A stretch of DNA of 64,000 nucleotides from Escherichia coli (lineage in GTDB: Bacteria > Pseudomonadota > Gammaproteobacteria > Enterobacterales > Enterobacteriaceae). Below the pieces are notes generated by a model that worked only from the letters and a program-made list of their open reading frames with translations, made no database searches and was not told the origin of the DNA. The translations under genes and the position numbers were made by a program. Below are positions 1-64,000 of this stretch, one piece after another. How positions within the stretch are numbered: the first letter of the stretch is position 1; each line of letters starts with the position of its first letter. The stretch is from assembly GCF_024223415.1 (NCBI RefSeq), contig NZ_CP100500.1. The stretch is one strand, 5' to 3'.

Positions 1-680
1 TCGCCAAACGGCACGTTTTTAAAGACACCCGGTTTGGTGTCTTTCACATGCACCGCGACGATATGCCCCATTCCGGCCTGCAACTCCATCTGCACGTCGT
101 TGTCCCACGCCGACAGGTTGCCGATATCCGGGTAGAGCTGGAACCACGGATTGTTGAGATAGTGCGCGTAGCCCAGCGCCTTGCTGATGGAGTTCATCAG
201 AGGATAATCCATGATCTCCATCGCCAGCGTCACCTGCGCGCGGCTTGCCATCTCAACGCTCTCTTTCAGGCCGTCACGGAAACGACGACGCGTTTCGTTA
301 TTGGCTTCCTGATAATAAACGTCATAGCCCGCCAGCTGGATCACGCGAATACCGACATCCTGGGCGAACTGGATAGCTTTGCGCATAATCTCCAGCCCCT
401 GCGCCCGCACCGCGTCATCTTCGCTACCCAGCGGGAAACGACGATGAGCAGAAAGGCACATTGACGGTACGCGTACGCCGGTTTCAACAATCGCGTTCAC
501 CAGCGCCAGACGCTGCTCGCGGCTCCAGTCGAGGCGCGACAGGCGCTCGTCCGTTTCATCTACCGACATCTCGACAAAATCGAAGCCCAACGTTTTTGCC
601 AGTTGCAGGCGTTCCAGCCAGCACTCCCCGGCGGGGAGCGCTTTTTCATAGATGCCAAGCGGGATTTGTTTGGACAACAT
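1..680 (-). CDS. ulaE: L-ribulose-5-phosphate 3-epimerase UlaE (N-terminal part; C-terminus is beyond window start)
   Basis: Minus-strand reading frame starting at ATG ~680 translates [25 protein letters not shown]..., recognised as UlaE/SgbU; runs off the left edge so absent from ORF track; lies directly downstream of ulaD. Confidence 0.88.
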
Positions 681-689
681 ATCCGCTCC

Positions 690-1340
690 TTAGCCCCATA
701 GTTCAGCGATGGAACGTTTGAACTGACGTGCGGCTTCCACCGGAGAAGCGGCATCACGGATACTGCGGCCAGCGATAAACACGTGAATCGGAATGCCTTT
801 GAACAGCGGCAGATCTTCCAGCGCCAGGCCACCGGTGACGGTTACTTTAAAGCCCATATCGGAAAGACGTTTGATCGCGGTGATGTCCGCTTCGCCCCAC
901 GCCACGCCTGCGGCCTGTGCGTCACGGCTGCGGTGATAAACCACCTGCTGAATGCCTGCATCGCGCCACTGCTGCGCCTGTTCCCAGGTCCAGTAACCGG
1001 TCAGTTCGATCTGCACGTCGCCGTTAAACTCTTTTGCCACATCCAGCGCGCCTTTGGCGGTGTTGATATCCGCACAGCAAATTACGGTCACCCAGTCAGC
1101 GTTGGCTTCGAAGCACATACGCGAAAGGATTTTGCCTGCATCGGCAATTTTGGCGTCAGCCAGTACGATTTTGTGCGGGTACAGCGCTTTCAGGTCACGA
1201 ACCGCACGCACGCCTTCGCCCACGCACAGAATGGTACCCACTTCGATAATGTCGACTTCTTCGGCAATCAGGCGAGTGGTTTCGTAGGCGCTATCCATAG
1301 TCTGGTTGTCCAGCGCGACTTGCAACATGGGTAATGACAT
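690..1340 (-). CDS. ulaD: 3-keto-L-gulonate-6-phosphate decarboxylase UlaD
   Basis: ORF 690..1493(-) trimmed to internal ATG giving [30 protein letters not shown]..., 216 aa, OMP-decarboxylase-fold KGPDC family. Confidence 0.93.
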
Positions 1341-1353
1341 CTTCAATTCCTTC

Positions 1354-1818
1354 TTAAGCTGCCGCGTTGGTGCGGTCAATGAGATCCAGTACTTCCTGCT
1401 CGGTACGGCAGGCGCGTAAACGGTCGAAATTCTCTTCATCTTCAAACAGGTTGACGATCTGCATGATGCCCACTTCCTGGTGAGTATTGGCATCGACCGC
1501 CGCCATGGTGATGAGGATATCCACCGGATCGTTGTCGTCGTGGTTAAATTCCAGCGGCTTTTTCAGCGTTACCAGAGAGAAACCTGTTTTCTTAACACCC
1601 TCTTCCGGCCGCCCGTGCGGCATCGCCAGCCCCGGAGCGATAACGAAATAAGGGCCAAACTGTTCCACGCCATCCAGAATCGCCTGGTAATAGCGCGGCT
1701 CGACAACATCCGCCGCCACCAGCAGGTCAACGCCGATTTTCACTGCGTCCTGCCATGTCTCTGCTTCAGCCTGCAGGCGGATGGATTTATTTTCCGCCAG
1801 CGAATCACGTAATTTCAT
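1354..1818 (-). CDS. ulaC: PTS ascorbate-specific EIIA component UlaC
   Basis: ORF 154 aa [27 protein letters not shown]..., EIIA domain with conserved H; ula operon context. Confidence 0.93.
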
Positions 1819-1827
1819 GGCGCGTCC

Positions 1828-2133
1828 TTACTTCACATCCTGCGGGAAATGCTCTTTGATCACTTCCAGCAGTTTCGGGCCAAAGTCGGCAGGAGAGAGC
1901 ATGTTGCGCACGCCAACCACGTATTTGTTGCCGGTCACGGTGATTTCGCCCGCAATGTGCGTAGAAGCGATGATGATATCCGCGCCACTCAACTCGCTTT
2001 TGTACTCGCCAACCGCGCAGCTGTTTACCGTATGGTCAATGTTTGATTGGGTTAAAAACTGGTCCACTTTCATCTTCATGATCATGGAACTGCCTTGTCC
2101 GTTGCCACACACAGCCAGAATACGTACGGTCAT
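1828..2133 (-). CDS. ulaB: PTS ascorbate-specific EIIB component UlaB
   Basis: ORF 1828..2139(-) trimmed to [16 protein letters not shown] (101 aa); EIIB phospho-cysteine motif CGNG. Confidence 0.9.
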
Positions 2134-2148
2134 AATCAAAACTCCTTA

Positions 2149-3900
<1,752 letters not shown>

Positions 3901-4965
3901 ATGAGTAAAGTGAAAAGTATCACCCGTGAATCCTGGATCCTGAGCACTTTCCCGGAGTGGGGTAGCTGGTTGAATGAAGAAATTGAACAAGAACAGGTCG
4001 CTCCTGGCACATTTGCGATGTGGTGGCTTGGCTGCACCGGGATCTGGCTGAAATCGGAAGGTGGCACCAACGTTTGCGTTGATTTCTGGTGCGGCACTGG
4101 CAAACAAAGTCACGGTAACCCGTTAATGAAACAGGGTCACCAGATGCAGCGTATGGCTGGCGTGAAAAAACTGCAGCCGAACCTGCGCACTACGCCGTTT
4201 GTTCTTGATCCATTTGCTATTCGCCAGATCGACGCCGTCCTGGCGACTCACGATCACAACGATCATATCGACGTTAACGTCGCTGCTGCCGTGATGCAGA
4301 ACTGTGCTGATGACGTACCGTTTATCGGACCGAAAACCTGTGTGGATTTATGGATCGGCTGGGGCGTACCGAAAGAGCGTTGCATCGTGGTTAAACCGGG
4401 CGACGTGGTGAAAGTCAAAGACATTGAAATTCATGCGCTTGATGCTTTCGACCGTACTGCACTGATCACCCTGCCTGCCGATCAAAAAGCGGCTGGCGTA
4501 CTGCCAGATGGCATGGACGATCGCGCGGTGAACTACCTGTTCAAAACGCCTGGCGGCTCCCTGTATCACAGCGGCGACTCCCACTACTCTAACTATTATG
4601 CGAAGCACGGTAACGAACATCAGATCGACGTGGCGTTAGGATCGTACGGCGAAAACCCGCGCGGTATCACCGACAAAATGACCAGCGCCGATATGCTGCG
4701 TATGGGCGAAGCGCTGAATGCGAAAGTAGTGATCCCGTTCCACCACGATATCTGGTCAAACTTCCAGGCCGATCCGCAAGAGATCCGCGTGCTGTGGGAG
4801 ATGAAAAAAGATCGCCTGAAATATGGCTTTAAGCCGTTTATCTGGCAGGTGGGCGGCAAATTTACCTGGCCGCTGGATAAAGACAACTTCGAGTACCACT
4901 ATCCGCGCGGTTTCGATGATTGCTTCACTATTGAACCGGATCTGCCGTTCAAGTCATTCCTGTAA
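3901..4965 (+). CDS. ulaG: L-ascorbate-6-phosphate lactonase UlaG (metallo-beta-lactamase fold)
   Basis: ORF 3895..4965; product [23 protein letters not shown]... with HxHxDH motif ([10 protein letters not shown]); 354 aa from second ATG. Confidence 0.93.
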
Positions 4966-5072
4966 TCTGTCGTTTATACCGGATAGCGTGGAGAAGTTCG
5001 CGCTATCCGGCGTAGTATTTCCTGGCTATTTCAAATATCATCTAAAAAAATCAAATTTTATCGGAATAGCTC

Positions 5073-5828
5073 ATGACTGAAGCACAAAGACATCAAATCC
5101 TCCTGGAAATGCTCGCACAATTGGGCTTTGTGACCGTTGAGAAAGTCGTTGAGCGTCTGGGAATTTCGCCTGCCACTGCGCGACGCGATATCAATAAACT
5201 TGACGAAAGCGGCAAACTGAAAAAAGTGCGCAATGGCGCAGAAGCTATTACCCAACAGCGCCCGCGCTGGACGCCGATGAATCTGCATCAGGCGCAGAAT
5301 CACGATGAAAAAGTACGTATCGCTAAAGCGGCCTCGCAGCTGGTTAATCCGGGCGAAAGCGTAGTCATCAACTGCGGCTCCACCGCGTTTCTGCTTGGGC
5401 GGGAAATGTGTGGCAAGCCAGTGCAAATCATCACTAATTATCTACCGCTGGCAAATTACCTGATCGATCAAGAACATGACAGCGTGATCATTATGGGCGG
5501 ACAGTACAACAAAAGTCAGTCCATCACTTTAAGCCCGCAGGGCAGCGAAAATAGTCTTTATGCCGGGCACTGGATGTTTACCAGCGGCAAAGGACTGACC
5601 GCAGAAGGGTTGTATAAAACCGATATGCTGACGGCAATGGCAGAGCAGAAGATGCTGAGCGTGGTAGGGAAACTGGTGGTACTGGTTGATAGCAGTAAGA
5701 TTGGCGAACGCGCGGGAATGCTTTTTAGCCGTGCCGATCAAATCGATATGCTTATCACCGGCAAAAATGCTAACCCGGAAATCCTGCAACAACTGGAAGC
5801 GCAAGGGGTCAGCATTCTGCGTGTTTAA
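5073..5828 (+). CDS. ulaR: DeoR-family repressor of the ula regulon UlaR
   Basis: ORF 251 aa [43 protein letters not shown] (HTH) plus sugar-phosphate-binding C-domain. Confidence 0.93.
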
Positions 5829-6574
5829 AGATGCTGGCGGAAAAATGTCACGGCAGCATCTAACGCCTCAGGCGTAATGCGGTGACGCACGCCTGGCTGC
5901 CATGAACAGGTTAGCAGTTTATCCCGTCCCGTCTCGCTTAAGGCCTGCTGCAAACGTAGTGATTCATCGGCAGGCACAACGTCATCGTCGAGGCCATGCC
6001 ACAGCAGTAGAGGTCTGTCCCCAAGTTGTTCCAGGTGGTTTGTCGCTTCCCACTCTGCCAGCGGCGCGACAATGTTATTGAATTCATTCTGCTGTGCTGC
6101 CGTTTCAGGTATCAGCGGTGGAAACAGTGAACGGGCGAGTGATGTAAAATAGCCCGATCCCATCATGCTGGCGGTACATCTCACCGTGGGGTGCCGAGCG
6201 GTAATCCCCAGTGCCGTCATCGCGCCCATCGACGCGCCACCGACTGCAAGACGGTCATCAAGCAGCCAGTTTTCTTCGGCTATTGCCGCACGTAAAGTAG
6301 TGAATTCCTGCATACTTTGTAGCAAGATTTGCCAGAATTGATTTAACCGCCGCGCTGCGTCGCCACTAAAACGACTACCGTGATCGGGCGCATCCGGCAT
6401 GATCACCCGCAAACCAGCCTGCGCCAGCGCAACGGCAAAATAGCTATACACCAGACTGGACGAAGTAAAGCCGTGATAAAAAATCACGCACGGTAACGGG
6501 GTATCTTTTTGTCCGACAGGATAAGCATGAAGAACGGGAATATCTGCCAGCTCGCGTGATTCTATTTCAATCAT
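5825..6574 (-). CDS. yjfP: alpha/beta-hydrolase esterase YjfP
   Basis: ORF 249 aa [36 protein letters not shown]..., GxSxG-type motif GGASMGA. Confidence 0.9.
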
Positions 6575-6755
6575 CTGTCTCTCCTTTTTGTCTGGTATGA
6601 CATGAAGAAATCCTTAGCACAAGTTTCTGCTGGCGGTATTAGTTCATAATGTTGAGATGTGGGTTACGCTTTCGTCACGTTTTCATTCGAAAATCGCGTA
6701 CCAGGTAACAATTCGGGAACATTCCCCCAAAGTTAAATTAATAAGGCACTACACT

Positions 6756-7085
6756 ATGGTTAGCAGGAAACGTAATAGCGTTATTTACCGGTTTGCCAGT
6801 TTATTATTGGTGTTGATGTTAAGTGCCTGTAGCGCACTGCAAGGTACGCCACAGCCAGCACCGCCAGTAACGGACCATCCGCAAGAGATTCGCCGCGACC
6901 AGACGCAAGGGTTACAGCGAATAGGTAGCGTAAGCACGATGGTTCGGGGTTCTCCGGATGACGCATTAGCAGAAATCAGAGCGAAAGCTGTCGCTGCAAA
7001 AGCTGATTATTACGTTGTCGTCATGGTGGACGAAACCATCGTGACAGGACAGTGGTATTCACAAGCCATTTTGTACCGTAAATAA
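6756..7085 (+). CDS. bsmA: biofilm stress/motility lipoprotein BsmA (DUF1471)
   Basis: ORF 6657..7085 trimmed to MVSRKRNSVIYRFASLLLVLMLSACS (lipobox LSAC), 109 aa. Confidence 0.85.
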   Translation: MVSRKRNSVIYRFASLLLVLMLSACSALQGTPQPAPPVTDHPQEIRRDQTQGLQRIGSVSTMVRGSPDDALAEIRAKAVAAKADYYVVVMVDETIVTGQWYSQAILYRK

Positions 7086-7233
7086 ATCAGACAACTTACA
7101 TAGTCAGCTTTACATTGCTTTGCGTCCCTATGCGTTTACCTGTGCACAATAAATTACCGGCTGGAAGCCTGGGCGTTTATTACCGCGATGGAATGCCCTG
7201 CAACATGTGGGGAAATGAAAAATGGAGCTGACG

Positions 7234-7509
7234 ATGAAACAATTACTTGCCTCACCCTCGCTGCAATTAGTGACTTATCCTGCGAGCGCCACGGCACAGT
7301 CTGCAGAATTCGCCAGTGCTGACTGCGTGACGGGCCTTAATGAAATAGGTCAGATCTCAGTTAGCAATATTTCAGGGGATCCGCAGGACGTGGAACGTAT
7401 CGTGGCGTTAAAGGCCGATGAACAAGGTGCGTCATGGTACCGCATTATTACCATGTACGAAGACCAGCAGCCTGATAACTGGCGCGTACAGGCGATACTG
7501 TATGCATGA
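7234..7509 (+). CDS. yjfN: DUF1471-family small secreted protein YjfN
   Basis: ORF 7222..7509 trimmed to MKQLLASPSLQLVTYPASA..., 91 aa, C-terminal YdgH/BhsA-like domain. Confidence 0.8.
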   Translation: MKQLLASPSLQLVTYPASATAQSAEFASADCVTGLNEIGQISVSNISGDPQDVERIVALKADEQGASWYRIITMYEDQQPDNWRVQAILYA

Positions 7510-7533
7510 GTGTCATCTACAGCAAATGAACAA

Positions 7534-7568
7534 TGCCGGATGCGGCGCGAGCGCCTTGTCCGGCCTAC
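7534..7568. repeat. REP (repetitive extragenic palindrome) unit between convergent yjfN and aidB
   Basis: tgccggatgcggcgcgagcgccttgtccggcctaca has the GCCGGATG...CCGGC REP signature. Confidence 0.5.
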
Positions 7569-7625
7569 AATTTTCACATATTTCATTGAGTTAATCGAAA
7601 CCAGCGTCGCATCAGTCGTATACGC

Positions 7626-9251
7626 TTACACACACACTCCCCCCGTCGCCCGCAGCAATAAATCATTCTGGATCTGCTCTGACAACCGTACGCCGCCGCG
7701 CGTATCTAACATCACCTGACACCACGCCTGCGCCATTGGCGGAGAGGCATATTTCAACATTTGCGCACCGCAGCCCAGCAGGAATAGCTGATGAGTAATC
7801 TCTCGCCCCAGTTCTTCAGCTGGCTTACGCAGCTGCTGCTGTAAACGACGAACCGCGCGATCAAAATAGCGATCCTGCCCTTTCACTTCCACAAATGCTT
7901 CCGACAATAAGTCGTATACGCCCGCTTGCTTATTGAGAACGCGCAACACATCCAGGCACATAATATTGCCGGAACCTTCCCAAATACTGTTTACCGGCAT
8001 CTCCCGGTAAAGCCGCGGCAGCTCGCTCTCCTCGCAATAACCAATGCCGCCCAGCACCTCCATCGCTTCGGCCACAAACGGCATACCTCGTTTGCAGATC
8101 ACAAATTTTGCCGCAGGCGTAAATAAACGCGCCCACAGGGCTTCTTTGGCATCGGCACGCCGGTCCCACGCTCGCGCAAGACGAAACAGCAACGCCGTTT
8201 GCCCTTCAAGCTGAAGTGCCATGCGACTTAAGACATGACGCATAAGGGGCTGTTGGATCAATGGATTACCAAAAACATGGCGTTGATGTGCATGATAAAT
8301 CGCCAGCGAAAATGCACGGCGCATCATGGCATGGCTACCCAGGGCGCAATCAAAACGCGTCATCCCCCCCATTTTCAGGATCAGACGAATTCCTTCCCCT
8401 TCCTGCCCCAATAACCAGCCAATGGCATCCTGAAACTCCACTTCGCAACTGGCGTTAGAGCGATTACCCAGCTTATCTTTCAGCCGCTCGAGGCGAATCG
8501 CGTTGCGTTGCCCGTCAGGCAAAAAGCGCGGCACAAAAAAGCAGGACAGACCGCCCGCGGTCTGCGCCAGCACCAGATGCGCATCGCTTTGCGGCACCGA
8601 GAAAAACCATTTATGCCCCACCAGCCGATAAGCGCCATCTTCCAAACGCTCTGCACGGGTGGTGTTGCTCATGACATCGGAACCGCCCTGCTTTTCCGTC
8701 ATTCCCATGCCAATCAACAAACCGCGTTTTTGCCCACCTGGCAATAAGTGAGAATCGTAGCGATCGCTCAGCAGCGGCGTGGTCCAGTCCTGAAACGGCG
8801 TGGGTAACATCTGTAACAACAATGGCGTAGCGGCAAAGGTCATGGTTATCGGACATAACGACCCAGCCTCAACCTGTGCGTGCAACATAAAACGCGCCGC
8901 GCGCGCCACAAATGCGCCGGAGCGAGCGTCTTCTTCCCAGGCAAGATTGTGCACCCGATTGGTACATAGCGCCTGCATCAGCAGGTGCCAGGCGGGGTGA
9001 AAACGCACATCGTCCAGACGGCGTCCTTGTGCATCGTAGCGCAATAATTCAGGCGGATTCACATTCGCCAGCCGCCCCAGTTCAAGGGATTCAGCCGTTC
9101 CTAACTGCTGACCAATACTGGCTAGAAAATCGCTATCCCAGCCAGCACCTTCACGCGTTACCGCTTCGCAAAGCGCGCCATCAGACAGGTATAAGTTGCT
9201 GTTATTTAATGGTATAGGTTGATTAAAAACGGTGTGAGTTTGCCAGTGCAC
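7626..9251 (-). CDS. aidB: acyl-CoA dehydrogenase-like adaptive-response protein AidB
   Basis: ORF 7626..9269(-) trimmed to GTG start (VHWQTHTVFNQPIPL), 541 aa; ACAD fold. Confidence 0.92.
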   Translation of the reverse strand: MHWQTHTVFNQPIPLNNSNLYLSDGALCEAVTREGAGWDSDFLASIGQQLGTAESLELGRLANVNPPELLRYDAQGRRLDDVRFHPAWHLLMQALCTNRVHNLAWEEDARSGAFVARAARFMLHAQVEAGSLCPITMTFAATPLLLQMLPTPFQDWTTPLLSDRYDSHLLPGGQKRGLLIGMGMTEKQGGSDVMSNTTRAERLEDGAYRLVGHKWFFSVPQSDAHLVLAQTAGGLSCFFVPRFLPDGQRNAIRLERLKDKLGNRSNASCEVEFQDAIGWLLGQEGEGIRLILKMGGMTRFDCALGSHAMMRRAFSLAIYHAHQRHVFGNPLIQQPLMRHVLSRMALQLEGQTALLFRLARAWDRRADAKEALWARLFTPAAKFVICKRGMPFVAEAMEVLGGIGYCEESELPRLYREMPVNSIWEGSGNIMCLDVLRVLNKQAGVYDLLSEAFVEVKGQDRYFDRAVRRLQQQLRKPAEELGREITHQLFLLGCGAQMLKYASPPMAQAWCQVMLDTRGGVRLSEQIQNDLLLRATGGVCV

Positions 9252-9334
9252 TGTGTCTCCCTCCATCAATGGCAGTCACCATTAGTATGGTCACTGCCAT
9301 GGATTCATGACAGAAAGAGATTGCTAAAACATTC

Positions 9335-10498
9335 TTATCCAGCAATGTAATGCGGAACGAAACGTGAGGTGTCTTTGGTGATCAGCGTGTTATCTTCACG
9401 GATCCCCATTCCGCACGCTTCATCATCGACAATCCAGCTACCGATGAGTGTGTAGCTATCGCCAAATCGCGGCAGAGGTTGAAACGCCTGGTAGATCATC
9501 GGTTCATCGGCGTAATCACCATCAGCGTGGTCAACGACGTTATTCTGACCGTCGAAAATGGTGACGTTTCCGCCTTCGCGCGAGTAGATCGGTTTACGCA
9601 CATAGCTTTCGCCAGCGGCAATCTGCGGTTTTTCACCCTCAAACCAGGATGCAAGAAGGTTAGGATGACCAGGGAAGAAGCGCCAAAGCAGCGGCATTAG
9701 CCCTTTATTACTCAAGATACTTTTCCATAACGGCTCCACCCATTGCTCGCGACGCTTGCGCAGCAGCGGACCGTTATCGTCACGCATCATCCACTCCAGC
9801 GGATACAGCTTAAATGCACGCTGGATGACATTATCATCAAGATCGGTCAGTACGCCGCCGACGCCCAAACCGAGATCTTCAATGTAGATAAACCGCGACT
9901 CCTGCCCTGCCTGCTGGGCGCAGTCCTGCAAGTACAGCACGGTACTCCTGTCTTCATCGGTGTCCTGACAGCAGCAAAAATAAAACGGCTCCCGACTGTA
10001 AAGCTCACTAAAGCGCGAAATCAGGCGTTCCTGAATGGCATTGTACTGATCGGCATCACGCGGAATAATGCCGCTGCGCCGGGCATCCTCTAGCCACAAC
10101 CACTGGAAATAAGCCGACTCATACAACGAGGTCGGCGTATCGGCGTTGTACTCCAGCAGCTTCACCGGCGCATTGCCACACCAGGCAAAATCCATCCGGC
10201 CATACAGCGAAGGATCGCGTGCGCGCCAGCTTTCAACGATCACCTCCCAGTACAACGGCGGGATCGCCAGTTGCGTCAGGATCTCTTCGTCTTTAACCGC
10301 GCGATCCACCACCTCAAGGCACATCTGATGCAGTTCCGCAGTCGGTTTTTCGATCTGCTCTTCAATCTGGCGCAGAGTAAAACGGTAAGCCCGACTCTCA
10401 TCCCAATAGATTTCATTGTCGATGATATGAAAGTCGAAACCGTTGTCAGCGGCGATCTGGTCCAGATCCCGTCGCACAGGAACGTTGTGTCTCAGCAT
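9335..10498 (-). CDS. yjfC: glutathionylspermidine-synthase-like ATP-grasp protein YjfC
   Basis: ORF 9335..10513(-) trimmed to MLRHNVPVRRDLDQIAADNG, 387 aa; last gene of yjfI-yjfC cluster. Confidence 0.88.
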   Translation of the reverse strand: MLRHNVPVRRDLDQIAADNGFDFHIIDNEIYWDESRAYRFTLRQIEEQIEKPTAELHQMCLEVVDRAVKDEEILTQLAIPPLYWEVIVESWRARDPSLYGRMDFAWCGNAPVKLLEYNADTPTSLYESAYFQWLWLEDARRSGIIPRDADQYNAIQERLISRFSELYSREPFYFCCCQDTDEDRSTVLYLQDCAQQAGQESRFIYIEDLGLGVGGVLTDLDDNVIQRAFKLYPLEWMMRDDNGPLLRKRREQWVEPLWKSILSNKGLMPLLWRFFPGHPNLLASWFEGEKPQIAAGESYVRKPIYSREGGNVTIFDGQNNVVDHADGDYADEPMIYQAFQPLPRFGDSYTLIGSWIVDDEACGMGIREDNTLITKDTSRFVPHYIAG

Positions 10499-10500
10499 GG

Positions 10501-11139
10501 TTAGCCTCCCCAATGCCCACGGGCGCTGGAAGAACGACCATAGCCGCCGCGCGAAACGGTCGACGCTTTTCTGGTGGTAAAGCCGCCTGAAGAGTAAGAC
10601 TCTTTTTTGCCAGAACCGGAGCGCCAGGAGTAATCACCAGAAGTGTTGCGCCAGACGGGGCGCGAAGCAAAAGAGGAACCGCCGCTGTTATAAACAAACT
10701 GCTCATCGCGATCTTTACGAATAACCCGGCTTAACAAAAATCCAGAAACGACCGGGATCCAACTCTGTTCAACGTTGTCGTAGTAGCAATTTTCGTACTT
10801 AGACTGACAATTCTGCTGAGTCATATTCTTCGGAACATCGGCATAAAATGCTGCTTTGGCGTTGTTCCAGCCACGCGCGCAAATGTCGGCATTATTACCG
10901 TCATCAATACAATCCTGCACAGTCGAGTAAAACGTTCCGTCGCCGTCGTTATCGACATCGCTACTTTCACTCCATCCTTTGACTATTAAAAAAGCGGCAC
11001 CGCCCATTAGCGCCAACGTTAAGTATTTTTGTGCGTAGCGATTGCGACGCGGTTCAAAAGGATTATTCGGTCTACCAATGCGACTGATCGCTCCGTGACC
11101 AATTTTACTGTTATTTCTTGATTTGCGTTTTCTGGCCAT
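10501..11139 (-). CDS. yjfM: DUF1190 protein YjfM (Gly/Ser/Arg-rich C-terminus)
   Basis: ORF 212 aa MARKRKSRNNSKIGHGAISRIG... with one TM segment and low-complexity tail. Confidence 0.85.
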   Translation of the reverse strand: MARKRKSRNNSKIGHGAISRIGRPNNPFEPRRNRYAQKYLTLALMGGAAFLIVKGWSESSDVDNDGDGTFYSTVQDCIDDGNNADICARGWNNAKAAFYADVPKNMTQQNCQSKYENCYYDNVEQSWIPVVSGFLLSRVIRKDRDEQFVYNSGGSSFASRPVWRNTSGDYSWRSGSGKKESYSSGGFTTRKASTVSRGGYGRSSSARGHWGG

Positions 11140-11148
11140 GATCGTCCA

Positions 11149-11547
11149 TTACCATGTCATACAAGCTGCGTTAAAAATACCGCCAGCCAGCGCGGCGGTT
11201 CCCATAAACATTCCTGCTGCGGTATTGTGATTAATAATTTTTTCGCTTAATGCGGGCATATAAAGTCTGACACCAGCAAAAACGAGTAACTGAATCACCA
11301 GTGCAATCCCGCCCCAGGCGAAATAGTCTGGAATACTCACCGCATTGATTGCCGCACTGGATAAGGGGATCACGTAACCCAACAATGTACCGCTGAACGC
11401 CAGTGACGCTGCGGTATTATTGTTTTTGATTAATTGCCATTCATTGTGCGGTGTAATTTTGGAGTAGATAAACAGAAAAATAATCACCATCGCCACGCCA
11501 ATAAAAAAATAGGCACTAAAGGCAAGAAGTGAATCCAGTATATGCAT
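11149..11547 (-). CDS. yjfL: DUF350 inner-membrane protein YjfL
   Basis: ORF 11149..11628(-) trimmed to MHILDSLLAFSAYFFIGVAMVIIF, 132 aa, 4 predicted TM helices. Confidence 0.8.
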   Translation of the reverse strand: MHILDSLLAFSAYFFIGVAMVIIFLFIYSKITPHNEWQLIKNNNTAASLAFSGTLLGYVIPLSSAAINAVSIPDYFAWGGIALVIQLLVFAGVRLYMPALSEKIINHNTAAGMFMGTAALAGGIFNAACMTW

Positions 11548-11564
11548 TGTATACGTCCTTGTAA

Positions 11565-12224
11565 TTAACCAATAATATGAAGTGATGTCAGCGGGATATC
11601 GACACCCAACGCGCGCGAAAATAACCACTCTGGCTCACCGAGATCGTTAAAAGATTCCTCACCATTTAGCAGCAAATATTCGTAAGTATCTTCGGTCACT
11701 TGCCGCTGGTAGCCCATGGTAAAATTATGGACTTCCCATTTAGCATGATTTTGATTTTCTACTTTTTCCAGCATGTAGACGGGTTCGATATTTCCCGGTT
11801 CTTCGCTGTTAAAAAATCGCTGCCAGCGTTTTTCCTGCCAGTTTAAGGTCATTGCCCCCATCGTTTTGGCGTTGATCGCCTCGCGCCAGTGACTCTCTTT
11901 ACTGATACCGTAGCTCTCTTCATAGACAAAGAGCTTGATATCATCAATGTCATCAATATCTTCGCCGCCGGTGGTATTGATTTGCAGAAACTCATCGCCT
12001 GAAGTGTAGTAGCGGAAAATCTGGCTACCGCCGCCCAGATCGATGTGACTGACAGCGGCTACCGTAAATTCCTCACCCGGCAGCGCAATCAGCAATTCAT
12101 CTTCCAGCAAACGAAACGCTAACGTGTCGAGCGTAAAGCCACTATTGAGATGAAGTCCCAGCGGACCGCGAGCGATAGCAGGCTTATTATCCTTGCCAAA
12201 CAGACGCTGGAAAAAACCAGACAT
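11565..12224 (-). CDS. yjfK: DUF2491 protein YjfK
   Basis: ORF 219 aa MSGFFQRLFGKDNKPAIARGPLGLHLNSGF... Confidence 0.85.
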   Translation of the reverse strand: MSGFFQRLFGKDNKPAIARGPLGLHLNSGFTLDTLAFRLLEDELLIALPGEEFTVAAVSHIDLGGGSQIFRYYTSGDEFLQINTTGGEDIDDIDDIKLFVYEESYGISKESHWREAINAKTMGAMTLNWQEKRWQRFFNSEEPGNIEPVYMLEKVENQNHAKWEVHNFTMGYQRQVTEDTYEYLLLNGEESFNDLGEPEWLFSRALGVDIPLTSLHIIG

Positions 12225-12274
12225 ATTTTATCCTTAAAATAGTTGCCAGCCTTGCAGTGAGGCTGGCAAAAAAA

Positions 12275-12973
12275 TTACTCGCCCTGTTGGCGTTGCAGTC
12301 TTGCTAATACATCCTGGGCGCTACTTTTATTGCTACCGCCAATTCCGGCTTCCGCCAGCTTTTCGTCAAGGTCGCGACCGTCTGCGACTTTCTCCAACTG
12401 TGCGGCAGCATCCAGGCGAGCCTGACGTTCGGCCTGACGCGTTTGCAGGCGTTTTAAGGATTCTGCCGCTGTCGAAACGCTGGAAGATGCGCCAACGGTA
12501 GAGGTTGTTACAGCCTGTTGTGCACGCTGCATGGCTTCAGTGGCTTTAACGACTTCCATTTGCTGCTCAAACTGAGCGATACGCTGCGCTGTCGCTGTAA
12601 CTGCTTTTTCCACGCCATCACGGGAGACTTCCAGATTCGACAACACTTGCTCTTCAGCGGTAATGAGATTCTCAAGGCGCGCGATTTCTTCAGCAACTTC
12701 GTTAATCAACGACGGATTAACGTTCTTGCTTAACGCTTCCAGCGCACGGGCTTCCAGACTGGCTTTGCGCTCACGTAAATCTTTCAGCTTATCGTGACTT
12801 AATTTCACCCGCGCCAGCAGATCAACGCGAGATTTTCCGGCTTTATCGAGTTCAGCTTTAGCGTCACGAATATGCTGTTCCAGCATGCGCACACCCTGGG
12901 TTTCTTCAATGGACTCTTCCGCCTGGGAGATAAACGATTTCCCCAGCGTAAATAAACTTTTTAAAATTCCCAT
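12275..12973 (-). CDS. yjfJ: PspA/IM30-family coiled-coil protein YjfJ
   Basis: ORF 232 aa MGILKSLFTLGKSFISQAEESIEETQGVRMLEQHIRDAKAELDKAGKSR..., heptad-rich like PspA/Vipp1. Confidence 0.88.
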   Translation of the reverse strand: MGILKSLFTLGKSFISQAEESIEETQGVRMLEQHIRDAKAELDKAGKSRVDLLARVKLSHDKLKDLRERKASLEARALEALSKNVNPSLINEVAEEIARLENLITAEEQVLSNLEVSRDGVEKAVTATAQRIAQFEQQMEVVKATEAMQRAQQAVTTSTVGASSSVSTAAESLKRLQTRQAERQARLDAAAQLEKVADGRDLDEKLAEAGIGGSNKSSAQDVLARLQRQQGE

Positions 12974-12991
12974 AAATACCCGTCCTTGTAA

Positions 12992-13393
12992 TTAGTGTGA
13001 ATATTCTTCTGTAATTTCAGCCAGATCCAATGCGTTATCTACCAGCGAGGTTATCTCAAGCAGGATATCTTCAAGAGAAGATTTAAGCGATAACGCCCCG
13101 AAAACAATGTAATACTCTTCCTGTTGCACGCTGGAGATTCCTACCGATGACAACGGCATCATCTTCTGATTTCTTAATAAGAAGGTATTAAATTTATCTG
13201 GATTGCTGATACTACTTACCGGACAAATAAAGGTTTCGATAATCATTTGGCGGGAAGTAAAAAGAATATTGATTTGCAAATCGCCATAATCATTCATTTT
13301 AATAATTAATGCGTTCTCGCTATTTGTTACATCAATATTTTGTTCAGGTACAGTTTGCAGCGCCGTCGCCAGCGCCAACGGATTCCATGTCAT
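12992..13393 (-). CDS. yjfI: DUF2170 protein YjfI
   Basis: ORF 133 aa MTWNPLALATALQTVPEQNIDVTNSENALIIKMNDYGDLQ...; first gene of the yjfI-yjfC cluster. Confidence 0.85.
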   Translation of the reverse strand: MTWNPLALATALQTVPEQNIDVTNSENALIIKMNDYGDLQINILFTSRQMIIETFICPVSSISNPDKFNTFLLRNQKMMPLSSVGISSVQQEEYYIVFGALSLKSSLEDILLEITSLVDNALDLAEITEEYSH

Positions 13394-13519
13394 ATATTAT
13401 TCCATATAGATTAAGTTTAAATATTAATAAAATGAATATTTGCAATACGTAATTATCTTACCAGCTATAGACAAAAAAAAACCATCCAAATCTGGATGGC
13501 TTTTCATATTTCAGAGGAA

Positions 13520-14251
13520 CTAGCTGCGCTGACGAACCGCTTCAAATAAGCAAATTCCGGTTGCAACCGAAACGTTCAGAGAAGAAACACTTCCTGCCAT
13601 TGGGATGCTGATCAACTCATCGCAATGTTCACGGGTCAGGCGACGCATACCTTCACCTTCCGCGCCCATCACCAGCGCCAGGCGTCCGGTCATTTTGCTC
13701 TGATAGAGTGTATGATCCGCCTCACCTGCCGTACCGACGATCCAGATATTCTCTTCCTGCAACATACGCATGGTGCGCGCAAGGTTAGTCACCCGAATCA
13801 GTGGAACGCTTTCTGCCGCGCCGCAGGCTACTTTTTTCGCCGTGGCGTTGAGCTGTGCGGAGCGATCTTTCGGCACAATCACCGCGTGAACGCCAGCAGC
13901 GTCCGCGCTACGCAGGCACGCGCCGAGGTTGTGCGGATCGGTTACACCGTCAAGGATCAGCAGGAACGGTTGATCGAGCGAAGCGATCAGATCCGGCAGA
14001 TCGTTTTCCTGATACTGACGTCCTGGCTTCACGCGGGCGATAATGCCCTGATGCACGGCACCGTCGCTTTTCTCGTCGAGATATTGGCGGTTTGCCAACT
14101 GGATAACCACGCCCTGAGACTCAAGGGCGTGAATCAGCGGTAACAGACGTTTATCTTCACGGCCTTTTAAAATAAAGACTTCCTGAAAACGTTCAGGGGC
14201 GCGCTCCAGCAGGGCCTGCACTGCATGGATGCCGTAAATCATTTCGCTCAT
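13520..14251 (-). CDS. rlmB: 23S rRNA (Gm2251) 2'-O-methyltransferase RlmB
   Basis: ORF 243 aa [30 protein letters not shown]..., SpoU/TrmH fold. Confidence 0.92.
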
Positions 14252-14271
14252 TAATGTACTCGTTGTTTACG

Positions 14272-14373
14272 TTTTGCCTGATGCACTACGTTTATCCGGT
14301 CTACATGATCCCTGCAATATATTGAATTTGCGTGATTATGTAGGCCGGATAAGGCGTTCACGCCGCATCCGGC
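14272..14373. repeat. REP/BIME cluster between rlmB and rnr
   Basis: gcctgatgcactacgtttatccggtctac ... gccggataaggcgttcacgccgcatccggc; canonical E. coli REP palindromes in inverted orientation. Confidence 0.6.
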
Positions 14374-14404
14374 ATGAACAAAGCGCATTTTGTCAGCAAT
14401 CTAA

Positions 14405-14426
14405 CCCTCTTCTGTTTGAAGAGGGT
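14405..14426 (-). terminator. hairpin immediately downstream of rnr stop
   Basis: ccctcttc-tgtt-tgaagaggg inverted repeat 6 nt past rnr stop; the U-tract is weak so it may be a processing/stability hairpin. Confidence 0.4.
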
Positions 14427-14431
14427 AATGA

Positions 14432-16873
14432 TCACTCTGCCACTTTTTTCTTCGCCGCACGCTTCGCTTTGGTCGCTGCAGCTATTTTCTGCGTTTTCGC
14501 CGATGGCTTTTTCGCTTTTCTCGCGTCTTTCTTCGCTGCTTTCGGCTTCGTTTTTTTCTCACCGCGGAAGGCGCTGTCTGGCTCAAAGTTTACCTTTTTA
14601 CCGACCTGACGACGCTTGCCGCCTTTTTTACCTGCATCGCCTTTTTTCGCTTTCTCGCGCGCCGTTTTACCGACGTTGCGCGGTGCGCGTTCGCTGGAGA
14701 TCAGGCTAAAGTCGATTTTGCGCTCGTCCATATTAACCGCTTCGACGCGAACTTCCACGCGATCGCCCAGGCGATAAGTCTGGCCGCTGGATTCACCCAT
14801 CAGGCGTTGCCCTACCTGGTCAAAGCGATAGTAGTCATTGTCCAGCGAAGAGACATGGACCAGCCCATCAATGAACAAGTCGTCCAGACGGACGAAGAAG
14901 CCAAAGCCAGTGACGCTGGAAATTACGCCTTTAAAGACGTTACCTACCTGGTCGAGCATGAAGTCACACTTCAGCCAGTCAGCCACATCGCGCGTTGCTT
15001 CGTCGGCACGACGTTCCGCCATCGAACAGTGCTGACCCAGTTGCAGCATCTCTTCCATCGAATAATGGTAGCCACCGGTTTCAGTGGTGTTGCCCTGATG
15101 CCCCTGCTCTTTCGCCAGCAGATACTTAATGGCGCGGTGCAGCGTCAGGTCTGGATAACGACGAATCGGCGAAGTAAAGTGCGCATAGGACTGCAATGCC
15201 AGGCCAAAGTGACCACGGTTTTCCGGATCGTAAATCGCCTGTTTCATCGAGCGCAGCAGCATGGTTTGCAGCATTTCTGCATCAGGACGATCGGCAACCG
15301 ACTCCAGCAGCTCCGCGTAGTCACGCGGTTCCGGCTTGTTACCGCCCGGCAGTTCCAGCCCCAGCTCCGCCAGTACTGAACGGAAAGAGGTAATCGCTTC
15401 GGTGCTCGGCTTGTCGTGAATACGGAACAGTGCCGGTTCTTTCGCTTTCTCAACGAAACGCGCCGCCGAGATATTCGCCAGAATCATGCACTCTTCAATT
15501 AACTTGTGCGCGTCGTTACGCTGGGTCTGTTCGATACGCTCAATACGGCGTTCAGCGTTGAAAATGAACTTCGCTTCTTCACTCTCAAATGAGATCCCGC
15601 CGCGTTCTTCACGGGCTTTATCCAGCACTTTATAGAGGTTATGCAACTCTTCGAGATGCTTAACCAGCGGGGCGTACTGCTCGCGCAGATCCTGATCGCC
15701 CTGCAGAATATGCCAGACTTTGGTGTAGGTCAGACGCGCGTGAGAGCTCATCACCGCTTCGTAGAATTTGTAGCCAGTCAGGCGGCCTTTCGACGAAACC
15801 GTCATCTCGCACACCATACACAGGCGGTCTACCTGCGGGTTGAGCGAACACAGGCCGTTAGAGAGCACTTCCGGCAGCATCGGGATAACCTGCGAAGGGA
15901 AGTACACCGACGTACCACGGTTACGCGCTTCTCTGTCCAGCGGCGTTGGCGGACGCACATAGTAGCTGACGTCGGCAATCGCGACCCATAAACGCCAGCC
16001 GCCGCCGCGTTTTTTCTCGCAGTAAACTGCATCGTCAAAGTCACGGGCGTCTTCGCCATCAATGGTAACCAGCGGTAAATCGCGCAAATCGACACGGCCC
16101 GCTTTTGCTTCTTCCGGCACTTCTTCTTTCAGCCCGGCAACCTGTTGCTCAACAGCCTGCGGCCAGATGTACGGAATTTCATGGGTACGCAGAGCGATAT
16201 CAACCGCCATGCCGGTGCCCATATTGTCGCCCAGCACTTCGACGATTTTACCCACCGCTTTGGTACGGCGAGTCGGGCGTTGGGTCAGTTCAACAACCAC
16301 CACAAAGCCCATCCGCGCGCCCATGATCTGATCGGGCGGGATTAAGATATCGAAGCTCAGACGGCTATCGTCAGGAACCACAAAGCCGACGCCCGCTTCG
16401 GTAAAGTAGCGACCAACAATCTGGCTGGTTTTTGGCACCAGTACGCGGACAATACGCGCTTCACGACGACCTTTACGGTCAGCGCCCAGCGGCTGCGCCA
16501 GCACCTGATCGCCATGAATGCAGGTTTTCATCTGCTCGCTGGAGAGATACAAATCATCTTTACGCCCTTCAACCCGCAGAAAGCCGTAGCCATCACGGTG
16601 GCCAATAACGGTACCTTTCACCAGGTCGAGGCGTTCCGGCAGCGCATAGCACTGACGACGAGTAAAGACCAGTTGACCATCGCGCTCCATCGCGCGCAGG
16701 CGGCGACGCAGGCCTTCAAGCTGCTCTTCGCCTTCAATATGCAGTTCTACCGCCAGCTCATCACGGCTGGCCGGTTTTTCACGTTTGGTTAAATGTTCGA
16801 GGATAAATTCCCGACTAGGGATGGGATTCGCGTATTTTTCAGCTTCGCGTTCCTGGAAAGGATCTTGTGACAT
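14432..16873 (-). CDS. rnr: ribonuclease R (3'-5' exoribonuclease, RNB family)
   Basis: ORF 14432..16915(-) trimmed to [23 protein letters not shown], 813 aa; cold-shock, RNB and S1 domains and Lys-rich C-terminal tail. Confidence 0.93.
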
Positions 16874-16911
16874 CTCGGTTCCTCCGTTGTCATCTCTGAT
16901 GAAGATTTTCG

Positions 16912-17337
16912 TCACTCCACCAGCAATAATTTATAAAGCGGTTGATTCTCTTCAACCAAATCGGCAAGCGTGTAGTTATCCAGTTCCGTAAGAAAACTTT
17001 GCACGGCCTTAGAAAGCGCCTGTTTCAACCGACAGGCAGGTGTAATGTGGCAAAACTCACTGCTGCAATTCACCAGCGATAAGGGCTCCAGCTCGCGCAC
17101 CACATCACCAATACGTATCGCACTCGCCGGTTTACCCAGGCGAATGCCGCCATTTTTTCCACGAACAGCAGTCACGTAGCCGGCACGACTAAGTTGATTG
17201 ATTATTTTGACCATATGATTACGGGAGACGCCGTAGACGTCAGTCACTTCAGAAATACTGGTCATCCGCCCTTCTGGCAATGACGCCATGTAGATCAGCG
17301 CACGTAATCCGTAATCAGTGAAACTCGTTAACTGCAC
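16912..17337 (-). CDS. nsrR: nitric-oxide-sensing Rrf2-family repressor NsrR
   Basis: ORF 141 aa [32 protein letters not shown]..., three-Cys [Fe-S] ligand pattern. Confidence 0.92.
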
Positions 17338-17541
17338 ATCAACCTCAAAAGGGAAATCGGGAAAAAATACATTTATATTGATGATAAACCAGCCACAAGC
17401 TGTGTCGCTAATTTATTTCAGTTCGGGGAAGGAAAAAAGCGAGGATTTAACACTGTGTCGGATAGCGTAATGGCTTAACCGACACAGCAATGTATCACAC
17501 TGTTAGCCCGGCAGGCAAAATATCTGCCAGGCGTACCAGAA

Positions 17542-18843
<1,302 letters not shown>

Positions 18844-18943
18844 TCAAAATCACCGTTTGCTTAAAAATGGATTCTACCATCGCTTTTTCAGAGTTACAGC
18901 ACTTTTTGCACTCAAAAATGACCTCGATCAGTCTGTTTTTTGT

Positions 18944-19141
18944 TCAGCCAATCGTTTTCCTCAACATGTAGTAGACCACAACGCCCGCAACCACAAGTCC
19001 ACCGCCAAAACGACGTAAAATATTATCGGGCAAATTGGTCATCGCAGAGATCATCTTCTTCCATGCCTTCGGGTAAAGCATCGGCCCTAAACCTTCCAGT
19101 ACCAAAACCAGGGCAAGCGCCAGCCAGATTGTCGAATTCAT
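18944..19141 (-). CDS. yjeT: DUF2065 small membrane protein YjeT
   Basis: ORF 65 aa MNSTIWLALALVLVLEGLGPMLYPKAWKKMISAM...; conserved position between hflC and purA. Confidence 0.8.
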   Translation of the reverse strand: MNSTIWLALALVLVLEGLGPMLYPKAWKKMISAMTNLPDNILRRFGGGLVVAGVVVYYMLRKTIG

Positions 19142-19152
19142 TCATTATCCTT

Positions 19153-19193
19153 ATAGAAAAAGAAAACCACCGACATCCCTGAGGATGCGGTGG
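19153..19193 (-). terminator. putative intrinsic terminator after hflC
   Basis: imperfect GC-rich hairpin ccaccg..cggtgg followed on the transcribed strand by UUUUCUUUUUCU. Confidence 0.45.
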
Positions 19194-19222
19194 CTTTATT
19201 GACCTGTACCGCAGTCGTTATA

Positions 19223-20227
19223 TTAACGCGTTGCGGAAGTCGGCGTCTTCATGTAGCGGAAGAAATCGCTATCCGGGCTCATGACCATCACGTCCTGATT
19301 GCCAGAGAAGCTGTTCTCATAAGCACGCAGGCTACGGATGAATGCGTAGAAGTCCGGATCTTTACTGAATGCATCAGCAAACAGTTTGGCTGCTTCGGCA
19401 TCGCCTTCACCACGCATGATACGGCCCTGACGCTCAGCTTCTGCCAGCGTTCTGGTCACTTCATAGTCGGCAGTCGCGCGCAGTTTTTCCGCTTCTTCCT
19501 GACCTTGTGAACGGTGACGACGCGCTACCGCTTCACGCTCGGCGCGCATACGGTTGTAGATCGCTTCAGACACTTCGGTCGGCAGGTTGATCTGCTTAAT
19601 TCGCACATCGACAACTTCAATACCCAGCGCCGCCATACTGTTCGGGTTGATGACCGGAACTTTGCCCTTCGTCTCAGCCGTTACGCGCTCTGCCGCTTCG
19701 GCAATGGCGTTATCTGCCGCCGGGGTAGTAACTTCATCTTCTGTACCCGCAGAACCGGAGTTCAGCGCGTCACGTACTTCGAGGGTCAGACGACCACGGG
19801 AATCGGTGACGATGTCTTTCACGTCCAGGCGACCAATTTCAGAACGCAGACGGTCAGAGAACTTACGTTTCAACAGCACTTCCGCTTGCGAAATGTCGCC
19901 ACCCCCCGTTGCCAGGTAGTAACGGCTGAAATCGCTGATGCGCCATTTGATGTAAGAGTCGACGATCAGGTCTTTCTTCTCTTTGGTCACAAAGCGGTCG
20001 GCCTGGTTGTCCATGGTCTGAATACGTGCGTCGAGCATTTTCACCGTTTCAATGAACGGTATCTTGAAATGCAGACCCGGCTCATAAACCAGAGGTTTGT
20101 TGTCATCGTCACGCAGTACCTTACCAAAACGCAGCGTAATACCGCGCTCACCTTCTTTGACGACAAAGACAGACATGTAAAGCACTACCAGCACGATGAT
20201 GATAATCGCGATAACTGACTTACGCAT
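19223..20227 (-). CDS. hflC: FtsH modulator HflC (SPFH/band-7)
   Basis: ORF 334 aa MRKSVIAIIIIVLVVLYMSVFVVKEGERGITLRFGKV... Confidence 0.93.
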   Translation of the reverse strand: MRKSVIAIIIIVLVVLYMSVFVVKEGERGITLRFGKVLRDDDNKPLVYEPGLHFKIPFIETVKMLDARIQTMDNQADRFVTKEKKDLIVDSYIKWRISDFSRYYLATGGGDISQAEVLLKRKFSDRLRSEIGRLDVKDIVTDSRGRLTLEVRDALNSGSAGTEDEVTTPAADNAIAEAAERVTAETKGKVPVINPNSMAALGIEVVDVRIKQINLPTEVSEAIYNRMRAEREAVARRHRSQGQEEAEKLRATADYEVTRTLAEAERQGRIMRGEGDAEAAKLFADAFSKDPDFYAFIRSLRAYENSFSGNQDVMVMSPDSDFFRYMKTPTSATR

Positions 20228-20229
20228 CG

Positions 20230-21489
20230 TTATTCCCCCTGACGCTGGTAGTCGTTACGCTGCGCATTGGCGCGGCGTTGGTCCATAATATCGCCCTGAC
20301 TGGTGGACGACGTGTTGCTTGCTCCACTGGTTGTGGAGGAAGAGGCTGGCGGCAGACGCAGCAGATTGCTGGCACCGTTATCGCTCTTCGCCGCAGGGGC
20401 GTTACCACCTTTCAGCATCTGGTCTAACGGCAGAACCATCAGGTTGCCACCTTTATCGTTAACCAGCACTTTGCGGGTGTTACCCAACACTTTTTCCATC
20501 GTCTCGATATACAGACGCTCGCGAGTAATTTCCGGCGCGGCTTTATATTCCGGCAGAAGTTTAGCAAAACGCGCCACTTCACCCTGAGCTTCCAGGATGG
20601 TCTGGGCCTTGTACGCACGCGCCTCTTCGAGGATACGTTGCGCCTGACCGTTCGCACGCGGCTGAACTTCGTTGGTATACGCTTCTGCTTCACGAATGTA
20701 TTGCTGTTCGTTTTCACGCGCGGCAATCGCATCGTCAAACGCCGCTTTTACTTCTTCCGGCGGACGAGCAGCCTGGAAGTTGACGTCCAGCAGCGTGATA
20801 CCCATGTCATACGGACGAATCGTCTCTTCCAGTTCGCGCTGAGTATCGCTACGAATCACGGTACGACCTTCCGTCAGAATGCGGTCCATGGTGTATTTAC
20901 CGATAACTCCACGCAGGGCGCTGTCGGTAGCCTGACGCAGGCTGTCATCCGGGCTGGTCACGCTATACAGATATTTTTCCGGATTGGTGACGCGGTACTG
21001 CACGTTCATCTCAACGCGCACTACGTTCTCGTCCGACGTCAGCATCACACCAGAAGCTGCCAGTTCACGCACGGCTTCCACGTTCACCGGTTTGACTTCG
21101 TCGATAAACGTCGGTTTCCAGTTCAGACCTGGCTCAACCAGATGGCTGAATTTACCAAAGCGTGTTACCACGCCGCGTTCGGCTTCTTTAATGGTATAGA
21201 AACCACTGGCCGCCCAGATAATGACAATCGCTGCCGCTGCGATGGTAACGACACGACCGCCAAGCTGCGGGCGCGGGCCTTGCGATGAACTGCCACCGCC
21301 AGATCCGGTGCCTTTACCGCCGCCCAGACCACCGAGCTTTTTGCTCAGTTTGCGGAAGATATCATCTAAATCAGGTGGCCCTTGATCGCGACCGCCTTTG
21401 TTTCCATTTCCCTCAGAGTTGCCGCCAGGTTTGCTGCTTCCCCACGGGTCGCGGTCTTGTCCGTTATTACCGGGCTGATTCCACGCCAT
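20230..21489 (-). CDS. hflK: FtsH modulator HflK (SPFH/band-7)
   Basis: ORF 419 aa MAWNQPGNNGQDRDPWGSSKPGG..., Gly-rich N-terminus then band-7 domain. Confidence 0.93.
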   Translation of the reverse strand: MAWNQPGNNGQDRDPWGSSKPGGNSEGNGNKGGRDQGPPDLDDIFRKLSKKLGGLGGGKGTGSGGGSSSQGPRPQLGGRVVTIAAAAIVIIWAASGFYTIKEAERGVVTRFGKFSHLVEPGLNWKPTFIDEVKPVNVEAVRELAASGVMLTSDENVVRVEMNVQYRVTNPEKYLYSVTSPDDSLRQATDSALRGVIGKYTMDRILTEGRTVIRSDTQRELEETIRPYDMGITLLDVNFQAARPPEEVKAAFDDAIAARENEQQYIREAEAYTNEVQPRANGQAQRILEEARAYKAQTILEAQGEVARFAKLLPEYKAAPEITRERLYIETMEKVLGNTRKVLVNDKGGNLMVLPLDQMLKGGNAPAAKSDNGASNLLRLPPASSSTTSGASNTSSTSQGDIMDQRRANAQRNDYQRQGE

Positions 21490-21574
21490 GTTTGTGCTCC
21501 ATATTTGTTATGCGGTGATCCCTGTTGTCTTTCGACGCCAGAGGATATGACTCCACGCTTCAGACGCTACGCCG

Positions 21575-22855
21575 TTAGATCAGGTAATCGATCAACGCCG
21601 GTTCTTGTTTACAGAGGCGACGCCAGTCAACGATCGGCATACGAACTTGCAGACTTACGCTGCCGTCCTCCTCCATCCACTCTTTTTCTATTGCCTGAAG
21701 CTGATAAAAACGACTTCTCAGACGCCCTTCCTGCGGTGGCAGACGCAATGTATGCTGCGCCACCTCGCCGGAAAGCCGCTCCGTCAAAGCCTGAAAAAGC
21801 TGTGGTATCCCCGCTCCGGTCTGTGCGGAAAGCCAGACACGGATCGGTTTGTTCTCTTCGTCCCGATCAATACGCGGTTCGAAATCTTCCAGCATATCGA
21901 TCTTGTTCATCACCAGCAGGGTTGGGATCTCGTGAGCGTCGATCTCTTCAAGAACCGTATTCACCGCTTCGATGTTTTCTTGTACACGCACATCCGCCGC
22001 ATCAATCACATGCAGCAGCAATGTGGCTTGCCGCGTCTCTTGTAACGTGGCTTTAAATGCTGCCACCAGATCGTGCGGCAGGTGGCGAATAAACCCTACG
22101 GTATCTGCAAGTACGGTTTCACCGACATCTGCAACGTCAATACGCCGCAACGTCGGGTCGAGGGTGGCAAACAACTGGTCTGCCGCGTAGACCCGCGCTT
22201 CGGTGATGCGATTGAAAAGGGTAGATTTACCGGCGTTGGTATATCCCACCAGCGAAACAGTAGGAACGTCGGCTTTGATACGCGATTGCCGCCCCTGCTC
22301 ACGCTGCTTTTCAACTCTTTCCAGGCGCGACTGTATCTGCACGATGCGATTACGCAACAAACGACGGTCGGTTTCGAGCTGGGTTTCACCCGGACCACGC
22401 AAACCAATCCCGCCTTTCTGTCTTTCAAGGTGGGTCCAGCCACGCACCAGGCGTGTAGCCAGATGGCGCAGCTGCGCCAGCTCAACCTGCAACTTACCCT
22501 CATGGGTACGCGCACGTTGGGCGAAAATATCTAAAATAAGGCCGGTGCGGTCGATAACACGACACTCGCACAAACGCTCCAGGTTACGCTCTTGCGCCGG
22601 GCTCAGGGCATGGTCAAAAAGAACGACCGAAGCACCCGTCGCTTTGACAGCTTCCGCAATTTCAACTGCTTTACCTTCACCTACAAAATACTTTGGGTGC
22701 GGCGCTTTACGGCTACCGGTAATCACCTGCAATGCTTCGACACCGGCGGAAGAGACCAGAGATTCAAACTCCTGGAGGTCTTCCATATCTTTGTCTTGCG
22801 TAAAATAGATGTGTACCAGTACCGCCTGCTCACCAGCATCATAACGGTCAAACAA
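21575..22855 (-). CDS. hflX: ribosome-associated GTPase HflX
   Basis: ORF 426 aa [30 protein letters not shown]..., G1 motif GYTNAGKST. Confidence 0.93.
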
Positions 22856-22931
22856 GCGTATAACCCTCTAAATAGATCAGCGGGGAACGCAGGATCGCTG
22901 GCTCCCCGTGTAAAAAAAACAGCCCGAAACC

Positions 22932-23252
<321 letters not shown>

Positions 23253-23325
23253 TTATATGCTTATTTGTACTTTGAACCTTTCGATTCTGAAAAAATTGCG
23301 CACGATACGTCTCAATTGTACACAT

Positions 23326-24276
23326 TCAGCCTGCGATAGCACCAACAACCTGTAATACTTCGTCACGCGCCTGTTCTGGTTTTTCACTGTCAAGCCAGTG
23401 AACCCCTTCCCAACCACGCAGCCAGGTTATCTGCCGCTTCGCCAACTGTCTCGTGGCGCAAACACCTCGATAAACCATTTCATCGTATGAGATTTCGCCT
23501 TCAAGGTAAGACCACATCTGGCGATAACCCACGCAACGAATGGAAGGCAAGTCCGTATGCAAATCTCCTCGGGCAAAAAGCGCCCGGACTTCTGCTTCAA
23601 AACCTGAAGCCAACATCTGATGAAAACGCTGCTCAATTCGTTGATGGAGCAGTTCACGGCTCGCCGGGGCGATGGCGAACTGATGCACCTGATACGGTAG
23701 AGCGTCTCCTGACGTTTGCGTCAGTTCCGTTAAAGTTTTACCCGAAATGAAAAAAACTTCCAGTGCCCGGGAAAGCCTTTGTGGATCATTTGGATGAATC
23801 CTTGCTGCCGCAACCGGATCGATCTCCTGAAGTTGACGATGCAATGACTCCCAACCTTGCTCTGCCGCCTGTTGCTCAATTCTGGCCCGTACTTCCGGGT
23901 CTGCCGACGGTAGCGGCGACAACCCTTCCAGCAATGCCTTGAAATACAACATCGTACCGCCCACTAACAGTGGGATCCGCCCCGCCGCGGTGATATCGGC
24001 CATTTCCGCCAGCGCATCGCGGCGAAAATCAGCAGCCGAGTAAGCCTGCGACGGATCGCGAATATCCAGCAATCGGTGCGGCGCGGCGAGTAACTCTTCA
24101 GCGTTCGGCTTCGCCGTCCCGATATCCATCCCTTTGTAAATAAGGGCAGAATCAACGCTTATCAACTCTACTGGTAAAATTTTACGCAGTTCAATGGCTA
24201 ACGCCGTTTTACCGGAGGCCGTCGGCCCCATCAAAAAAATCGCCTTAGGCAGGCTCGCCTTACTGATATCACTCAT
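23326..24276 (-). CDS. miaA: tRNA dimethylallyltransferase MiaA
   Basis: ORF 316 aa [30 protein letters not shown] (P-loop). Confidence 0.93.
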
Positions 24277-26116
24277 CTTTCAGGGCTTTTATCGCCGGAT
24301 GTAAATCAACAGATTGTAACAGACCACCCGGCGGCGTTTTCACAAGTTGCGGACATAACCGTTCCACGTCCGCCAGCAGGGTTATGGCCTGTGCCATTGA
24401 CCACTGCGCATGTTCGCTCATCAGATTTCGTGCAATCCACTGCGCAATATTGCCAGGTTCGAATACGGACTGCTTCGCCAGGTAGCCTATCAGTTCAGGA
24501 ATCAAGATTTGTAAATTTTGTTGGCGTAAGGGTAAAGGCACGGCCCTGATGGTCACATGCTGTGCATCTGACTGGAAATCAATACCCAATTCCGCCAGGG
24601 CAGACTGCGCTTTTTCTAATGCCGATTTTTCTTCGCCAGAAACTTTTAGCCGCAACGGAATAAGCAGCGGCTGGGCGCAAACGGGCGCTTCACCCGGCGT
24701 CAGTTGCGCCTGACGCAGCCAACGTTCTGCCACTGGCAAGGCTAAAAGTGAAATGTTGCCGTCGCGCTCCAGCAACGCACAGTCGGAATGGACGATAGTC
24801 AGTACCCGACCAAAACTCTGACTGTTCGCCGCAAGTGCAGGTTCCTGCGGTTCTGGCGCTTTTGGTTTTTGCATCGGCGCGGGCGTTTGCAAAAGCTGGC
24901 GATACACTTCACCTTGCTGTTTCTGGTAACCTGGCTGCGCATTCGGCCAGGGGGCAGCCGGACGACTGCCTGAGGCGGGCGCAGGAGTGTAACGCGGAGC
25001 TACCGGCTCACGAGCTGCCGGTTCAGCAAAATGATTGCGCCCCGCCGCCACGCGGTTTTCCGGAATAGCACGCGGTGCAGGTTGGGGTTCATCGTCCAGC
25101 GGTAGCGGCGTTTCCAGCTGCTGTTGTAGCACGCTCAGCACGCCCTGATAGATAAAGTCATGCACCAGACGCGACTGATGAAAACGCACTTCGTGTTTGG
25201 CGGGGTGCACGTTAACGTCCACCTGATGCGGGTCGATCTCCAGATACAACACAAATGCCGGTTGCTGATCGGCCCCCAGTTTGTCTTCGCAGGCCTGGCG
25301 GATCGCGTGATTGATCAGGCGATCGCGCATCATGCGACCGTTCACGTAGCAATACTGAATTTCTGCCAGGGCGGGCGTGGTGTGATTCGGATCGGCCACC
25401 CAGCCGCGCAGGGTGAGATCGCCGTGTTGCCATTCAATCGCCAGCGCTTGTTCGAGAAAAGCGGTGCCGCAAATCGCGCCTAAGCGCCGTTCTTTTTGCC
25501 CGCCTTCCGGCACTGCACGGTACTGACGCACAATTTTACCGTTATGCGACAGGTTGATCGTGACGTCGAAACGCGCCAGCGCAATGCGGCGGATGATTTC
25601 ATCGATATGGTTAAATTCAGTTTTCTCGGTGCGCAGGAATTTGCGCCGCGCCGGGGTGTTGTAGAACAGATCCAGCACCTCCAGCGTCGTTCCCACCGGA
25701 TGCGCCGCCGGTTTAACCGTCACGTCCATATCGCGCCCTTCGGCATAGGCCTGCCAGGCTTCCTGCTGTTCTGCGGTGCGTGAAGTGAGCGTCAGGCGGG
25801 AAACCGAACTGATACTCGCCAGCGCCTCACCGCGAAAGCCCAGGCTGATAATGGCTTCGAGATCGTCCAGAGAGGCGATTTTACTGGTGGCATGACGAGC
25901 CAGCGCCAGCGCCAGCTCATCTTTTTTGATACCGCAGCCGTTATCACGAATGCGGATAAGTTTCGCCCCACCGCGTTCGATATCAATATCGATACGCGTC
26001 GCACCTGCATCGAGGCTGTTTTCCACCAGTTCTTTGACTACCGACGCAGGTCGCTCGACCACCTCACCTGCGGCAATCTGGTTCGCCAGTTGTGGCGGTA
26101 AGACCTGAATTGGCAT
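24269..26116 (-). CDS. mutL: DNA mismatch repair protein MutL
   Basis: ORF 24269..26119(-) trimmed to [40 protein letters not shown] (GHKL ATPase), 615 aa; overlaps miaA start by 8 nt. Confidence 0.93.
25899..25916 (-). repeat. three tandem GCTGGC hexamers inside mutL (coding LALALA)
   Basis: plus strand gccagc gccagc gccagc; encodes ELALALARH in the MutL ATPase domain. Confidence 0.8.
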
Positions 26117-26125
26117 CAATCGTCC

Positions 26126-27463
26126 TTAGTTTGGCAGCGTGCGATCTGGCGTCGTCACCGTACTGGCAGTTTGTGCCGTTGCACCCTGCGGCGCAGATTG
26201 CATCGGATGCGCAAGGAAATAATTGCGCAGGCCTTTGTAAATGGCTTCTGCCAGCTGTTGTTGGTAATCGTCGCTCGCCAGCAAACGTTCTTCGCTGTTG
26301 TTGCTGATAAAACCGGTTTCGACCAGTACTGATGGGATATCCGGCGAACGCAGAACGCCAAGGCTGGCGTGTTCTGGTCGACGTTTATGAATTTCGCCAA
26401 TGCGTTGCAACTGACTGATCATACTGGTCGCTACATCATACCCTACCCGCTGGGAATGACCGAACTGTAAATCCAGCACCGCCTGGCTTAAATAGGGGTC
26501 AGACTGACTGTTCGCCAGTACATCGCCCGCTCCGCCCAGTAGCTCTGACTGTTTCTCGTGCTGCTCCAGCCAGCTGGCCATTTCGCTGTTGGCGCGACGG
26601 TTAGAGAGCACCCATACGGAAGCGCCAGTCGCACTGCGGTTCGGTGCGGCATCAGCGTGAATCGACACGAGGAAATTGGCGTTTTGCTTACGTGCCACAT
26701 CGCTGCGCCCCATCACCGAGATAAAGTAATCCCCGTCACGGGTTAAAACGCCTTTAAACATCGGATCGTCATTGAGCAAAGTACGCAATTTACGCGCGAT
26801 GGCGATGGTGACATTTTTCTCCCGCGTACCACCGGGGCCGATAGCGCCAGGGTCCTGACCGCCGTGTCCGGCATCAATAGCGATGATAATTTTATCGCCA
26901 GTGTTAGCCGTCGCGCGCGCTGCCGGACGCGTTACCGTATTACTGCTGATAACACCCGTAGTGCGGTTACTTTCCGTTTTAAACGGATTGCGCGCCGGTT
27001 CGCTGACGCGCGGTGCGACAACCGTAGGCGTTTCAACGCGTTTCGCAACCACAGGCGGCGGAGGAGGCGGTGGCGGCGCATCGGCGTTAATCGTAAAGAC
27101 AACAGTGTAATTGCTGCCATTCTGCCGCTTCACCGCTTCGGTTTTACCATTTTCGGTAAGATCAACCACCAGCCGTAGCGTTTGTGCATCTTTAGGCGTT
27201 CCGGAGCGAATCGCCTTCACCAGATTATTACCGCTGAACAACAACGGCAGTCCCTGAATCACGCCCGTTTGTTTGATATCGAGCGCCACGGTGCGTTTGC
27301 TTTGATGGCTAAACGCATAATCAGGATCGCCAATAAAACTCAACGTTATCCGCGCCTGTTGGTTGCCGTTAGAAACCTGAATATCAGAGAGCGTCGCGGC
27401 ACCCACCTGCGCGCACAGCAGCAGCAACGTCGCTACCAACCAATTTCTGATGCGATACATCAT
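26126..27463 (-). CDS. amiB: N-acetylmuramoyl-L-alanine amidase AmiB
   Basis: ORF 26126..27478(-) trimmed to [23 protein letters not shown] (signal peptide), 445 aa; poly-Pro linker and Amidase_3 domain. Confidence 0.92.
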
Positions 27464-27481
27464 CCCGCCACCTTTCAAAGG

Positions 27482-29460
<1,979 letters not shown>

Positions 29461-29462
<2 letters not shown>

Positions 29463-30600
29463 GTCAGAGCCCCTCGATCTCAATCAGTTAGCGCAAAAAA
29501 TTAAACAGTGGGGGCTGGAACTGGGCTTTCAGCAGGTAGGTATTACCGATACCGATCTCAGCGAGTCCGAGCCCAAACTGCAAGCATGGCTGGACAAACA
29601 ATACCACGGCGAAATGGACTGGATGGCACGTCACGGTATGCTGCGCGCTCGCCCCCATGAGTTATTGCCCGGTACGCTGCGCGTGATCAGCATGCGGATG
29701 AATTACCTTCCTGCTAACGCCGCATTTGCCAGCACGCTGAAAAACCCCAAACTCGGCTATGTTAGCCGTTATGCGCTGGGCCGTGACTATCACAAACTTC
29801 TGCGCAACCGACTCAAAAAGCTGGGCGAGATGATTCAGCAACATTGTGTTTCGCTGAATTTTAGACCGTTTGTCGATTCTGCGCCTATTCTCGAGCGCCC
29901 GTTAGCTGAAAAAGCTGGGCTCGGCTGGACAGGTAAGCACTCACTTATCCTCAATCGCGAGGCCGGTTCGTTCTTCTTTTTAGGCGAATTGCTGGTCGAT
30001 ATTCCGCTGCCCGTGGATCAACCAGTCGAGGAAGGATGCGGCAAATGCGTGGCCTGTATGACGATTTGCCCGACCGGTGCCATCGTCGAGCCATATACCG
30101 TCGATGCTCGCCGCTGTATCTCTTATCTCACCATCGAACTGGAAGGGGCGATCCCGGAAGAGTTGCGACCGTTAATGGGAAACCGTATTTACGGTTGCGA
30201 TGACTGCCAGCTTATCTGCCCGTGGAATCGCTATTCACAACTCACTACAGAAGACGATTTCAGCCCGCGTAAGCCGCTACACGCACCGGAACTCATTGAG
30301 TTATTCGCCTGGAGCGAAGAGAAGTTTTTAAAAGTCACGGAAGGTTCGGCGATTCGCCGTATAGGTCACCTGCGCTGGCTGCGTAATATCGCCGTGGCAT
30401 TAGGCAATGCGCCCTGGGATGAAACGATTCTGGCGGCGCTGGAGAGTCGCAAAGGTGAGCACCCACTTCTTGATGAGCACATAGCGTGGGCGATGGCGCA
30501 GCAAATCGAGAGGCGAAATGCGTGCATAGTCGAAGTGCAATTGCCGAAAAAACAGCGTCTGGTTCGGGTGATTGAAAAAGGGTTACCGCGTGACGCCTGA
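29461..30600 (+). CDS. queG: epoxyqueuosine reductase QueG
   Basis: ORF 29353..30600 trimmed to MSEPLDLNQLAQKIKQWGLELGF, 379 aa; two 4Fe-4S Cys clusters (CGKCVACMTICP ... CDDCQLICP). Confidence 0.9.
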
Positions 30601-30869
30601 TTCATCCACAGCTTGTGAATAAAAATAAAAACGCATTGCAATTCAAGACGAATAAAATCGTCAAGTGATCGACTCGACAAAACGGAATCTTAATTTTTAA
30701 CTTATCTATCAATAGGTTAAAAAAATACTATTCACCGTGCGAAATTTCTTTGAAATTAAGATTACAGCCTGAGGCTGTGGATAACTCTGTTTACAAGAGT
30801 TTGTCAGAGACAACAAAAACCAGCAATAACGCATCGCGTCGCTGTGGATATTTTATTGAGAGAAGAATT

Positions 30870-30945
<76 letters not shown>

Positions 30946-30980
30946 TTGGGTGGTCTGTGCCTTACAGCACTTTCAAATTT

Positions 30981-31056
<76 letters not shown>

Positions 31057-31092
31057 TTGGGTGGTCTGTGCTTTGCAGCACTTTTCAAATTT

Positions 31093-31168
<76 letters not shown>

Positions 31169-31378
31169 GTACTACTTAATTTTGCTTTCGTAATTTTCGC
31201 ATTTCTGCGTCGTTACGGGAGGCGCATTATACGAGAAATCTTTCCCTCTGCAACCCCCCTAAAAAATTTTTTTTGAGTTTTTATCTCAAGTGCTGAAATT
31301 ATCAGCAAGGCGTTCAATTTAGCGTCAAAATCACGCCGCCGCAAGTGGATTCCGACGCTTACGTGACCAGGAAAAATT

Positions 31379-31924
31379 TTACAGCTTGATAAAATGCTCG
31401 CGGTAGTAAGCCAGCTCCGCCACCGATTCACGGATATCATCCATCGCCTGATGCGTCCCCTGCTTGGTAAAACCATCCAAAATTTCCGGCTTCCAGCGGC
31501 GCGCCAGCTCTTTCAGTGTGCTGACATCGAGATAACGGTAGTGGAAGTAGGCTTCCAGCTCCGGCATGTATTTAAACAGGAAGCGACGATCCTGGCCGAT
31601 GCTGTTACCGCAAATCGGCGATTTACCCGCAGGCACCCACTGTTTTAAAAATTCGAGCGTTGCCAGTTCAGCTTCACGATCGCCCATCGTGCTCGCTTTC
31701 ACGCGCTCTACCAGCCCGCTGGCGGTATGGGTGCGCACGTTCCAGTCATCCATCAGCGCCAGCTGTTCATCGGACTGATGTACTGCAATGGTCGGCCCTT
31801 CTGCCAGAATATTCAGGTTGGCATCGGTCACCAGCGTGGCAATCTCAATAATGCGATCGCGCTCGGGATCCAGACCGGTCATCTCAAGATCGATCCAAAT
31901 CAGGTTGTTTTCATTGGCACTCAT
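31379..31924 (-). CDS. orn: oligoribonuclease Orn (DEDDh exonuclease)
   Basis: ORF 31379..32068(-) trimmed to [29 protein letters not shown], 181 aa. Confidence 0.92.
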
Positions 31925-32018
31925 GCTATTTTCCACCCATTCACAGTGACTATATTGATCCACAATTGCGTGTATCATAGATGTTTTGCCCATCAGGGGC
32001 GACCAGGAGTCTGTACGA

Positions 32019-33071
32019 TTGAGTAAAAATAAACTCTCCAAAGGCCAGCAGCGCCGCGTGAACGCCAATCACCAGCGTCGTCTTAAAACGTCTAAGGAGA
32101 AGTCCGACTACGACGACAATCTGTTTGGCGAGCCTGATGAAGGTATCGTCATCAGCCGCTTTGGTATGCACGCTGATGTGGAATCCGCCGATGGCGACGT
32201 TCACCGCTGCAATATTCGCCGCACCATCCGTTCACTGGTAACCGGCGACCGCGTAGTCTGGCGTCCGGGTAAACCGGCGGCGGAAGGCGTAAATGTCAAA
32301 GGCATCGTGGAAGCGGTGCATGAGCGCACCTCGGTGTTAACACGCCCGGATTTCTATGACGGCGTGAAACCCATCGCCGCCAACATCGACCAGATTGTCA
32401 TTGTCTCCGCCATTTTGCCGGAGCTGTCACTCAATATTATCGACCGTTACCTGGTGGCCTGCGAAACCTTGCAGATTGAGCCGATTATTGTGCTCAACAA
32501 GATAGACCTGCTGGACGACGAAGGTATGGAGTTCGTCAACGAGCAGATGGATATCTACCGCAATATCGGTTATCGCGTATTGATGGTTTCCAGCCATACT
32601 CAGGATGGGCTAAAACCGCTGGAAGAGGCGTTGACCGGGCGCATCAGCATTTTTGCCGGGCAGTCTGGCGTTGGTAAATCCAGCCTGCTGAACGCGTTGC
32701 TGGGGCTGCAAAAAGAGATCCTGACCAACGATGTCTCTGACAACTCGGGGCTCGGTCAGCACACCACGACCGCCGCTCGGCTGTATCACTTCCCGCACGG
32801 CGGTGATGTGATTGATTCCCCTGGTGTGCGTGAGTTCGGCCTCTGGCACCTGGAGCCGGAACAAATCACTCAGGGCTTTGTCGAATTCCATGACTATTTA
32901 GGTCTGTGTAAATATCGCGATTGCAAACACGATACCGATCCGGGCTGCGCTATCCGGGAAGCGGTTGAGGAAGGGAAAATCGCGGAAACCCGTTTCGAAA
33001 ACTATCACCGTATTCTGGAAAGCATGGCGCAGGTAAAAACGCGTAAAAACTTTTCTGATACGGATGACTGA
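32019..33071 (+). CDS. rsgA: ribosome small-subunit biogenesis GTPase RsgA
   Basis: ORF 31986..33071 trimmed to TTG start giving [22 protein letters not shown], 350 aa; circularly permuted GTPase and C-terminal Zn-finger Cys cluster. Confidence 0.9.
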
Positions 33072-33167
33072 CAATTAAGCTAACCGTCGTTAGAATCGTC
33101 CCCTTTTTTTCAGGATCCGGCATGTAGGCCGGATCAGGAACGACAAAACAATGGCCTGGAGGCTACC

Positions 33168-34136
33168 TTGTTAAATTCATTTAAACTTTCGCTACAGTAC
33201 ATTCTGCCGAAACTATGGCTTACTCGCCTGGCGGGTTGGGGCGCAAGCAAGCGGGCAGGATGGCTGACAAAACTGGTTATCGATCTGTTCGTTAAATACT
33301 ACAAGGTCGACATGAAAGAGGCGCAAAAGCCGGACACCGCCAGCTACCGCACCTTTAACGAATTCTTTGTCCGTCCGCTGCGTGACGAAGTACGCCCAAT
33401 CGATACCGATCCGAATGTCCTGGTTATGCCTGCCGATGGCGTTATCAGCCAGTTGGGTAAAATCGAAGAAGATAAAATCCTGCAAGCCAAAGGCCACAAC
33501 TACAGCCTCGAAGCCCTGCTGGCAGGCAACTATCTGATGGCGGACCTGTTCCGCAACGGTACGTTTGTGACCACTTACCTCTCCCCGCGTGACTACCACC
33601 GCGTACACATGCCGTGCAACGGTATTCTGCGTGAGATGATCTACGTGCCGGGCGATCTCTTCTCCGTTAACCATCTCACGGCTCAGAACGTGCCGAATCT
33701 GTTTGCCCGTAACGAACGCGTGATCTGCCTGTTCGATACCGAATTTGGCCCAATGGCGCAGATTCTGGTCGGTGCGACGATTGTAGGCAGCATTGAGACT
33801 GTCTGGGCGGGCACCATTACGCCGCCGCGCGAAGGCATCATCAAGCGCTGGACCTGGCCTGCCGGGGAAAACGACGGTTCTGTGGCACTGCTGAAAGGCC
33901 AGGAAATGGGTCGTTTTAAACTCGGTTCCACCGTTATCAACCTGTTTGCACCGGGTAAAGTGAATCTGGTTGAGCAACTGGAAAGCCTGTCTGTCACGAA
34001 AATTGGCCAGCCGCTGGCAGTATCTACCGAAACCTTTGTTACGCCAGACGCTGAACCAGCTCCACTTCCTGCTGAAGAGATCGAAGCAGAACACGACGCC
34101 AGCCCATTGGTTGACGATAAAAAAGACCAGGTCTAA
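33168..34136 (+). CDS. psd: phosphatidylserine decarboxylase proenzyme Psd
   Basis: ORF 322 aa, TTG start, [27 protein letters not shown]...; LGST self-cleavage motif (KLGSTV) present. Confidence 0.93.
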
Positions 34137-34157
34137 TCCATCAAAGGAAACGCTGAC

Positions 34158-37100
34158 GTGCGCCTGATTATCACTTTTCTGATGGCCTGGTGCCTCAGTT
34201 GGGGGGCGTACGCCGCGACGGCCCCCGATAGCAAACAAATCTCACAAGAACTGGAGCAGGCAAAAGCGGCGAAACCCGCACAGCCGGAAGTCGTAGAGGC
34301 GCTCCAGTCTGCCTTAAATGCGCTTGAGGAACGAAAAGGTTCCCTTGAGCGCATCAAGCAATATCAAGAAGTCATTGATAATTATCCGAAACTCTCCGCT
34401 ACTCTGCGCGCACAATTAAACAACATGCGTGACGAGCCGCGCAGCGTGTCGCCGGGGATGTCTACCGACGCGCTGAATCAGGAAATTCTCCAGGTCAGCA
34501 GTCAGTTGCTGGATAAAAGCCGTCAGGCCCAGCAAGAGCAGGAGCGCGCCCGCGAGATTGCCGATTCGCTGAATCAACTGCCGCAACAGCAAACCGACGC
34601 CCGCCGTCAGTTAAACGAGATCGAGCGCCGCCTGGGAACGCTTACCGGCAATACTCCGCTCAATCAGGCACAAAATTTCGCGTTGCAGTCTGACTCCGCA
34701 CGTCTTAAGGCGCTCGTTGATGAACTGGAGCTGGCGCAGCTGTCTGCCAATAACCGCCAGGAATTAGCGCGCTTGCGCTCAGAGCTGGCGGAAAAAGAGA
34801 GCCAGCAACTGGATGCGTATTTGCAGGCCTTGCGTAATCAATTGAACAGCCAACGCCAGCTTGAGGCAGAGCGGGCGCTGGAAAGTACCGAATTACTAGC
34901 AGAAAACAGTGCCGATTTGCCGAAAGATATCGTCGCGCAATTCAAAATTAACCGCGAACTATCGGCGGCTTTGAATCAACAGGCGCAGCGGATGGATCTC
35001 GTTGCCTCGCAACAGCGTCAGGCTGCCAGCCAGACGTTACAGGTCCGGCAGGCGTTGAATACGCTGCGTGAACAGTCGCAATGGCTGGGATCGTCCAATC
35101 TGCTCGGCGAAGCGTTGCGGGCGCAGGTGGCACGGCTGCCGGAAATGCCGAAACCACAACAGCTTGATACCGAAATGGCGCAGTTGCGTGTGCAACGGTT
35201 ACGTTATGAGGATCTGCTTAATAAACAGCCGCTGCTACGGCAAATTCATCAGGCCGACGGTCAGCCGCTGACTGCCGAGCAAAACCGTATTCTGGAAGCA
35301 CAGCTACGCACTCAGCGTGAGTTGCTGAACTCATTGTTGCAGGGTGGCGACACGCTACTGCTGGAACTGACCAAGCTGAAAGTCTCCAACGGGCAACTGG
35401 AAGATGCGCTGAAAGAAGTGAACGAAGCGACGCACCGCTATCTGTTCTGGACCTCTGACGTGCGCCCGATGACCATCGCCTGGCCGCTGGAAATCGCCCA
35501 GGATCTGCGTCGTCTCATTTCGCTGGACACCTTCAGTCAGTTGGGCAAAGCCAGTGTGATGATGCTGACCAGCAAAGAGACGATTTTGCCGCTGTTTGGC
35601 GCGTTGATTCTGGTCGGTTGCAGTATTTACTCGCGCCGCTATTTTACCCGTTTTCTTGAACGTTCGGCGGCGAAAGTCGGTAAAGTGACTCAGGATCACT
35701 TCTGGCTGACGTTACGCACTCTTTTCTGGTCGATTCTCGTCGCGTCACCGCTGCCGGTGCTGTGGATGACGCTGGGTTACGGCTTGCGCGAGGCGTGGCC
35801 TTATCCGCTGGCGGTCGCGATTGGCGATGGTGTAACGGCCACCGTGCCGCTGCTGTGGGTAGTGATGATTTGCGCCACCTTTGCCCGCCCGAACGGCTTG
35901 TTTATCGCTCATTTTGGCTGGCCGCGCGAACGTGTTTCTCGTGGGATGCGCTACTACCTGATGAGCATCGGGCTTATTGTGCCACTGATTATGGCGCTGA
36001 TGATGTTCGATAACCTCGACGACCGCGAATTTTCCGGTTCGCTGGGACGGCTTTGCTTTATCCTCATTTGCGGTGCGCTGGCGGTGGTCACCCTCAGCCT
36101 GAAAAAGGCCGGGATCCCGCTGTATCTCAACAAAGAGGGCAGCGGCGACAACATTACCAACCATATGCTGTGGAACATGATGATTGGCGCGCCACTGGTT
36201 GCCATTCTGGCGTCGGCGGTGGGTTATCTGGCAACGGCGCAGGCACTGTTAGCGAGGCTTGAAACCTCGGTTGCCATCTGGTTCCTGCTACTGGTGGTTT
36301 ATCACGTTATCCGCCGCTGGATGCTGATCCAACGACGCAGGCTGGCGTTTGACCGGGCGAAGCATCGCCGGGCAGAGATGTTAGCGCAACGTGCGCGTGG
36401 CGAAGAGGAAGCACATCATCACAGTAGCCCGGAAGGGGCAATTGAAGTCGATGAAAGCGAAGTCGATCTCGATGCCATCAGTGCGCAGTCCTTGCGGCTG
36501 GTGCGCTCAATTTTGATGTTGATCGCCCTGCTTTCGGTCATTGTGCTGTGGTCAGAAATCCATTCCGCTTTCGGCTTCCTCGAAAATATTTCGCTGTGGG
36601 ATGTCACCTCCACGGTACAGGGCGTAGAAAGTCTGGAGCCGATTACCCTCGGTGCGGTGCTGATTGCCATTCTGGTGTTTATCATCACCACGCAGCTGGT
36701 GCGCAATCTGCCCGCGCTGCTGGAACTGGCGATTTTGCAGCACCTGGATTTAACGCCGGGTACCGGCTACGCCATCACCACCATCACCAAATATCTGCTG
36801 ATGCTGATTGGCGGGCTGGTCGGCTTCTCGATGATTGGTATTGAGTGGTCGAAATTGCAGTGGCTGGTCGCCGCGCTCGGTGTTGGTCTCGGTTTTGGTT
36901 TGCAGGAAATTTTCGCCAACTTTATCTCTGGCCTGATCATCCTGTTCGAAAAACCGATTCGCATTGGCGATACGGTAACGATCCGCGATCTTACTGGTAG
37001 CGTGACAAAAATTAACACCCGCGCCACCACCATCAGCGACTGGGACCGTAAAGAGATAATCGTGCCGAACAAGGCGTTTATTACCGAGCAGTTTATCAAC

Positions 37101-37481
37101 TGGTCGCTCTCTGACTCGGTCACGCGCGTGGTGTTGACGATTCCGGCCCCTGCCGATGCCAACAGTGAAGAAGTGACGGAAATCCTGCTCACCGCAGCGC
37201 GTCGCTGCTCGCTGGTGATCGACAACCCGGCACCGGAAGTCTTCCTGGTGGATCTGCAACAGGGGATTCAGATTTTCGAGCTGCGTATTTACGCCGCTGA
37301 GATGGGTCACCGTATGCCGCTACGCCATGAGATCCACCAGCTGATTCTGGCTGGCTTCCATGCCCACGGTATCGATATGCCATTCCCGCCCTTCCAGATG
37401 CGTCTGGAAAGCCTCAACGGTAAACAAACGGGGAGAACGCTGACGTCTGCGGGCAAAGGTCGTCAGGCGGGAAGTTTGTAA
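34158..37481 (+). CDS. mscM: miniconductance mechanosensitive channel MscM (MscS family)
   Basis: ORF 1107 aa, GTG start, signal peptide plus long coiled-coil periplasmic domain, multi-TM region and MscS core. Confidence 0.92.
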   Translation: MRLIITFLMAWCLSWGAYAATAPDSKQISQELEQAKAAKPAQPEVVEALQSALNALEERKGSLERIKQYQEVIDNYPKLSATLRAQLNNMRDEPRSVSPGMSTDALNQEILQVSSQLLDKSRQAQQEQERAREIADSLNQLPQQQTDARRQLNEIERRLGTLTGNTPLNQAQNFALQSDSARLKALVDELELAQLSANNRQELARLRSELAEKESQQLDAYLQALRNQLNSQRQLEAERALESTELLAENSADLPKDIVAQFKINRELSAALNQQAQRMDLVASQQRQAASQTLQVRQALNTLREQSQWLGSSNLLGEALRAQVARLPEMPKPQQLDTEMAQLRVQRLRYEDLLNKQPLLRQIHQADGQPLTAEQNRILEAQLRTQRELLNSLLQGGDTLLLELTKLKVSNGQLEDALKEVNEATHRYLFWTSDVRPMTIAWPLEIAQDLRRLISLDTFSQLGKASVMMLTSKETILPLFGALILVGCSIYSRRYFTRFLERSAAKVGKVTQDHFWLTLRTLFWSILVASPLPVLWMTLGYGLREAWPYPLAVAIGDGVTATVPLLWVVMICATFARPNGLFIAHFGWPRERVSRGMRYYLMSIGLIVPLIMALMMFDNLDDREFSGSLGRLCFILICGALAVVTLSLKKAGIPLYLNKEGSGDNITNHMLWNMMIGAPLVAILASAVGYLATAQALLARLETSVAIWFLLLVVYHVIRRWMLIQRRRLAFDRAKHRRAEMLAQRARGEEEAHHHSSPEGAIEVDESEVDLDAISAQSLRLVRSILMLIALLSVIVLWSEIHSAFGFLENISLWDVTSTVQGVESLEPITLGAVLIAILVFIITTQLVRNLPALLELAILQHLDLTPGTGYAITTITKYLLMLIGGLVGFSMIGIEWSKLQWLVAALGVGLGFGLQEIFANFISGLIILFEKPIRIGDTVTIRDLTGSVTKINTRATTISDWDRKEIIVPNKAFITEQFINWSLSDSVTRVVLTIPAPADANSEEVTEILLTAARRCSLVIDNPAPEVFLVDLQQGIQIFELRIYAAEMGHRMPLRHEIHQLILAGFHAHGIDMPFPPFQMRLESLNGKQTGRTLTSAGKGRQAGSL

Positions 37482-37631
37482 TGCATGAAGCTGCCAAATG
37501 ATGTCAACGTGGCTCATTTAGCAGCTTAACATCATCTTCAGTTATCACCGGCCCTGGAGAGTATCATCCATACGCATTACTTCCTGACAACTCATCGCCG
37601 GAGAGACGATGAGTTGCAGGATTTCATATGA

Positions 37632-39134
37632 TCAGTCGAGAGCTAACTCAGGTTTATTCGCCATGCGACTGCAATAGTTCTGGTAAATCGCCATCGCTAA
37701 CAGCGAGAAGAAGACAGGGCCGCCAATCATCCACAATGTGCTGTCCCAGTCTCCGGCTTCAACCACAGGCTGAATGATGGTGAAGACGTTCGCAAATGTC
37801 ACCACCAGTACGACAACCACTGTCGCAATCATTGCCGACAAATGCGTTTTGAAAATCACAAATGGTCTGTCGAGATCCTGACGTGCTTTAAAGAATGGGA
37901 AAGCCAGCGCGAGGAACAGGTAAGGAAGCGTCATAGACACGTTCGCCATCAGCGTCAGCTTGTTAAAGAACGCCGATGCGGTACCGCCACCAAACGAAAC
38001 CAGCAGGATGAAGACAGTAACCAACCCGCACTGCATCCACATGGCGATAGACGGCATCCCCATCGCATTCAGGCGCGTCATCGGTTCCGGCCACAACGCT
38101 TTCGGCGTCCCCTGGATGATGGCTTTCAGCGGTGAATAGCAAAGCGTAAAGAACGCACCGGTATAAGCGAGGAACATCGAAAGTCCGGTAATACGCGCAA
38201 ACCATACGCCCAGCGACAATGACGCTTCAGGTGACAAATGCAGTGCGTTACCCAGCGTCACCCCGAGGCTCTTCATCAGCACATAGGTAATATTGCCAAG
38301 GTTAACGGAACCATTACTTAATACCTGCTGCCAGTTTGTGCTGACGCCCCATAAAAATATTGCCAGCGAATAACCGATTGAAATAACAATAGCGGCAAAA
38401 ACAATACCTTTGGCAAAGTTCTTTTCTGGATTTTCCGTTTTATCGACCAGACCACCAACCGCTTCAATTCCGCCATAGGCAAAAATAGCAAATACCACAA
38501 ACGATAGCATTGCCAGACCGGACTGATAACCCGGGTTCGGCGATGCAAGGAAATTAATATCCTGCGCGAAATGCCCACCATTTAATAACAAAATAGTAAT
38601 GCTTACTAACAGCAATACTAAATTCAGACACATTACTGCAATACCGCCCACCGCAGTAATGCGGGCAATTTTATTAATCCCCTTAGAAGCAACGACGGTG
38701 ACCAGAATCATCCATGCCACTGCCAGCAGACCAACCACCTGCGTAGGCTCCAGTCCGGCAATACGCCAGTGCTGGGTCATGTCGCTACCATAGAGGAATG
38801 TTGAGAACGGTACCCAAACTTTCGCGGAGGTACTCACCATCCAGATGATATAAGAGGAAAACCACATAAACGTACCAATGAAGGCAAAACGTGGTCCGAC
38901 ACTATTATTCATCCAGGAATAGATACCACCTTCTTCTTTGCGATAAGCAGCTCCCATTTCAGCCATCATTAAGGCGAATGGAATAAAGAATAACAATGCA
39001 GAAAATATATAAAAGGGAATCGCACTATAACCCATTAAGTAATAAGCCGATGGGCTATTGGCAAATCCAAATACGGAAGTAAAGATCATCAATATGAGTC
39101 CTATCAGACTCATCTTTTTTATCGTGTGAGGCAT
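37632..39134 (-). CDS. yjeM: APC-superfamily amino-acid/polyamine transporter YjeM
   Basis: ORF 37632..39176(-) trimmed to MPHTIKKMSLIGLILMIFTSVFG, 500 aa, polytopic. Confidence 0.88.
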   Translation of the reverse strand: MPHTIKKMSLIGLILMIFTSVFGFANSPSAYYLMGYSAIPFYIFSALLFFIPFALMMAEMGAAYRKEEGGIYSWMNNSVGPRFAFIGTFMWFSSYIIWMVSTSAKVWVPFSTFLYGSDMTQHWRIAGLEPTQVVGLLAVAWMILVTVVASKGINKIARITAVGGIAVMCLNLVLLLVSITILLLNGGHFAQDINFLASPNPGYQSGLAMLSFVVFAIFAYGGIEAVGGLVDKTENPEKNFAKGIVFAAIVISIGYSLAIFLWGVSTNWQQVLSNGSVNLGNITYVLMKSLGVTLGNALHLSPEASLSLGVWFARITGLSMFLAYTGAFFTLCYSPLKAIIQGTPKALWPEPMTRLNAMGMPSIAMWMQCGLVTVFILLVSFGGGTASAFFNKLTLMANVSMTLPYLFLALAFPFFKARQDLDRPFVIFKTHLSAMIATVVVVLVVTFANVFTIIQPVVEAGDWDSTLWMIGGPVFFSLLAMAIYQNYCSRMANKPELALD

Positions 39135-39352
39135 GAAACCATCCTTCATTTCAGCGCGTGTATAAAACGCGCCCACTGAACTGCACTGCCCAACATTGAG
39201 CGGGCAGCGTAAAAACCAATACAGAATTGATACCTGGATGATATCAAATATCCAGTCTTAAATTGTGGCCTTTAGCGGAAAAATGAAAACATATGCTACA
39301 GAATGGCGCTTATCACGCCATTCTTCGCTGTTAATTCAGTAATTTTTCAGAA

Positions 39353-40330
39353 TTATGCCCGGTCAACGCTAAAGGCGATGACTTCAGCCAGTGTCTCCGC
39401 ACCCAGCGCCAACATCACCAGACGATCAACACCTAATGCCACGCCGGAACAGTCAGGCATACCGACTTTCAAGGCTTCAATCAGATTCTGGTCAATGGGG
39501 TGCTGCGGCAAACCGCGCGCCGCGCGCTTACGGTTATCTTGTTCAAAGCGTTGTTGCTGCTCACGGGCATCCGTCAATTCATGGAAACCATTCGCCAGCT
39601 CAATACCTTTATAATAAACCTCAAAGCGTTCAGCGACCCGATGATCTTCGGTACTGATTTGCGCCAGTGATGCCTGGCTGGCTGGAAAGTGGTACACAAA
39701 GGTCGGTTTTTCTTTACCAATATTTGGCTCTACGCCAAAGGTAAACAGCAATTGTAGCAACGTGTCGCGGTCTTCTTCGGTATCAGCAACATTGCTCAAA
39801 TCCAGTTTCGCTGCCACTTCCCGCAGTTGCGTTTTGTCGGCAGAGAGTGGGTCAATTTCCAGATAACGCAAGAAAGCTTGTTGATAAGAAAGGCTTTCTG
39901 CTGCCGGGCAGTCCAGCACCTGTTGTAAGAGATCGTCCACCTCGTTCATCAACCGGTACATATCATAGTGCGGTCGATACCACTCCAGCATAGTGAACTC
40001 AGGGTTGTGATAACGCCCCATCTCTTCATTACGGAAACTGCGGCACAGCTGGAATACCGGCCCGCAACCGGCAACCAGCAGGCGTTTCATATGGTATTCC
40101 GGGCTGGTCATTAACCAGAGATTCATCCCCTGCGAATGCCCGGGGCCAACGAAACGTGTCTCAAACGGGACCAAATGAATATCGGTTACCGTCGCCTGGC
40201 TCATACAAGGCGTCTCCACCTCCAGCACTCCACGATCGGCAAAGAAACGACGGATCTCCGCCATAATCGCCGCGCGTTTTAATAAGTTAGGAATGGATGC
40301 GCTCGGCTGCCAGGATGCCGTTTCGCTCAT
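39353..40330 (-). CDS. epmA: EF-P lysine-34 beta-lysyltransferase EpmA (class II LysRS paralogue)
   Basis: ORF 39353..40375(-) trimmed to [30 protein letters not shown], 325 aa. Confidence 0.92.
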
Positions 40331-40507
40331 AGTTAAATCTCCAGTTTTTGACAAGGGCACGAAGTCTACTCGCAACGCGACGGCGAGACAAATTTTACGC
40401 AGGAATAAAACAACGGTGGGCAGTGACTAAAAAAAGCACGATCTGATGGTTTAGTAATTAAATTAATCATCTTCAGTGATAATTTAGCCCTCTTGCGCAC
40501 TAAAAAA

Positions 40508-40523
40508 ATCGATCTCGTCAAAT
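40508..40523 (+). promoter_or_regulatory. candidate FNR half-site pair upstream of frdA
   Basis: atcgatctcgtcaaat resembles TTGAT-N4-ATCAA about 130 bp upstream of the frdA GTG start. Confidence 0.4.
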
Positions 40524-40654
40524 TTCAGACTTATCCATCAGACTATACTGTTGTACCTATAAAGGAGCAGTGGAATAGCGTTCGCAGACCGTAACTTTCA
40601 GGCACTTACCCTGAAGTACGGGGCTGTGGGATAAAAACAATCTGGAGGAATGTC

Positions 40655-42455
40655 GTGCAAACCTTTCAAGCCGATCTTGCCATTGTAGGCGCCGGTGGCG
40701 CGGGATTACGTGCTGCAATTGCTGCCGCGCAGGCAAATCCAAATGCAAAAATCGCACTAATCTCAAAAGTATACCCGATGCGTAGCCATACCGTTGCTGC
40801 AGAAGGGGGCTCCGCCGCTGTCGCGCAGGATCATGACAGCTTCGAATATCACTTTCACGATACAGTAGCGGGTGGCGACTGGTTGTGTGAGCAGGATGTC
40901 GTGGATTATTTCGTCCACCACTGCCCAACCGAAATGACCCAACTGGAACTGTGGGGATGCCCATGGAGCCGTCGCCCGGATGGTAGCGTCAACGTACGTC
41001 GCTTCGGCGGCATGAAAATCGAGCGTACCTGGTTCGCCGCCGATAAGACCGGCTTCCATATGCTGCACACGCTGTTCCAGACCTCTCTGCAATTCCCGCA
41101 GATCCAGCGTTTTGACGAACATTTCGTGCTGGATATTCTGGTTGATGATGGTCATGTTCGCGGCCTGGTAGCAATGAACATGATGGAAGGCACGCTGGTG
41201 CAGATCCGTGCTAACGCGGTCGTTATGGCTACTGGCGGTGCGGGTCGCGTTTATCGTTACAACACCAACGGCGGCATCGTTACCGGTGACGGTATGGGTA
41301 TGGCGCTAAGCCACGGCGTTCCGCTGCGTGACATGGAGTTCGTTCAGTATCACCCAACCGGTCTGCCAGGTTCCGGTATCCTGATGACCGAAGGTTGCCG
41401 TGGCGAAGGCGGTATTCTGGTCAATAAAAATGGCTACCGTTATCTGCAAGATTACGGCATGGGCCCGGAAACTCCGCTGGGCGAGCCGAAAAACAAATAT
41501 ATGGAACTGGGTCCACGCGACAAAGTCTCTCAGGCCTTCTGGCACGAATGGCGTAAAGGCAACACCATCTCCACGCCGCGTGGCGATGTGGTTTATCTCG
41601 ACCTGCGTCACCTCGGCGAGAAAAAACTGCATGAACGTCTGCCGTTCATCTGCGAACTGGCGAAAGCGTACGTTGGCGTCGATCCGGTTAAAGAACCGAT
41701 TCCGGTACGTCCGACCGCACACTACACCATGGGCGGTATCGAAACCGATCAGAACTGTGAAACCCGCATTAAAGGTCTGTTCGCCGTGGGTGAATGTTCC
41801 TCTGTTGGTCTGCACGGTGCAAACCGTCTGGGTTCTAACTCCCTGGCGGAACTGGTGGTCTTCGGCCGTCTGGCCGGTGAACAAGCGACAGAGCGTGCAG
41901 CAACTGCCGGTAATGGCAACGAAGCGGCAATTGAAGCGCAGGCAGCTGGCGTTGAACAACGTCTGAAAGATCTGGTTAACCAGGATGGCGGCGAAAACTG
42001 GGCGAAGATCCGCGACGAAATGGGCCTGGCTATGGAAGAAGGCTGCGGTATCTACCGTACGCCGGAACTGATGCAGAAAACCATCGACAAGCTGGCAGAG
42101 CTGCAGGAACGCTTCAAGCGCGTGCGCATCACCGACACTTCCAGCGTGTTCAACACCGACCTGCTCTACACCATTGAACTGGGCCACGGTCTGAACGTTG
42201 CTGAATGTATGGCGCACTCCGCAATGGCACGTAAAGAGTCCCGCGGCGCACACCAGCGTCTGGACGAAGGTTGCACCGAGCGTGACGACGTCAACTTCCT
42301 CAAACACACCCTCGCCTTCCGCGATGCTGATGGCACGACTCGCCTGGAGTACAGCGACGTGAAGATTACTACGCTGCCGCCAGCTAAACGCGTTTACGGT
42401 GGCGAAGCGGATGCAGCCGATAAGGCGGAAGCAGCCAATAAGAAGGAGAAGGCGA

Positions 42456-42463
<8 letters not shown>
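40655..42463 (+). CDS. frdA: fumarate reductase flavoprotein subunit FrdA
   Basis: ORF 602 aa, GTG start, [26 protein letters not shown] (FAD Rossmann motif). Confidence 0.95.
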
Positions 42464-43596
<1,133 letters not shown>

Positions 43597-43606
43597 GGAG
43601 CCTGAG

Positions 43607-45162
<1,556 letters not shown>

Positions 45163-45250
45163 AATTTCATCGGGTCCGAATTTTCGGACCTTTTCTCCGC
45201 TTTTCCTTGCTGTCATCTACACTTAGAAAAAAACCAGTAAGGAAACATTT

Positions 45251-45784
45251 ATGCGCCTGCTCCCTCTCGTTGCCGCAGCGACAGCTGCATTTCTGGTCGT
45301 TGCCTGCAGTTCTCCTACGCCGCCGCGTGGCGTGACCGTAGTGAATAATTTCGACGCTAAACGCTATCTCGGTACCTGGTATGAGATTGCCCGTTTTGAT
45401 CACCGCTTTGAACGTGGACTGGAAAAAGTCACCGCAACATACAGCCTGAGGGATGATGGCGGCCTGAATGTCATTAATAAAGGCTATAACCCTGACAGAG
45501 AAATGTGGCAGCAGAGTGAAGGGAAAGCGTACTTTACCGGCGCACCAACTCGCGCTGCGCTGAAAGTGTCATTCTTTGGTCCTTTCTATGGCGGTTATAA
45601 CGTTATTGCACTCGATCGGGAATACCGCCATGCGCTGGTTTGCGGCCCGGACCGCGACTACCTGTGGATACTCTCCCGCACGCCAACCATTTCTGACGAA
45701 GTGAAACAGGAGATGCTGGCAGTCGCGACCCGGGAAGGGTTTGATGTCAGTAAGTTTATTTGGGTACAGCAGCCCGGTAGTTAG
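45251..45784 (+). CDS. blc: outer-membrane lipocalin Blc
   Basis: ORF 177 aa [25 protein letters not shown] (lipobox) then lipocalin GTWYEIA motif. Confidence 0.92.
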
Positions 45785-46098
45785 TGAGTGCTGAGTTTCA
45801 GACCAATAATCCCCAATACGATTAACGCCAGACTCGCCAGACGCATCGGGTTAGCGGACTCACCGAGCAGCACAATGCCGGTGATGGCCGCGCCGACTGC
45901 GCCAATACCCGTCCACACGGCATAAGCCGTCCCTACTGGTAACGATTTCATCGCCCAGGCAAGTAGCGCCATACTGACAATCATCGCCGTCACGGTAATA
46001 ACACTCGGCGTCAAACGACTAAAGCCGTGGGTATATTTCAGGCCAACGGCCCATACCACTTCCAGCAGACCAGCAATAACTAAGATAATCCAGGACAT
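45781..46098 (-). CDS. gdx: SMR-family guanidinium exporter Gdx (SugE)
   Basis: ORF 45781..46161(-) trimmed to [26 protein letters not shown], 105 aa, conserved membrane-embedded Glu. Confidence 0.9.
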
Positions 46099-46114
46099 AT
46101 CAGGCTCCGGAGAA

Positions 46115-46162
46115 TTGGGGCCGTCCCCGGTGAAAAGAGGCGTTTGCAGGTCGTCCTGCAAA
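46115..46162 (-). ncRNA. guanidine-II (mini-ykkC) riboswitch in the gdx 5' leader
   Basis: transcribed strand reads UUGCAGG-ACGA-CCUGCAA ... GGGG-ACGG-CCCC: two short GC-rich hairpins with ACGR tetraloops, directly upstream of the gdx RBS. Confidence 0.6.
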
Positions 46163-46278
46163 GCTGATGGTTGAACGGATATTTTGCCAGGTGGCAGAGG
46201 AATTTCAACTATTACCTTTGTGACTATCGCAAAAAAACAAACGGCACGACACAGCTGTCGTACCGTTATTGCTTATTG

Positions 46279-46425
46279 CTATTGCTGCGCTTTCGTTGCT
46301 GCGCCAGAAATCGCGTTACCGCCATCAGAAATGTCTTCACCAACGCCACGCGTAGTGTTGCAGGCAGTTAATACTGTTGAAAGCACCAGAACAGAAAAGA
46401 TCGCTGCAATTGTCTTCTTCACCAT
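46279..46425 (-). CDS. ecnB: entericidin B lipoprotein (bacteriolytic)
   Basis: minus-strand 48-codon [51 protein letters not shown], lipobox LTAC, RBS GGAAG; too short for the ORF track. Confidence 0.85.
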
Positions 46426-46535
46426 AACGTCTTCCTTTTAGGTAATGTTATTTATGTTTGCCTATAGCAAATTAATAATAGACAACATCGCCAAAAATGA
46501 TGGAAATCTGATGATTTTTCGGAAGAGAAGAAAAA

Positions 46536-46661
46536 TTAGCTGGCAGCGCGGGAGATGGAGTTGCCGAGATGTTTGATATCTTCGCCGAAACCGCGAGCGG
46601 TGTTACAGCCCGTGAGCAGCGTGCTGGCAAGCAAAACAAGAACGATAAGGCGTTTCATCAT
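46536..46661 (-). CDS. ecnA: entericidin A lipoprotein (antidote to EcnB)
   Basis: minus-strand 41-codon [44 protein letters not shown], paralogous to EcnB. Confidence 0.85.
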
Positions 46662-46712
46662 CTCTGACCTGAATAAGTGATGGTGCAGCCTGCAGGCCGC
46701 ACCACAACCGCA

Positions 46713-47279
46713 TTACTTCACGCGAGAGACGTATTCACCAGAGCGGGTATCCACTTTGATGACTTCGCCGATTTGTACGAACAGCGGAACTTTAACCACA
46801 GCGCCAGTAGACAGGGTAGCCGGTTTGCCGCCAGTACCTGCGGTATCACCTTTCAGGCCCGGATCGGTATCAACGATTTCCAGTTCAACGAAGTTCGGCG
46901 GAGTAACGGAGATCGGCTGACCATTCCACAGAGTTACGATACACTCTGCCTGATCCAGCAGCCATTTCGCGTTGTCGCCAATTGCTTTTGCATCAGCAGA
47001 CAGCTGCTCGAAAGTTTCGTTGTTCATGAAGTGCCAGAACTCACCGTCGTTGTACAGGTAAGTCAGGTTCATATCGACAACATCAGCGCCTTCAGCGGAG
47101 TCAGTAGATTTGAAGGTTTTTTCTACGCGAGTACCGGTCAGCAGACGACGCAGTTTAACGCGAGCAAATGCCTGGCCTTTACCCGGTTTTACGAATTCAC
47201 TCGCTTCAACCGCGTAAGGTTCGCCGTCTAACATGATTTTAAGACCAGCACGAAAATCGTTGCTATAGTACGTTGCCAT
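46713..47279 (-). CDS. efp: translation elongation factor P
   Basis: ORF 188 aa [45 protein letters not shown] (modified Lys34 in the KPGKG loop). Confidence 0.95.
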
Positions 47280-47320
47280 AAGGCCCTCTGAAATTTGTTA
47301 ATTGGTAGCTAAGCCACAAA

Positions 47321-48349
47321 ATGGCGCATATTGTAACCCTAAATACCCCATCCAGAGAAGATTGGTTAACGCAACTTGCCGATGTTGTGACCGATCCTGA
47401 TGAACTTCTGCGTCTTTTGAATATAGACGCGGACGAAAAACTGTTGGCCGGACGCAACGCCAAAAAGCTGTTTGCCCTGCGTGTGCCCCGCTCATTTATC
47501 GAGCGCATGGAGAAAGGCAATCCGGACGATCCGCTTTTGCGTCAGGTACTTACCTCGCAAGATGAGTTTGTCGTCGCGCCCGGATTCTCCACCGACCCGC
47601 TGGAAGAACAGCACAGCGTAGTGCCTGGTTTGTTGCATAAATACCACAACCGGGCGCTTTTGCTGGTCAAAGGCGGCTGCGCGGTAAATTGCCGTTATTG
47701 CTTCCGTCGCCACTTCCCTTATGCCGAAAATCAGGGCAACAAGCGTAACTGGCAAACTGCACTTGAGTATGTTGCTGCGCATCCGGAACTGGACGAGATG
47801 ATTTTCTCCGGCGGCGATCCGCTGATGGCGAAAGATCACGAGCTGGACTGGTTGCTCACACAACTGGAAGCCATCCCGCATATCAAACGTCTGCGGATTC
47901 ACAGTCGTCTGCCGATTGTGATCCCGGCACGCATCACAGATGCGCTGGTTGAACGCTTTTCACATTCTACGCTGCAAATCTTGCTGGTGAATCACATCAA
48001 CCATGCCAATGAGATAGATGAAACATTCCGTCAGGCGATGGCTAAGTTGCGCCGGGCGGGCGTTACTTTGCTGAACCAGAGCGTTCTGTTACGTGGTGTG
48101 AACGATAACGCACAAACGCTGGCAAACCTGAGTAATGCGTTGTTCGATGCAGGCGTGATGCCGTATTACCTGCATGTGCTCGATAAAGTACAGGGCGCGG
48201 CGCATTTTATGGTGAGTGATGACGAAGCACGGCAGATTATGCGTGAGTTGCTGACACTGGTGTCGGGATATCTGGTGCCGAAACTGGCGCGAGAAATTGG
48301 CGGCGAACCCAGCAAAACGCCGCTGGATCTCCAGCTACGCCAGCAGTAA
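47321..48349 (+). CDS. epmB: EF-P beta-lysylation lysine 2,3-aminomutase EpmB (radical SAM)
   Basis: ORF 342 aa with CAVNCRYC radical-SAM Cys motif; divergent from efp. Confidence 0.93.
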   Translation: MAHIVTLNTPSREDWLTQLADVVTDPDELLRLLNIDADEKLLAGRNAKKLFALRVPRSFIERMEKGNPDDPLLRQVLTSQDEFVVAPGFSTDPLEEQHSVVPGLLHKYHNRALLLVKGGCAVNCRYCFRRHFPYAENQGNKRNWQTALEYVAAHPELDEMIFSGGDPLMAKDHELDWLLTQLEAIPHIKRLRIHSRLPIVIPARITDALVERFSHSTLQILLVNHINHANEIDETFRQAMAKLRRAGVTLLNQSVLLRGVNDNAQTLANLSNALFDAGVMPYYLHVLDKVQGAAHFMVSDDEARQIMRELLTLVSGYLVPKLAREIGGEPSKTPLDLQLRQQ

Positions 48350-48398
48350 CTGATTAAACAGGGAAGTTAAACATTAAAATTGAATGGATTTTCAATGA

Positions 48399-48436
<38 letters not shown>

Positions 48437-48698
48437 AGAGCAACCAACGCAAGTACAGCAACCTGCCATTAAACAGGGAAGTTTAATCTTTGCCCGTTGC
48501 ATAACCTTTAATTATTCATATACATTGCTGTTGTTACTCTTTATATAGCTAACACCAATAATTAACCTTTCTTTTCTGTTTATATAGAGTGAGCACGGCT
48601 ACTTATGTTATTTTAACAACTATTATTACCAAGCCCATTCATCTGGCTTATAAATTAAAATTAATTATTTAATTGAGAAATGGTTAGGGAGAACCTAC

Positions 48699-49568
48699 AT
48701 GGCCATAAGCATCAAGGGTGTTAATACCGGTGTTATTCGCAAGAGTAATAATTTCATTGCACTGGCGCTGAAAATTAAGGAACCTCGCAATAAAGAATCG
48801 TTGTTCTTTATGTCTGTCATGGAACTGCGCGACCTGCTGATTGCGCTGGAAAGTCGTCTGCATCAAAAGCATAAACTGGATGCTGCTACACGCCTTCAGT
48901 ATGAGCAAGCTCGCGATAAAGTCATTAAGAAAATGGCAGAAAATATCCCAGAAATTCTGGTTGATGAGCTTAAAAATGCCGATATTAATCGTCGGGTTAA
49001 CACGCTGGAACTTACCGATAATCAAGGCGAAAATCTTACCTTCGTATTAACGCTACATGACGGTAGCAAATGTGAGTTAGTCGTCAATGAGTTGCAGATT
49101 GAAATGCTGGCGCGAGCAATCATTCATGCAATTAATAATGCAGAAATGCGCGAACTGGCATTACGTATTACCTCACTGTTAGATTTCCTGCCGTTATACG
49201 ACGTTGACTGCCAGGAAAATGGCAATCTGGAATATGACACCTATTCCCAACCGGAATGGAAACATAACTTGTTCGACCATTATCTGGCGGTGCTTTACCG
49301 CTTTAAAGATGAAAGTGGCAAAGAACAATTTAGCGGCGCAGTGGTGAAAACGCGTGAAGCAACGCCGGGTAAAGAAATAGAGGCGATCACTCGCCGAATG
49401 CTTGATTTCAGCCCACGACTGAAAAAACTCGCGGGTGTGCCATGTCAGGTCTATGTTCGCACCGTAGCGGCGAATAACGCCCAACCGCTAACCCAGGATC
49501 AATGCTTACGCGCGCTGCATCACTTACGTGTTCAATCCACCAGCAAAACTGCACCACAGGCGAAATAA
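48699..49568 (+). CDS. yjeJ: uncharacterised protein YjeJ
   Basis: ORF 289 aa MAISIKGVNTGVIRKSNNFIALALKIKEPRNKESLFF...; AT-rich gene with a very AT-rich ~220-bp leader. Confidence 0.85.
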   Translation: MAISIKGVNTGVIRKSNNFIALALKIKEPRNKESLFFMSVMELRDLLIALESRLHQKHKLDAATRLQYEQARDKVIKKMAENIPEILVDELKNADINRRVNTLELTDNQGENLTFVLTLHDGSKCELVVNELQIEMLARAIIHAINNAEMRELALRITSLLDFLPLYDVDCQENGNLEYDTYSQPEWKHNLFDHYLAVLYRFKDESGKEQFSGAVVKTREATPGKEIEAITRRMLDFSPRLKKLAGVPCQVYVRTVAANNAQPLTQDQCLRALHHLRVQSTSKTAPQAK

Positions 49569-49636
49569 TCTCATCTTTGCTAATGCGAGGCTGGAGCCAT
49601 CCAGCCTGAAATGACTGATAACGTGATCGTTGGTCA

Positions 49637-49732
<96 letters not shown>

Positions 49733-49760
49733 TGGCAATTATACGTTTGTCACCATCACA

Positions 49761-50114
49761 TCAGTTCGGGCACTTATATACCTGGCCGATAATCTGGCTA
49801 TCCGTCGGGACAAAACTGGACAACATTCCCTGCGACGGGCTACTGATGCCATAAATCACGTTACCGCCCATTGCAGCCGCCTGGTTGCGCAGATCGTTTG
49901 CTGCGCCGCGCATAGAACCGCCCTCTTCTCCGTGTTGCCCGGAAAGCCAGTTGCTTTGCTTACCTGTCGCAGTACCAATCAGCTGGCACTCTGCGCCTGG
50001 CTGCTCGTCCACAATGCGTACACTCTGACCGGCAGCACTCAATTCGTTGCTGGAGCTACAACCCGCCATCAGTAGCGCGGCACCGACAATCCCTGCTAAG
50101 TATTTTACGTGCAT
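49761..50114 (-). CDS. yjeI: DUF4156 lipoprotein YjeI
   Basis: ORF 49761..50147(-) trimmed to MHVKYLAGIVGAALLMAGCSSS (lipobox), 117 aa. Confidence 0.85.
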   Translation of the reverse strand: MHVKYLAGIVGAALLMAGCSSSNELSAAGQSVRIVDEQPGAECQLIGTATGKQSNWLSGQHGEEGGSMRGAANDLRNQAAAMGGNVIYGISSPSQGMLSSFVPTDSQIIGQVYKCPN

Positions 50115-50251
50115 GTTATTCCCCATAATCAATGAGCTGGACGCCACTCGCGTCGTCCGTGTCTGAATCTTATACTAGAAAGATGACCAAAAGAAAAACC
50201 CCCAGACATTTCTGCCCGGGGGTTTGTTTATTTCTGCGAGGTGCAGGGCAA

Positions 50252-51910
<1,659 letters not shown>

Positions 51911-51941
51911 TTAAATTCGTATGTTCAGTGTCGTGCGAGGA

Positions 51942-52286
<345 letters not shown>

Positions 52287-52299
52287 TTACGTGGTTTCC

Positions 52300-52340
52300 C
52301 GGCTGGTGACCAGAGAAATGGGGATGAGGCTTCGCCCCTT
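52300..52340 (-). promoter_or_regulatory. sigma-32 heat-shock promoter of groSL
   Basis: transcribed strand reads CCCTTGAA-N15-CCCCATTT, matching the sigma-32 -35/-10 consensus, ~70-100 bp upstream of groS. Confidence 0.6.
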
Positions 52341-52510
52341 CAAGGGGGAAAAAGAAAAAAAATTCTGATCAGCACAAAATCGGGTGAAAACCCTGATTCA
52401 CCTCACATTTCATCGCAATTTCTTCATCGCCGTCATAAGCGAATCTGATTGTGCTACCATCGAAAATCTACGCAGTTGCCCAAAATTTGGGCGCAATCGG
52501 ACATCAACCC

Positions 52511-53767
52511 ATGAGTGGACTCAAACAAGAACTGGGGCTGGCCCAGGGCATTGGCCTGCTATCGACGTCATTATTAGGCACTGGTGTGTTTGCCGTTCCT
52601 GCGTTAGCTGCACTGGTAGCAGGCAATAACAGCCTATGGGCGTGGCCCGTTTTGATTATCTTAGTGTTCCCGATTGCGATTGTGTTTGCGATTCTGGGTC
52701 GCCACTATCCCAGCGCAGGCGGCGTCGCGCACTTCGTCGGTATGGCGTTTGGTTCGCGGCTTGAGCGAGTCACCGGCTGGCTGTTTTTATCAGTCATTCC
52801 CGTGGGTTTGCCTGCCGCGCTACAAATTGCAGCCGGATTCGGCCAGGCGATGTTTGGCTGGCATAGCTGGCAACTGTTGTTGGCAGAACTCGGTACGCTG
52901 GCGTTGGTATGGTATATCGGTACTCGCGGTGCCAGTTCCAGTGCAAATCTACAAACCGTTATTGCCGGACTTATCGTCGCACTGATTGTCGCTATCTGGC
53001 GGGCGGGCGATATCAAACCTGCGAGTATCCCCTTCCCCGCGCCAGGAAATATCGAACTTACCGGGTTATTTGCTGCGTTATCAGTGATGTTCTGGTGTTT
53101 TGTCGGTCTTGAAGCATTTGCCCATCTTGCCTCGGAATTTAAAAATCCAGAACGTGATTTTCCTCGTGCTTTGATGATTGGTCTGCTGCTGGCAGGATTA
53201 GTCTACTGGGGCTGTACGGTAGTCGTCTTACACTTCGACGCCTATGGTGAACAAATGGCCGCGGCAGCATCGCTTCCAAAAATTGTAGTGCAACTGTTCG
53301 GTGTAGGAGCGTTATGGATTGCCTGCGTAATTGGCTATCTGGCCTGCTTTGCCAGTCTCAACATTTATATACAGAGCTTCGCCCGCCTGGTCTGGTCGCA
53401 GGCGCAACATAATCCTGACCACTACCTGGCACGCCTCTCTTCTCGCCATATCCCGAATAATGCCCTCAATGCGGTGCTCGGCTGCTGCGTGGTGAGCACG
53501 TTGGTGATTCATGCTTTAGAGATCAATCTGGACGCTCTTATTATTTATGCCAATGGCATCTTTATTATGATTTATCTGTTATGCATGCTGGCAGGCTGTA
53601 AATTATTGCAAGGTCGTTATCGACTACTGGCGGTGGTTGGCGGGCTGTTATGCGTTCTGTTACTGGCAATGGTCGGCTGGAAAAGTCTCTATGCGCTGAT
53701 CATGCTGGCGGGGTTATGGCTGTTTCTGCCAAAACGAAAAACGCCGGAAAATGGCATAACCACATAA
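52511..53767 (+). CDS. yjeH: APC-family amino-acid (Met/branched-chain) exporter YjeH
   Basis: ORF 52451..53767 trimmed to MSGLKQELGLAQGIGLLSTSLLGTGVF, 418 aa, polytopic. Confidence 0.9.
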   Translation: MSGLKQELGLAQGIGLLSTSLLGTGVFAVPALAALVAGNNSLWAWPVLIILVFPIAIVFAILGRHYPSAGGVAHFVGMAFGSRLERVTGWLFLSVIPVGLPAALQIAAGFGQAMFGWHSWQLLLAELGTLALVWYIGTRGASSSANLQTVIAGLIVALIVAIWRAGDIKPASIPFPAPGNIELTGLFAALSVMFWCFVGLEAFAHLASEFKNPERDFPRALMIGLLLAGLVYWGCTVVVLHFDAYGEQMAAAASLPKIVVQLFGVGALWIACVIGYLACFASLNIYIQSFARLVWSQAQHNPDHYLARLSSRHIPNNALNAVLGCCVVSTLVIHALEINLDALIIYANGIFIMIYLLCMLAGCKLLQGRYRLLAVVGGLLCVLLLAMVGWKSLYALIMLAGLWLFLPKRKTPENGITT

Positions 53768-53782
53768 TCCGGCGTTTCGACA

Positions 53783-54259
53783 TTAATCCTGGCGATCGTC
53801 TTTATGATCAAGGCGGTCGCGCTCATCATCCTTTCGCTGGTACTCACCATCAAAAGTATTACCGCCACCGGTCCCGGCGCTAAAACCGCCGCCTGGCATG
53901 CGAGAAAAGCGCAAATGTGGCATCAACTTCACTGTCAGATGCTTTTGCACCGGCGGCAATAAAAGCAGAAGACCGAGGAAGTCGGTGAAAAAGCCCGGTA
54001 ATAAAAGCAGCAAACCGGCAATGATCAGCGAAACACTTTTAATCATCTCCGCCGCAGGGTTTTCACCCGCCGCCATTTTTTGCTGCATCAGCACGAAATT
54101 CTTAAAGCCCTGGTTACGTACCAGTGACATACCGATAACTGACGTGAATATAACCAGCACGAGGGTCAACAATACCCCCAATACATGGGCAACCTGAATA
54201 AAGATTGAAATCTCAATATAGACATAAAGGAAAATGACAATAAAAGGTAACCAGCGCAA
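53783..54259 (-). CDS. fxsA: inner-membrane protein FxsA (suppressor of F-plasmid exclusion of phage T7)
   Basis: ORF 158 aa MRWLPFIVIFLYVYIEISIFIQVAHVLGVLLTLVLVIF... Confidence 0.9.
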   Translation of the reverse strand: MRWLPFIVIFLYVYIEISIFIQVAHVLGVLLTLVLVIFTSVIGMSLVRNQGFKNFVLMQQKMAAGENPAAEMIKSVSLIIAGLLLLLPGFFTDFLGLLLLLPPVQKHLTVKLMPHLRFSRMPGGGFSAGTGGGNTFDGEYQRKDDERDRLDHKDDRQD

Positions 54260-54595
54260 AGGTTTCTCCTGTAATAGCAGCCGGTTAACCCCGGCTACCT
54301 GAATGGGTTGCGAATCGCGTTCAGCTTATATTGTGGTCATTAGCAAAATTTCAAGATGTTTGCGCAACTATTTTTGGTAGTAATCCCAAAGCGGTGATCT
54401 ATTTCACAAATTAATAATTAAGGGGTAAAAACCGACACTTAAAGTGATCCAGATTACGGTAGAAATCCTCAAGCAGCATATGATCTCGGGTATTCGGTCG
54501 ATGCAGGGGATAATCGTCGGTCGAAAAACATTCGAAACCACATATATTCTGTGTGTTTAAAGCAAATCATTGGCAGCTTGAAAAAGAAGGTTCAC

Positions 54596-56032
54596 ATGTC
54601 AAACAACATTCGTATCGAAGAAGATCTGTTGGGTACCAGGGAAGTTCCAGCTGATGCCTACTATGGTGTTCACACTCTGAGAGCGATTGAAAACTTCTAT
54701 ATCAGCAACAACAAAATCAGTGATATTCCTGAATTTGTTCGCGGTATGGTAATGGTTAAAAAAGCCGCAGCTATGGCAAACAAAGAGCTGCAAACCATTC
54801 CTAAAAGTGTAGCGAATGCCATCATTGCCGCATGTGATGAAGTCCTGAACAACGGAAAATGCATGGATCAGTTCCCGGTAGACGTCTACCAGGGCGGCGC
54901 AGGTACTTCCGTAAACATGAACACCAACGAAGTGCTGGCCAATATCGGTCTGGAACTGATGGGTCACCAGAAAGGTGAATATCAGTACCTGAACCCGAAC
55001 GACCATGTTAACAAATGTCAGTCCACTAACGACGCCTACCCGACCGGTTTCCGTATCGCAGTTTACTCTTCCCTGATTAAGCTGGTAGATGCGATTAACC
55101 AACTGCGTGAAGGCTTTGAACGTAAAGCTGTCGAATTCCAGGACATCCTGAAAATGGGTCGTACCCAGCTGCAGGACGCAGTACCGATGACCCTCGGTCA
55201 GGAATTCCGCGCTTTCAGCATCCTGCTGAAAGAAGAAGTGAAAAACATCCAACGTACCGCTGAACTGCTGCTGGAAGTTAACCTTGGCGCAACAGCAATC
55301 GGTACTGGTCTGAACACGCCGAAAGAGTACTCTCCGCTGGCAGTGAAAAAACTGGCTGAAGTTACTGGCTTCCCATGCGTACCGGCTGAAGACCTGATCG
55401 AAGCGACCTCTGACTGCGGCGCTTATGTTATGGTTCACGGCGCGCTGAAACGCCTGGCTGTGAAGATGTCCAAAATCTGTAACGACCTGCGCTTGCTCTC
55501 TTCTGGTCCACGTGCCGGCCTGAACGAGATCAACCTGCCGGAACTGCAGGCGGGCTCTTCCATCATGCCAGCTAAAGTAAACCCGGTTGTTCCGGAAGTG
55601 GTTAACCAGGTATGCTTCAAAGTCATCGGTAACGACACCACTGTTACCATGGCAGCAGAAGCAGGTCAGCTGCAGTTGAACGTTATGGAGCCGGTCATTG
55701 GCCAGGCCATGTTCGAATCCGTTCACATTCTGACCAACGCTTGCTACAACCTGCTGGAAAAATGCATTAACGGCATCACAGCTAACAAAGAAGTGTGCGA
55801 AGGTTACGTTTACAACTCTATCGGTATCGTTACTTACCTGAACCCGTTCATCGGTCACCACAACGGTGACATCGTGGGTAAAATCTGTGCCGAAACCGGT
55901 AAGAGTGTACGTGAAGTCGTTCTGGAACGCGGTCTGTTGACTGAAGCGGAACTTGACGATATTTTCTCCGTACAGAATCTGATGCACCCGGCTTACAAAG
56001 CAAAACGCTATACTGATGAAAGCGAACAGTAA
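54596..56032 (+). CDS. aspA: aspartate ammonia-lyase AspA
   Basis: ORF 54551..56032 trimmed to [30 protein letters not shown], 478 aa; fumarase/aspartase signature [10 protein letters not shown]. Confidence 0.95.
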
Positions 56033-56149
56033 TCGTACAGGGTAGTACAAATAAAGAAGGCACGTCAGATGACGTGCCTTTTTTCTTGTGAGCAGTAACT
56101 TAAAAATAACAATCTAATATCAACTTGTTAAAAAACAAGGAAGGCTAAT

Positions 56150-57451
56150 ATGCTAGTTGTAGAACTCATCATAGTTTTGCTGGCGATCTTCTTGGGCGCC
56201 AGATTGGGGGGAATAGGTATTGGTTTTGCAGGCGGATTGGGGGTGCTGGTTCTTGCCGCTATTGGCGTTAAACCCGGTAACATCCCGTTCGATGTCATTT
56301 CCATTATCATGGCGGTTATCGCCGCTATTTCTGCCATGCAGGTTGCTGGCGGTCTGGACTATCTGGTTCATCAGACAGAAAAGCTGCTGCGCCGTAACCC
56401 GAAATACATCACGATCCTCGCACCGATCGTGACCTATTTCCTGACTATCTTTGCTGGTACTGGCAACATCTCTCTGGCGACACTGCCAGTTATCGCTGAA
56501 GTTGCGAAGGAACAAGGCGTTAAACCTTGCCGTCCGCTGTCTACTGCAGTGGTATCCGCTCAGATTGCGATCACCGCATCGCCAATCTCAGCGGCAGTGG
56601 TTTACATGTCTTCCGTGATGGAAGGTCATGGCATCAGCTACCTCCATCTGCTCTCCGTGGTCATCCCGTCCACCCTGCTGGCGGTTCTGGTGATGTCCTT
56701 CCTGGTCACTATGCTGTTCAACTCCAAACTCTCTGACGATCCGATTTATCGCAAGCGTCTGGAAGAGGGCCTGGTTGAACTGCGCGGTGAAAAGCAGATT
56801 GAAATCAAATCCGGTGCAAAAACGTCCGTCTGGCTGTTCCTGCTGGGCGTAGTTGGCGTGGTTATCTATGCAATCATCAACAGCCCAAGCATGGGTCTGG
56901 TTGAAAAACCGCTGATGAACACCACCAACGCAATCCTGATCATCATGCTCAGCGTTGCAACTCTGACCACCGTTATCTGTAAAGTCGATACCGACAACAT
57001 CCTCAACTCCAGCACCTTCAAAGCAGGTATGAGCGCCTGTATTTGTATCCTGGGTGTTGCGTGGCTGGGCGATACTTTCGTTTCCAACAACATCGACTGG
57101 ATCAAAGATACCGCTGGTGAAGTGATTCAGGGTCATCCGTGGCTGCTGGCCGTCATCTTCTTCTTTGCTTCTGCTCTGCTGTACTCTCAGGCTGCAACCG
57201 CAAAAGCACTGATGCCGATGGCTCTGGCACTGAACGTTTCTCCGCTGACCGCTGTTGCTTCTTTCGCTGCGGTGTCTGGTCTGTTCATTCTGCCGACCTA
57301 CCCGACGCTGGTTGCTGCGGTACAGATGGATGACACGGGTACTACCCGTATCGGTAAATTCGTCTTCAACCATCCGTTCTTCATCCCGGGTACTCTGGGT
57401 GTTGCCCTGGCCGTTTGCTTCGGCTTCGTGCTGGGTAGCTTCATGCTGTAA
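56150..57451 (+). CDS. dcuA: anaerobic C4-dicarboxylate transporter DcuA
   Basis: ORF 433 aa MLVVELIIVLLAIFLGARLGGIGIGFAGGLGVLVLAAIG... Confidence 0.93.
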   Translation: MLVVELIIVLLAIFLGARLGGIGIGFAGGLGVLVLAAIGVKPGNIPFDVISIIMAVIAAISAMQVAGGLDYLVHQTEKLLRRNPKYITILAPIVTYFLTIFAGTGNISLATLPVIAEVAKEQGVKPCRPLSTAVVSAQIAITASPISAAVVYMSSVMEGHGISYLHLLSVVIPSTLLAVLVMSFLVTMLFNSKLSDDPIYRKRLEEGLVELRGEKQIEIKSGAKTSVWLFLLGVVGVVIYAIINSPSMGLVEKPLMNTTNAILIIMLSVATLTTVICKVDTDNILNSSTFKAGMSACICILGVAWLGDTFVSNNIDWIKDTAGEVIQGHPWLLAVIFFFASALLYSQAATAKALMPMALALNVSPLTAVASFAAVSGLFILPTYPTLVAAVQMDDTGTTRIGKFVFNHPFFIPGTLGVALAVCFGFVLGSFML

Positions 57452-57566
57452 TGACCAATCGCGGGGCGTTCACGCCCCGCTTTCTTTCCCGCCGACTAAC
57501 ATCCTTCCCCCGTCCGTTGTATAGTGACCTCTCTCTTGCGGTTCCATCTGTTCTTGCGAGGTGTTT

Positions 57567-57905
57567 ATGCTTGATGAAAAAAGTTCGAATACCGCGTCTG
57601 TCGTGGTGCTATGTACCGCACCGGATGAAGCGACAGCCCAGGATTTAGCCGCCAAAGTGCTGGCGGAAAAACTGGCGGCCTGCGCGACCTTGATCCCCGG
57701 CGCTACCTCTCTCTATTACTGGGAAGGTAAGCTGGAGCAAGAATACGAAGTGCAGATGATTTTAAAAACTACCGTATCTCACCAGCAGGCACTGCTGGAA
57801 TGCCTGAAGTCTCATCATCCATATCAAACCCCGGAACTTCTGGTTTTACCTGTTACACACGGAGACACAGATTACCTCTCATGGCTCAACGCATCTTTAC
57901 GCTGA
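57567..57905 (+). CDS. cutA: divalent-cation tolerance protein CutA
   Basis: ORF 57561..57905 trimmed to [32 protein letters not shown], 112 aa. Confidence 0.92.
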
Positions 57906-59578
57906 TCCTGCTACTTTGCAGCACTTCCGTTTTTGCCGGATTATTCGACGCGCCGGGACGTTCACAATTTGTCCCCGCGGATCAAGCCTTTGCTTTTGAT
58001 TTTCAGCAAAACCAACATGACCTTAATCTGACCTGGCAGATCAAAGACGGTTACTACCTCTACCGTAAACAGATCCGCATTACGCCGGAACACGCGAAAA
58101 TTGCCGACGTGCAGCTGCCGCAAGGCGTCTGGCATGAAGATGAGTTTTACGGCAAAAGTGAGATTTACCGCGATCGGCTGACGCTTCCCGTAACCATCAA
58201 CCAGGCGAGTGCGGGAGCGACGTTAACTGTCACCTACCAGGGCTGTGCTGATGCCGGTTTCTGTTATCCGCCAGAAACCAAAACCGTTCCGTTAAGCGAA
58301 GTGGTCGCCAACAACGCAGCGTCACAGCCTGTGTCTGTTCCGCAGCAAGAGCAGCACACCGCGCAATTGCCCTTTTCCGCGCTCTGGGCGTTGTTGATCG
58401 GTATTGGTATCGCCTTTACGCCATGCGTGCTGCCAATGTACCCACTGATTTCTGGCATCGTGCTGGGTGGTAAACAGCGGCTCTCCACTGCCAGAGCATT
58501 GTTGCTGACCTTTATTTATGTGCAGGGGATGGCTCTGACTTACACGGCGCTGGGTCTGGTAGTTGCCGCCGCAGGGTTACAGTTCCAGGCGGCGCTACAG
58601 CACCCATACGTGCTCATTGGCCTCGCCATCGTCTTTACCTTGCTGGCGATGTCAATGTTTGGCTTGTTTACTCTACAACTCCCCTCCTCGCTGCAAACGC
58701 GCCTCACGCTGATGAGCAATCGCCAACAGGGCGGCTCACCCGGCGGAGTGTTTATTATGGGGGCGATTGCCGGACTGATCTGTTCACCATGCACCACCGC
58801 ACCGCTTAGCGCGATTCTGCTGTATATCGCCCAAAGCGGGAACATGTGGCTGGGCGGCGGCACGCTTTATCTCTATGCGTTGGGCATGGGCCTGCCGCTG
58901 ATGCTAATTACCGTCTTTGGTAACCGCTTGCTGCCGAAAAGCGGCCCGTGGATGGAACAAGTCAAAACCGCGTTTGGTTTTGTGATCCTCGCACTGCCGG
59001 TCTTCCTGCTGGAGCGAGTGATTGGTGATATATGGGGATTACGCTTGTGGTCGGCGCTTGGTGTCGCATTCTTTGGCTGGGCCTTTATCACCAGCCTACA
59101 GGCCAAACGCGGCTGGATGCGCGTGGTGCAAATAATCCTGCTTGCAGCGGCATTGGTTAGCGTGCGCCCACTTCAGGATTGGGCATTTGGTGCGACGCAT
59201 ACCGCGCAAACTCAGACGCATCTCAACTTTACACAAATCAAAACGGTAGATGAGTTAAATCAGGCGCTCGTTGAAGCCAAAGGCAAACCGGTGATGTTAG
59301 ATCTTTATGCCGACTGGTGCGTCGCCTGTAAAGAGTTTGAGAAATACACCTTCAGCGACCCGCAGGTGCAAAAAGCGTTAGCTGACACGGTCTTACTTCA
59401 GGCCAACGTCACGGCCAACGACGCACAAGATGTGGCGCTGTTAAAGCATCTTAATGTCCTTGGCCTACCGACAATTCTCTTTTTTGACGGACAAGGCCAG
59501 GAGCATCCACAAGCACGCGTCACGGGCTTTATGGATGCTGAAACCTTCAGCGCACATTTGCGCGATCGCCAACCGTGA
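57881..59578 (+). CDS. dsbD: thiol:disulfide interchange protein DsbD
   Basis: ORF 57800..59578 trimmed to [23 protein letters not shown], 565 aa; N-terminal domain, TM core with Cys pair, C-terminal thioredoxin-like CVAC; overlaps cutA 3' end. Confidence 0.93.
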
Positions 59579-59614
59579 ACGACACTTGCAGTGGGAAAGA
59601 CGGAGGAAAATAGC

Positions 59615-60190
59615 GTGCAACGTGAAGATGTACTGGGAGAAGCCCTGAAATTATTAGAATTACAAGGGATTGCCTACACCACGCTGGAGATGGTTGCTGA
59701 ACGTGTGGATTATCCACTGGACGAGCTGCGCCGCTTCTGGCCAGACAAAGAGGCAATCCTCTACGATGCGCTGCGTTATCTTAGCCAACAGATAGATGTC
59801 TGGCGTCGTCAGCTGATGCTGGACGAAACGCAAACCGCCGAACAAAAGCTGCTGGCACGTTATCAGGCGTTATCGGAGTGCGTTAAAAACAACCGCTATC
59901 CGGGCTGTCTATTTATCGCTGCCTGTACGTTTTATCCCGATCCTGGCCACCCTATTCATCAACTGGCCGATCAGCAAAAAAGCGCGGCCTACGATTTCAC
60001 CCACGAACTGTTAACCACGTTGGAAGTTGACGATCCGGCGATGGTAGCAAAGCAGATGGAACTGGTGCTGGAAGGCTGTTTAAGCCGAATGCTGGTAAAT
60101 CGTAGCCAGGCGGATGTCGACACTGCACATCGGCTGGCGGAAGATATCCTGCGCTTCGCCCGCTGCCGCCAGGGTGGCGCATTGACCTGA
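59615..60190 (+). CDS. yjdC: TetR-family transcriptional regulator YjdC
   Basis: ORF 59591..60190 trimmed to GTG start ([31 protein letters not shown]), 191 aa. Confidence 0.88.
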
Positions 60191-60296
60191 CAGAAACACA
60201 GAAAAGAAGCGATTTGCCGCAATCTTAAGCAGTTGAATCGCTTTTACTGAAATTAGGTTGACGAGATGTGCAGATTACGGTTTAATGCGCCCCGTT

Positions 60297-60372
60297 GCCC
60301 GGATAGCTCAGTCGGTAGAGCAGGGGATTGAAAATCCCCGTGTCCTTGGTTCGATTCCGAGTCCGGGCACCA
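60297..60372 (+). tRNA. pheU: tRNA-Phe (anticodon GAA)
   Basis: GCCCGGATAGCTCAGTCGGTAGAGCAGGGGATTGAAAATCCCCGTGTCCTTGGTTCGATTCCGAGTCCGGGCACCA; cloverleaf, GAA anticodon, encoded CCA. Confidence 0.95.
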
Positions 60373-60382
60373 AATTCATATA

Positions 60383-60409
60383 AACGGACCTCCACGGAGG
60401 TCCGTTTTT
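60383..60409 (+). terminator. intrinsic terminator of pheU
   Basis: cggacctcc-acgg-aggtccg hairpin followed by TTTTT, 10 nt after the tRNA CCA end. Confidence 0.6.
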
Positions 60410-60569
60410 CGTTTCAGGACGCCACGATTTAAGCGTCCTGCCGCCAAATCAATTCTACCGAACTCAACCAGACTCCCCCCACATCAACCCCATTGTGTGG
60501 GTATAATTGCGGGTATACCCCAGTTCGACAGAATTTGTACCCTCTTTAACGCATTCAGAAGGCTGAACT

Positions 60570-61832
60570 ATGGCACTGACTGACGCAAAAATCCGGGCTG
60601 CAAAGCACACTGACAAGGCTTATAAACTCACTGACGGGGCTGGCATGTTCCTGCTGGTACATCCTAATGGTTCCCGTTACTGGCGTCTCCGTTATCGCAT
60701 TCTGGGTAAGGAGAAAACTCTGGCACTTGGTGTATACCCGGAGGTTTCTCTCTCCGAAGCTCGTACAAAACGGGATGAGGCCCGAAAACTGATTTCGGAG
60801 GGGATTGACCCTTGCGAACAGAAAAGAGCTAAAAAAGTAGTCCCTGATTTACAACTCTCTTTTGAACATATTGCACGACGCTGGCATGCCAGTAATAAAC
60901 AATGGGCACAATCACACAGCGATAAGGTACTCAAAAGCCTCGAAACACACGTTTTCCCCTTTATCGGCAACCGGAACATCACAACACTCAATACCCCGGA
61001 CCTGCTTATCCCTGTTCGTGCTGCAGAAGCTAAACAAATTTATGAAATCGCCAGTCGTCTGCAGCAAAGAATATCTGCTGTAATGCGTTATGCCGTACAG
61101 TCTGGCATCATCAGATATAATCCTGCTCTGGATATGGCTGGCGCATTGACTACGGTAAAACGCCAGCATCGCCCCGCTCTTGATCTTTCTCGCCTGCCTG
61201 AACTTTTGTCGCGTATTGGCAGTTACAAGGGGCAACCTGTCACCCAGCTTGCCGTTATGCTGAATTTACTGGTTTTTATTCGTTCCAGTGAACTCAGATA
61301 CGCCCGCTGGTCTGAAATTGATATTGACAATGCCATGTGGACTATTCCAGCCGAACGCGAACCCCTGCCAGGCGTAAAATTCTCACACCGGGGCTCCAAG
61401 ATGCGAACACCACATCTTGTGCCACTCAGCAAACAGGCTGTAGCCATACTGACAGAACTACAGACATGGGCTGGTGAAAATGGTCTGATCTTTACGGGAG
61501 CACATGACCCGCGTAAACCAATCAGTGAAAATACTGTAAATAAAGCCCTGAGGGTGATGGGGTATGACACAACCCAGGATGTCTGTGGCCATGGATTCCG
61601 GGCGATGGCGTGCAGTGCATTGATTGAATCAGGTTTGTGGTCCCGCGATGCTGTGGAACGTCAGATGAGCCATCAGGAGCGTAATGGTGTACGTGCTGCG
61701 TATATCCATAAAGCAGAACATCTGGAAGAACGTCGACTGATGCTACAGTGGTGGGCAGATTTTCTGGATGCGAACAGAGATAAGGGTATCAGCCCGTTTG
61801 AATATGCAAAGATTAACAATCCATTAAAATAG
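60570..61832 (+). CDS. P4-type tyrosine recombinase (genomic-island integrase)
   Basis: ORF 420 aa MALTDAKIRAAKHTDKAYKLTDGAGMFLLVHPNGSRYWRLRYR..., Arm-binding N-terminus typical of P4-like Int; catalytic HGFR and downstream Tyr (RAAYIH) present; ~200 bp from tRNA-Phe 3' end. Confidence 0.9.
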   Translation: MALTDAKIRAAKHTDKAYKLTDGAGMFLLVHPNGSRYWRLRYRILGKEKTLALGVYPEVSLSEARTKRDEARKLISEGIDPCEQKRAKKVVPDLQLSFEHIARRWHASNKQWAQSHSDKVLKSLETHVFPFIGNRNITTLNTPDLLIPVRAAEAKQIYEIASRLQQRISAVMRYAVQSGIIRYNPALDMAGALTTVKRQHRPALDLSRLPELLSRIGSYKGQPVTQLAVMLNLLVFIRSSELRYARWSEIDIDNAMWTIPAEREPLPGVKFSHRGSKMRTPHLVPLSKQAVAILTELQTWAGENGLIFTGAHDPRKPISENTVNKALRVMGYDTTQDVCGHGFRAMACSALIESGLWSRDAVERQMSHQERNGVRAAYIHKAEHLEERRLMLQWWADFLDANRDKGISPFEYAKINNPLK

Positions 61833-61835
61833 TAA

Positions 61836-61880
61836 GCAGTCCGGGCTGATTGCCCGGACTGCTTTAACTGATTATTTTTC
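61836..61880 (+). terminator. putative intrinsic terminator after integrase gene
   Basis: gcagtccgggc-tgat-tgcccggactgc hairpin followed by a T-rich tract. Confidence 0.45.
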
Positions 61881-62097
61881 TTTGTAAATGATGACGAAGA
61901 TTGATGTTCTGGCAAGTTACTCCGGCTTCCATTAAAGTCCCTTCGTCATGTTCTTCAGGCTATTTATGACTGTGATTAGCACCAGGAATATCTGGTTTCC
62001 ATGAGAGCAGGTAATAACCCCCGGTGTTTTCGGCTGTTCTGGTATCCTTGTCCAACACAGGCAGTCATTATAAACGGTAAAAAATGTGGATTTGCCC

Positions 62098-63003
62098 CTA
62101 TATTTCCAGACATCTGTTATCACTTAACCCATTACAGGCCCGCTGCCGCAGATATTCCCGTGGCGAGCGATAACCCAACGCACTATGCGGATGCCATTCG
62201 TTATAATGCTCGAACGCCTCTGCAAGGTTCTTTGCTGCCGTTAACCCGTCTGGTTTGGGCATGACACTGATGTAGTCACGCTTTATCGTTTTCACGAAGC
62301 TCTCTGCTATGCCGTTACTCTCCGGACTCCGCACCGCCGTGTTCTTCGGTTCAAGCCCCAACATCCGGGCAAACTGCCGTGTTTCATTAGCCCGGTAGCA
62401 TGAACCATTATCCGTCAGCCACTCTACTGGAGACGCCGGAAGCTCGTTGCCGAAGCGGCGTTCCACCGCTCCTGGCATGACGTCCTGTACTGTTTCACTG
62501 TTGAAGCCGCCCGTAGTGACCGCCCAGTGCAGTGCCTCACGGTCACAGCAGTCCAGCGCGAACGTGACTCGCAGTTTTTCTCCGTTATCACAGCGGAACT
62601 CGAACCCGTCAGAGCACCATCGCTGATTACTTTCTTTCACAGCCACTCTGCCGGTATGTGCCCGTTTCGATGGCGGTACAGCGGTTTTTCGCTCAAGCAA
62701 CAGCGCATTCTGGCGCATGATCCGGTAAATACGTTTGGCATTGATCGCAGGCATACCATCAAGTTCTGTTTGTCTGCGAAGCAGCGCCCATACCCGACAA
62801 TAACCATATGTGGGTAGCTCTCCGATAACATGGTGTATACGGCGAAGCACATCCGTATCATCCGTGTGACGGCTGCGGCGGCCGTCCTTCCAGTCATCGG
62901 CTCGTCTGAGAATGACGTGCAACTGCGCACGCGACACCCGGAGACAACGGCTGACGAAGCTTACTCCCCATCCCCGGGCAATAAGGGCGCGTGCGCTATC
63001 CAC
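62098..63003 (-). CDS. insD: IS2 transposase OrfB (DDE integrase domain)
   Basis: ORF 301 aa [34 protein letters not shown]..., recognised as IS2 InsD. Confidence 0.92.
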
Positions 63004-63326
63004 TTTTTTGCTCGCCCATATTCAACGGCTTCTTTAAGGAGTTCATTTTCCATCGTTTTTTTGCCGAGCAGACGCTGGAGTTCTTTAATCTGCTTCATGG
63101 CGGCAGCAAGTTCAGAGGCAGGAACGACCTGTTCTCCGGCAGCCACAGCAGTAAGACTTCCCTCCTGGTATTGCTTACGCCAGAGAAATAGCTGGCTGGC
63201 TGCCACACCATGTTGCCGGGCAACAAGGGAGACCGTCATTCCCGGTTCAAAGCTCTGCTGAACGATAGCGATCTTTTCCTGTGTAGTACGCCGTCTGCGT
63301 TTCTCCGGCCCTAAGACATCAATCAT
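62961..63326 (-). CDS. insC: IS2 transposase OrfA (HTH)
   Basis: ORF 62961..63371(-) trimmed to [41 protein letters not shown], 121 aa; overlaps insD in the -1 frame. Confidence 0.9.
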
Positions 63327-63543
63327 CTGTTCTCCAATGACTAGTCTAAAAACTAGTATTAAGACTATCACTTATTTAAGTGATATTGGTTGTCTGGAGA
63401 TTCAGGGGGCCAGTCTAAAATGTATTCACTGTTATGAAATCAATAGTTCTGACGTACTGTTGAATGTGCTTGCGTTCTGAACCTTGTACAACCAGTACAT
63501 TTGATACCGAATTATAAACAAAACATTGCATCCAACTTTTTCA

Positions 63544-63566
63544 ATATGGACAATAGTTGTCCATAT
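63544..63566. promoter_or_regulatory. perfect 10-3-10 palindrome (ATATGGACAA-TAG-TTGTCCATAT), candidate operator upstream of the cargo ORF
   Basis: read directly from sequence ~55 bp upstream of the ATG at 63620, inside an AT-rich leader. Confidence 0.4.
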
Positions 63567-63619
63567 GGTGGTTTTATATTCGATAAATCAATGGATTTCA
63601 TTGAGTCATAGGACTGGTA

Positions 63620-64000
63620 ATGGATGAAAATGCTTTAGGGTTTGCCTCATACTGGCGCAACTCGCTTGCGGATGCTGAGTCAGGAAAGGGCAGTTTTGAA
63701 CGGAAAGACGCCAAAAATTTCACTCATTGGCATGGGATAGCGGCGGGACGTCTTGACGAAGCGATTGTCAGTAAATTTTTTAAGGGAGAAAAAGACGATG
63801 TCGAAACGGTCGATGTCATCTTGCGCCCAAAAGTTTATTTCCGGTTACTGCAGCATGGTAAGGACCGTTCTGCAGGTGCGCCTGATATTGTTACCCCGAT
63901 AGTGACGCCAGCCTTGCTAAGCCGTGAGGGTTTTTTATATCCGACGCCAGCGACCTCCATTCCCAGAGACCTGCTTGAACCTTTGCCAAAAGGAGCATTT
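63620..64000 (+). CDS. island cargo gene of unknown function (first 127 codons only; continues beyond window)
   Basis: open frame from ATG 63620 to the window end with no stop: MDENALGFASYWRNSLADAESGKGSFERKDAKNFTHWHGIAAGRLDEAIVSKFFKGEKDDVETVDVILRPKVYFRLLQHG...; not in ORF track because it is unterminated; I do not recognise the family. Confidence 0.5.
   Translation, partial: MDENALGFASYWRNSLADAESGKGSFERKDAKNFTHWHGIAAGRLDEAIVSKFFKGEKDDVETVDVILRPKVYFRLLQHGKDRSAGAPDIVTPIVTPALLSREGFLYPTPATSIPRDLLEPLPKGAF

What the first reader, a model, noticed from the sequence alone, without database searches (positions are those of the whole stretch)
6756..7509. Adjacent DUF1471 paralogues bsmA and yjfN
Two neighbouring small secreted or lipoprotein genes share the YdgH/BhsA/McbA-type domain (C-terminal motif ending QAILY[RA]). 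One is annotated for biofilm and stress, the other is uncharacterised. This looks like a local duplication of a stress-responsive small-protein family.
Basis: partly seen in the sequence, partly recalled or inferred. Interest (0 to 1): 0.15.

Follow-up and report, generated by a model that had tools for sequence, protein, structure and literature searches.

The report
Known bsmA–yjfN DUF1471 gene pair
These are two well-known, neighbouring E. coli genes for small cell-envelope proteins of the same family (BsmA, a lipoprotein, and YjfN, an activator of the DegP protease); they form an old tandem gene pair that the literature has already noted, so the finding is correct but ordinary.

Summary
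Window 6756-7085 (+) is bsmA (109 aa) and 7234-7509 (+) is yjfN (91 aa), in the core E. coli locus ulaR / yjfP / bsmA / yjfN / aidB, found in 5424 of 5426 complete E. coli genomes. Both proteins pass Pfam PF07338 (DUF1471). They align at 30% identity over 87 residues (E 4e-8), and only these two of the ten K-12 paralogues end in QAILY.

YjfN is not uncharacterised. RefSeq calls it "protease activator YjfN", and papers describe it as a Cpx-regulated suicide activator of DegP acting through its hydrophobic C-terminal alanine.

"Local duplication" is the best reading, but the duplication is ancient:
- There is no DNA similarity between the genes.
- The pair is conserved in 79 of 79 testable loci from about 25 genera of Enterobacteriaceae, and in Nissabacter (Yersiniaceae).
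- yjfN is missing from the same site in Yersinia, Rouxiella, Pantoea and Pectobacterium.

Sisterhood is only moderately supported. BsmA's nearest paralogue is YjfN, but YjfN is equally close to YhcN.

The copies have diverged. BsmA keeps a lipobox, a proline-rich linker and a basic C-terminus. YjfN has a hydrophobic C-terminus and its own conserved CpxR-box promoter.

Eletsky et al. 2014 already cited this adjacency as evidence of duplication. Novelty: already known. Interest is low.

The parts
6756..7085 (+). bsmA (yjfO) coding sequence: a 109-aa lipoprotein precursor with a DUF1471 domain
   Evidence: ORF; RefSeq annotation; NCBIfam BsmA equivalog NF011433 scores 152.7 bits against a cutoff of 100.
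6756..6830 (+). BsmA lipoprotein signal peptide, with basic n-region RKR, hydrophobic h-region LLLVLML, lipobox LSAC and Cys25
   Evidence: Read from the sequence. A lipobox of the form L/I/V-x-[GAS]-C is present in 77 of 77 intact orthologues, and the +2 residue is Ser in 70 of 77. AF2 models residues 3-29 as a helix.
6831..6911 (+). BsmA proline-rich linker (SALQGTPQPAPPVTDH) and conserved PQEIRRDQT segment, ahead of the domain core
   Evidence: Alignment A3: Q43, E44, R47 and Q49 are nearly invariant. AF2 gives non-regular structure for residues 30-41.
6912..7079 (+). BsmA DUF1471 (PF07338) domain, residues 53-108
   Evidence: Pfam hit. The AF2 model has mean pLDDT 90, and its best Foldseek matches are YdgH domains, SrfN and RcsF.
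7109..7123 (-). CpxR-box-like direct repeat (GCAAAGCAATGTAAA; one mismatch to GTAAA-N5-GTAAA) upstream of yjfN
   Evidence: Pattern match. The block TTTACA..TGCTTTGC is conserved in the bsmA-yjfN spacer of about 19 genera. yjfN is reported as a CpxAR regulon or iModulon member. That CpxR binds here is inferred, not shown.
7145..7150 (+). Candidate -10 hexamer (CACAAT) of a yjfN-specific promoter; the CpxR box would then be centred near -41
   Evidence: It lies in the conserved block CCTG-TGCACAATAA. The simple sigma-70 scan found no consensus promoter, which fits an activator-dependent promoter. This is inference.
7224..7227 (+). yjfN Shine-Dalgarno sequence (GGAG), 6 nt before the ATG at 7234
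   Evidence: GGAGCTGACGATG is nearly invariant across genera. The upstream in-frame ATG at 7222 is absent in Salmonella and others, which supports 7234 as the start.
7234..7509 (+). yjfN coding sequence: 91 aa, the small envelope protein 'protease activator YjfN'
   Evidence: ORF; annotation; 100% identical to K-12 YjfN.
7336..7503 (+). YjfN DUF1471 (PF07338) domain
   Evidence: Pfam hit. The AF2 model has the same strand-helix-strand-strand order as BsmA, and its Foldseek top hits are SrfN, YdgH-N and YdgH-C.
7504..7506 (+). Codon for the C-terminal Ala91 of YjfN, the hydrophobic residue reported to engage DegP
   Evidence: The last residue is Ala in 72 and Val in 7 of 79 orthologues. Its role is described in PMC12096828, citing Kim et al. 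2018.
7535..7568 (.). REP-type palindromic element between the convergent genes yjfN and aidB
   Evidence: The sequence GCCGGATGCGGCGCGAGCGCCTTGTCCGGCCTAC and a sub-threshold Rfam naRNA4 (REP-derived) hit at 7491-7565. Assignment to REP rests on my own knowledge of the consensus.

Best explanation
bsmA and yjfN are an ancient tandem pair of DUF1471 paralogues in a conserved chromosomal slot between yjfP and aidB, and the two copies have since specialised.

BsmA is exported as a lipoprotein. It has lipobox LSAC and Ser at +2, so by the Lol sorting rule it should go to the outer membrane. The DUF1471 domain hangs on a proline-rich tether, and the protein ends in basic residues (YRK). Genetically it affects biofilm, motility, and peroxide and acid tolerance. 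Its biochemical mechanism is unknown. By architecture and fold, the best guess is an RcsF-like envelope-associated lipoprotein that binds an envelope partner.

YjfN is a soluble 70-residue periplasmic protein. It is transcribed from its own promoter, which carries a conserved CpxR box, so it is made under envelope stress. Its exposed hydrophobic C-terminal Ala, together with its own degradability, lets it bind DegP, switch the protease on, and be consumed (a 'suicide activator').

Status of each step:
- Shown here: homology, fold, lipobox, conservation of the C-terminus, synteny, and conservation of the CpxR-like box.
- Taken from papers: DegP activation, Cpx induction, and the bsmA mutant phenotypes.
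- Inferred: the tandem-duplication origin, outer-membrane localisation of BsmA, CpxR binding at 7109-7123, and the RcsF-like role.
For: - Identity and homology.
- Fold: the AF2 models (pLDDT 90 and 77) best match solved DUF1471 domains and RcsF.
- Purifying selection on both genes: dN/dS about 0.12 for bsmA and 0.07 for yjfN.
- Tandem arrangement: yjfP(-) bsmA(+) yjfN(+) aidB(-) in 79 of 79 testable loci from about 25 genera, and also in Nissabacter and Edaphovirga.
- Closest-paralogue evidence:
  - BsmA's best E. coli hit is YjfN (33.5 bits; the next is 21.6).
  - HHalign gives BsmA to YjfN 92, against 76 for YhcN.
  - The NJ tree of 162 domains has a BsmA+YjfN split, and YjfN+YhcN appears in 0 of 200 bootstraps.
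  - E. coli YjfN hits Rouxiella and Edaphovirga BsmA (52 and 47 bits) better than YhcN (42 bits).
  - A 3-residue longer beta-hairpin loop is shared by YjfN and BsmA but not YhcN.
  - The QAILY motif is shared only by these two.
- Specialisation: the lipobox is present in 77 of 77 BsmA orthologues, the BsmA C-terminus is basic, and the YjfN C-terminus is Ala or Val in 79 of 79.
- Regulation: a conserved CpxR-like box.
- Literature: YjfN as a DegP/DegQ suicide activator and Cpx regulon member; bsmA phenotypes; adjacency already read as duplication.
Against: - Sisterhood is not strongly resolved. NJ bootstrap for BsmA+YjfN is 30% strict and 50% relaxed.
- YjfN's best E. coli hit is YhcN (42 against 29 bits), and HHalign gives YjfN to YhcN 93 against 88 for BsmA.
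- yjfN is absent from the slot in Yersinia, Rouxiella, Pantoea and Pectobacterium. The history therefore needs several losses, or a transfer.
- One CpxR-like site in a 64-kb window is not significant on its own (7 matches found, 3.15 expected). A ChIP-exo study did not list yjfN as a direct CpxR target under ethanol stress.
- The E. coli YjfN signal peptide is unusually weak.
- No biochemical mechanism is known for BsmA, and the primary papers (Weber 2010, Kim 2018) could not be read here.
Confidence: 0.7

Rival explanations
1. The genes are adjacent without being sisters. yjfN would descend from a yhcN-like gene that was relocated or transferred next to bsmA, so the neighbourhood of two family members reflects chance or selection for linkage rather than a local duplication.
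For: YjfN's best E. coli paralogue by BLASTP is YhcN (42.4 bits, 38% identity, against 29.3 bits for BsmA). The NCBIfam YhcN model scores YjfN at 52.0 bits against 51.7 for the BsmA model. HHalign gives 93 against 88. The Nissabacter YjfN-like protein hits YhcN (52 bits) above any BsmA (43 bits or less). yjfN also has a patchy distribution across families.
Against: YjfN+YhcN never forms a split in 200 NJ bootstraps, whereas BsmA+YjfN is in the point-estimate tree. YhcN lacks the 3-residue loop extension that YjfN and BsmA share. E. coli YjfN scores higher against the slower-evolving BsmA proteins of Rouxiella and Edaphovirga than against YhcN. The same-strand, 39-210 bp tandem layout is what an unequal-crossover duplication leaves behind.
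Confidence: 0.2
2. A recent, lineage-specific local duplication in E. coli, which is the simplest reading of the first reader's wording.
For: None beyond the adjacency and the same orientation.
Against: The proteins are only 30% identical. There is no in-register DNA repeat between the genes. The pair is present in 5424 of 5426 E. coli genomes, in about 25 genera of Enterobacteriaceae, and in Nissabacter. Paralogue identity within a genome is 29-44% everywhere.
Confidence: 0.01
3. yjfN was gained once, next to an older bsmA, in a common ancestor of Enterobacteriaceae. Its presence in Nissabacter and Edaphovirga would then be due to horizontal transfer of the bsmA-yjfN segment, or to an independent duplication there.
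For: bsmA alone occupies the slot in Yersinia, Rouxiella, Pantoea and Pectobacterium. BsmA orthologues are much more widely distributed than YjfN. The Nissabacter and Edaphovirga proteins end in Arg, unlike all 79 Enterobacteriaceae YjfN proteins.
Against: The Nissabacter and Edaphovirga proteins are closer to E. coli YjfN (57-75 bits) than to their own neighbouring BsmA (38-58 bits), which argues against independent duplication. Their BsmA proteins group with Yersinia BsmA, not with Enterobacteriaceae BsmA, which argues against transfer of the whole segment.
Confidence: 0.09

Closest known systems
E. coli K-12 bsmA (yjfO, b4189) and yjfN (b4188)
   Same: The locus and gene order are the same. 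YjfN is 100% identical, and BsmA differs by one residue (R75 in the window, K75 in K-12).
   Different: Nothing of substance. The window comes from another E. coli strain; the 1.9-kb stretch tested (window 5800-7700) is 100% identical to several strains, including S51.
DUF1471 / YhcN / YdgH_BhsA-like family (PF07338); solved members SrfN, YahO and YdgH/SssB (Eletsky et al. 2014, PMC4092069)
   Same: Both proteins match the domain HMM. They have the alpha+beta fold, an N-terminal export signal, and a distribution restricted to Enterobacterales. That paper already lists yjfN/yjfO adjacency as evidence of expansion by duplication.
   Different: Of the ten K-12 paralogues read here, BsmA is the only one with a lipobox. 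YjfN is the only one ending in a hydrophobic residue, and it has the weakest signal peptide.
RcsF, the outer-membrane sensor lipoprotein
   Same: The BsmA model matches RcsF structures 2l8y and 2y1b (TM-score 0.53-0.66). Both proteins are built as lipobox, then proline-rich or disordered linker, then a small alpha+beta domain. NCBIfam shows a weak match of the BsmA N-terminus to RcsF (E 0.079).
   Different: There is no significant sequence homology in the domain. BsmA lacks the RcsF disulfide cysteines. No link between BsmA and Rcs signalling or OMP threading has been tested. This is a resemblance, not membership.
CpxP, the Cpx-induced periplasmic adaptor degraded together with its substrate by DegP
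   Same: Like YjfN, it is a small Cpx-induced periplasmic protein that works with DegP and is consumed in the process.
   Different: The fold and family are unrelated. In the CsgA assays YjfN enabled DegP degradation and CpxP did not.

Membership tests
PF07338 YdgH_BhsA-like (DUF1471) | Match to the Pfam HMM above the gathering score (27 bits) | tested here: met
   BsmA scores 56.9 bits and YjfN 63.2 bits, both over nearly the full model.
PF07338 YdgH_BhsA-like (DUF1471) | Mixed alpha+beta fold as in SrfN, YahO and YdgH | tested here: met
   The AF2 models have pLDDT 90.2 (BsmA) and 76.7 (YjfN). Foldseek top hits are 2m2j, 4evu, 2jna and 2ma8, with target-normalised TM-scores up to 0.79-0.85. 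These are predictions, not solved structures.
PF07338 YdgH_BhsA-like (DUF1471) | N-terminal signal for export to the envelope | tested here: inconclusive
   BsmA has a clear lipoprotein signal. E. coli YjfN has a basic n-region and an ATA-Q cleavage-like site, but a very weak h-region (Kyte-Doolittle maximum 1.19 against 2.0-3.4 in the other paralogues) with two prolines. No signal-peptide predictor was available.
BsmA equivalog (NCBIfam NF011433) | Score above the curated cutoff of 100 bits | tested here: met
   152.7 bits. YjfN scores 51.7 bits, so it is not a BsmA.
Bacterial lipoprotein (BsmA) | Lipobox [LVI][ASTVI][GAS]C after a basic n-region and a hydrophobic h-region, with the Cys conserved | tested here: met
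   The lipobox is LSAC with Cys25. Of 77 orthologues, 65 fit the strict pattern and 12 have C, G or N at the second position; the Cys is present in all 77. Actual lipidation was not tested.
Bacterial lipoprotein (BsmA) | Outer-membrane sorting (no Asp at +2) | tested here: met
   The +2 residue is S, A, T or Q and never D. Localisation itself cannot be tested here.
YjfN, DegP suicide activator (Kim et al. 2018) | Sequence identity to the characterised E. coli protein | tested here: met
   100% identical to K-12 YjfN, which RefSeq names 'protease activator YjfN'.
YjfN, DegP suicide activator (Kim et al. 2018) | Hydrophobic C-terminal residue | tested here: met
   Ala91 in the window. Of 79 orthologues, 72 end in Ala and 7 in Val. 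BsmA ends in RK, and the Nissabacter and Edaphovirga homologues end in R.
YjfN, DegP suicide activator (Kim et al. 2018) | Activation of DegP proteolysis, and its own degradation by DegP | not testable with these tools
   Known only from papers. The primary paper is not held.
CpxR regulon (yjfN) | CpxR box GTAAA-N5-GTAAA in the promoter region | tested here: inconclusive
   There is a one-mismatch box at 7109-7123, conserved across about 19 genera. Window-wide, such matches are not enriched (7 found, 3.15 expected), and binding was not tested.
CpxR regulon (yjfN) | Cpx-dependent induction | not testable with these tools
   Papers place yjfN in the CpxR iModulon, although it was not a ChIP-exo direct target under ethanol stress. 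It is listed as CpxAR-regulated and was induced in Salmonella exposed to egg white.
RcsF-like sensor lipoprotein (considered for BsmA) | Conserved disulfide-forming cysteines, and signalling to IgaA/Rcs | tested here: not met
   Mature BsmA has no cysteine other than the lipidated Cys25. Only the fold and architecture resemble RcsF. BsmA is therefore not filed as RcsF.

The most novel reading that the evidence does not exclude
The Escherichia-specific decay of the YjfN signal peptide might make export of YjfN inefficient or conditional. The evidence is its sequence (MKQLLASPSLQLVTYPASATAQ, with two prolines), the lowest hydrophobicity of all ten paralogues, and the lack of a predicted helix, while the mature protein stays under strong purifying selection. 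If export is limited, export itself would be a regulatory layer, or part of the protein would act or accumulate in the cytoplasm. That could connect to the unexplained observation that multicopy yjfN rescues a strain lacking all cytoplasmic prolyl isomerases (PMC7461557).

A second, milder novel reading is that the DegP-activating hydrophobic C-terminus is a late innovation of Enterobacteriaceae on an older tandem copy. The Nissabacter and Edaphovirga orthologues still end in Arg, as BsmA does.
Probability: 0.15. Interest if true: 0.4.

Novelty: already known. Interest (0 to 1): 0.12.

Why it matters
It matters little for discovery. Both genes, their family and even their adjacency as a sign of duplication are already in the literature and in RefSeq.

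The pair is still a tidy example of how a small-protein family diversifies. One ancestral envelope domain gave rise to a tethered lipoprotein and to a soluble, stress-induced protease activator, and the two differ mainly at their two termini and in their promoter. The comparative series found here could serve anyone studying how the Cpx/DegP quality-control system recruits new parts. That series runs from bsmA alone, to bsmA with a yjfN-like gene ending in Arg, to bsmA with a yjfN ending in Ala/Val and carrying a CpxR box.

Tried and rejected
- DNA-level repeat between the two genes. Only short matches turned up; the one checked by hand (D2) is out of register, so recent duplication is rejected.
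- Consensus sigma-70 promoters and terminators in 6500-7700. No promoter was found, and the only terminator-like site is inside bsmA on the wrong strand. No intrinsic terminator separates bsmA from yjfN, so read-through cannot be excluded.
- Rfam on 6400-7800. Only a sub-threshold REP-derived naRNA4 hit downstream of yjfN; there is no known RNA family in the spacer.
- A conserved yjfN 5'UTR structure. RNAalifold gave -1.4 kcal/mol and no covariation. Single-sequence folds are no more stable than shuffles (mean z +0.7). This is not claimed as an RNA element.
- Sequence search of the PDB. There is no solved structure of either protein, only marginal hits to YdgH-N and SrfN.
- The hypothesis that yjfN is an Enterobacteriaceae-only gain. 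I held this after and dropped it after finding syntenic yjfN-like genes in Nissabacter and Edaphovirga.
- The idea that the YjfN signal region is a decayed BsmA lipobox. It would need an 8-residue register shift, and signal-peptide composition is generic, so it is not claimed.
- Primary papers Kim et al. 2018 and Weber et al. 2010. Neither is held, so their content is cited only through papers that describe them.

Full report
**What is there**

The window is E. coli chromosome. A 1.9-kb stretch around the finding (window 5800-7700) is 100% identical to several complete genomes, and it is present in 5424 of 5426 complete E. coli genomes. In RefSeq the region reads ulaG, ulaR (+), yjfP (-), bsmA (+), yjfN (+), aidB (-). 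The finding's coordinates run exactly from the bsmA start (6756) to the yjfN stop (7509). The window's YjfN is identical to K-12 YjfN, and its BsmA differs at one residue.

**Check of the observation**

- Both proteins pass Pfam PF07338, at 56.9 and 63.2 bits against a cutoff of 27.
- BsmA passes the NCBIfam BsmA equivalog, at 152.7 bits against a cutoff of 100.
- BLASTP between the two gives 30% identity over 87 residues, E 4e-8.
- Among the ten K-12 paralogues, which I fetched and translated, only these two end in QAILY.
- A family HMM finds no third member in the 64-kb window. yjfY, another member, lies about 1 kb beyond the window start.
- AF2 models of both proteins have the same strand-helix-strand-strand core. 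Their best matches are the solved DUF1471 domains of YdgH and SrfN, followed by RcsF.
- Both genes are under purifying selection, with dN/dS about 0.12 for bsmA and 0.07 for yjfN. dS is near saturation, so these values are rough.

yjfN is not uncharacterised. RefSeq names it "protease activator YjfN". Papers held here describe it in several ways:
- as an "activator and substrate of DegP";
- as a suicide activator that allows DegP and DegQ to degrade CsgA in vitro;
- as a CpxAR-regulated envelope gene.

All of these cite Kim et al. 2018, J Bacteriol 200, which I could not read. The bsmA phenotypes (biofilm, motility, acid and peroxide sensitivity) come from Weber et al. 2010, as reported by others.

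**Is it a local duplication?**

The duplication is not recent. The two genes share no in-register DNA repeat.

A scan of one genome per species with a YjfN alignment returned 148 loci, and the best 80 were kept. Of the 79 that can be tested, all have yjfP(-) bsmA(+) yjfN(+) aidB(-), usually with a 122-160 bp spacer between bsmA and yjfN. They come from about 25 genera of Enterobacteriaceae.

Outside that family, BsmA orthologues are widespread: Pantoea, Pectobacterium, Yersinia and Rouxiella all have one. In Yersinia, Rouxiella and Pantoea, bsmA lies between yjfP and aidB with no yjfN. In Pectobacterium, bsmA lies in the same rlmB-rnr neighbourhood, next to a yjfL-like gene, again with no yjfN. 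That pattern first suggested a gain of yjfN in Enterobacteriaceae.

Two more look-ups corrected that view. Nissabacter (Yersiniaceae) and Edaphovirga each have a 91-aa yjfN-like gene between bsmA and aidB. That protein is closer to E. coli YjfN (57-75 bits) than to its own neighbouring BsmA (38-58 bits). The tandem pair is therefore at least as old as the split of these lineages, and yjfN has a patchy distribution, through losses or, less likely, transfer.

**Are the two sisters?**

Evidence for:
- BsmA's best E. coli paralogue is YjfN, at 33.5 bits against 21.6 for the next.
- Profile-profile comparison agrees: 92 for YjfN against 76 for YhcN.
- An NJ tree of 162 domains, drawn from a search of 1.84 billion representative proteins (508 clusters at E 0.001 or better), contains a BsmA+YjfN split. 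YjfN+YhcN never appears in 200 bootstraps.
- YjfN and BsmA share a beta-hairpin loop that is three residues longer than in YhcN.
- E. coli YjfN scores higher against the slower-evolving BsmA proteins of Rouxiella and Edaphovirga than against YhcN.

Evidence against:
- Bootstrap support is only 30% strict and 50% relaxed.
- YjfN's best E. coli hit is YhcN.
- HHalign gives YjfN to YhcN 93 against 88 for BsmA.

The asymmetry has an explanation. Enterobacteriaceae BsmA evolves faster than YjfN: mean identity among orthologues of the mature protein is 72% for BsmA and 86% for YjfN. YjfN is also more similar to outgroup BsmA (36.5%) than to Enterobacteriaceae BsmA (32.8%). My estimate is about 0.7 for an ancient tandem duplication and about 0.2 for a yhcN-like gene having landed next to bsmA.

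**How the two copies differ, and how they probably work**

BsmA:
- It has a basic n-region, a hydrophobic h-region and lipobox LSAC. The lipobox is present in 77 of 77 orthologues, and the +2 residue is never Asp.
- It has a proline-rich tether and a conserved PQEIRRNQT segment.
- Its C-terminus is basic.
- This predicts an outer-membrane lipoprotein with the domain on a flexible tether. That is the same architecture, and by Foldseek the same fold class, as RcsF. BsmA lacks the RcsF cysteines, so it is an analogue at most.

YjfN:
- It lacks the lipobox and the tether.
- It ends in Ala or Val in 79 of 79 orthologues.
- It has its own upstream region, which is more conserved than expected for a spacer. 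This contains a one-mismatch CpxR box at 7109-7123, lying in a block conserved across about 19 genera, followed by CCTG-TGCACAATAA.
- If CACAAT (7145-7150) is the -10 element, the box is centred near -41, the position of a class II activator. That step is inference.
- The Shine-Dalgarno GGAG and the ATG at 7234 are nearly invariant. The upstream ATG at 7222 is not.
- The Nissabacter and Edaphovirga proteins end in Arg. The hydrophobic C-terminus may therefore be a later change.

**Comparison with what is known, and verdict**

Eletsky et al. [quoted passage not shown]

All three are incremental. Novelty is "already known", and interest is low (0.12).

Noticed in passing
window 7234-7299 (YjfN residues 1-22): The Escherichia YjfN signal region (MKQLLASPSLQLVTYPASATAQ) is the least hydrophobic of the ten K-12 DUF1471 paralogues (maximum 9-residue Kyte-Doolittle score 1.19 against 2.0-3.4) and contains two prolines. 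AF2 gives it pLDDT below 50 and no helix. Most other genera have LALSSLLLSAGL at this position. Pluralibacter, Superficieibacter and Intestinirhabdus are also weak. The mature protein is highly conserved.
   Followed up: partly
L095 4653-5276 (Nissabacter); L096 4483-5276 (Edaphovirga); L092, L093, L094, L088, L089: A yjfN-like gene sits between bsmA and aidB in Nissabacter (39-bp spacer) and in Edaphovirga, but its product ends in ...LYR or ...IYR. Yersinia, Rouxiella and Pantoea have bsmA directly against aidB, and Pectobacterium has bsmA in the same neighbourhood next to a yjfL-like gene; none has yjfN. The gene is therefore patchy across Enterobacterales.
   Followed up: yes
L092 3652-5309 (Yersinia): In Yersinia a third family member, yjfY, lies immediately beside yjfP and bsmA, next to rpsF-priB-rpsR-rplI. 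In E. coli the whole ula operon separates them, and yjfY falls about 1 kb outside the window start. This hints at an older local cluster of DUF1471 genes.
   Followed up: partly
L010 4523-4852 (Escherichia albertii NBRC 107761): bsmA carries two in-frame stop codons (DHP*EIRR and TGQ*YSQ), while the adjacent yjfN is intact. It is either a pseudogene in this type strain or an assembly error.
   Followed up: no
L009, L011, L012 (Escherichia spp.), between bsmA and yjfN: The spacer is 341-419 bp here, against 148 bp in the window, so something has been inserted between the two genes in some Escherichia lineages. Its nature was not examined.
   Followed up: no
window 7535-7568: A REP-type palindrome (GCCGGATGCGGCGCGAGCGCCTTGTCCGGCCTAC) lies between the convergent genes yjfN and aidB. 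Rfam gives a sub-threshold hit to the REP-derived naRNA4 (29.8 bits against a gathering score of 59.5).
   Followed up: partly
window 7196-7212: A small hairpin (CCCUGCA-ACA-UGUGGGG) lies in the yjfN 5'UTR, about 12 nt before the Shine-Dalgarno sequence. Many genera have a hairpin at this position with a different loop or register. However, RNAalifold finds no covariation, and the folds are no more stable than shuffles. A conserved GGA motif (GAUGGAAUGCCC) lies just upstream.
   Followed up: partly
L046, L050, L052, L057-L064 and others, downstream of yjfN: In Enterobacter, Lelliottia, Leclercia, Kosakonia and Phytobacter, about 2 kb of extra DNA separates yjfN from aidB (aidB starts near 7330 instead of near 5300 in locus coordinates). 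The content was not examined.
   Followed up: no
window 7086-7108: No intrinsic terminator is predicted after bsmA, and the first 20-25 bp of the spacer are not conserved. bsmA transcripts may therefore read through into yjfN, in addition to transcription from the yjfN-specific promoter.
   Followed up: no

Follow-up and report, generated by a model that had tools for sequence, protein, structure and literature searches.

Several described systems share parts with the yjfI-yjfC operon of Escherichia coli. Glutathionylspermidine synthetase/amidase (Gss) activates the carboxylate of a C-terminal glycine as an acyl-phosphate, which a spermidine amine then attacks. The ATP-grasp synthetase domain of Gss and of trypanothione synthetase (GSP_synth; PDB 2IO7 and 2VOB, E = 1e-32 to 1e-37) is shared with YjfC, which however has no N-terminal amidase domain (387 vs. 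619 aa) and, instead of standing alone, is linked to a membrane-protein gene. The same two-gene core of a DUF1190 gene and a ligase gene, in the same order and a few bases apart, is found in tolC-ygiB-ygiC. YgiB resembles YjfM in its four cysteines, a hydrophobic P...G segment, a T-x-x-RGG(F/Y)G motif and a C-terminal GG, but carries the lipobox LAGC and ends in MGG, whereas YjfM ends in WGG. Expression of ygiB is Cpx-dependent in C. rodentium. YgiC is 51% identical to YjfC, and crystal structures exist for both enzymes (YjfC, 7UK6/7UK7; YgiC, 7UK8/7UKA), as does in vitro peptide-spermidine ligase activity according to the account of Pederick 2023 given in a TolC review. As related in papers citing Sui 2012, the title of which also names YjfC, YgiC differs from Gss in showing no glutathionylspermidine synthetase activity. 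Unlike the yjf operon, ygiBC follows tolC and is not accompanied by PspA, CesT-like, DUF2491 or DUF350 partners.

On the membrane side, the canonical Psp (pspABCDE, pspF), LiaIH and Vipp1/IM30 systems are comparable, since YjfJ is likewise a full-length PspA_IM30 protein, and its over-expression goes along with tolerance of heat, a stress that destabilises membranes. In contrast to canonical Psp, the yjf operon holds none of PspB, C, D, E and F, has the CesT/Tir-like YjfI as partner and includes polyamine-ligase genes; it further differs from PspA-family systems in being silent in essentially all other samples of PRECISE-1K, a large expression compendium (PMC12492005). The P. aeruginosa bac cluster (PA3732-PA3729) shows the same dyad order, with BacA as homologue of YjfI and BacB of YjfJ, while its other genes are of a different kind, with neither ligase nor DUF1190, DUF350 or DUF2491. 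BacA has been linked to biofilm formation. Ravi et al. 2024 (PMC11237479), who also cite Li et al. 2019, describe CesT/Tir-PspA operons of which one class carries genes for band-7/flotillin and AAA+ ATPase proteins, as well as the very neighbourhood of CesT/Tir-PspA, ATP-grasp, DUF350, DUF1190 and DUF2491 genes studied here. The yjfI-yjfC neighbourhood is therefore already known, and what we add is the view of nested modules, the apparent loss of a K+ channel gene and the conserved tail of YjfM.

Operon layout and gene products

The window analysed is a 64,000-nucleotide stretch of an E. coli genome (contig NZ_CP100500.1, assembly GCF_024223415.1), in which yjfI to yjfC form six co-directional open reading frames on the minus strand (9335-13393) with successive intergenic gaps of 18, 50, 17, 9 and 2 bp. 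RefSeq annotates the identical six genes, flanked by rlmB upstream and aidB downstream. Of 5426 complete E. coli genomes, 5425 contain the region, 5323 of them with at least 80% of it covered. The yjfI-yjfC genes are thus a real, annotated core-genome operon, far beyond chance. A preliminary description of this DNA had already reported six tightly packed co-directional genes with gaps of 2 to 50 bp, placed them in the conserved core and named their domains; open reading frames, gaps and conservation agree with it, all domain names proved correct with each domain above its Pfam gathering threshold, by which we judged these calls, and we add that the strand is minus for all six genes.

YjfI (12992-13393, 133 aa; DUF2170, E = 1.9e-44) is a small cytoplasmic CesT/Tir-like protein which presumably serves YjfJ as chaperone or partner; it is homologous to P. 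aeruginosa BacA (structure 8Q8O, E = 1e-16), proteins of its type were put in the CesT/Tir class by Ravi et al. 2024 (PMC11237479), and a DUF2170 gene lies immediately 5' of a PspA gene in 43 surveyed loci. YjfJ (12275-12973, 232 aa), a paralogue of PspA/IM30 (bacterial ESCRT-III), matches PspA_IM30 over residues 2-232 (E = 5.3e-58, 196.7 bits). YjfK (11565-12224, 219 aa; DUF2491, E = 2.7e-71) is a cytoplasmic all-beta protein, and YjfL (11149-11547, 132 aa with the start as annotated; DUF350, E = 1.3e-33) is a small polytopic inner-membrane protein with at least two strongly hydrophobic and two Gly/Ala-rich segments. The DUF350 gene stands immediately 5' of the DUF1190 gene in about 60 of 83 surveyed loci. 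A hydrophobicity scan revealed no segment at the transmembrane threshold in YjfI, YjfJ, YjfK or YjfC.

YjfC (9335-10498, 387 aa with the start as annotated) is an ATP-grasp peptide-spermidine ligase, named 'peptide--spermidine ligase' in K-12 RefSeq, which matches GSP_synth (E = 7.4e-149) and its own structures 7UK6/7UK7 (E = 2e-273). The enzyme is cytoplasmic and couples spermidine in vitro to carboxylates of peptides. It consists of the glutathionylspermidine-synthetase-like synthetase domain only and scores 163 bits, below the 882-bit equivalog cut-off of bifunctional Gss. The earlier suggestion of a membrane-stress module coupled to a ligase for a polyamine or peptide conjugate is consequently fair and essentially matches the literature (Ravi et al. 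2024; the RefSeq name of YjfC). That no mechanism had been established is partly out of date, as the YjfC and YgiC structures, the in vitro ligase activity and a link to heat are published, but it still holds in substance for the natural substrate and for what the operon does as a whole.

Nested modules and expression

Across 83 ligase-anchored loci, the genes are arranged as nested modules, M-C within L-M-C, within (K+ channel)K-L-M-C, within I-J-(K+ channel)K-L-M-C; by domain, a DUF1190-ligase pair is extended by DUF350, then by DUF2491 with or without the K+ channel, and finally by CesT-like/PspA. A DUF1190 gene was immediately upstream of the ligase in 77 of these loci and within the same cluster in 80, while two Photobacterium ligase genes stand alone without a DUF1190 partner. 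Starting from DUF1190 in eight diverse loci, the ligase was present in all and immediately downstream in seven. YjfM-YjfC is paralogous to YgiB-YgiC (YjfM vs. YgiB, E = 5e-10), and each pair is adjacent in the genome. The full gene set is kept in Enterobacterales, Alteromonadales, Vibrionales, Oceanospirillales and one alphaproteobacterium in three gene orders, with the ligase last, with the ligase first or with divergent halves, which argues for selection on linkage beyond inheritance alone.

Between yjfJ and yjfK, a K+ channel gene is present in most relatives and in 19 divergent E. coli genomes; we take it to be ancestral at this position and lost from most E. coli. The 50-bp spacer found here (12225-12274, minus strand) contains a perfect 10-bp stem-loop (12269-12243) and, downstream of it, a weak run of T and the ribosome-binding site of yjfK. 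This stem-loop is a terminator-like match with an MFE of -17.1 kcal/mol (z = -3.15), and apart from it a promoter and terminator scan inside the operon gave no above-chance signal. The spacer is no relic of the channel gene.

The intrinsic terminator of rlmB (13473-13505, minus strand; 13-bp stem 13505-13476, MFE -16.9 kcal/mol, z = -4.24) lies directly upstream of the yjfI promoter region. The (T)9->8 mutation that switches yjfIJKL on in heat-evolved strains falls in the T9 run (13481-13473) of this terminator; it is reported at 4410053, intergenic (+47/-80), in the supplementary table of PMC12492005. It is further reported that up-regulation of yjfIJKL accompanies heat adaptation and that its activation from a plasmid leads to faster growth at 42 °C. 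The heat iModulon includes yjfIJKL but excludes yjfMC (PMC12492005), so that the two operon halves may not act together. Overall, the preliminary description stands in its gene content, domains and packing, while its mechanism claim and the idea of a fixed six-gene module need qualifying: the full set is co-inherited across taxa, but the modules are separable, they comprise seven genes with the K+ channel in most relatives, and the transcriptomic unit so far is yjfIJKL only, with a stable hairpin between yjfJ and yjfK.

The tail of YjfM

YjfM (10501-11139, minus strand, 212 aa; DUF1190, E = 1.1e-17), the candidate substrate of YjfC, has a basic N-terminus and a hydrophobic anchor; an acidic domain with four Cys follows, then another conserved hydrophobic segment and finally a Gly/Ser-rich basic tail, which contains the motif TVSRGGYG and ends in HWGG-COOH. 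Throughout the DUF1190 family, the tail is basic and of low complexity, includes the invariant motif TxSRGG(F/Y)G and finishes with (W/F/M)-Gly-Gly-COOH; in the alignment, T194, R197, G198, G199, G211 and G212 of YjfM are invariant and the intervening sequence is variable. An exhaustive HMMER search yielded 1161 DUF1190 representatives; taking the best 140 clusters (at most 50% identity), 114 end in GG, chiefly W/F/M-GG. A terminal GG is also present in 76 of 81 ligase-linked proteins. About 19% of the representatives have no terminal GG, and at least two of these, with a terminal Ser, adjoin a ligase. The residue at position -3 tracks operon type, with WGG in 45 of 53 yjf-type and MGG in 10 of 15 tolC-type loci, and at least 7 residues lie between the motif and the C-terminus in every case, the lengths peaking at 11 and at about 20. 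All four Gly codons occur at both positions of the terminal GG, and the W/F-GG end is retained in eight DUF1190 loci without a following ligase gene. The GG is therefore kept by selection at the protein level, and these two observations rule out a ribosome-binding-site artefact. Sequence collections of E. coli contain many natural frameshifts that delete the YjfM tail.

Among 184 DUF1190 proteins, mean net charge was +5.6 for the N-terminus, -6.2 for the middle domain (negative in 97%) and +8.9 for the tail (positive in 99.5%). The second hydrophobic segment, conserved between middle domain and tail, is short and moderately hydrophobic (15-residue KD mean 1.15), with a 19-residue maximum in YjfM of 1.33 compared to the usual 1.6. 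Given this weak segment and the lipobox of YgiB-type members, the whole mature protein including its tail could be periplasmic, beyond reach of an ATP-dependent cytoplasmic enzyme. In an AF2 model of YjfC fused via a linker to the YjfM tail, read by pLDDT alone, the motif segment (YjfM 186-204) formed a beta-strand at pLDDT 73-80, while linker and most of the tail remained at 22-36 and the last eight residues including GG below 50.

A proposed function and its alternatives

We propose, tentatively and as a reading that falls a little short of being probable, that yjfI-yjfC is an inner-membrane maintenance system of nested modules with the YjfM C-terminus as substrate of YjfC. Its innermost core would be YjfM and YjfC, paralogous to ygiB-ygiC behind tolC, with the natural substrate of YjfC encoded 2 bp upstream. 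YjfM would sit anchored in the inner membrane with its acidic four-Cys domain outside, and we infer that its long basic low-complexity tail faces the cell interior, where the TxSRGG(F/Y)G motif could dock on YjfC. At least 7 residues past the motif, most often 11 or about 20, the aromatic-Gly-Gly end would offer a free carboxylate, which YjfC would phosphorylate on the terminal glycine with ATP and then amidate with spermidine, as glutathionylspermidine synthetase does on the glycine of glutathione. Our analysis thus suggests the Gly-Gly tail of YjfM, spermidinylated at its C-terminus, as natural target of YjfC. The synthetic peptide TVSRGGYGRSSSARGHWGG would then be an expected substrate, dependent on its free terminal GG. 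We further infer that, once modified, the chain would no longer end in a negative charge but in a polycation tethered at the membrane surface. YjfL (DUF350) and YjfK (DUF2491), ancestrally together with the K+ channel, would form the next layer, and the CesT-like chaperone YjfI with YjfJ (PspA/ESCRT-III) the outer one, a membrane-binding polymer protecting the stressed inner membrane, which is consistent with heat tolerance upon yjfIJKL over-expression. PafA/Pup, RimK/ribosomal protein S6 and tubulin-tyrosine ligase, in which an ATP-dependent carboxylate-amine ligase acts on a flexible C-terminal end, offer an analogy only. Pup is disordered, with Gly-Gly beside its reactive end. For SUMO and ubiquitin, attachment of spermidine to a C-terminal Gly-Gly has been documented. 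YjfC has no homology to PafA, and in the predicted modification of YjfM the amine would be a polyamine in place of a lysine or amino acid.

It is possible, if rather doubtful, that the substrate of YjfC and YgiC is instead small and soluble, a peptide or metabolite, for example a cell-wall or glutathione-related peptide, and that the product is a diffusible spermidine conjugate. DUF1190 would then be just a membrane anchor, a sensor or a regulator, recruiting or controlling the ligase via the motif, and the GG would have another use. Peptides in vitro are the sole demonstrated substrates, the TolC review in its account of these enzymes calls the physiological substrate unknown, and Gss and trypanothione synthetase, the closest characterised relatives, act on a small tripeptide; Ravi et al. 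2024 (PMC11237479) prefer polyamine-concentration monitoring or aminopropylation. The AF2 fusion ordering the motif and not the terminal GG, the DUF1190 proteins which retain a ligase without terminal GG and the two ligase genes without DUF1190 point the same way. However, this leaves unexplained why clusters of at most 50% identity preserve, at the protein level, an aromatic-Gly-Gly exactly at the C-terminus, with a class-specific -3 residue, and why 7 or more residues always separate the motif from the end of the chain. A free C-terminal glycine carboxylate is exactly the group activated by GSP_synth-type enzymes. We regard it as unlikely that yjfIJ(KL), as a PspA-type membrane-stress unit, and yjfMC, as an independent ygiBC-like polyamine-ligase unit, are neighbours for historical reasons. 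M-C and L-M-C do occur without I-J in 27 surveyed loci (14 behind tolC, 9 L-M-C, 4 M-C), the I-J dyad occurs without ligase in the bac cluster, and the iModulon boundary (PMC12492005) and the stable yjfJ-yjfK hairpin fit such a division; against it, the full set is linked across four gammaproteobacterial orders and in one alphaproteobacterium, in three gene orders, gaps measure 2-18 bp except at the site of the presumed channel loss, and that hairpin is the only above-chance signal of the intra-operon scan.

Based on structure predictions, and in line with the heat-tolerance phenotype, Rychel et al. 2025 (PMC12492005) proposed that YjfJ, YjfK and YjfL form envelope pores or porins exporting misfolded protein or raising membrane viscosity, with YjfK as primitive outer-membrane beta-barrel and YjfI as periplasmic lipoprotein, although their own membrane predictors did not put YjfK in the membrane. 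We consider this very improbable, since the homologues of YjfI include the CesT/Tir chaperones and BacA, a soluble dimer (8Q8O), and YjfK and YjfI have neither signal peptide nor hydrophobic segment. PspA-family rings, moreover, are membrane-remodelling polymers and not channels. A role in anti-phage defence, a phenotype raised in the preliminary description, for which the derivation of the PspA family name from phage shock is the sole argument, has in our view next to no likelihood: a PADLOC search gave no real match, only two marginal ones on YjfJ (JetC and LmuB, about 160 residues each, E >= 5e-4), and unlike a variable defence island the operon belongs to the core genome (5425 of 5426 E. 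coli) and occupies a fixed locus between rlmB and aidB.

Operon layout and protein families

In this analysis, we found the genes yjfI (12992-13393), yjfJ (12275-12973), yjfK (11565-12224), yjfL (11149-11547), yjfM (10501-11139) and yjfC (9335-10498) as open reading frames on the minus strand, separated from yjfI to yjfC by 18, 50, 17, 9 and 2 bp, as expected from the preliminary description of six tightly packed co-directional genes with gaps of 2-50 bp. In RefSeq, too, this part of the E. coli chromosome carries the six genes, flanked by rlmB and aidB. Pfam agrees with all six domain calls of that description, far above the gathering scores, and the description's view of the region as conserved core is matched by 5425 of 5426 complete E. 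coli genomes. The identity of the operon is near certain, and it is a real, known and annotated core-genome operon rather than a discovery. Ravi et al. 2024 (PMC11237479) explicitly describe this neighbourhood, listing a CesT/Tir-like YjfI (DUF2170), a homologue of PspA, an ATP-grasp ligase akin to glutathionylspermidine synthetase (Gss), a K+ channel, a DUF350 protein with four transmembrane segments, a DUF1190 'metal-chelating lipoprotein' and DUF2491; the paper attributes the recognition of a polyamine connection to Li et al. 2019. PDB entries exist for YjfC (7UK6/7UK7) and for its paralogue YgiC (7UK8/7UKA), and the K-12 RefSeq product name of both is 'peptide--spermidine ligase'. According to a 2025 review, YgiC is without glutathionylspermidine synthetase activity, peptide-spermidine ligase activity has been shown and the physiological substrate is unknown; Sui 2012, as cited for YgiC and with a title that also names YjfC, is the source for Gss homologues making no glutathionylspermidine. 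The preliminary picture of a membrane-stress module with a ligase was therefore right, for an object already known from its described neighbourhood, its enzyme structures and an in-vitro activity, while its statement that no mechanism had been established holds for the physiological substrate and fails for the enzyme, which has been crystallised and assayed.

YjfJ is a full-length PspA_IM30 protein (Pfam, 196.7 bits against a cut-off of 33.9, residues 2-232 of 232), for which a phmmer search gave no solved PspA or Vipp1 chain as a hit at E ≤ 1e-3; its structures in the literature are homology models only, and a 2026 review still states that 'not much is known' about it. The canonical Psp regulon (pspABCDE, pspF, pspG) combines PspA with PspB and PspC under the control of PspF and sigma-54, whereas the five partners of YjfJ are DUF2170, DUF2491, DUF350, DUF1190 and GSP_synth proteins, so that YjfJ is a PspA paralogue outside the Psp regulon. 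YjfI belongs to DUF2170 (Pfam, E = 1.9e-44) and matches the crystal structure of its P. aeruginosa homologue BacA (8Q8O) at E = 1e-16 over residues 3-128, its link to the CesT/Tir superfamily stemming from the profile-profile work of Ravi 2024 (PMC11237479). The predicted structure of YjfK (DUF2491) is all-beta and confident (pLDDT 92.4), a sequence search found no solved relative of it, and R71, Y73, E153, E182 and E189 are its invariant residues; the fold class taken for comparison was that of the triphosphate tunnel metalloenzymes with their eight-stranded beta-tunnel.

YjfC carries a GSP_synth ATP-grasp domain (Pfam, E = 7.4e-149), matching PDB 2IO7 at E = 2.7e-32 and chain A of 7UK6 ('Putative acid--amine ligase YjfC') at E = 2.2e-273 over residues 1-387. 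It is not a bifunctional Gss, since the match of its 387 aa to the 619-aa profile is confined to the synthetase part, with no N-terminal CHAP-type amidase, nor is it a Gss equivalog, scoring 162.9 bits against the cut-off of 882 of NCBIfam NF007801.

Nested neighbourhoods and the K+ channel gene

We surveyed 80 loci with YjfC/YgiC-like ligases and three more reached from diverse DUF1190 proteins, calling families on six-frame ORFs with iterated profiles. The architectures nest inside one another: DUF1190-ligase alone (4 loci), tolC-DUF1190-ligase (14), DUF350-DUF1190-ligase (9), DUF2170-PspA-DUF2491-DUF350-DUF1190-ligase without channel (5) and the seven-gene form DUF2170-PspA-K+ channel-DUF2491-DUF350-DUF1190-ligase (about 38, two of them with the ligase at the front and one with its halves divergent). 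The set stays together through three gene orders in Enterobacterales, Alteromonadales, Vibrionales, Oceanospirillales and one alphaproteobacterium, which argues that the linkage is under selection. The preliminary description had raised the question whether the six genes form a fixed module; joint retention in several orders speaks for one, but the number of parts is not fixed, given the nesting and a commonest full form of seven genes including the K+ channel. The operon of the window holds six of the seven parts of the 'third group' neighbourhood of Ravi 2024, lacking the K+ channel gene, and is a reduced member of this CesT/PspA-K+ channel-DUF2491-DUF350-DUF1190-ATP-grasp neighbourhood. DUF1190 and the ligase are almost always linked: of 83 ligase-anchored loci, 80 have a DUF1190 gene in the cluster and 77 have it immediately upstream of the ligase, the ligase is present in all eight DUF1190-anchored loci, and yjfM-yjfC is a paralogue of the ygiB-ygiC pair located behind tolC. 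Exceptions to this near-universal linkage are two loci of Photobacterium pectinilyticum and P. ganghwense (L073 and L086), in which a YjfC-like ligase gene stands alone, the surrounding 10 kb being free of DUF1190, DUF350 and PspA genes.

In 19 of the 5426 complete genomes filed as E. coli, yjfJ and yjfK are separated by a gene for a 356-aa K+ channel (Ion_trans_2, plus a weak match to TrkA_N), its start and stop codons overlapping the neighbouring genes; examples are positions 3500-4570 of locus L087 (NZ_CP043414.1) and 3070-4140 of locus L007. These 19 genomes, which correspond to the 19 low-identity genomes of the E. coli presence survey, carry a divergent haplotype of the whole region, rlmB and aidB included, which is 91-97% identical. 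Most non-E. coli relatives show the seven-gene form, and loss of the channel appears to have happened repeatedly (Kosakonia, one Glaciecola, Enterovibrio, Vibrio fortis). Its position is occupied here by the 50-bp yjfJ-yjfK spacer (12225-12274, minus strand), in which we searched for a remnant of the channel gene and found none. Within the spacer, a perfect 10-bp hairpin (-17.1 kcal/mol, z = -3.15) precedes a weak T tract and the ribosome-binding site of yjfK; the hairpin may partially terminate transcription or stabilise the 3' end of yjfIJ.

The YjfM tail as candidate ligase substrate

Both DUF1190 proteins of E. coli end in Gly-Gly, YjfM with ...ARGHWGG (tail peptide GFTTRKASTVSRGGYGRSSSARGHWGG) and YgiB with ...SSRSMGG. 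An exhaustive profile search yielded 1161 DUF1190 representatives, and 114 of the best 140 clusters (≤ 50% identity) end in GG, nearly always after W, F or M, the exceptions being mostly frameshifted or fragmentary sequences; the GG end is also present in 76 of the 81 DUF1190 ORFs linked to a ligase. The residue at -3 follows the operon type, with WGG in 45 of 53 yjf-type and MGG in 10 of 15 tolC-type loci, and this division into W and M classes mirrors that into the two paralogue clades. Upstream of GG, amid variable low-complexity sequence, lies the invariant motif T-x-S/T-R-G-G-F/Y-G, always at least 7 residues from the chain end and with modes at 11 and about 20. In Enterobacterales, the last yjfM codons TGG GGA GGN, followed by the stop, are also the GGAGG Shine-Dalgarno sequence of yjfC (10501-10512, minus strand), 2 bp upstream of its ATG, and the same bases hence encode the WGG end and drive translational coupling of yjfC. 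We rejected an explanation of the GG conservation as a Shine-Dalgarno artefact: since each of the two positions shows all four Gly codons family-wide, and eight loci without a downstream ligase gene still end in W/F-GG, conservation of the tail end acts at the protein level.

Two known kinds of Gly-Gly end were considered as counterparts and set aside. A ubiquitin-like or Pup-like modifier shares the GG end, but the linked enzyme is a GSP_synth ATP-grasp protein rather than a dedicated activating enzyme of E1 or PafA type, and a beta-grasp fold does not fit a low-complexity tail of low AF2 confidence outside the motif, leaving an analogy only. A GlyGly-CTERM/rhombosortase signal does not apply either, the DUF1190 Gly-Gly being the last two residues with no transmembrane helix or basic cluster after them.

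Mean net charges over 184 DUF1190 proteins amount to +5.6 for the N-terminus (positive in 98%), -6.2 for the four-Cys middle domain (negative in 97%) and +8.9 for the tail (positive in 99.5%), and a conserved hydrophobic segment, (F/W)MPxMAG(Y/F)MxGR, separates middle domain and tail. By the positive-inside rule, this profile is compatible with N-terminus in, Cys domain out and tail in, a topology that would place the GG end beside the cytoplasmic ligase. However, this second hydrophobic segment is short and only moderately hydrophobic and YgiB-type members carry a lipobox, so that a fully periplasmic mature DUF1190 is conceivable and topology is the weakest link in the substrate model. We additionally modelled, with AF2 and an alignment of 26 orthologous pairs, a fusion in which a Gly-Ser linker of 25 residues joins YjfC to the C-terminal 75 residues of YjfM. 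The pLDDT was 22-36 for the linker and most of the tail and stayed below 50 for the last eight residues, while YjfM 186-204, exactly the invariant motif, formed a beta-strand at pLDDT 73-80; as a single, uncontrolled fusion model, this gives no more than a hint that the motif may bind the ligase.

As the best mechanistic explanation, tentatively held and with a not quite even prospect of being correct, we propose that YjfC spermidinylates the YjfM C-terminus, while YjfI-YjfJ protects the membrane. YjfC would activate the carboxylate of YjfM's last glycine at the expense of ATP, and this carboxylate would then be amidated with spermidine, as Gss does on the glycine of glutathione, with the TxSRGG(F/Y)G-type motif as putative docking site on the ligase. 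The resulting polycation, tethered at the inner membrane face, could have lipid, YjfL or the channel, or the YjfJ polymer as its target, and YjfI-YjfJ would provide PspA-type protection. A wider and distinctly less likely reading takes DUF1190 proteins in general (YjfM, YgiB and more than 1000 relatives) as dedicated YjfC/YgiC substrates, amidated with spermidine at their invariant C-terminal aromatic-Gly-Gly, so that a flexible basic tail would carry a polyamine tethered to the membrane. By analogy with polyamine block of inward-rectifier channels, this polyamine could be a tethered pore blocker of the K+ channel co-encoded in the ancestral seven-gene operon; anionic lipid and the PspA-like polymer are further conceivable targets.

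Set beside spermidinylation of YjfM, a small soluble ligase substrate, with DUF1190 as anchor or regulator, is an unlikely though serious candidate. That the genes are independent modules and mere neighbours, as suggested by an iModulon holding only yjfIJKL and by the separate occurrence of M-C and I-J, we consider improbable. Rychel 2025 assigned YjfK to the outer membrane as a porin and YjfI to the periplasm as a lipoprotein; both assignments are rejected on sequence grounds, YjfK having no signal peptide, and a pore or porin model is very improbable. Least probable of all is phage defence, for which PADLOC gives no support, five proteins having no match among PADLOC-DB 2.0 profiles and YjfJ only marginal ones to JetC and LmuB (E ≥ 5e-4).

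The remaining interest lies in an unsolved function combined with a directly testable substrate hypothesis, gene linkage and tail conservation making the substrate question a direct experiment. At stake are the cellular target of YjfC/YgiC and the reason why a polyamine ligase is tied to PspA/ESCRT-III, a K+ channel and, for the paralogue, tolC. If true, spermidinylation of DUF1190 proteins such as YjfM and YgiB would constitute the first case in bacteria of an enzyme dedicated to polyaminating a protein C-terminus, and a new kind of bacterial protein modification; it would give a role to four widespread DUFs (DUF1190, DUF350, DUF2491, DUF2170) and join polyamine metabolism mechanistically to inner-membrane stress protection, heat tolerance and TolC-related physiology.

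Allelic variation was observed in yjfM at two places. In many E. coli yjfM variants from protein collections, a frameshift swaps the conserved tail for a +1-frame ...VVLPAPVGIGEANHAETQRSC...RR (10560-10706, minus strand); the largest such cluster (P0005, 424 member sequences) diverges after SGSGKK, at an A6 run in GGCAAAAAAGAG, and three further clusters (P0011, P0028, P0032) diverge at other sites, these variants being either real loss-of-tail alleles or assembly errors. At residue 56 (10972-10974, minus strand), the window reads FLIVKGWSES, compared with FFVLKGC(S/G)DS in K-12 and divergent E. coli, so that a Cys kept in most relatives after the N-terminal hydrophobic segment is Trp in this allele; this Cys is a possible lipidation site or fifth Cys.

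Regulation and flanking elements

Rychel et al. 2025 report yjfIJKL as one transcriptional module, the YjfJ iModulon, silent throughout the PRECISE-1K compendium with the exception of heat-evolved strains, and plasmid activation of the module leads to a higher growth rate at 42 °C. In heat-evolved lines, the activating mutation is (T)9->8 at K-12 position 4410053 (Rychel 2025, supplementary table), interpreted by the authors as a promoter mutation. We located the T9 run at 13481-13473 (minus strand, element 13473-13505), where it forms the U-tract of the intrinsic terminator of rlmB (13-bp stem; -16.9 kcal/mol, z = -4.24), and no recognisable -35 or -10 element covers the site. Read-through from rnr-rlmB, rather than a promoter change, is therefore an equally open explanation. 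Since a sigma-70 promoter scan returned 5 sites compared with 6.7 expected by chance, no internal promoter can be claimed, and no Rfam family was detected in 9000-13800. A terminator-like hairpin in yjfL (11199-11179) was dismissed as the reason for the absence of yjfMC from the iModulon, as its z of -0.81 resembles shuffled sequence.

Downstream of yjfC, no terminator-like site was found in the 83-bp yjfC-aidB gap (9252-9334, minus strand). The gap contains an AAT-N6-GCAA element as well as an inverted repeat of 14 bp with a single mismatch (ATGGCAGTGACCAT / ATGGTGACTGCCAT), which we take to be promoter and operator elements of aidB, and read-through from yjfC into aidB is consequently conceivable.

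Follow-up and report, generated by a model that had tools for sequence, protein, structure and literature searches.

The copy of mutL in the window (the whole stretch of 64,000 nt of E. coli DNA analysed here) appears, with a probability of about 95% judged from its sequence, to be an ordinary wild-type allele whose slippage-prone hexamer array is in the three-copy, functional state. The repeat, and the mutator route that opens when it gains or loses one unit, are already published knowledge, and there is nothing unusual in the window; the additions made here to the known picture are a genome census, a flag for unannotated probable mutators and a wider taxonomic spread, and nothing else. The array lies at 25899-25916, where the plus strand reads GCCAGCGCCAGCGCCAGC and the minus strand, which carries the gene, reads GCTGGCGCTGGCGCTGGC, i.e. 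(GCTGGC)x3. An earlier note on this DNA had placed it there and was exact to the base; Tandem Repeats Finder returned the same coordinates, with a period of 6, 3.0 copies and 100% matches. Within the gene the array occupies mutL nt 201-218, the position listed in Table 2 of Chen 2010 (PMC2955026). Its context on the gene strand is AAA AAA GAT GAG CTG GCG CTG GCG CTG GCT CGT CAT, translated as K64 K65 D66 E67 L68 A69 L70 A71 L72 A73 R74 H75. The array is therefore in frame, running from the last base of GAG through CTG GCG CTG GCG CTG to the first two bases of GCT and encoding LALALA at residues 68-73, and it cannot be extended, being preceded on the gene strand by the A of GAG and followed by the T of GCT.

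In the 64-kb window this is the sole perfect array with at least three copies and a period above 4, the remaining three perfect arrays of at least three copies being 12-nt tetramer runs. Random coincidence was considered as its origin and rejected, only 0.005 period-6 arrays of this kind being expected per 64 kb in first-order Markov simulations of the window. The array is real, though born of a repeated peptide written with the commonest codons. Also intact in the window is an A6 run that precedes the hexamer array by 5 nt (25922-25927, minus strand; mutL nt 190-195, codons K64-K65); AAAAAA at nt 190-195 is listed in Table 2 of Chen 2010 (PMC2955026) and named there as a potential slippage (frameshift) site.

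The mutL coding sequence spans 24269-26116 on the minus strand (615 aa plus a stop codon, with its ATG at 26116), and the reading frame is intact and of full length; a TTG one codon upstream of this ATG figures in the list of open reading frames and is not the annotated start. The RefSeq annotation of S51, a strain locally identical to the window, has mutL at the same coordinates. The identity of the gene, as given in the earlier note, was confirmed by the NCBIfam equivalog NF000948 (1017.3 bits; cutoff 701), and the protein also matched TIGR00585 (603.8 bits; cutoff 180). Its Pfam architecture consists of HATPase_c_3 at residues 24-120, DNA_mis_repair at 214-330 (the transducer) and MutL_C at 440-564 (dimerisation). 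When aligned with PDB 7p8v, the solved full-length E. coli K-12 protein, residues 1-615 were matched with five substitutions (N131D, S350A, L418P, S459A and A495G), residues 1-130 being identical. Among 33 Enterobacteriaceae species, D131 is the consensus residue, and the GHKL residues E29, N33, D58, G60, G62, G93, G96 and K307, all of them present in the window protein, are invariant.

The repeat is held by the N-terminal GHKL ATPase fragment (residues 1-331, equivalent to LN40; 25124-26116, minus strand), and the solved chains 1b63, 1nhh and 1bkn match MutL over residues 1-331/349. LALALA lies inside HATPase_c_3, directly behind GHKL motif II (D58-N-G-C-G62) and directly ahead of R74-H-A-T-S-K79, with which the ATP lid starts. 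That the array encodes LALALA in the ATPase domain, as had been claimed, is thus borne out by the translation, by the limits of HATPase_c_3 and by the fragments 1b63 and 1bkn. Published placement of LALALA puts it next to the ATP lid of MutL (PMC2955026 and PMC9376063). An AlphaFold2 model of the 331 N-terminal residues, built from the 33-species alignment, had a mean pLDDT of 51.6, with the ATPase region below 50, and was unusable for placing residues 68-73.

A one-unit change in this array causes, according to published work (Shaver & Sniegowski 2003; Chen 2010; Desroches 2018; Wei 2022), the in-frame loss or gain of one Leu-Ala pair and yields a mutator defective in mismatch repair. The event behind it would be slipped-strand mispairing during replication, in which the new strand and its template, given identical units, could pair one unit out of register. 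Such a slip would either delete 6 bp (LALA) or duplicate 6 bp (LALALALA), in each case in frame and with a full-length protein as the product. In these products, going by published biochemistry, ATP binding by MutL would be impaired and mismatch repair abolished, with a mutator phenotype as the outcome; a slip in the reverse direction would, as described in the literature, restore the wild type. E. coli MutS recognises 6-nt loops poorly, and slippage at the mutL array would therefore probably proceed at much the same rate whatever the repair status of the cell.

The published cases come from both Salmonella and E. coli (PMC2955026, PMC5793043, PMC9376063), and they uphold the earlier note where it called the gain or loss of one unit a known route to mutator phenotypes. 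In Salmonella LT2, mutL has three GCTGGC copies at nt 201-218, and a two-copy allele, 6bp-delta-mutL, is a mutator that interconverts with mutL in culture, synonymous 'locking' of the repeat having been used against this conversion (Chen 2010, PMC2955026). Length changes of the same repeat are reported for mutator lines from Lenski's experiment (Shaver & Sniegowski 2003, as cited by Chen 2010, PMC2955026), and in K-12 evolution lines two independent 6-bp deletions turned LALALA into LALA within about 100 generations (Wei 2022, PMC9376063). One Leu-Ala pair more or fewer impairs ATP binding, according to Pillon 2013 as cited by Wei 2022 (PMC9376063). All collection isolates of Escherich's original strain carry L68_A69del, which has been tied to their mutator phenotype, and NCTC86 has a mutT frameshift in addition (Desroches 2018, PMC5793043).

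The mutL GCTGGC/CTGGCG repeat known from E. coli B and K-12 and from the Salmonella Typhimurium switch (Shaver & Sniegowski 2003; Gong 2007; Chen 2010; Pillon 2013) is matched by the window array in gene, position (nt 201-218), unit, copy number and the LALALA product, and there is no difference in kind from the mutL/6bp-delta-mutL system. A minor difference concerns its end. In the window the next codon is GCT, which holds the array to exactly 18 nt; where that codon is GCG, as in ST648, E. whittamii and numerous species of Citrobacter and Enterobacter, the period runs on to 20 nt and the overlapping CTGGCG register arises that is on record for E. coli B. NCTC86 has the same array, in a K-12-like mutL background, with one unit lost; it has 2 units, 613 aa, a documented mutator phenotype and extra lesions such as the mutT frameshift, whereas the window allele has 3 units and 615 aa.

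The natural frequency of length variants was estimated by matching synthetic 2- and 4-copy alleles with 30-nt flanks against 5,426 complete E. coli genomes, 5,419 of which gave a match. The 2-copy allele was found in seven records at 100% identity and the 4-copy allele in one (ST648, from a pleural effusion; 98.8%, without a gap). About 5,411 of the 5,419 genomes (about 99.85%) aligned with a single 6-nt gap and are consistent with three copies, a class that may hide 1- or 5-copy alleles; these are inseparable from 3-copy ones, since their BLAST alignments split into two pieces and are re-joined at 100% identity. The earlier note was therefore right to call three copies the wild-type state. 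Alleles with another copy number amounted to 8 of about 5,419 complete genomes, which gives a rough natural frequency of about 0.15%, and five of the eight belong to one collection strain. One of the 5,426 genomes had no match to the 264-nt mutL N-terminal query, and its mutL may be deleted; six more matched only when long flanks were used, which suggests divergent mutL alleles. Two of the mutL matches in the collection are plasmid-borne.

When four of the variant alleles were aligned base by base, their copy numbers were confirmed. The 2-copy reading frame has 613 aa and the 4-copy one 617 aa, and both are intact. An intact frame, which the earlier note had taken as a sign of function, is for this reason not diagnostic, the defect being the in-frame loss or gain of Leu-Ala. 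Four of the seven 2-copy records are assemblies of NCTC86 (Escherich's strain), and B-2207 has the same MutL and AmiB proteins. The other variants are W137 (2-copy, 613 aa; urine, China; NZ_CP163067.1, locus L003), 377323_2f (2-copy, 613 aa; faeces; NZ_CP039404.1, locus L002) and ST648 (4-copy, 617 aa; NZ_CP008697.1, locus L004), with mutL at 2330-4171/4183 of the respective locus. In mutL, W137 lies 3 nt from NCTC86 and 377323_2f lies 35 nt from it, so the natural alleles represent at least two independent deletions, together with one duplication. Judging from their alleles, ST648, W137 and 377323_2f are probably unrecognised hypermutators. RefSeq lists the 613-aa and 617-aa proteins under the plain name 'DNA mismatch repair endonuclease MutL' and attaches no warning, yet such alleles are published as strong mutators; the copy number at nt 201-218 would for that reason serve as a one-line annotation flag for likely hypermutators among clinical and collection genomes.

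The window itself is ordinary E. coli chromosome. The genes around mutL stand in the standard E. coli arrangement (nnr-tsaE-amiB-mutL-miaA-hfq-hflXKC), and the surrounding 12 kb are 100% identical in several strains of unrelated source, e.g. S51, NCTC10444 and NCTC9112, which makes this an allele in circulation. The three records with the top bit score came from poultry meat, a calf and an unrecorded source, and four further records at 100.0% identity over the 12 kb were of human, pig and chicken origin. Compared with S51, the window shows 13 SNPs over about 60 kb, after which the two diverge, beyond tRNA-Phe at about 60.3 kb.

This setting bears on the two ways in which the reading of the allele as wild type could fail. 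It is very improbable that mismatch repair is defective despite the three copies, be it through one of the five substitutions relative to K-12 or through a lesion in mutS, mutH, uvrD or dam. The protein does differ from the K-12 crystal sequence at five residues, but ST648 and 377323_2f share the window residues at all five sites, K-12 being the minority type among the alleles compared; D131 is moreover the family consensus, the reading frame is intact and every GHKL motif residue is in place. Mutator lesions can coexist, as NCTC86 shows (PMC5793043), and mutL is the only repair gene within the window, yet the 12 kb around it recur unchanged in strains from such varied sources and a distance of 13 SNPs from S51 over about 60 kb is unlike hypermutation. 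The earlier note had described a functional, non-mutator allele. The first half of that description stands, in that the site known to fail is intact; the state of mutL alone does not make the strain a non-mutator, as the window does not contain mutS, mutH, uvrD, dam or mutT.

The earlier note had also raised the collapse of the array during assembly. The chance that the count of three is an artefact of collapse or expansion, the isolate truly having two or four units, is close to nil. Nothing in the sequence speaks for it, and an 18-nt array is far shorter than any sequencing read, which would make collapse implausible. Moreover, about 99.85% of complete genomes have three copies, and independent assemblies agree base for base with the 12 kb that surround mutL.

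To place the array in the family, one genome per species was scanned, which gave 80 Enterobacteriaceae loci at 92% protein identity or more and 79 usable species. LALALA is present in 77 of the 79, the other two having a Ser substitution, and neither LALA nor LALALALA was found in any of the 79; the three-unit peptide is thus strongly constrained. In DNA, 46 of the 79 species have a perfect 17-nt core, CTGGCGCTGGCGCTGGC, and 38 have the full GCTGGCx3, while in 33 the repeat is interrupted and the peptide unchanged. The genera with the core include Escherichia, Salmonella, Citrobacter, Enterobacter, Klebsiella and Raoultella, and further Kosakonia, Kluyvera, Phytobacter, Cedecea, Pluralibacter and Superficieibacter. 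This is a wider spread than was stated in 2010, when the exact repeat was described as confined to close relatives of Salmonella, or to Escherichia, Shigella and Salmonella (Chen 2010, PMC2955026). An Enterobacteriaceae-type MutL with 93% identity to that of E. coli was also seen in CACSKA010000007.1 (1501-2490), labelled Chryseobacterium sp. 18061, which is probably a contaminated or mislabelled assembly.

The perfect repeat would most simply be explained, and adequately so, by the conserved (Leu-Ala)x3 peptide together with a favoured GCG-CTG codon pair, as far as a weak comparison of five pairs can tell. The other possibility is that the array is an evolved contingency switch, in which second-order selection keeps the units identical in DNA and thereby lets lineages move back and forth between a low and a high mutation rate, an interpretation argued and favoured by Chen 2010 (PMC2955026). 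The frequency of the repeat speaks for such selection, the 17-nt core (46/79 species) and GCTGGCx3 (38/79) both greatly exceeding the 4% that mean codon frequencies of the whole gene would predict; the same peptide is, however, encoded by interrupted repeats in 33 of the 79 species. Codon choice within the repeat also looked unusual when ranked by column: codons 68-72 took ranks 1, 6 and 8 of 27 Leu columns (CTG) and ranks 2 and 4 of 29 Ala columns (GCG). GCG accounts for 0.87-0.91 of the codons at A69 and A71 but for 0.47 at A73, whose third position falls just beyond the core and varies freely. GCG-CTG makes up 0.76 of the Ala-Leu pairs inside the repeat against 0.45 elsewhere in mutL, an enrichment that may reflect some force preserving the repeat. 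This apparent repeat-specific synonymous conservation disappeared once conserved Ala-Leu pairs from elsewhere served as the control. GCG-CTG reaches 0.72 and 0.78 at the two Ala-Leu pairs of the repeat and 0.74-0.78 at A98-L99, A179-L180 and A224-L225, which are conserved pairs of the same domain outside the repeat (only five comparison pairs); since the fractions are equal, the signal does not appear to be specific to the repeat. In other genes of the window GCG is likewise more frequent before Leu (0.52) than before other residues (0.34), a weaker preference than in mutL; amiB had no conserved Ala-Leu pairs to offer for the control set.

A footprint of unit turnover was also sought. Two species had identical non-canonical adjacent units, namely Kluyvera genomosp. 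1 (L057; GCA-CTC twice) and the species of locus L076 (CTG-GCA twice). Shuffling the columns gave an expectation of 1.38 (P = 0.42), so concerted evolution of the array is unsupported. The rarity of length variants likewise argues against a switch: some 0.15% of complete genomes have an allele without three copies, and one culture-collection lineage supplies the majority of these records. So does the finding of Chen 2010 (PMC2955026), who screened over 10,000 colonies of Salmonella strains that were not mutators and saw not one conversion. An evolved switch is on balance unlikely, and somewhat less credible still is the stronger proposition that unit identity is actively maintained and that the site acts across the family as a selectable mutation-rate switch instead of being an accident of codon usage. 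The explanation from peptide and codon pair is the one retained here.

The mutL array resembles the simple-sequence contingency loci of Haemophilus, Neisseria and Campylobacter in being a coding tandem repeat in which slipped-strand mispairing alters the number of copies and, reversibly, the phenotype. Classical loci of this type have long tracts of 1-7-nt units that switch at high frequency and act through frameshifts or promoter spacing, whereas the mutL array has only three 6-nt units and changes in frame. Nor is high-frequency switching apparent at mutL, with variants in 8 of about 5,419 genomes, genome records being an indirect proxy for rate. The coding microsatellites of the eukaryotic mismatch-repair genes MSH6 and MSH3 are similar in that a repair gene is itself the target of slippage. 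Their mononucleotide runs suffer frameshifts and are hit secondarily, after the cell has lost repair, while the lesion in the mutL array is primary, in frame and reversible.

Some further features of the window were recorded. In amiB, an imperfect 9-nt repeat at 27053-27078 (minus strand; AGGCGGCGG x2.9) codes for the PPPPPPPP linker of AmiB at about residues 130-137. In 377323_2f, one of the strains with 2-copy mutL, AmiB has PPSPPPM and 443 aa, which is two residues shorter, so the proline tract of amiB is polymorphic in length too. Three near-identical tandem tRNA-Gly genes, a glyVXY-type array with a 111-nt unit x2.7, lie between queG and orn (30870-31168, minus strand). A match to the Guanidine-II (mini-ykkC) riboswitch at 46116-46162 (minus strand; 50.4 bits, gathering score 32) lies directly upstream of the SMR transporter gene sugE (45781-46098, minus strand), a known arrangement. 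The 3' end of groL (annotated at 50252-51898, minus strand) contains a 9-nt repeat, CATGCCGCC x4, at 50258-50293, which would encode the C-terminal Gly-Gly-Met repeats of GroEL. Towards the end of the window, tRNA-Phe (60297-60369, plus strand) is followed by a gene for a 420-aa tyrosine integrase at 60570-61832 (Arm-DNA-bind_3, Phage_int_M and Phage_integrase) and, beyond it, by an IS3-family orfA/orfB pair at 62098-63371 (minus strand). The match with S51 ends right after this tRNA-Phe, which points to a strain-specific island inserted there (60297-64000).

Follow-up and report, generated by a model that had tools for sequence, protein, structure and literature searches.

The 64,000-nucleotide stretch of Escherichia coli DNA analyzed here (hereafter the window) brings the convergent genes mscM and yjeM to within 150 bp of each other, raising the question of whether this gap has always been short or has lost genes that other strains still carry, and of what its remaining nucleotides preserve. 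The initial annotation had placed two small genes at this position in K-12, and it was correct: MG1655 has yjeN (b4157) and yjeO (b4158) between yjeM and mscM, and its stop-to-stop spacing is 705 bp, not the 150 bp that would have contradicted this gene order. In the window the open reading frame ends at 37481 and 37632 leave a gap of exactly 150 bp, in which the RefSeq annotation of strain S51 (100% identical over window positions 37000–38200) places no feature between mscM and yjeM. The gap and its borders are:

34158–37481, plus strand: mscM coding sequence, stop TAA at 37479–37481, the left border of the slot (open reading frame list and S51 RefSeq annotation).
37482–37631, no strand: the 150-bp spacer, read below as the yjeN–yjeO deletion-scar allele (genome counts).
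37632–39134, minus strand: yjeM coding sequence, stop TGA at 37634–37632, the right border of the slot (open reading frame list, annotation and alignments).

Alignment against K-12 and other strains bears out the loss of accessory genes at this slot, and the genome counts and locus comparisons given below uphold the proposal of a strain-level presence/absence polymorphism within a collinear epmA–yjeM–slot–mscM–psd backbone. The scar lies at the slot homologous to that of the intact genes, collinear with K-12 and with ~50 Enterobacteriaceae loci, and the MscM encoded in the window is 99% identical to that of K-12. The neighboring psd (window 33168–34136) is named “asd, archaetidylserine decarboxylase” in the S51 RefSeq annotation, a naming quirk for phosphatidylserine decarboxylase.

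The gap had been described as holding a perfect 10-bp hairpin and nothing else. The hairpin is located as stated (arms CAACTCATCG at 37588–37597 and CGATGAGTTG at 37607–37616), but a second stem-loop and a relic of yjeN accompany it. The elements of the spacer are as follows:

37488–37527, no strand: mscM-proximal imperfect stem-loop with 14-nt arms, 13/14 complementary (inverted-repeat search and fold).
37528–37536, no strand: probable deletion junction, at which yjeN codons 13–14 (GAAGATGA) would be joined to the end of yjeO.
37532–37571, minus strand: yjeN 5′-end relic of 40 nt, with ATG at 37571–37569 and ~13 codons (translation and alignments).
37580–37585, minus strand: yjeN Shine-Dalgarno relic AGGAAG, 8 nt before the ATG (read from the sequence).
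37583–37620, minus strand: yjeM-proximal stem-loop, with a 10-bp perfect core at 37588–37616, single-copy per genome.

The window was compared by alignment with K-12, SF-088, E. albertii and E. whittamii, as well as with three further Escherichia lineages. Read along the minus strand, the yjeM stop is followed by 12 nt, the stem-loop, the Shine-Dalgarno sequence, the ATG and ~13 codons that match yjeN; the Shine-Dalgarno relic is the positional homologue of the AAGGAAG or CAGGAAA found upstream of intact yjeN. At 40 nt the relic is short, and its identity to intact yjeN is only ~75%: 29–31 of 41 positions agree with the yjeN of K-12, SF-088, E. albertii, E1V33 and Salmonella arizonae, a level that none of 2,000 shuffles reached. 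Its reading frame has been destroyed by a 1-bp deletion after codon 7, giving MDDTLQGR followed by a stop (window peptide MDDTLQG[frameshift]PVITEDD, against MDDxSRDPxITEDE in intact YjeN), and the remainder of yjeN is missing. At the opposite end of the spacer, the last ~50 nt before the mscM stop match the yjeO–mscM spacer of E. albertii and E. whittamii (the alignment beat 2,000 of 2,000 shuffles), inclusive of an exact 14-mer, GGCAGCTTCATGCA, that adjoins the mscM stop; against the K-12 or SF-088 type, the same segment aligns at the chance level of the shuffle test. The two halves would meet where the end of E. albertii yjeO reads TGGTGA followed by TTGAAGCTGC. This junction carries an imperfect GATGA/GGTGA microhomology, and alignment would place the exact breakpoint within a few bases; relative to intact yjeN–yjeO, ~0.59 kb of coding sequence has been lost.

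K-12 and the window belong to distinct haplotypes over the whole interval from the final 12 yjeM codons to the stop of mscM. Since the flanking haplotypes differ and the spacer retains a piece of yjeN, the difference between the two is not a clean indel in identical flanks. The yjeM tail (37635–37670, minus strand) ends in SRMANKPELALD before the stop in the window, SF-088 and E. albertii, and in SRVAKNPQWAVE in K-12, the yjeO-only strains and E. whittamii, which sets the haplotype boundary of the slot inside the yjeM coding sequence. The K-12 locus occupies the same slot between the same flanks (epmA–yjeM and mscM–psd–rsgA), and the window retains the first 40 nt of yjeN along with its ribosome-binding site, whereas ~0.59 kb of the K-12 arrangement is absent and both flanking stem-loops and the last 12 yjeM codons are of another type. 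The allele of E. albertii (L007) resembles the window more fully: its yjeM is followed by the CAACTCATCG...CGATGAGTTG stem-loop and its mscM adjoined by the AAGCTGC...GGCAGCTTCAYGCA stem-loop. It is unlike the window in that yjeN and yjeO are intact and the mscM-proximal hairpin has a loop shorter by 12 nt. Judged by alignment, the E. albertii allele is the best available model of the parental allele. Among the E. coli genomes of our collection, none carries intact yjeN–yjeO beside a window-type mscM-proximal stem-loop, this parental architecture being seen only in E. albertii. The extra 12 nt in the mscM-proximal loop have no clear counterpart in any intact allele, so that a second event (insertion or rearrangement) must be assumed for them.

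We conclude that the spacer is very probably the remnant of one old deletion of ~0.59 kb that removed yjeN–yjeO from an E. albertii-like allele and that was later spread by recombination. The cassette would first have been gained in a slot that, across the family as a whole, began short and empty; a deletion spanning approximately yjeN codon 14 to the yjeO stop, in an allele of E. albertii architecture, would then have left two gene-proximal stem-loops and a dead, frameshifted yjeN start (ribosome-binding site, ATG and 13 codons). The resulting null allele would have persisted and, by homologous recombination in the conserved genes on either side, passed from lineage to lineage, to coexist in present-day E. 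coli with intact yjeN–yjeO and with a separately deleted, yjeO-only allele.

The reverse polarity, with the 150-bp spacer as the original empty site into which yjeN–yjeO inserted in K-12 and its relatives, draws on the distribution of the cassette across the family. When one genome per species was scanned, the epmA–yjeM–slot–mscM order was recovered in ~50 Enterobacteriaceae; most genera have a short, empty yjeM–mscM slot, which means that the cassette was gained at some point, and YjeN is confined to Escherichia and Salmonella. What the spacer contains makes an original empty state very improbable, however. An empty target site is not expected to hold, at the corresponding position, the ribosome-binding site, start codon and 13 codons of yjeN, and the empty slots elsewhere are 35–95 bp long, with one GC-rich hairpin and a sequence unrelated to the spacer. 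Direct repeats are absent within 37400–37720, nor were an integrase or att-like sites found. The short slot in most genera thus points to an earlier gain of the cassette, and the window to a later loss. A mobile element or integrative cassette was likewise rejected as an identity for the locus: flanking direct repeats are lacking, and the annotated slots of the window, K-12 and SF-088 hold neither a recombinase nor a transposase gene (an IS630 pseudogene occurs only in an allele of 45 genomes, described below).

Beyond Escherichia and Salmonella the slot mostly spans 35–95 bp around a single strong hairpin; among these hairpins are some with the A-runs and T-runs known from classical bidirectional terminators and others of REP-like character (in some Citrobacter). 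yjeN–yjeO is present in E. albertii and other Escherichia, and the Salmonella slot is polymorphic, with yjeN alone in many genomes and a DUF2645 gene (the family of YjeO) alone in some (L099–L101, L102, L018, L037). The S. arizonae slot contains a yjeN-like sequence that appears frameshifted; that of S. diarizonae is 61 bp long and empty. A different occupant, a gene for a 237-aa protein together with a DUF2645 gene, fills the slot of Citrobacter werkmanii, C. youngae, Enterobacter sp. ENT03, Pseudocitrobacter faecalis and Enterobacteriaceae bacterium 89, and degraded remnants of this pair are found in Leclercia. epmA occurs a second time in Enterobacter sp. ENT03: a partial copy (residues 198–326; L033, 6025–6411) lies just downstream of yjeM, beside the 237-aa/DUF2645 module, and in Cronobacter, where yjeM is absent from this position, the module directly follows epmA. 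Taken together, the partial epmA copy and the Cronobacter layout make the Enterobacter cassette look as though it was imported with a piece of the epmA flank of its donor. The slot of Superficieibacter electus (L035, 5985–6236) is 250 bp long and comprises approximately three tandem copies of a GC-rich palindromic unit of ~65 nt, a further route by which this slot has grown.

How common the scar is within the species was assessed in 5,426 complete E. coli genomes, with the spacer scored as present at a coverage of at least 80%. By this measure 2,394 genomes (44%) carry the scar, among them O157:H7, O55:H7, BL21 and LF82. Full-length yjeN occurs in 2,153 of the 5,426 and yjeO in 3,021–3,025, which leaves three principal alleles: the scar, yjeN with yjeO (~2,153 genomes, 40%; K-12, W/KO11FL and an O103 isolate), and yjeO without full yjeN (~870 genomes, ~16% by subtraction; an O25:H4 isolate, A1_136 and M1/5, for example), in which a separate deletion of ~0.27 kb took the yjeN start and most of yjeN. 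Because the spacer and yjeO counts sum to 5,419 of the 5,426 genomes, the two must almost never co-occur. A rare, larger cassette, with the 237-aa gene, a second DUF2645 gene and an IS630 pseudogene, is found in 45 of the 5,426. Its representative in E. coli CRECJHTL34 (L005, 1355–3776) holds two DUF2645 genes in one slot and reads, from yjeM, as a yjeO-like gene (annotated only from an internal Met), the IS630 pseudogene, the 237-aa hypothetical gene, a DUF2645 gene of low GC content (34%) and mscM. Three partial matches (H76, H80 and H180), considered as possible new structures, are point variants or the SF-088-type allele. The scar is an old and very common polymorphism of an ordinary kind, the deletion of two small accessory genes.

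The age of the deletion is indicated by its presence outside the lineage of the window. The same junction with the same 1-bp deletion occurs in a genome labeled E. coli E69 (L006; yjeM dS of 0.40 from the window, scar 84% identical) and in Escherichia sp. MOD1-EC7003 (L011; yjeM dS 0.10, scar 89% identical), and a junction common to two further Escherichia lineages implies that the deletion is old. That the junction is identical, rather than any phylogeny, suggests a single origin. The deep Escherichia lineages that share the scar also contain intact alleles. Within E. coli, yjeN haplotypes differ by a dS of ~0.3 against 0.04–0.09 for the flanking genes, from which it follows that the allelic lineages of the slot are older than the core genome around them. 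Movement of the scar between these backgrounds was presumably by recombination: LF82 (phylogroup B2, with a B2-type MscM) has 12 differences from the window in the last 200 nt of mscM and two in the 150-bp spacer, a contrast which suggests that recombination had its breakpoint at the mscM stop. Of the 2,394 scar genomes, to which the leftmost 64 nt of the spacer are confined, 2,384 have this segment in identical form. This uniformity fits a transfer of the scar between backgrounds by homologous recombination; it could also reflect constraint on the stem-loop, instead of recent spread.

We turn to the two stem-loops, the structural features that remain in the gap. In the RNA of yjeM sense, the yjeM-proximal stem is extended by CCUG/CAGG to 12 bp and starts 12 nt past the yjeM stop (15 nt for the core). 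Its energy is −23.6 kcal/mol on the plus strand and −27.2 kcal/mol on the minus strand, with fold z-scores against shuffles of −5.5 and −6.7, respectively. It is the sole perfect inverted repeat of at least 10 nt, with arms at most 20 nt apart, in 15 kb, and none comparable arose in 100 shuffles. All 12 pairs are kept in all nine distinct sequences, which represent the two haplotype classes, and at five of the pairs both partners differ from one haplotype to the other. None of the shuffles attained this degree of pairing, and shifted registers all collapse. The compensatory changes mostly represent one split between two haplotypes and hence do not amount to many independent events. Among window-type alleles the hairpin is near-invariant, beside a yjeN relic that has diverged by ~25%. 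These sequence comparisons show the yjeM-proximal stem to be clearly maintained. It was considered and rejected as a REP/BIME repeat, the spacer occurring at a median of one place per genome and the hairpin being unique in the 64-kb window. The mscM-proximal stem-loop begins 6 nt past the mscM stop and has a loop of 12 nt between its 14-nt arms (25 nt in the comparison with intact alleles); it is homologous, with an enlarged loop, to the one that separates the stops of yjeO and mscM in E. albertii and E. whittamii, and some stem-loop stands just past the mscM stop in every allele compared.

The suggestion that the perfect hairpin acts as a bidirectional intrinsic (Rho-independent) terminator for mscM and yjeM, for which the spacer would have been kept, gains from the great stability of the stem, from pairing preserved through five double changes between haplotypes, from the near-constancy of the hairpin while the adjacent relic diverged, and from the single slot hairpins of other genera, some with the A-runs and T-runs typical of such elements. 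Known bidirectional intrinsic terminators likewise consist of a stable stem-loop in a short gap between convergent genes, yet they are unlike the window in two respects: here neither stem-loop has a flanking U- or A-tract, and each of the two genes has a stem-loop of its own. The suggestion does not hold in the canonical sense. No U-tract follows either stem on either strand (the hairpin is followed by CAGGAUUUCAUAUG on the plus and by UCAGGAAGUAAUGCG on the minus strand), and a consensus scan of 37300–37800 returned no terminator-like site on either strand. The stem is perfect over 10–12 bp and stable, with a loop of 5–9 nt, but only five of the 10 core pairs are G-C. In intact alleles the same hairpin separates yjeM from yjeN, genes of the same strand ~50 nt apart, where a strong terminator would cut yjeN off from its only obvious upstream transcription, and mscM has its own, separate stem-loop 6 nt past its stop. 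We therefore regard an intrinsic bidirectional terminator as improbable. Each stem-loop may instead shape or protect the 3′ end of the transcript of its adjacent gene, probably in combination with Rho-dependent termination; such a role would also explain why both stem-loops survived the deletion.

A functional product of the spacer itself, either a new small RNA or a micro-protein (from the 8-codon yjeN-relic ORF with its intact ribosome-binding site, or from a 14-codon plus-strand ORF, MKLPNDVNVAHLAA), might be suspected from the 64-nt segment so uniform across phylogroups (2,384 of 2,394 scar genomes) and from a whole-spacer fold far better than that of shuffles (z approximately −5). The structure is fully accounted for by the two inherited stem-loops, however, and the relic ORF varies between scar lineages, as in that labeled E69. 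An Rfam search of 37200–37900 at a permissive threshold gave only chance-level matches of eukaryotic snoRNA type (best E 1.3), and the one promoter-like site found is within chance (0.3 expected). We give such a product hardly any credence.

The proteins missing from the window are the products of real genes. Where present, yjeN and yjeO evolve at a dN/dS of 0.02–0.3 (apart from a single outlying value of 0.62, obtained for yjeO when two close lineages were compared), and this purifying selection identifies them as genuine genes that were lost here. They overlap by 4 bp in K-12. YjeN matches nothing in Pfam, PADLOC or NCBIfam beyond a chance-level MerR hit (E 0.14), and its sequence matches in the PDB are at chance level only (E at least 0.7); the AlphaFold prediction for it is of modest quality (pLDDT 68), with no Foldseek match below E = 2.9. 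Nor is YjeN related to the 237-aa protein. YjeO is a membrane protein of the DUF2645 family, its sole Pfam match. A type II toxin–antitoxin pair was rejected, in that each gene occurs without the other (yjeO alone in ~16% of E. coli and in some Salmonella, yjeN alone in many Salmonella); the pair yielded neither a PADLOC match nor a Pfam match to a toxin–antitoxin family. Previous work reports induction of yjeO on sigma-E overexpression (PMC2731931) and, from a mastitis pan-genome study, an association of this gene with growth in milk (bioRxiv 10.1101/2023.07.26.549771), and yjeN is listed among poorly known accessory genes (PMC9976479). Within the literature searched, yjeN together with Escherichia received passing mentions only, and DUF2645 none.

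The gene order around DUF2645 in other bacteria may bear on what YjeO does. The 237-aa protein is widespread in Enterobacterales, and a DUF2645 gene lies directly 3′ of its gene in six of the six genera examined: Dickeya (L088/L089), Pectobacterium (L090/L091), Cronobacter (L092/L093), Advenella (L095), Paramixta (L096) and Xenorhabdus (L097). An orphan hcp (PF05638) adjoins the module in three of the six (Dickeya, Pectobacterium and Xenorhabdus) and is absent from the versions in the yjeM–mscM slot; in Paramixta the module is followed by a CdiI_2-type immunity gene. The 237-aa protein has no Pfam match. Its AlphaFold model (pLDDT 88) finds, as top PDB fold matches, nearly exclusively lytic transglycosylases (MltE), Tse3 and g-type lysozymes, all weakly (E 0.03–1, TM 0.4–0.5), and the family has an invariant Glu in an AxAEVGG motif. 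The predicted lysozyme-like fold, the DUF2645 gene in the immunity position and the frequent hcp neighbor are reminiscent of pairs of the Tse3–Tsi3 type from P. aeruginosa, although there is no sequence similarity to Tse3 or Tsi3 and the fold match is weak (E ~0.03, TM 0.4–0.5). DUF2645 is also unlike Tsi3 in being small, with hydrophobic segments that suggest approximately three membrane spans (predicted, as read from the sequence), and in K-12 the gene upstream of yjeO is yjeN, which is not related to the 237-aa protein. On its predicted fold and gene neighborhood, we consider the 237-aa/DUF2645 module a candidate for an undescribed T6SS effector–immunity family. It is more tentatively, and with somewhat less than an even chance of being right, that we extend this to the slot as a whole: it may be an old, trans-species polymorphic immunity locus, in which DUF2645/YjeO would serve as membrane immunity against an Hcp-linked, lysozyme-like 237-aa effector, the yjeO of K-12 would be an orphan, and the scar would be a null allele.

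The difference in gene content described here is common and harmless, and can already be seen in thousands of public annotations. The detail added (the yjeN relic, the E. albertii parental architecture, the scar shared across lineages and the conserved, non-canonical stem-loops) is tidy rather than surprising, and the scar by itself matters little. It does provide a clean example of how a datable deletion scar can lie behind an “empty” intergenic gap, and of how conserved stem-loops adjacent to stop codons survive a deletion. The absence of yjeO from BL21, O157:H7 and LF82, and its presence in K-12, bears on the phenotypes ascribed to this gene (sigma-E induction and growth in milk). Of wider interest is only the possible immunity role of DUF2645; should DUF2645 prove to be a T6SS immunity family, the strain difference in yjeO would matter in its own right. 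If the slot is indeed such an immunity locus, ~44% of E. coli, including O157:H7 and BL21, would be without that protection, and the intact, half-deleted and null alleles shared between lineages would reflect a trade-off of cost and benefit and not neutral decay.

What the first reader, a model, noticed from the sequence alone, without database searches (positions are those of the whole stretch)
46099..46162. Guanidine-II riboswitch readable in the gdx (sugE) leader
The mRNA strand upstream of gdx has two short GC-rich hairpins with ACGA and ACGG tetraloops separated by a short linker, the defining architecture of the mini-ykkC guanidine-II riboswitch. It sits immediately 5' of the ribosome-binding site of an SMR guanidinium exporter.
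Basis: partly seen in the sequence, partly recalled or inferred. Interest (0 to 1): 0.3.

Follow-up and report, generated by a model that had tools for sequence, protein, structure and literature searches.

The report
Known E. coli gdx guanidine-II riboswitch

Summary
The observation and the interpretation both hold. On the minus strand, directly upstream of gdx/sugE (ATG at 46098), the mRNA reads UUUGCAGG-ACGA-CCUGCAAA (P1, 46162..46143), a 14-nt linker, GGGG-ACGG-CCCC (P2, 46128..46117), 8 nt, the ribosome-binding GGAG (46108..46105), 6 nt, then AUG.

- **Family match:** Rfam Guanidine-II (RF01068) matches 46116..46162(-) at 50.4 bits, against a threshold of 32.
- **Not chance:** the double GGACGRCC motif occurs once in the window and in none of 100 shuffles.
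- **Conservation:** 45 of 80 loci found through the Gdx protein alone carry the same element just upstream of the gene. That includes all 19 Enterobacterales loci with enough upstream DNA. The stems covary strongly.
- **Origin:** the window is E. coli chromosome, and the leader is identical to K-12 from the -10 element to the ATG.

Published work used this exact RNA. PDB 5NDI is this P1 hairpin bound to guanidine. The aptamer was studied by NMR, SAXS and single-molecule FRET. A lacZ reporter spanning window 46200..46105 is induced by guanidinium. A 20-bp deletion of P2 (window 46111..46130) makes gdx constitutive. EcoCyc curates the element.

The pairing that hides the ribosome-binding site without ligand remains unresolved. 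Verdict: already known, low interest.

The parts
46181..46208 (-). Promoter-like site for gdx: TTGAAA (46208..46203), 16-nt spacer, TG-extended CAAAAT (46186..46181). It predicts a transcript start about 46172-46176, roughly 10-14 nt before P1.
   Evidence: Consensus scan, 9 of 12 matches with TG before the -10. It is the only such site in 45700..46700, but shuffles average 1.0 site, so the scan alone is weak. A/T-rich -10-like hexamers sit at a similar distance upstream of P1 in the other Enterobacterales leaders. The start site was not determined here.
46143..46162 (-). P1 hairpin of the aptamer: UUUGCAGG-ACGA-CCUGCAAA, 8 bp with an ACGA tetraloop (46154..46151).
   Evidence: Rfam alignment. 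Base-pair probabilities are 0.76-1.0 in the full leader. Seven of 8 pairs show compensatory changes across 46 leaders. The sequence is identical to the RNA crystallised with guanidine as PDB 5NDI.
46129..46142 (-). Linker CGCCUCUUUUCACC (14 nt), drawn in the literature as carrying the anti-Shine-Dalgarno sequence.
   Evidence: Length and sequence vary among homologues (8-21 nt). Position 46139 is polymorphic C/G within E. coli. Predicted linker-SD pairing is only 0.03.
46117..46128 (-). P2 hairpin of the aptamer: GGGG-ACGG-CCCC, 4 bp with an ACGG tetraloop (46124..46121).
   Evidence: Rfam alignment. The loop and closing G-C pairs are invariant in 46 leaders. Its deletion (window 46111..46130) gives constitutive gdx expression in strain ZX-1.
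46099..46116 (-). Expression platform: AAUUCUCC, the Shine-Dalgarno GGAG (46108..46105), and the spacer CCUGAU.
   Evidence: Sequence. GGAG lies 6 nt before the ATG. An SD-like GGAG/GAGG/GGGG element lies 4-9 nt before the start in all 45 leaders analysed.
45781..46098 (-). gdx (sugE) coding sequence, 105 aa plus stop: the SMR-family guanidinium/H+ antiporter, the regulated gene.
   Evidence: ORF list. RefSeq annotation in S51 and MG1655. NCBIfam NF008512 at 193.5 bits. Closest solved structure is 6WK5, E = 1.5e-32.
46240..46267 (-). Intrinsic terminator of the upstream gene ecnB (12-bp stem followed by UGUUUUUUUG). It marks the upstream limit of the gdx transcription unit.
   Evidence: Terminator scan. 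ecnB is annotated at the corresponding place.

Best explanation
This is the E. coli chromosomal guanidine-II (mini-ykkC) riboswitch, which controls the guanidinium exporter Gdx. The short gdx leader forms two hairpins, P1 and P2, each capped by an ACGR tetraloop. When intracellular guanidinium rises, one guanidinium ion binds in each loop and the two loops dock head to head through their C-G pairs (a kissing-loop complex). This locks P2 into its hairpin form and holds the leader extended. The Shine-Dalgarno GGAG, 8 nt downstream of P2, then becomes available to ribosomes, so Gdx is made and exports guanidinium: an ON switch. Shown for this exact RNA: the sequence and family match (here), ligand binding and loop-loop docking, guanidinium-dependent reporter induction, and derepression on deletion of P2 (all published). 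Inferred: which pairing occludes the SD without ligand. My best guess is that the P2 sequence itself (3' CC, loop GGC) pairs with the SD region, so that P2 formation and SD occlusion are mutually exclusive. Also inferred: that control is purely translational.
For: Tested here:
- Rfam RF01068 scores 50.4 bits against a gathering score of 32.
- The motif is unique in the window and absent from 100 shuffles.
- 45 of 80 loci retrieved through the Gdx protein alone carry an RF01068 hit on the gene's strand. In 44 it ends 13-66 nt before the start. All 19 Enterobacterales loci with upstream DNA have it.
- Loop-anchored stems are 89% paired against 66% in shuffles. Eleven of 14 pairs have double changes. 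The covariation score is 0.618 against 0.178 (0 of 500 shuffles), and collapses when the 3' partners are slid.
- The leader is identical to K-12 from the -10 element to the ATG, and is present in 5412 of 5426 complete E. coli genomes.

Published on the same sequence:
- PDB 5NDI is the RNA UUUGCAGGACGACCUG(BrC)AAA with guanidine, which equals window 46162..46143.
- NMR/SAXS of the 49-mer and single-molecule FRET of the 47-mer show ligand- and Mg-dependent kissing.
- A lacZ reporter spanning window 46200..46105 is induced by Gdm+, with half-maximal induction at 3.8 mM.
- The ZX-1 deletion, equal to window 46111..46130, removes P2 and makes gdx constitutive. Added Gdm+ also enhances the Gdx-dependent Cs+ resistance.
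- EcoCyc curates the regulation.

For the OFF-state guess:
- ViennaRNA pairs the SD with the P2 sequence at 0.54, the linker at 0.03 and the 5' flank at 0.00. P2 is only 17% formed in the free leader.
- P2 is the dominant predicted SD partner in 19 of 45 homologous leaders, against 6 for the linker and 1 for the 5' flank.
- Deleting P2 derepresses, which a linker anti-SD alone would not predict.
- Huang et al. proposed such a P2-overlapping alternative stem for G. violaceus.
Against: Nothing argues against the identity of the element. The mechanism detail is less secure.
- Enforcing P1+P2 in the nearest-neighbour model does not raise predicted SD accessibility in E. coli (0.26 to 0.27), nor across 45 leaders (Wilcoxon p = 0.30 and 0.17).
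- The deletion alleles lower the computed opening energy by only 0.6-1.5 kcal/mol.
- The published reporter replaces the native spacer and start (GCCUGAUAUGUCC) with an NcoI site and still switches. So the predicted GGGAC:GUCCU pairing with codon 2 is not required.
- The ZX-1 evidence is an mRNA-level increase with n = 1 per condition. An effect on transcript level or stability is therefore not excluded.
- RefSeq records do not annotate the element.
Confidence: 0.96

Rival explanations
1. The element acts mainly on transcript level rather than on ribosome access alone. Possible routes are premature termination after P1, Rho-dependent termination, or mRNA decay when the leader is untranslated.
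For: The terminator scan flags P1 plus CGCCUCUUUU as terminator-like. gdx mRNA is strongly up in the P2-deletion strain ZX-1 by RNA-seq. [quoted passage not shown]
Against: The U-run starts 6 nt after the stem, not directly at its base. It is not conserved: linkers in the homologues are CGCAUCACUC, CGCAAUUUCA and G/C-rich in other phyla. P1 is formed in both states. The class is described as exclusively translational, and the P. aeruginosa member shows guanidine-dependent ribosome loading in a purified system. The RNA-seq had n = 1, and higher mRNA is a common secondary effect of translation.
Confidence: 0.12
2. The region encodes an N-terminal extension of Gdx. An in-frame TTG at 46161 opens a 126-aa ORF that runs through both hairpins.
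For: The mechanical ORF list gives 45781..46161(-), 126 aa, with no stop between the TTG and the annotated ATG.
Against: All annotations start at the ATG, giving 105 aa. Homologues align from residue 1 (MSW/MAW). A GGAG sits 6 nt before that ATG. Linker and spacer lengths differ by non-multiples of 3 among close relatives, so the frame is not conserved. What varies upstream is compensatory base pairs, not codons.
Confidence: 0.01
3. The two GC-rich hairpins are a chance resemblance or a generic structural element with no ligand-sensing role.
For: The whole-leader fold is not unusually stable (z = -1.27; 24 of 200 shuffles fold as well).
Against: Rfam scores 18 bits above threshold. The motif is absent from 100 shuffles. 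It is conserved at the same position in 45 loci across several phyla, with covariation. There is direct structural and reporter evidence on this sequence.
Confidence: 0.01

Closest known systems
Guanidine-II riboswitch (mini-ykkC, Rfam RF01068): the E. coli sugE/gdx representative itself (PDB 5NDI; NMR 49-mer; smFRET 47-mer; lacZ reporter)
   Same: It is the same element. The window's leader is identical to K-12 MG1655 from the -10 hexamer to the ATG. P1 equals the crystallised RNA. The reporter primers and the ZX-1 deletion map exactly onto the window.
   Different: One base in the promoter spacer (window 46198: T here, C in K-12). Nothing differs in the transcribed leader.
Pseudomonas aeruginosa guanidine-II riboswitch (PDB 5VJ9; RelE ribosome-loading assay)
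   Same: Two ACGR-capped hairpins, an SMR exporter gene downstream, a guanidinium-dependent ON switch, and millimolar sensitivity (K1/2 2.2 mM in vitro against 3.8 mM in the E. coli reporter).
   Different: In P. aeruginosa the SD is sequestered by a P0 helix between the 5' and 3' flanks. In E. coli the predicted 5'-flank-to-SD pairing is 0.00, although a 5-bp AUCAG/CUGAU complement to the SD-AUG spacer can be seen by eye. E. coli P2 has an ACGG loop and only 4 bp.
Plasmid-borne sugE with its guanidine-II leader (Citrobacter-type blc-sugE module on conjugative resistance plasmids)
   Same: Same architecture, and the same neighbouring lipocalin gene (blc). The aptamer on Providencia plasmid p8538-NDM-1 has the same P1 and P2 as E. 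coli, with a 13-nt linker.
   Different: About 79% DNA identity. It is mobile: 682 plasmid records, mostly conjugative. The window copy is the chromosomal E. coli locus.
Guanidine-I (ykkC), guanidine-III and guanidine-IV riboswitches
   Same: Same ligand, and the same class of regulated genes (Gdx/SugE exporters, guanidine carboxylases).
   Different: Unrelated folds. Classes I and IV act on transcription. None was detected in the window or in the 80 Gdx loci at Rfam gathering scores.

Membership tests
Guanidine-II riboswitch (mini-ykkC, RF01068) | Two tandem hairpins, each capped by an ACGR tetraloop | tested here: met
   ACGA at 46154..46151 and ACGG at 46124..46121, on an 8-bp and a 4-bp stem.
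Guanidine-II riboswitch (mini-ykkC, RF01068) | Conserved G-C pairs closing each loop (GG-ACGR-CC) | tested here: met
   GGACGACC and GGACGGCC are present. The loop-closing G-C pair is invariant, and the next pair is G-C in at least 42 of 44 distinct leaders.
Guanidine-II riboswitch (mini-ykkC, RF01068) | Score at or above the curated covariance-model threshold | tested here: met
   50.4 bits against a gathering score of 32, E = 5.2e-7, full model 1-48.
Guanidine-II riboswitch (mini-ykkC, RF01068) | Stems maintained by compensatory change in homologous leaders | tested here: met
   Eleven of 14 pairs have changes on both sides. Cells are 89% paired against 65.9% in shuffles. The covariation score is 0.618 against 0.178, 0 of 500 shuffles. 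Slid controls give 0.05-0.21. Loci were collected through the protein, not the RNA, but only those with an Rfam hit entered the alignment.
Guanidine-II riboswitch (mini-ykkC, RF01068) | Poorly conserved linker of variable length between the hairpins (most at least 13 nt) | tested here: met
   14 nt here; 8-21 nt in 45 leaders with little sequence conservation outside Enterobacterales. The criterion is as stated.
Guanidine-II riboswitch (mini-ykkC, RF01068) | Placed next to the ribosome-binding site of a guanidine-detoxification gene (SMR exporter or carboxylase) | tested here: met
   P2 ends 8 nt before GGAG and 18 nt before the ATG of gdx. The gene is a SugE equivalog, annotated as guanidinium exporter.
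Guanidine-II riboswitch (mini-ykkC, RF01068) | Binds guanidinium in the loops and forms a P1-P2 kissing complex | not testable with these tools
   Published for this sequence: crystal structure 5NDI of P1 with guanidine, NMR/SAXS of the 49-mer, smFRET of the 47-mer.
Guanidine-II riboswitch (mini-ykkC, RF01068) | Guanidinium-dependent activation of the downstream gene | not testable with these tools
   Published: a lacZ reporter with window 46200..46105 is induced by Gdm+. Deletion of P2 gives constitutive gdx.
Gdx/SugE clade of SMR transporters (the regulated gene) | Full-length match to the SugE equivalog model above its cut-off, and not to the drug-exporting Qac/EmrE models | tested here: met
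   NF008512 scores 193.5 bits against a cut-off of 126. All Qac/EmrE models score below their cut-offs. The best solved relative is 6WK5, E = 1.5e-32, against EmrE at about 1e-10.

The most novel reading that the evidence does not exclude
The most novel reading not excluded concerns the OFF state of the E. coli switch. It may not be the linker anti-SD drawn in the literature. Instead it may be an alternative stem in which the P2 sequence itself pairs with the SD region, so that P2 is mostly unformed until guanidinium-dependent docking to P1 captures it. On that reading, natural alleles in the E. coli population tune or abolish the switch. One example is the 29-nt deletion of linker plus P2 in a urinary isolate. 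Others are the common 46139 C/G and 46112 C/U variants. The deletion could give some strains constitutive Gdx.
Probability: 0.3. Interest if true: 0.25.

Novelty: already known. Interest (0 to 1): 0.06.

Why it matters
It matters little as a discovery. The element is curated in EcoCyc and Rfam, and it is one of the model guanidine-II riboswitches. Its practical value is as a correct annotation: the RefSeq records examined do not mark it, and most still call the gene a quaternary-ammonium efflux pump. It also explains why Gdx-dependent phenotypes (tolerance to guanidinium and caesium) appear only with guanidinium or with leader mutations. The only open scientific point touched here is the unresolved ligand-free conformation of the E. 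coli expression platform.

Tried and rejected
1. Thermodynamic test of the switch. I folded the predicted leader (46176..46069) and 44 homologous leaders, free and with P1+P2 enforced. SD accessibility did not rise significantly. The 2D model cannot represent the kissing complex, so the result is inconclusive rather than negative.

2. P0-helix model as in P. aeruginosa. The 5' flank AUCAG could pair with CUGAU in the SD-AUG spacer, but its predicted probability is about 0, and I could not find it by eye in most of the Enterobacterales leaders I compared. Not supported.

3. Linker anti-SD model. Predicted pairing is 0.03, and the candidate CCUC is polymorphic in E. coli (CGUC). Weakly disfavoured but not refuted.

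4. Pairing of the P2 5' strand with AUGUCCU. It is in the minimum-free-energy structure and fits the unusual UCC conservation at codon 2. However, the published reporter lacks that sequence and still switches, so the pairing is not essential.

5. Folding of the deletion and SNP alleles. Only small changes resulted.

6. Papers I could not read because they are not held: Sherlock et al. 2017 (PMC5340285), Higgins et al. 2019 (PMC6560137) and Slipski et al. 2020 (PMC7648145). Their content is cited only through other papers.

7. The whole-leader fold z-score of -1.27 is unremarkable. This is expected for a short bistable element and was not used as evidence.

Full report
**What is in the sequence**

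The window is Escherichia coli chromosome. The 500 bases around the finding are 100% identical to strain S51 and occur in 5424 of 5426 complete E. coli genomes. The local gene order is frdCD, ampC and blc on the plus strand, then sugE/gdx, ecnB, ecnA and efp on the minus strand, then epmB.

gdx is on the minus strand at 45781..46098. Read on that strand, the upstream sequence is:
- UUUGCAGG-ACGA-CCUGCAAA, which is P1 (46162..46143)
- CGCCUCUUUUCACC, the linker (46142..46129)
- GGGG-ACGG-CCCC, which is P2 (46128..46117)
- AAUUCUCC, then GGAG (46108..46105), then CCUGAU, then AUG at 46098

Upstream, an intrinsic terminator for ecnB (46267..46240) and a promoter-like TTGAAA-16-TGgCAAAAT site (46208..46181) bracket a short leader of about 75 nt.

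**Is it more than chance?**

- Rfam's Guanidine-II model (RF01068) matches 46116..46162(-) over its whole length, at 50.4 bits against a gathering score of 32, E = 5e-7. It is the only non-tRNA hit in the window.
- The pattern GGACGRCC-N(10-30)-GGACGRCC occurs once in the window and in none of 100 dinucleotide-preserving shuffles.
- The overall fold energy of the leader is not exceptional (z = -1.27). That is unsurprising for a small bistable element, and I did not use it as evidence.

**Independent comparative test**

I collected 80 loci from the species-representative genome collection using only the Gdx protein as query, then scanned them with all Rfam families.
- Forty-five loci carry a Guanidine-II hit above threshold, always on the gene's strand. 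In 44 it ends 13-66 nt before the start codon. The exception is L069, where the hit lies about 900 nt upstream.
- All 19 Enterobacterales loci that include upstream DNA have the hit.
- No locus had a guanidine-I, -III or -IV hit.

I anchored the stems on the invariant loops, which avoids alignment ambiguity, and counted pairs for 46 leaders (44 of them distinct).
- 89.0% of cells are standard pairs, against 65.9% in shuffles.
- Eleven of 14 pairs change on both sides.
- The covariation score is 0.618, against 0.178 in shuffles (0 of 500 reach it) and 0.05-0.21 when the partners are slid by 1-3 columns.
- Seven of the 8 P1 pairs covary, and the two loop-proximal G-C pairs of each hairpin are nearly invariant, as the family consensus requires.

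One caveat applies: only loci with an Rfam hit entered this alignment, so the test shows that the stems are maintained, not that the family exists.

**What is already known about this very RNA**

- **Sequence identity.** The transcribed leader is identical to K-12 MG1655. The only difference in 200 bases is one T/C in the promoter spacer and one T in the terminator tail.
- **Crystal structure.** Huang, Wang and Lilley crystallised 'E. coli P1_8bp', UUUGCAGGACGACCUG(BrC)AAA, with guanidine as PDB 5NDI (PMC5486947). That is window 46162..46143 to the letter.
- **NMR and SAXS.** Schamber et al. studied the 49-nt E. coli sugE aptamer (P1, native 13-nt linker as they count it, ACGG-capped P2). They showed Mg2+- and guanidinium-dependent loop-loop interaction (PMC9300104).
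- **Single-molecule FRET.** Fuks et al. followed the 47-mer and saw open, Mg-dependent and kissing states. They also refer to in-line probing of the E. coli RNA by Sherlock et al. 2017 (PMC9094411).
- **Reporter.** Steuer et al. cloned the leader in front of lacZ with primers that map to window 46200..46183 (one mismatch, the K-12 allele) and 46105..46126. They found induction by guanidinium with half-maximal effect at 3.8 mM (PMC11423145).
- **Deletion mutant.** Kojima and Ito found that the caesium-resistant E. coli ZX-1 carries a 20-bp deletion, AGAATTGGGGCCGTCCCCGG, which is window 46111..46130. It removes P2, gdx is constitutively up, and adding guanidinium enhances the Gdx-dependent Cs+ resistance (PMC13064478).
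- **Curation.** EcoCyc curates Gdx as regulated by a guanidine-II riboswitch (PMC8357350).

The regulated gene is the SugE/Gdx equivalog (NCBIfam 193.5 bits against a cut-off of 126). Its closest solved relative is PDB 6WK5, deposited as 'Multidrug resistance protein, SMR family', which to my knowledge is the Gdx-Clo transporter.

**How it works: what is shown and what is inferred**

Shown, in the literature and on this sequence: guanidinium binds in the ACGR loops, the two loops dock, and expression goes up with guanidinium. Shown here: family membership, position and conservation.

Inferred: how the ribosome-binding site is hidden without ligand. Three models are in print.
1. An anti-SD in the linker, as drawn for E. 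coli.
2. A P0 helix between the 5' and 3' flanks, for P. aeruginosa, supported there by RelE ribosome-loading assays.
3. An alternative stem overlapping P2 and the ribosome-binding site, suggested for G. violaceus.

Nearest-neighbour folding of the predicted E. coli leader favours the third. The SD pairs with P2-derived nucleotides with probability 0.54 (3' CC with GG; loop GGC with GCC), with the linker at 0.03, and with the 5' flank at 0.00. P2 itself is only 17% formed, and forcing P1+P2 costs 1.3 kcal/mol. Across 45 homologous leaders, P2 is the dominant predicted partner in 19, the linker in 6 and the 5' flank in 1. Deletion of P2 derepresses gdx, which fits this model better than a linker anti-SD, because the deletion leaves the linker intact.

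The support is weak, for three reasons. Enforcing the hairpins does not increase predicted SD accessibility (0.26 to 0.27 in E. coli; Wilcoxon p = 0.30 and 0.17 across leaders). The deletion alleles lower the computed opening energy by only 0.6-1.5 kcal/mol. And a secondary-structure model cannot represent the geometry of the kissing complex. The part of the predicted structure that pairs GGGAC with GUCCU at codon 2 cannot be essential, because the published reporter replaces that sequence and still switches. Whether control is purely translational is also not settled for E. coli, since the ZX-1 evidence is an mRNA increase with n = 1 per condition.

**Rivals**

- **Transcription-attenuation reading.** P1 plus CGCCUCUUUU is flagged as terminator-like. 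This is unlikely as the main mechanism. The U-run is offset from the stem and is not conserved, and P1 is formed in both states.
- **In-frame TTG ORF from 46161**. This is an artefact of mechanical ORF calling. Relatives start at MSW/MAW, the frame is not conserved upstream, and variation upstream is in compensatory pairs.
- **Chance.** Excluded by the results above.

**Verdict**

The element is already known in detail, so novelty is 'already known' and interest is low. The side observations are recorded separately: a natural 29-nt deletion of linker plus P2 in one urinary isolate, two common leader polymorphisms that spare the hairpins, unusual conservation of codon 2, and about 680 plasmid copies of a Citrobacter-type version.

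Noticed in passing
L083:2501-2554 (E. coli strain 167, NZ_CM132950, urine isolate); corresponds to window 46113..46141: This genome lacks 29 nt of the leader. The whole linker and P2 are gone, while P1, the SD and the ATG are intact (CCUGCAAAC|CUCCGGAG). It resembles the laboratory ZX-1 20-bp deletion (window 46111..46130), which makes gdx constitutive. It may therefore be a natural riboswitch-dead, possibly constitutive, allele, or an assembly error.
   Followed up: partly
window 46139 and 46112 (minus-strand linker position 4; 4 nt 5' of the SD): Of 5412 E. coli genomes with the 86-nt leader, 3152 are identical to the window and 2260 differ by 1-4 bases. The 3 full-length variants sampled carry C-to-G in the linker (CGCCUC to CGCGUC), and 2 of them also C-to-U in CUCC just before the SD. 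Neither change touches the hairpins. The first alters the CCUC that the literature's anti-SD drawing would need. Only 4 variants were inspected (the fourth is the strain 167 deletion), so no full tally exists.
   Followed up: partly
window 46095..46093 (codon 2 of gdx, UCC): Among 21 Enterobacterales gdx genes, Ser-2 is UCC in 15 of 16 cases (codon entropy 0.34 bits). This is the most conserved codon choice of any 4- or 6-fold degenerate residue in the gene; other Ser codons show 0.7-1.9 bits. GUCCU is complementary to GGGAC of P2 and is paired with it in the minimum-free-energy structure. However, the published reporter works without it, so the constraint may instead reflect initiation-region effects.
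   Followed up: partly
plasmid collection, e.g. NZ_CP043215.1 48639-49032; L008 (Providencia plasmid p8538-NDM-1): 682 plasmid records carry a sugE about 79% identical to the window copy. They are mostly conjugative, from Escherichia, Salmonella and Klebsiella. The match includes the leader, and the gene sits next to a lipocalin (blc) gene. The aptamer on L008 is identical to that of Citrobacter werkmanii L007. This is consistent with mobilisation of the Citrobacter blc-sugE region, riboswitch included.
   Followed up: partly
L025, L027, L029, L031-L036, L039, L042-L044, L046-L049, L054-L056, L058, L060-L064, L066, L068, L074-L076, L078, L080, L081: Thirty-five of 80 Gdx-homologue loci (L011 among them only because it lacks upstream DNA) have no Rfam hit at gathering score for any guanidine riboswitch class within 1.5 kb. 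Either the elements are sub-threshold, or these homologues are regulated differently.
   Followed up: no
L051, L052, L057, L065, L067, L070, L072, L077 (Mesorhizobium and relatives), locus positions about 1385-1500: In these leaders P2 ends 44-66 nt before the start codon instead of 13-28 nt. The extra stretch contains its own inverted repeats (for example gatcggcatc...ccgatgctgg), which suggests a longer and different expression platform.
   Followed up: no
L069:545-589: The guanidine-II hit lies about 900 nt upstream of the Gdx homologue. It presumably controls another gene at the head of an operon.
   Followed up: no
window 46181..46186 and the equivalent positions in L003-L023, L026-L079: A -10-like hexamer sits at a similar distance upstream of P1 in Enterobacterales (CAAAAT, TAGAAT, TATAAT...). 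A CTATAT/CCATAT-like motif lies within about 10 nt of P1 in alphaproteobacterial leaders. The aptamer therefore begins almost at the transcript 5' end throughout.
   Followed up: no
window 45781..46162; RefSeq records NZ_CP015995, NC_000913, NZ_CM132950: None of the RefSeq records examined annotates the riboswitch. PGAP names the gene 'quaternary ammonium compound efflux SMR transporter SugE', whereas MG1655 calls it 'gdx, guanidinium exporter'.
   Followed up: yes
window 30873..31168 (-) and 60297..60369 (+): Three identical tandem tRNA genes lie about 111 nt apart on the minus strand, with anticodon loop CUUGCCAAG (GCC, glycine). A single tRNA lies on the plus strand with anticodon loop AUUGAAAAU (GAA, phenylalanine).
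   Followed up: no
window 46279..46661 (-): The entericidin pair ecnB (48 aa, 46279..46425) and ecnA (41 aa, 46536..46661) lies directly upstream of gdx. The review notes that the original 'suppressor of groEL' phenotype that named sugE may actually belong to ecnB.
   Followed up: no

Follow-up and report, generated by a model that had tools for sequence, protein, structure and literature searches.

The entericidin genes ecnA and ecnB are commonly described as a toxin/antidote pair and a programmed-lysis module, and this label traces to one overexpression study (Bishop et al. 1998, per PMC7296081). As that study is summarised in PMC7296081, overproduction of EcnB increased bacteriolysis, and the presence of ecnA in cis countered the effect. 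According to papers that cite the same study (PMC5389655, PMC7296081 and PMC5105897), sigma-S activates the locus in stationary phase, and its repression runs through EnvZ/OmpR. The ecnA-ecnB pair is also listed among toxin-antitoxin (TA) systems in reviews (PMC10643148).

Like the type II TA modules mazEF and hipBA, the ecn locus pairs two small neighbouring genes, of which the upstream one encodes the proposed antidote and the downstream one the proposed toxin. However, a type II module produces a cytoplasmic enzyme and a DNA-binding antitoxin, whereas the ecn products are paralogous lipoproteins that are exported. In addition, the promoters of ecnA and ecnB are separate, and deletion of the antidote gene ecnA is viable (PMC7296081, citing the Keio collection; PMC5389655). 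While type II modules are patchy and mobile, the ecn locus belongs to the core genome and is syntenic. Another relative is Atu8019 of Agrobacterium tumefaciens, which is described as a small lipobox lipoprotein with an entericidin domain (PMC7296081). Unlike the ecn pair, Atu8019 is encoded by a single gene; it is surface-exposed and vesicle-associated, has a role in vesicle docking, and showed no lysis or pore formation (PMC7296081).

Here we analyzed the ecn locus in a 64,000-nucleotide stretch of Escherichia coli DNA (the window). The initial annotation of the window had recognized, on the minus strand between efp and gdx, two intact tandem mini-ORFs of 41 and 48 codons encoding paralogous entericidin lipoproteins, each with a lipobox cysteine and a GEDI motif.

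Identity of the ecnA-ecnB pair

Both ORFs were found exactly where they had been placed. The ecnA coding sequence (46536..46661, minus strand) starts with ATG and has 41 codons plus a stop codon, and the ecnB coding sequence (46279..46425, minus strand) starts with ATG and has 48 codons plus a stop codon. EcnA matched the NCBIfam entericidin A equivalog NF007319 over residues 1-41 of 41 with 114.9 bits (cut-off 86), and EcnB matched the entericidin B equivalog NF007487 over residues 1-48 of 48 with 121.9 bits (cut-off 94). Since the cross-matches of each protein to the model of the other scored just 44-46 bits, each ORF was assigned to its own equivalog. Both ORFs also passed the cut-off of Pfam PF08085 (26.4 and 30.2 bits, cut-off 23.3). 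The two window proteins are paralogues by BLASTP, with 24 of 44 aligned residues identical (55%, E=4e-14).

The gene order in the window is efp-ecnA-ecnB-gdx/sugE-blc-ampC, followed by frd, with epmB on the far side of efp. Thus, the pair is flanked upstream by the EF-P gene efp (46713..47279, minus strand) and downstream by the SMR exporter gene gdx/sugE (45781..46098, minus strand), and the tandem arrangement of ecnA-ecnB downstream of efp is that of Enterobacteriaceae.

The lipobox pattern [LVI][ASTVI][GAS]C is present in both proteins after an N-terminus rich in K/R and a hydrophobic core. It reads LTGC in EcnA, with Cys19 encoded at 46605..46607 (minus strand) and a mature peptide of 23 aa, and LTAC in EcnB, with Cys22 encoded at 46360..46362 (minus strand) and a mature peptide of 27 aa. 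GEDI was also found in both. When EcnA and EcnB of E. coli, Salmonella and Klebsiella were aligned, the lipobox cysteine was invariant in all six sequences, and the invariant columns were C19, N20, T21, R23, G24, G26, E27, D28, I29, G33, I36 and S37. The mature core of the entericidins, CNT-RG-GEDI...G..IS, is therefore present, as is every other defining feature of the family that was tested.

Lipoproteins are processed by Lgt, LspA and Lnt, with cleavage before the lipobox cysteine and triacylation. The EcnA and EcnB prolipoproteins would accordingly be cut before the lipobox cysteine and triacylated to give lipopeptides of 23 aa and 27 aa, respectively. Because residue +2 is Asn and not Asp, sorting of both lipopeptides to the outer membrane by the Lol system is expected from the +2 rule. 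For EcnB, lipidation at C22 is an assertion of UniProt curation, and top-down mass spectrometry (MS) saw only truncated EcnB (PMC12529367).

The mature peptides also have the periodicity of an amphipathic alpha-helix. The hydrophobic moment at 100 degrees was 0.587 for EcnA (shuffle mean 0.20) and 0.413 for EcnB (shuffle mean 0.15). None of 5000 shuffles reached the observed value for EcnA and a fraction of 0.001 did so for EcnB, and the peak was sharp and occurred at 100 degrees only. The helix predicted from this pattern agrees with the description in the original work. A PDB sequence search found no solved structure related to EcnA or EcnB.

Could the mini-ORFs be chance open frames in an intergenic region, with a spurious similarity to entericidins? 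ORFs this short are common by chance: the ORF listing for 3 kb contained 45 that were 20 aa or longer, and many ORFs of 20-85 aa arise by chance within the same 3 kb. The case for ecnA and ecnB rests, therefore, on homology and conservation and not on the openness of the frames. On the other hand, a chance origin is contradicted by the full-length matches to curated equivalog models (E=1e-33 and 6e-36), by the identity of both proteins to the K-12 proteins, by the bias of substitutions to third codon positions across genera, and by the detection of EcnB by MS (PMC12529367). We rejected the chance-ORF explanation on the equivalog matches, the K-12 identity and the third-position pattern, and consider its probability negligible.

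Comparison with K-12 and other genomes

In the comparison with E. coli K-12 MG1655, the gene order of the window was that of b4147-b4410-b4411-b4148, and both translations were identical to the K-12 proteins EcnA (b4410) and EcnB (b4411), with neither a frameshift nor a premature stop. The K-12 locus has the same 110-nt spacer, hairpin, promoter block, Shine-Dalgarno sequence and terminator as the window. The two loci differ in the coding sequences by three synonymous substitutions (GAT/GAC and TCC/TCT in ecnA, ACT/ACC in ecnB), and in the non-coding flanks by two SNPs and a 1-nt indel. Thus, the identity, sizes, position, paralogy, motifs and intactness that had been read from the window all held. 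It is virtually certain that the window carries the canonical chromosomal entericidin locus, ecnA-ecnB, of E. coli, and the locus is the K-12 ecnAB locus itself rather than a mere relative. We found no evidence against the entericidin identity; the contrary points considered below concern the toxin/antidote physiology only.

Exactly at the ecnB stop codon, the window carries one extra 6-nt mini-repeat unit of the GCAATA type, so that ecnB ends with TAG in the window and with TAA in K-12 while the protein is unchanged. The stretch at 46270..46285 (minus strand) reads CAGCAATAGCAATAAGCAATAA in the window and CAGCAATAAGCAATAA in K-12. Since only 52 of 5425 E. coli genomes matched the window with an identity of 99% or more across a 521-nt query of the locus, the version in the window appears to be uncommon among E. 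coli.

Several E. coli chromosomes matched the same 521-nt query with 100% identity, and their RefSeq annotation names efp, ecnA and ecnB there. Of 5426 complete E. coli genomes, 5425 carried the locus, with a median of one site per genome, and the match covered at least 80% of the query in 5414. Both ecn genes were annotated in 59 of 60 records sampled over the whole ranking. The ecnA and ecnB genes are thus already known and already annotated, and the finding in the window is correct but ordinary; the intact state of the pair is unremarkable, as nearly all E. coli genomes have it. The patchy, horizontally mobile distribution of addiction modules was not found, as the locus occurs in 5425 of 5426 genomes and keeps its chromosomal position in Salmonella and Klebsiella. 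The ecn pair belongs to the vertically inherited core genome, in contrast to typical addiction modules.

Several individual genomes departed from this pattern. In E. coli UPEC129 (NZ_CP071522.1, 3008..3110), ecnA and ecnB are cleanly lost, and efp is followed by sugE after about 100 nt; the two genes can be lost together in nature, as they were in this single natural loss that we inspected. In E. coli strain 222 (NZ_CP020516.1, 1123..1581), an IS200C lies between ecnB and sugE with both ecn genes intact. Strains S51 and 222 have different protein accessions for EcnA and share the accession for EcnB. The conjugative IncHI2 plasmid pPJT1-452kb of Salmonella sp. PJM1 (NZ_OM317741.1, 1..6421) carries the block frdBCD-blc-sugE-luxR(ecnR-like)-ecnB-ecnA-efp-epmB-yjeJ, and this chromosome-type block reflects either the capture of a chromosomal segment or an artefact of assembly or cointegration. 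Several other matches labelled as plasmids were 4.8-5.4 Mb long and are evidently mislabelled chromosomes.

The order efp-ecnA-ecnB-...-sugE-blc is common to the window and to the Salmonella and Klebsiella loci. Unlike the window, the latter two loci lack ampC, and the Salmonella locus contains, between ecnB and sugE, a gene for a LuxR-type regulator (ecnR-like) that is found neither in the window nor in K-12. The Salmonella and Klebsiella EcnB proteins differ from that of the window at 2-4 of 48 residues and keep the core CNT.RG.GEDI...G..IS. The EcnA orthologues of these genera have 43-44 aa, are 68-80% identical, and are named just "entericidin A/B family lipoprotein".

We then compared the substitutions across genera. 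Between E. coli and Salmonella, the ecnB genes differed at 1, 2 and 23 first, second and third codon positions, respectively, and the three between-genus comparisons gave 1/2/23, 5/1/24 and 4/3/22. The Nei-Gojobori dN/dS ratios across genera were 0.013-0.045 for ecnB, 0.007-0.023 for efp and 0.07-0.10 for sugE; for ecnA they were 0.08-0.24 against Salmonella and Klebsiella, with most replacements in the signal peptide. Such tiny genes and an almost saturated dS make these values rough, but the third-position pattern is still clear. E. coli and Klebsiella share the same mature EcnB peptide, even though 14 synonymous changes separate the underlying sequences. Therefore, ecnA and ecnB are real protein-coding genes under purifying selection. 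By these rough dN/dS values, the constraint on ecnB approaches that on efp and the constraint on ecnA is weaker, so that the putative toxin EcnB is held under far stronger constraint than the putative antidote EcnA.

Expression signals and neighbouring features

Between the efp stop codon and the ecnA start codon lies a GC-rich hairpin (46676..46709, minus strand; MFE -22.6 kcal/mol, z=-2.64), and ecnA starts 15 nt behind it. The hairpin is kept in all three genera, with compensatory changes in 4 of 13 pairs of the three-genus alignment. It is probably a terminator or attenuator of efp that limits read-through into ecnA. The U-tract that follows the hairpin in E. coli is weak (CUUAUUC), which fits a leaky element. 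A preprint on efp engineering states that the expression signals of ecnA overlap the 3' end of efp. In front of the ATGATG start of ecnA, the sequence reads as a weak Shine-Dalgarno-like stretch, AGGTCAGAG (46662..46670, minus strand).

The 110-nt spacer between ecnA and ecnB contains the block GATGTTGTCTATTATTAA, which is kept in E. coli, Salmonella and Klebsiella. We placed the putative core of the ecnB promoter at 46461..46490 (minus strand) from this cross-genus conservation and from published work on the promoter ecnB P (PMC5389655). Within the conserved block is a sigma-S-type -10 element, C-TATTAT (46475..46481, minus strand), and downstream of it, in the initially transcribed region, is a -10-like element, TGCTATAGG (46461..46469, minus strand). 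In vitro, sigma38 RNA polymerase transcribes from ecnB P and sigma70 RNA polymerase does so only poorly, and a sigma38-dependent pause at +17/+18 needs the -10-like motif and overlaps an OmpR site (PMC5389655). When the numbering of that paper is mapped onto the window, we infer that these features fall at 46461..46490. A sigma70 consensus scan found no promoter for ecnB, as expected since the ecnB promoter is of the sigma-S type; its sole match (46208..46181) lies downstream of ecnB.

A strong Shine-Dalgarno sequence, AAGGAAG (46431..46437, minus strand), lies 5 nt upstream of the ecnB ATG and is kept in all three genera, and the ecnB 5'UTR showed no significant structure of its own (z=-0.39). 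Experiments have shown that the small RNA MicA represses the ecnB mRNA (PMC3551931). We predicted a pairing site for the 5' seed of MicA at 46394..46424 (minus strand), which takes in the start codon of ecnB and roughly its first ten codons. The RNAduplex energy of nt 1-24 of the K-12 MicA with ecnB was -18.9 kcal/mol, compared with -10.4 +/- 2.4 kcal/mol for shuffled sequences (1 of 500), and the same position gave -17.4 in Salmonella and -17.9 in Klebsiella. Only the 5' seed was significant, as the duplex of full-length MicA with ecnB was no better than shuffles (z=-1.23, 12% of shuffles). The predicted site fits the published repression.

Downstream of ecnB, the terminator scan found an intrinsic terminator with a 12-bp stem and a T-run (46230..46267, minus strand; MFE -26.2 kcal/mol, z=-5.68). 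The stem is kept in Salmonella and Klebsiella, with both arms changed. The efp hairpin and the weak Shine-Dalgarno-like stretch in front of ecnA, as opposed to the promoter, Shine-Dalgarno sequence and terminator that ecnB has of its own, suggested that ecnA and ecnB are adjacent but largely separately controlled. With a conserved -10 block in the spacer and a strong ecnB Shine-Dalgarno sequence, co-expression of the two genes is not obligatory because ecnB has its own promoter; read-through from ecnA to ecnB could still occur. Sigma-S-dependent induction of ecnB has been reported (PMC5105897). In the published work, ecnB has a sigma-S promoter of its own and is restrained by OmpR and by MicA, a sigma-E-dependent sRNA.

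Directly upstream of the gdx/sugE start (46098) is a guanidine-II (mini-ykkC) riboswitch (46116..46162, minus strand; Rfam RF01068, 50.4 bits, gathering score 32), with two hairpins that have ACGA and ACGG loops. It is a known element and is in keeping with guanidinium export by Gdx. A terminator-like match at 46162..46143 was rejected as a terminator, since it is hairpin 1 of this riboswitch. [quoted passage not shown] Because sugE alone did not suppress (PMC12186494), ecnB may be the real groEL suppressor. The block frd-ampC-blc-sugE-ecnAB-efp-epmB is amplified under amoxicillin selection (PMC8430887).

Two other regions of the window were noted. The stretch at 60297..63003 starts with a tRNA-Phe gene (60297..60372, plus strand), followed by an ORF for a tyrosine integrase of 420 aa (60570..61832, plus strand; Pfam Arm-DNA-bind_3, Phage_int_M and Phage_integrase) and, beyond it, by an ORF for an rve-family transposase (62098..63003, minus strand); this arrangement resembles the border of a genomic island that has integrated at a pheU-type tRNA gene. 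Three tandem tRNA-Gly(GCC) genes with 111-112 nt spacing (30870..31168, minus strand) are presumably the glyV-glyX-glyY cluster of K-12.

Function of the EcnA/EcnB pair

The initial annotation had also called the pair a known stationary-phase programmed-lysis module. This description is true to the original proposal (Bishop et al. 1998, per PMC5389655, PMC7296081 and PMC5105897) and to the current RefSeq product names, but the physiological role is contested (PMC7296081, PMC12529367 and PMC5105897). EcnB is one of the small E. coli proteins that MS detects most often, and its level reaches as many as some 70,000 copies per cell in healthy cultures growing in minimal medium (PMC12529367). EcnB is raised in clpP and lon mutants, by 100-fold in the clpP mutant, and EcnA appears nowhere in the same MS study (PMC12529367). 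An inhibitor of LolCDE induces ecnB 7-13-fold and does not induce ecnA (PMC5105897). The viable ecnA deletion speaks against the expectation that an addiction module keeps its antitoxin for as long as it has the toxin gene (PMC7296081, citing the Keio collection). As summarised in a citing paper, EcnB is enriched in slow-growing subpopulations of Salmonella. A literature search found no ribosome-profiling paper mentioning ecnA. The later abundance, deletion and expression data weaken the strong programmed-lysis reading, and we consider it unlikely that the pair runs a physiological programmed lysis as an addiction-type toxin/antitoxin module.

We somewhat favour a dose-dependent model, in which an abundant, stress-induced and membrane-active EcnB is harmful only in excess and is antagonised by its paralogue EcnA. 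EcnB would be a membrane-anchored, membrane-active lipopeptide that is induced by stress and in stationary phase; cells would tolerate its high native level, and only overproduction would make it bacteriolytic. EcnA would be the more weakly expressed and faster-evolving paralogue, and would antagonise EcnB probably by mixing with it in the membrane. For the overall explanation, an entericidin locus with a dose-dependent, membrane-active EcnB that is modulated by EcnA, we estimate a probability of roughly 0.6.

The same genes could serve another biology. EcnB may be an abundant outer-membrane or vesicle lipoprotein of the sigma-S and envelope-stress responses with a structural, protective or chaperone-related role, in which case its toxicity would be an artefact of overproduction and EcnA a weakly expressed paralogue and no antidote. 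Such a role is consistent with the harmless presence of some 70,000 EcnB copies per cell and with the silence of the MS study on EcnA (PMC12529367), with the viability of the ecnA deletion, the occurrence of EcnB homologues in the outer-membrane vesicles of several genera and the absence of lysis by Atu8019 (all PMC7296081), and with the induction of ecnB alone by Lol inhibition (PMC5105897). It is also consistent with the core-genome, syntenic nature of the locus, with a constraint on EcnB close to that on EF-P and a mature peptide unchanged between E. coli and Klebsiella, and with the possibility that ecnB, not sugE, was the groEL suppressor (PMC12186494). However, it has to accommodate the published findings that overproduced EcnB causes lysis and that ecnA in cis relieves it (Bishop 1998, as summarised in PMC7296081), as well as the bacteriolytic activity reported for a secreted EcnB homologue of Enterobacter C6-6 (Schubiger 2015, via PMC7296081). 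The clean loss of both genes from a natural strain, UPEC129, also argues that the function is dispensable. We regard this, the main alternative, as rather unlikely, if slightly less so than physiological programmed lysis. The pair might instead be an interbacterial weapon of the bacteriocin kind, with EcnB released, for example, on vesicles to kill competitors and EcnA serving as the immunity protein of the producer. In the summary given by PMC7296081, an entericidin homologue is required for the antagonism of Enterobacter C6-6 towards Flavobacterium and EcnB homologues occur in vesicles, and a small paralogous partner beside the gene resembles the layout of immunity genes. Yet nearly every E. 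coli carries the pair and EcnB is almost invariant, without the diversification typical of bacteriocin/immunity pairs, and the locus has no gene for export, lysis or receptor binding. A weapon is therefore very improbable.

The dose-dependent model with EcnA as antagonist remains our preferred reading. A further proposal, which we put forward tentatively and at less than even odds, is that EcnB is not a suicide toxin but a small envelope lipoprotein that ranks among the most abundant and most strongly constrained ones of enterobacteria, with another real function, for example in envelope or vesicle biology or as a groEL suppressor, and that EcnA is a diverging paralogue and not an antidote.

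By itself, the finding of the pair is of little weight, as it is annotated in essentially every E. coli genome. It does illustrate that real genes of fewer than 50 codons can be recovered by reading the sequence, even though a length-filtered ORF track would drop them. The question of EcnB function concerns the gene family at large, and there is nothing unusual about the copy in the window. The textbook function of the family rests on thin evidence, with one overexpression study set against the later abundance, deletion and expression data. If EcnB is indeed not a suicide toxin, the RefSeq names "lipoprotein toxin/antitoxin" would be misleading.
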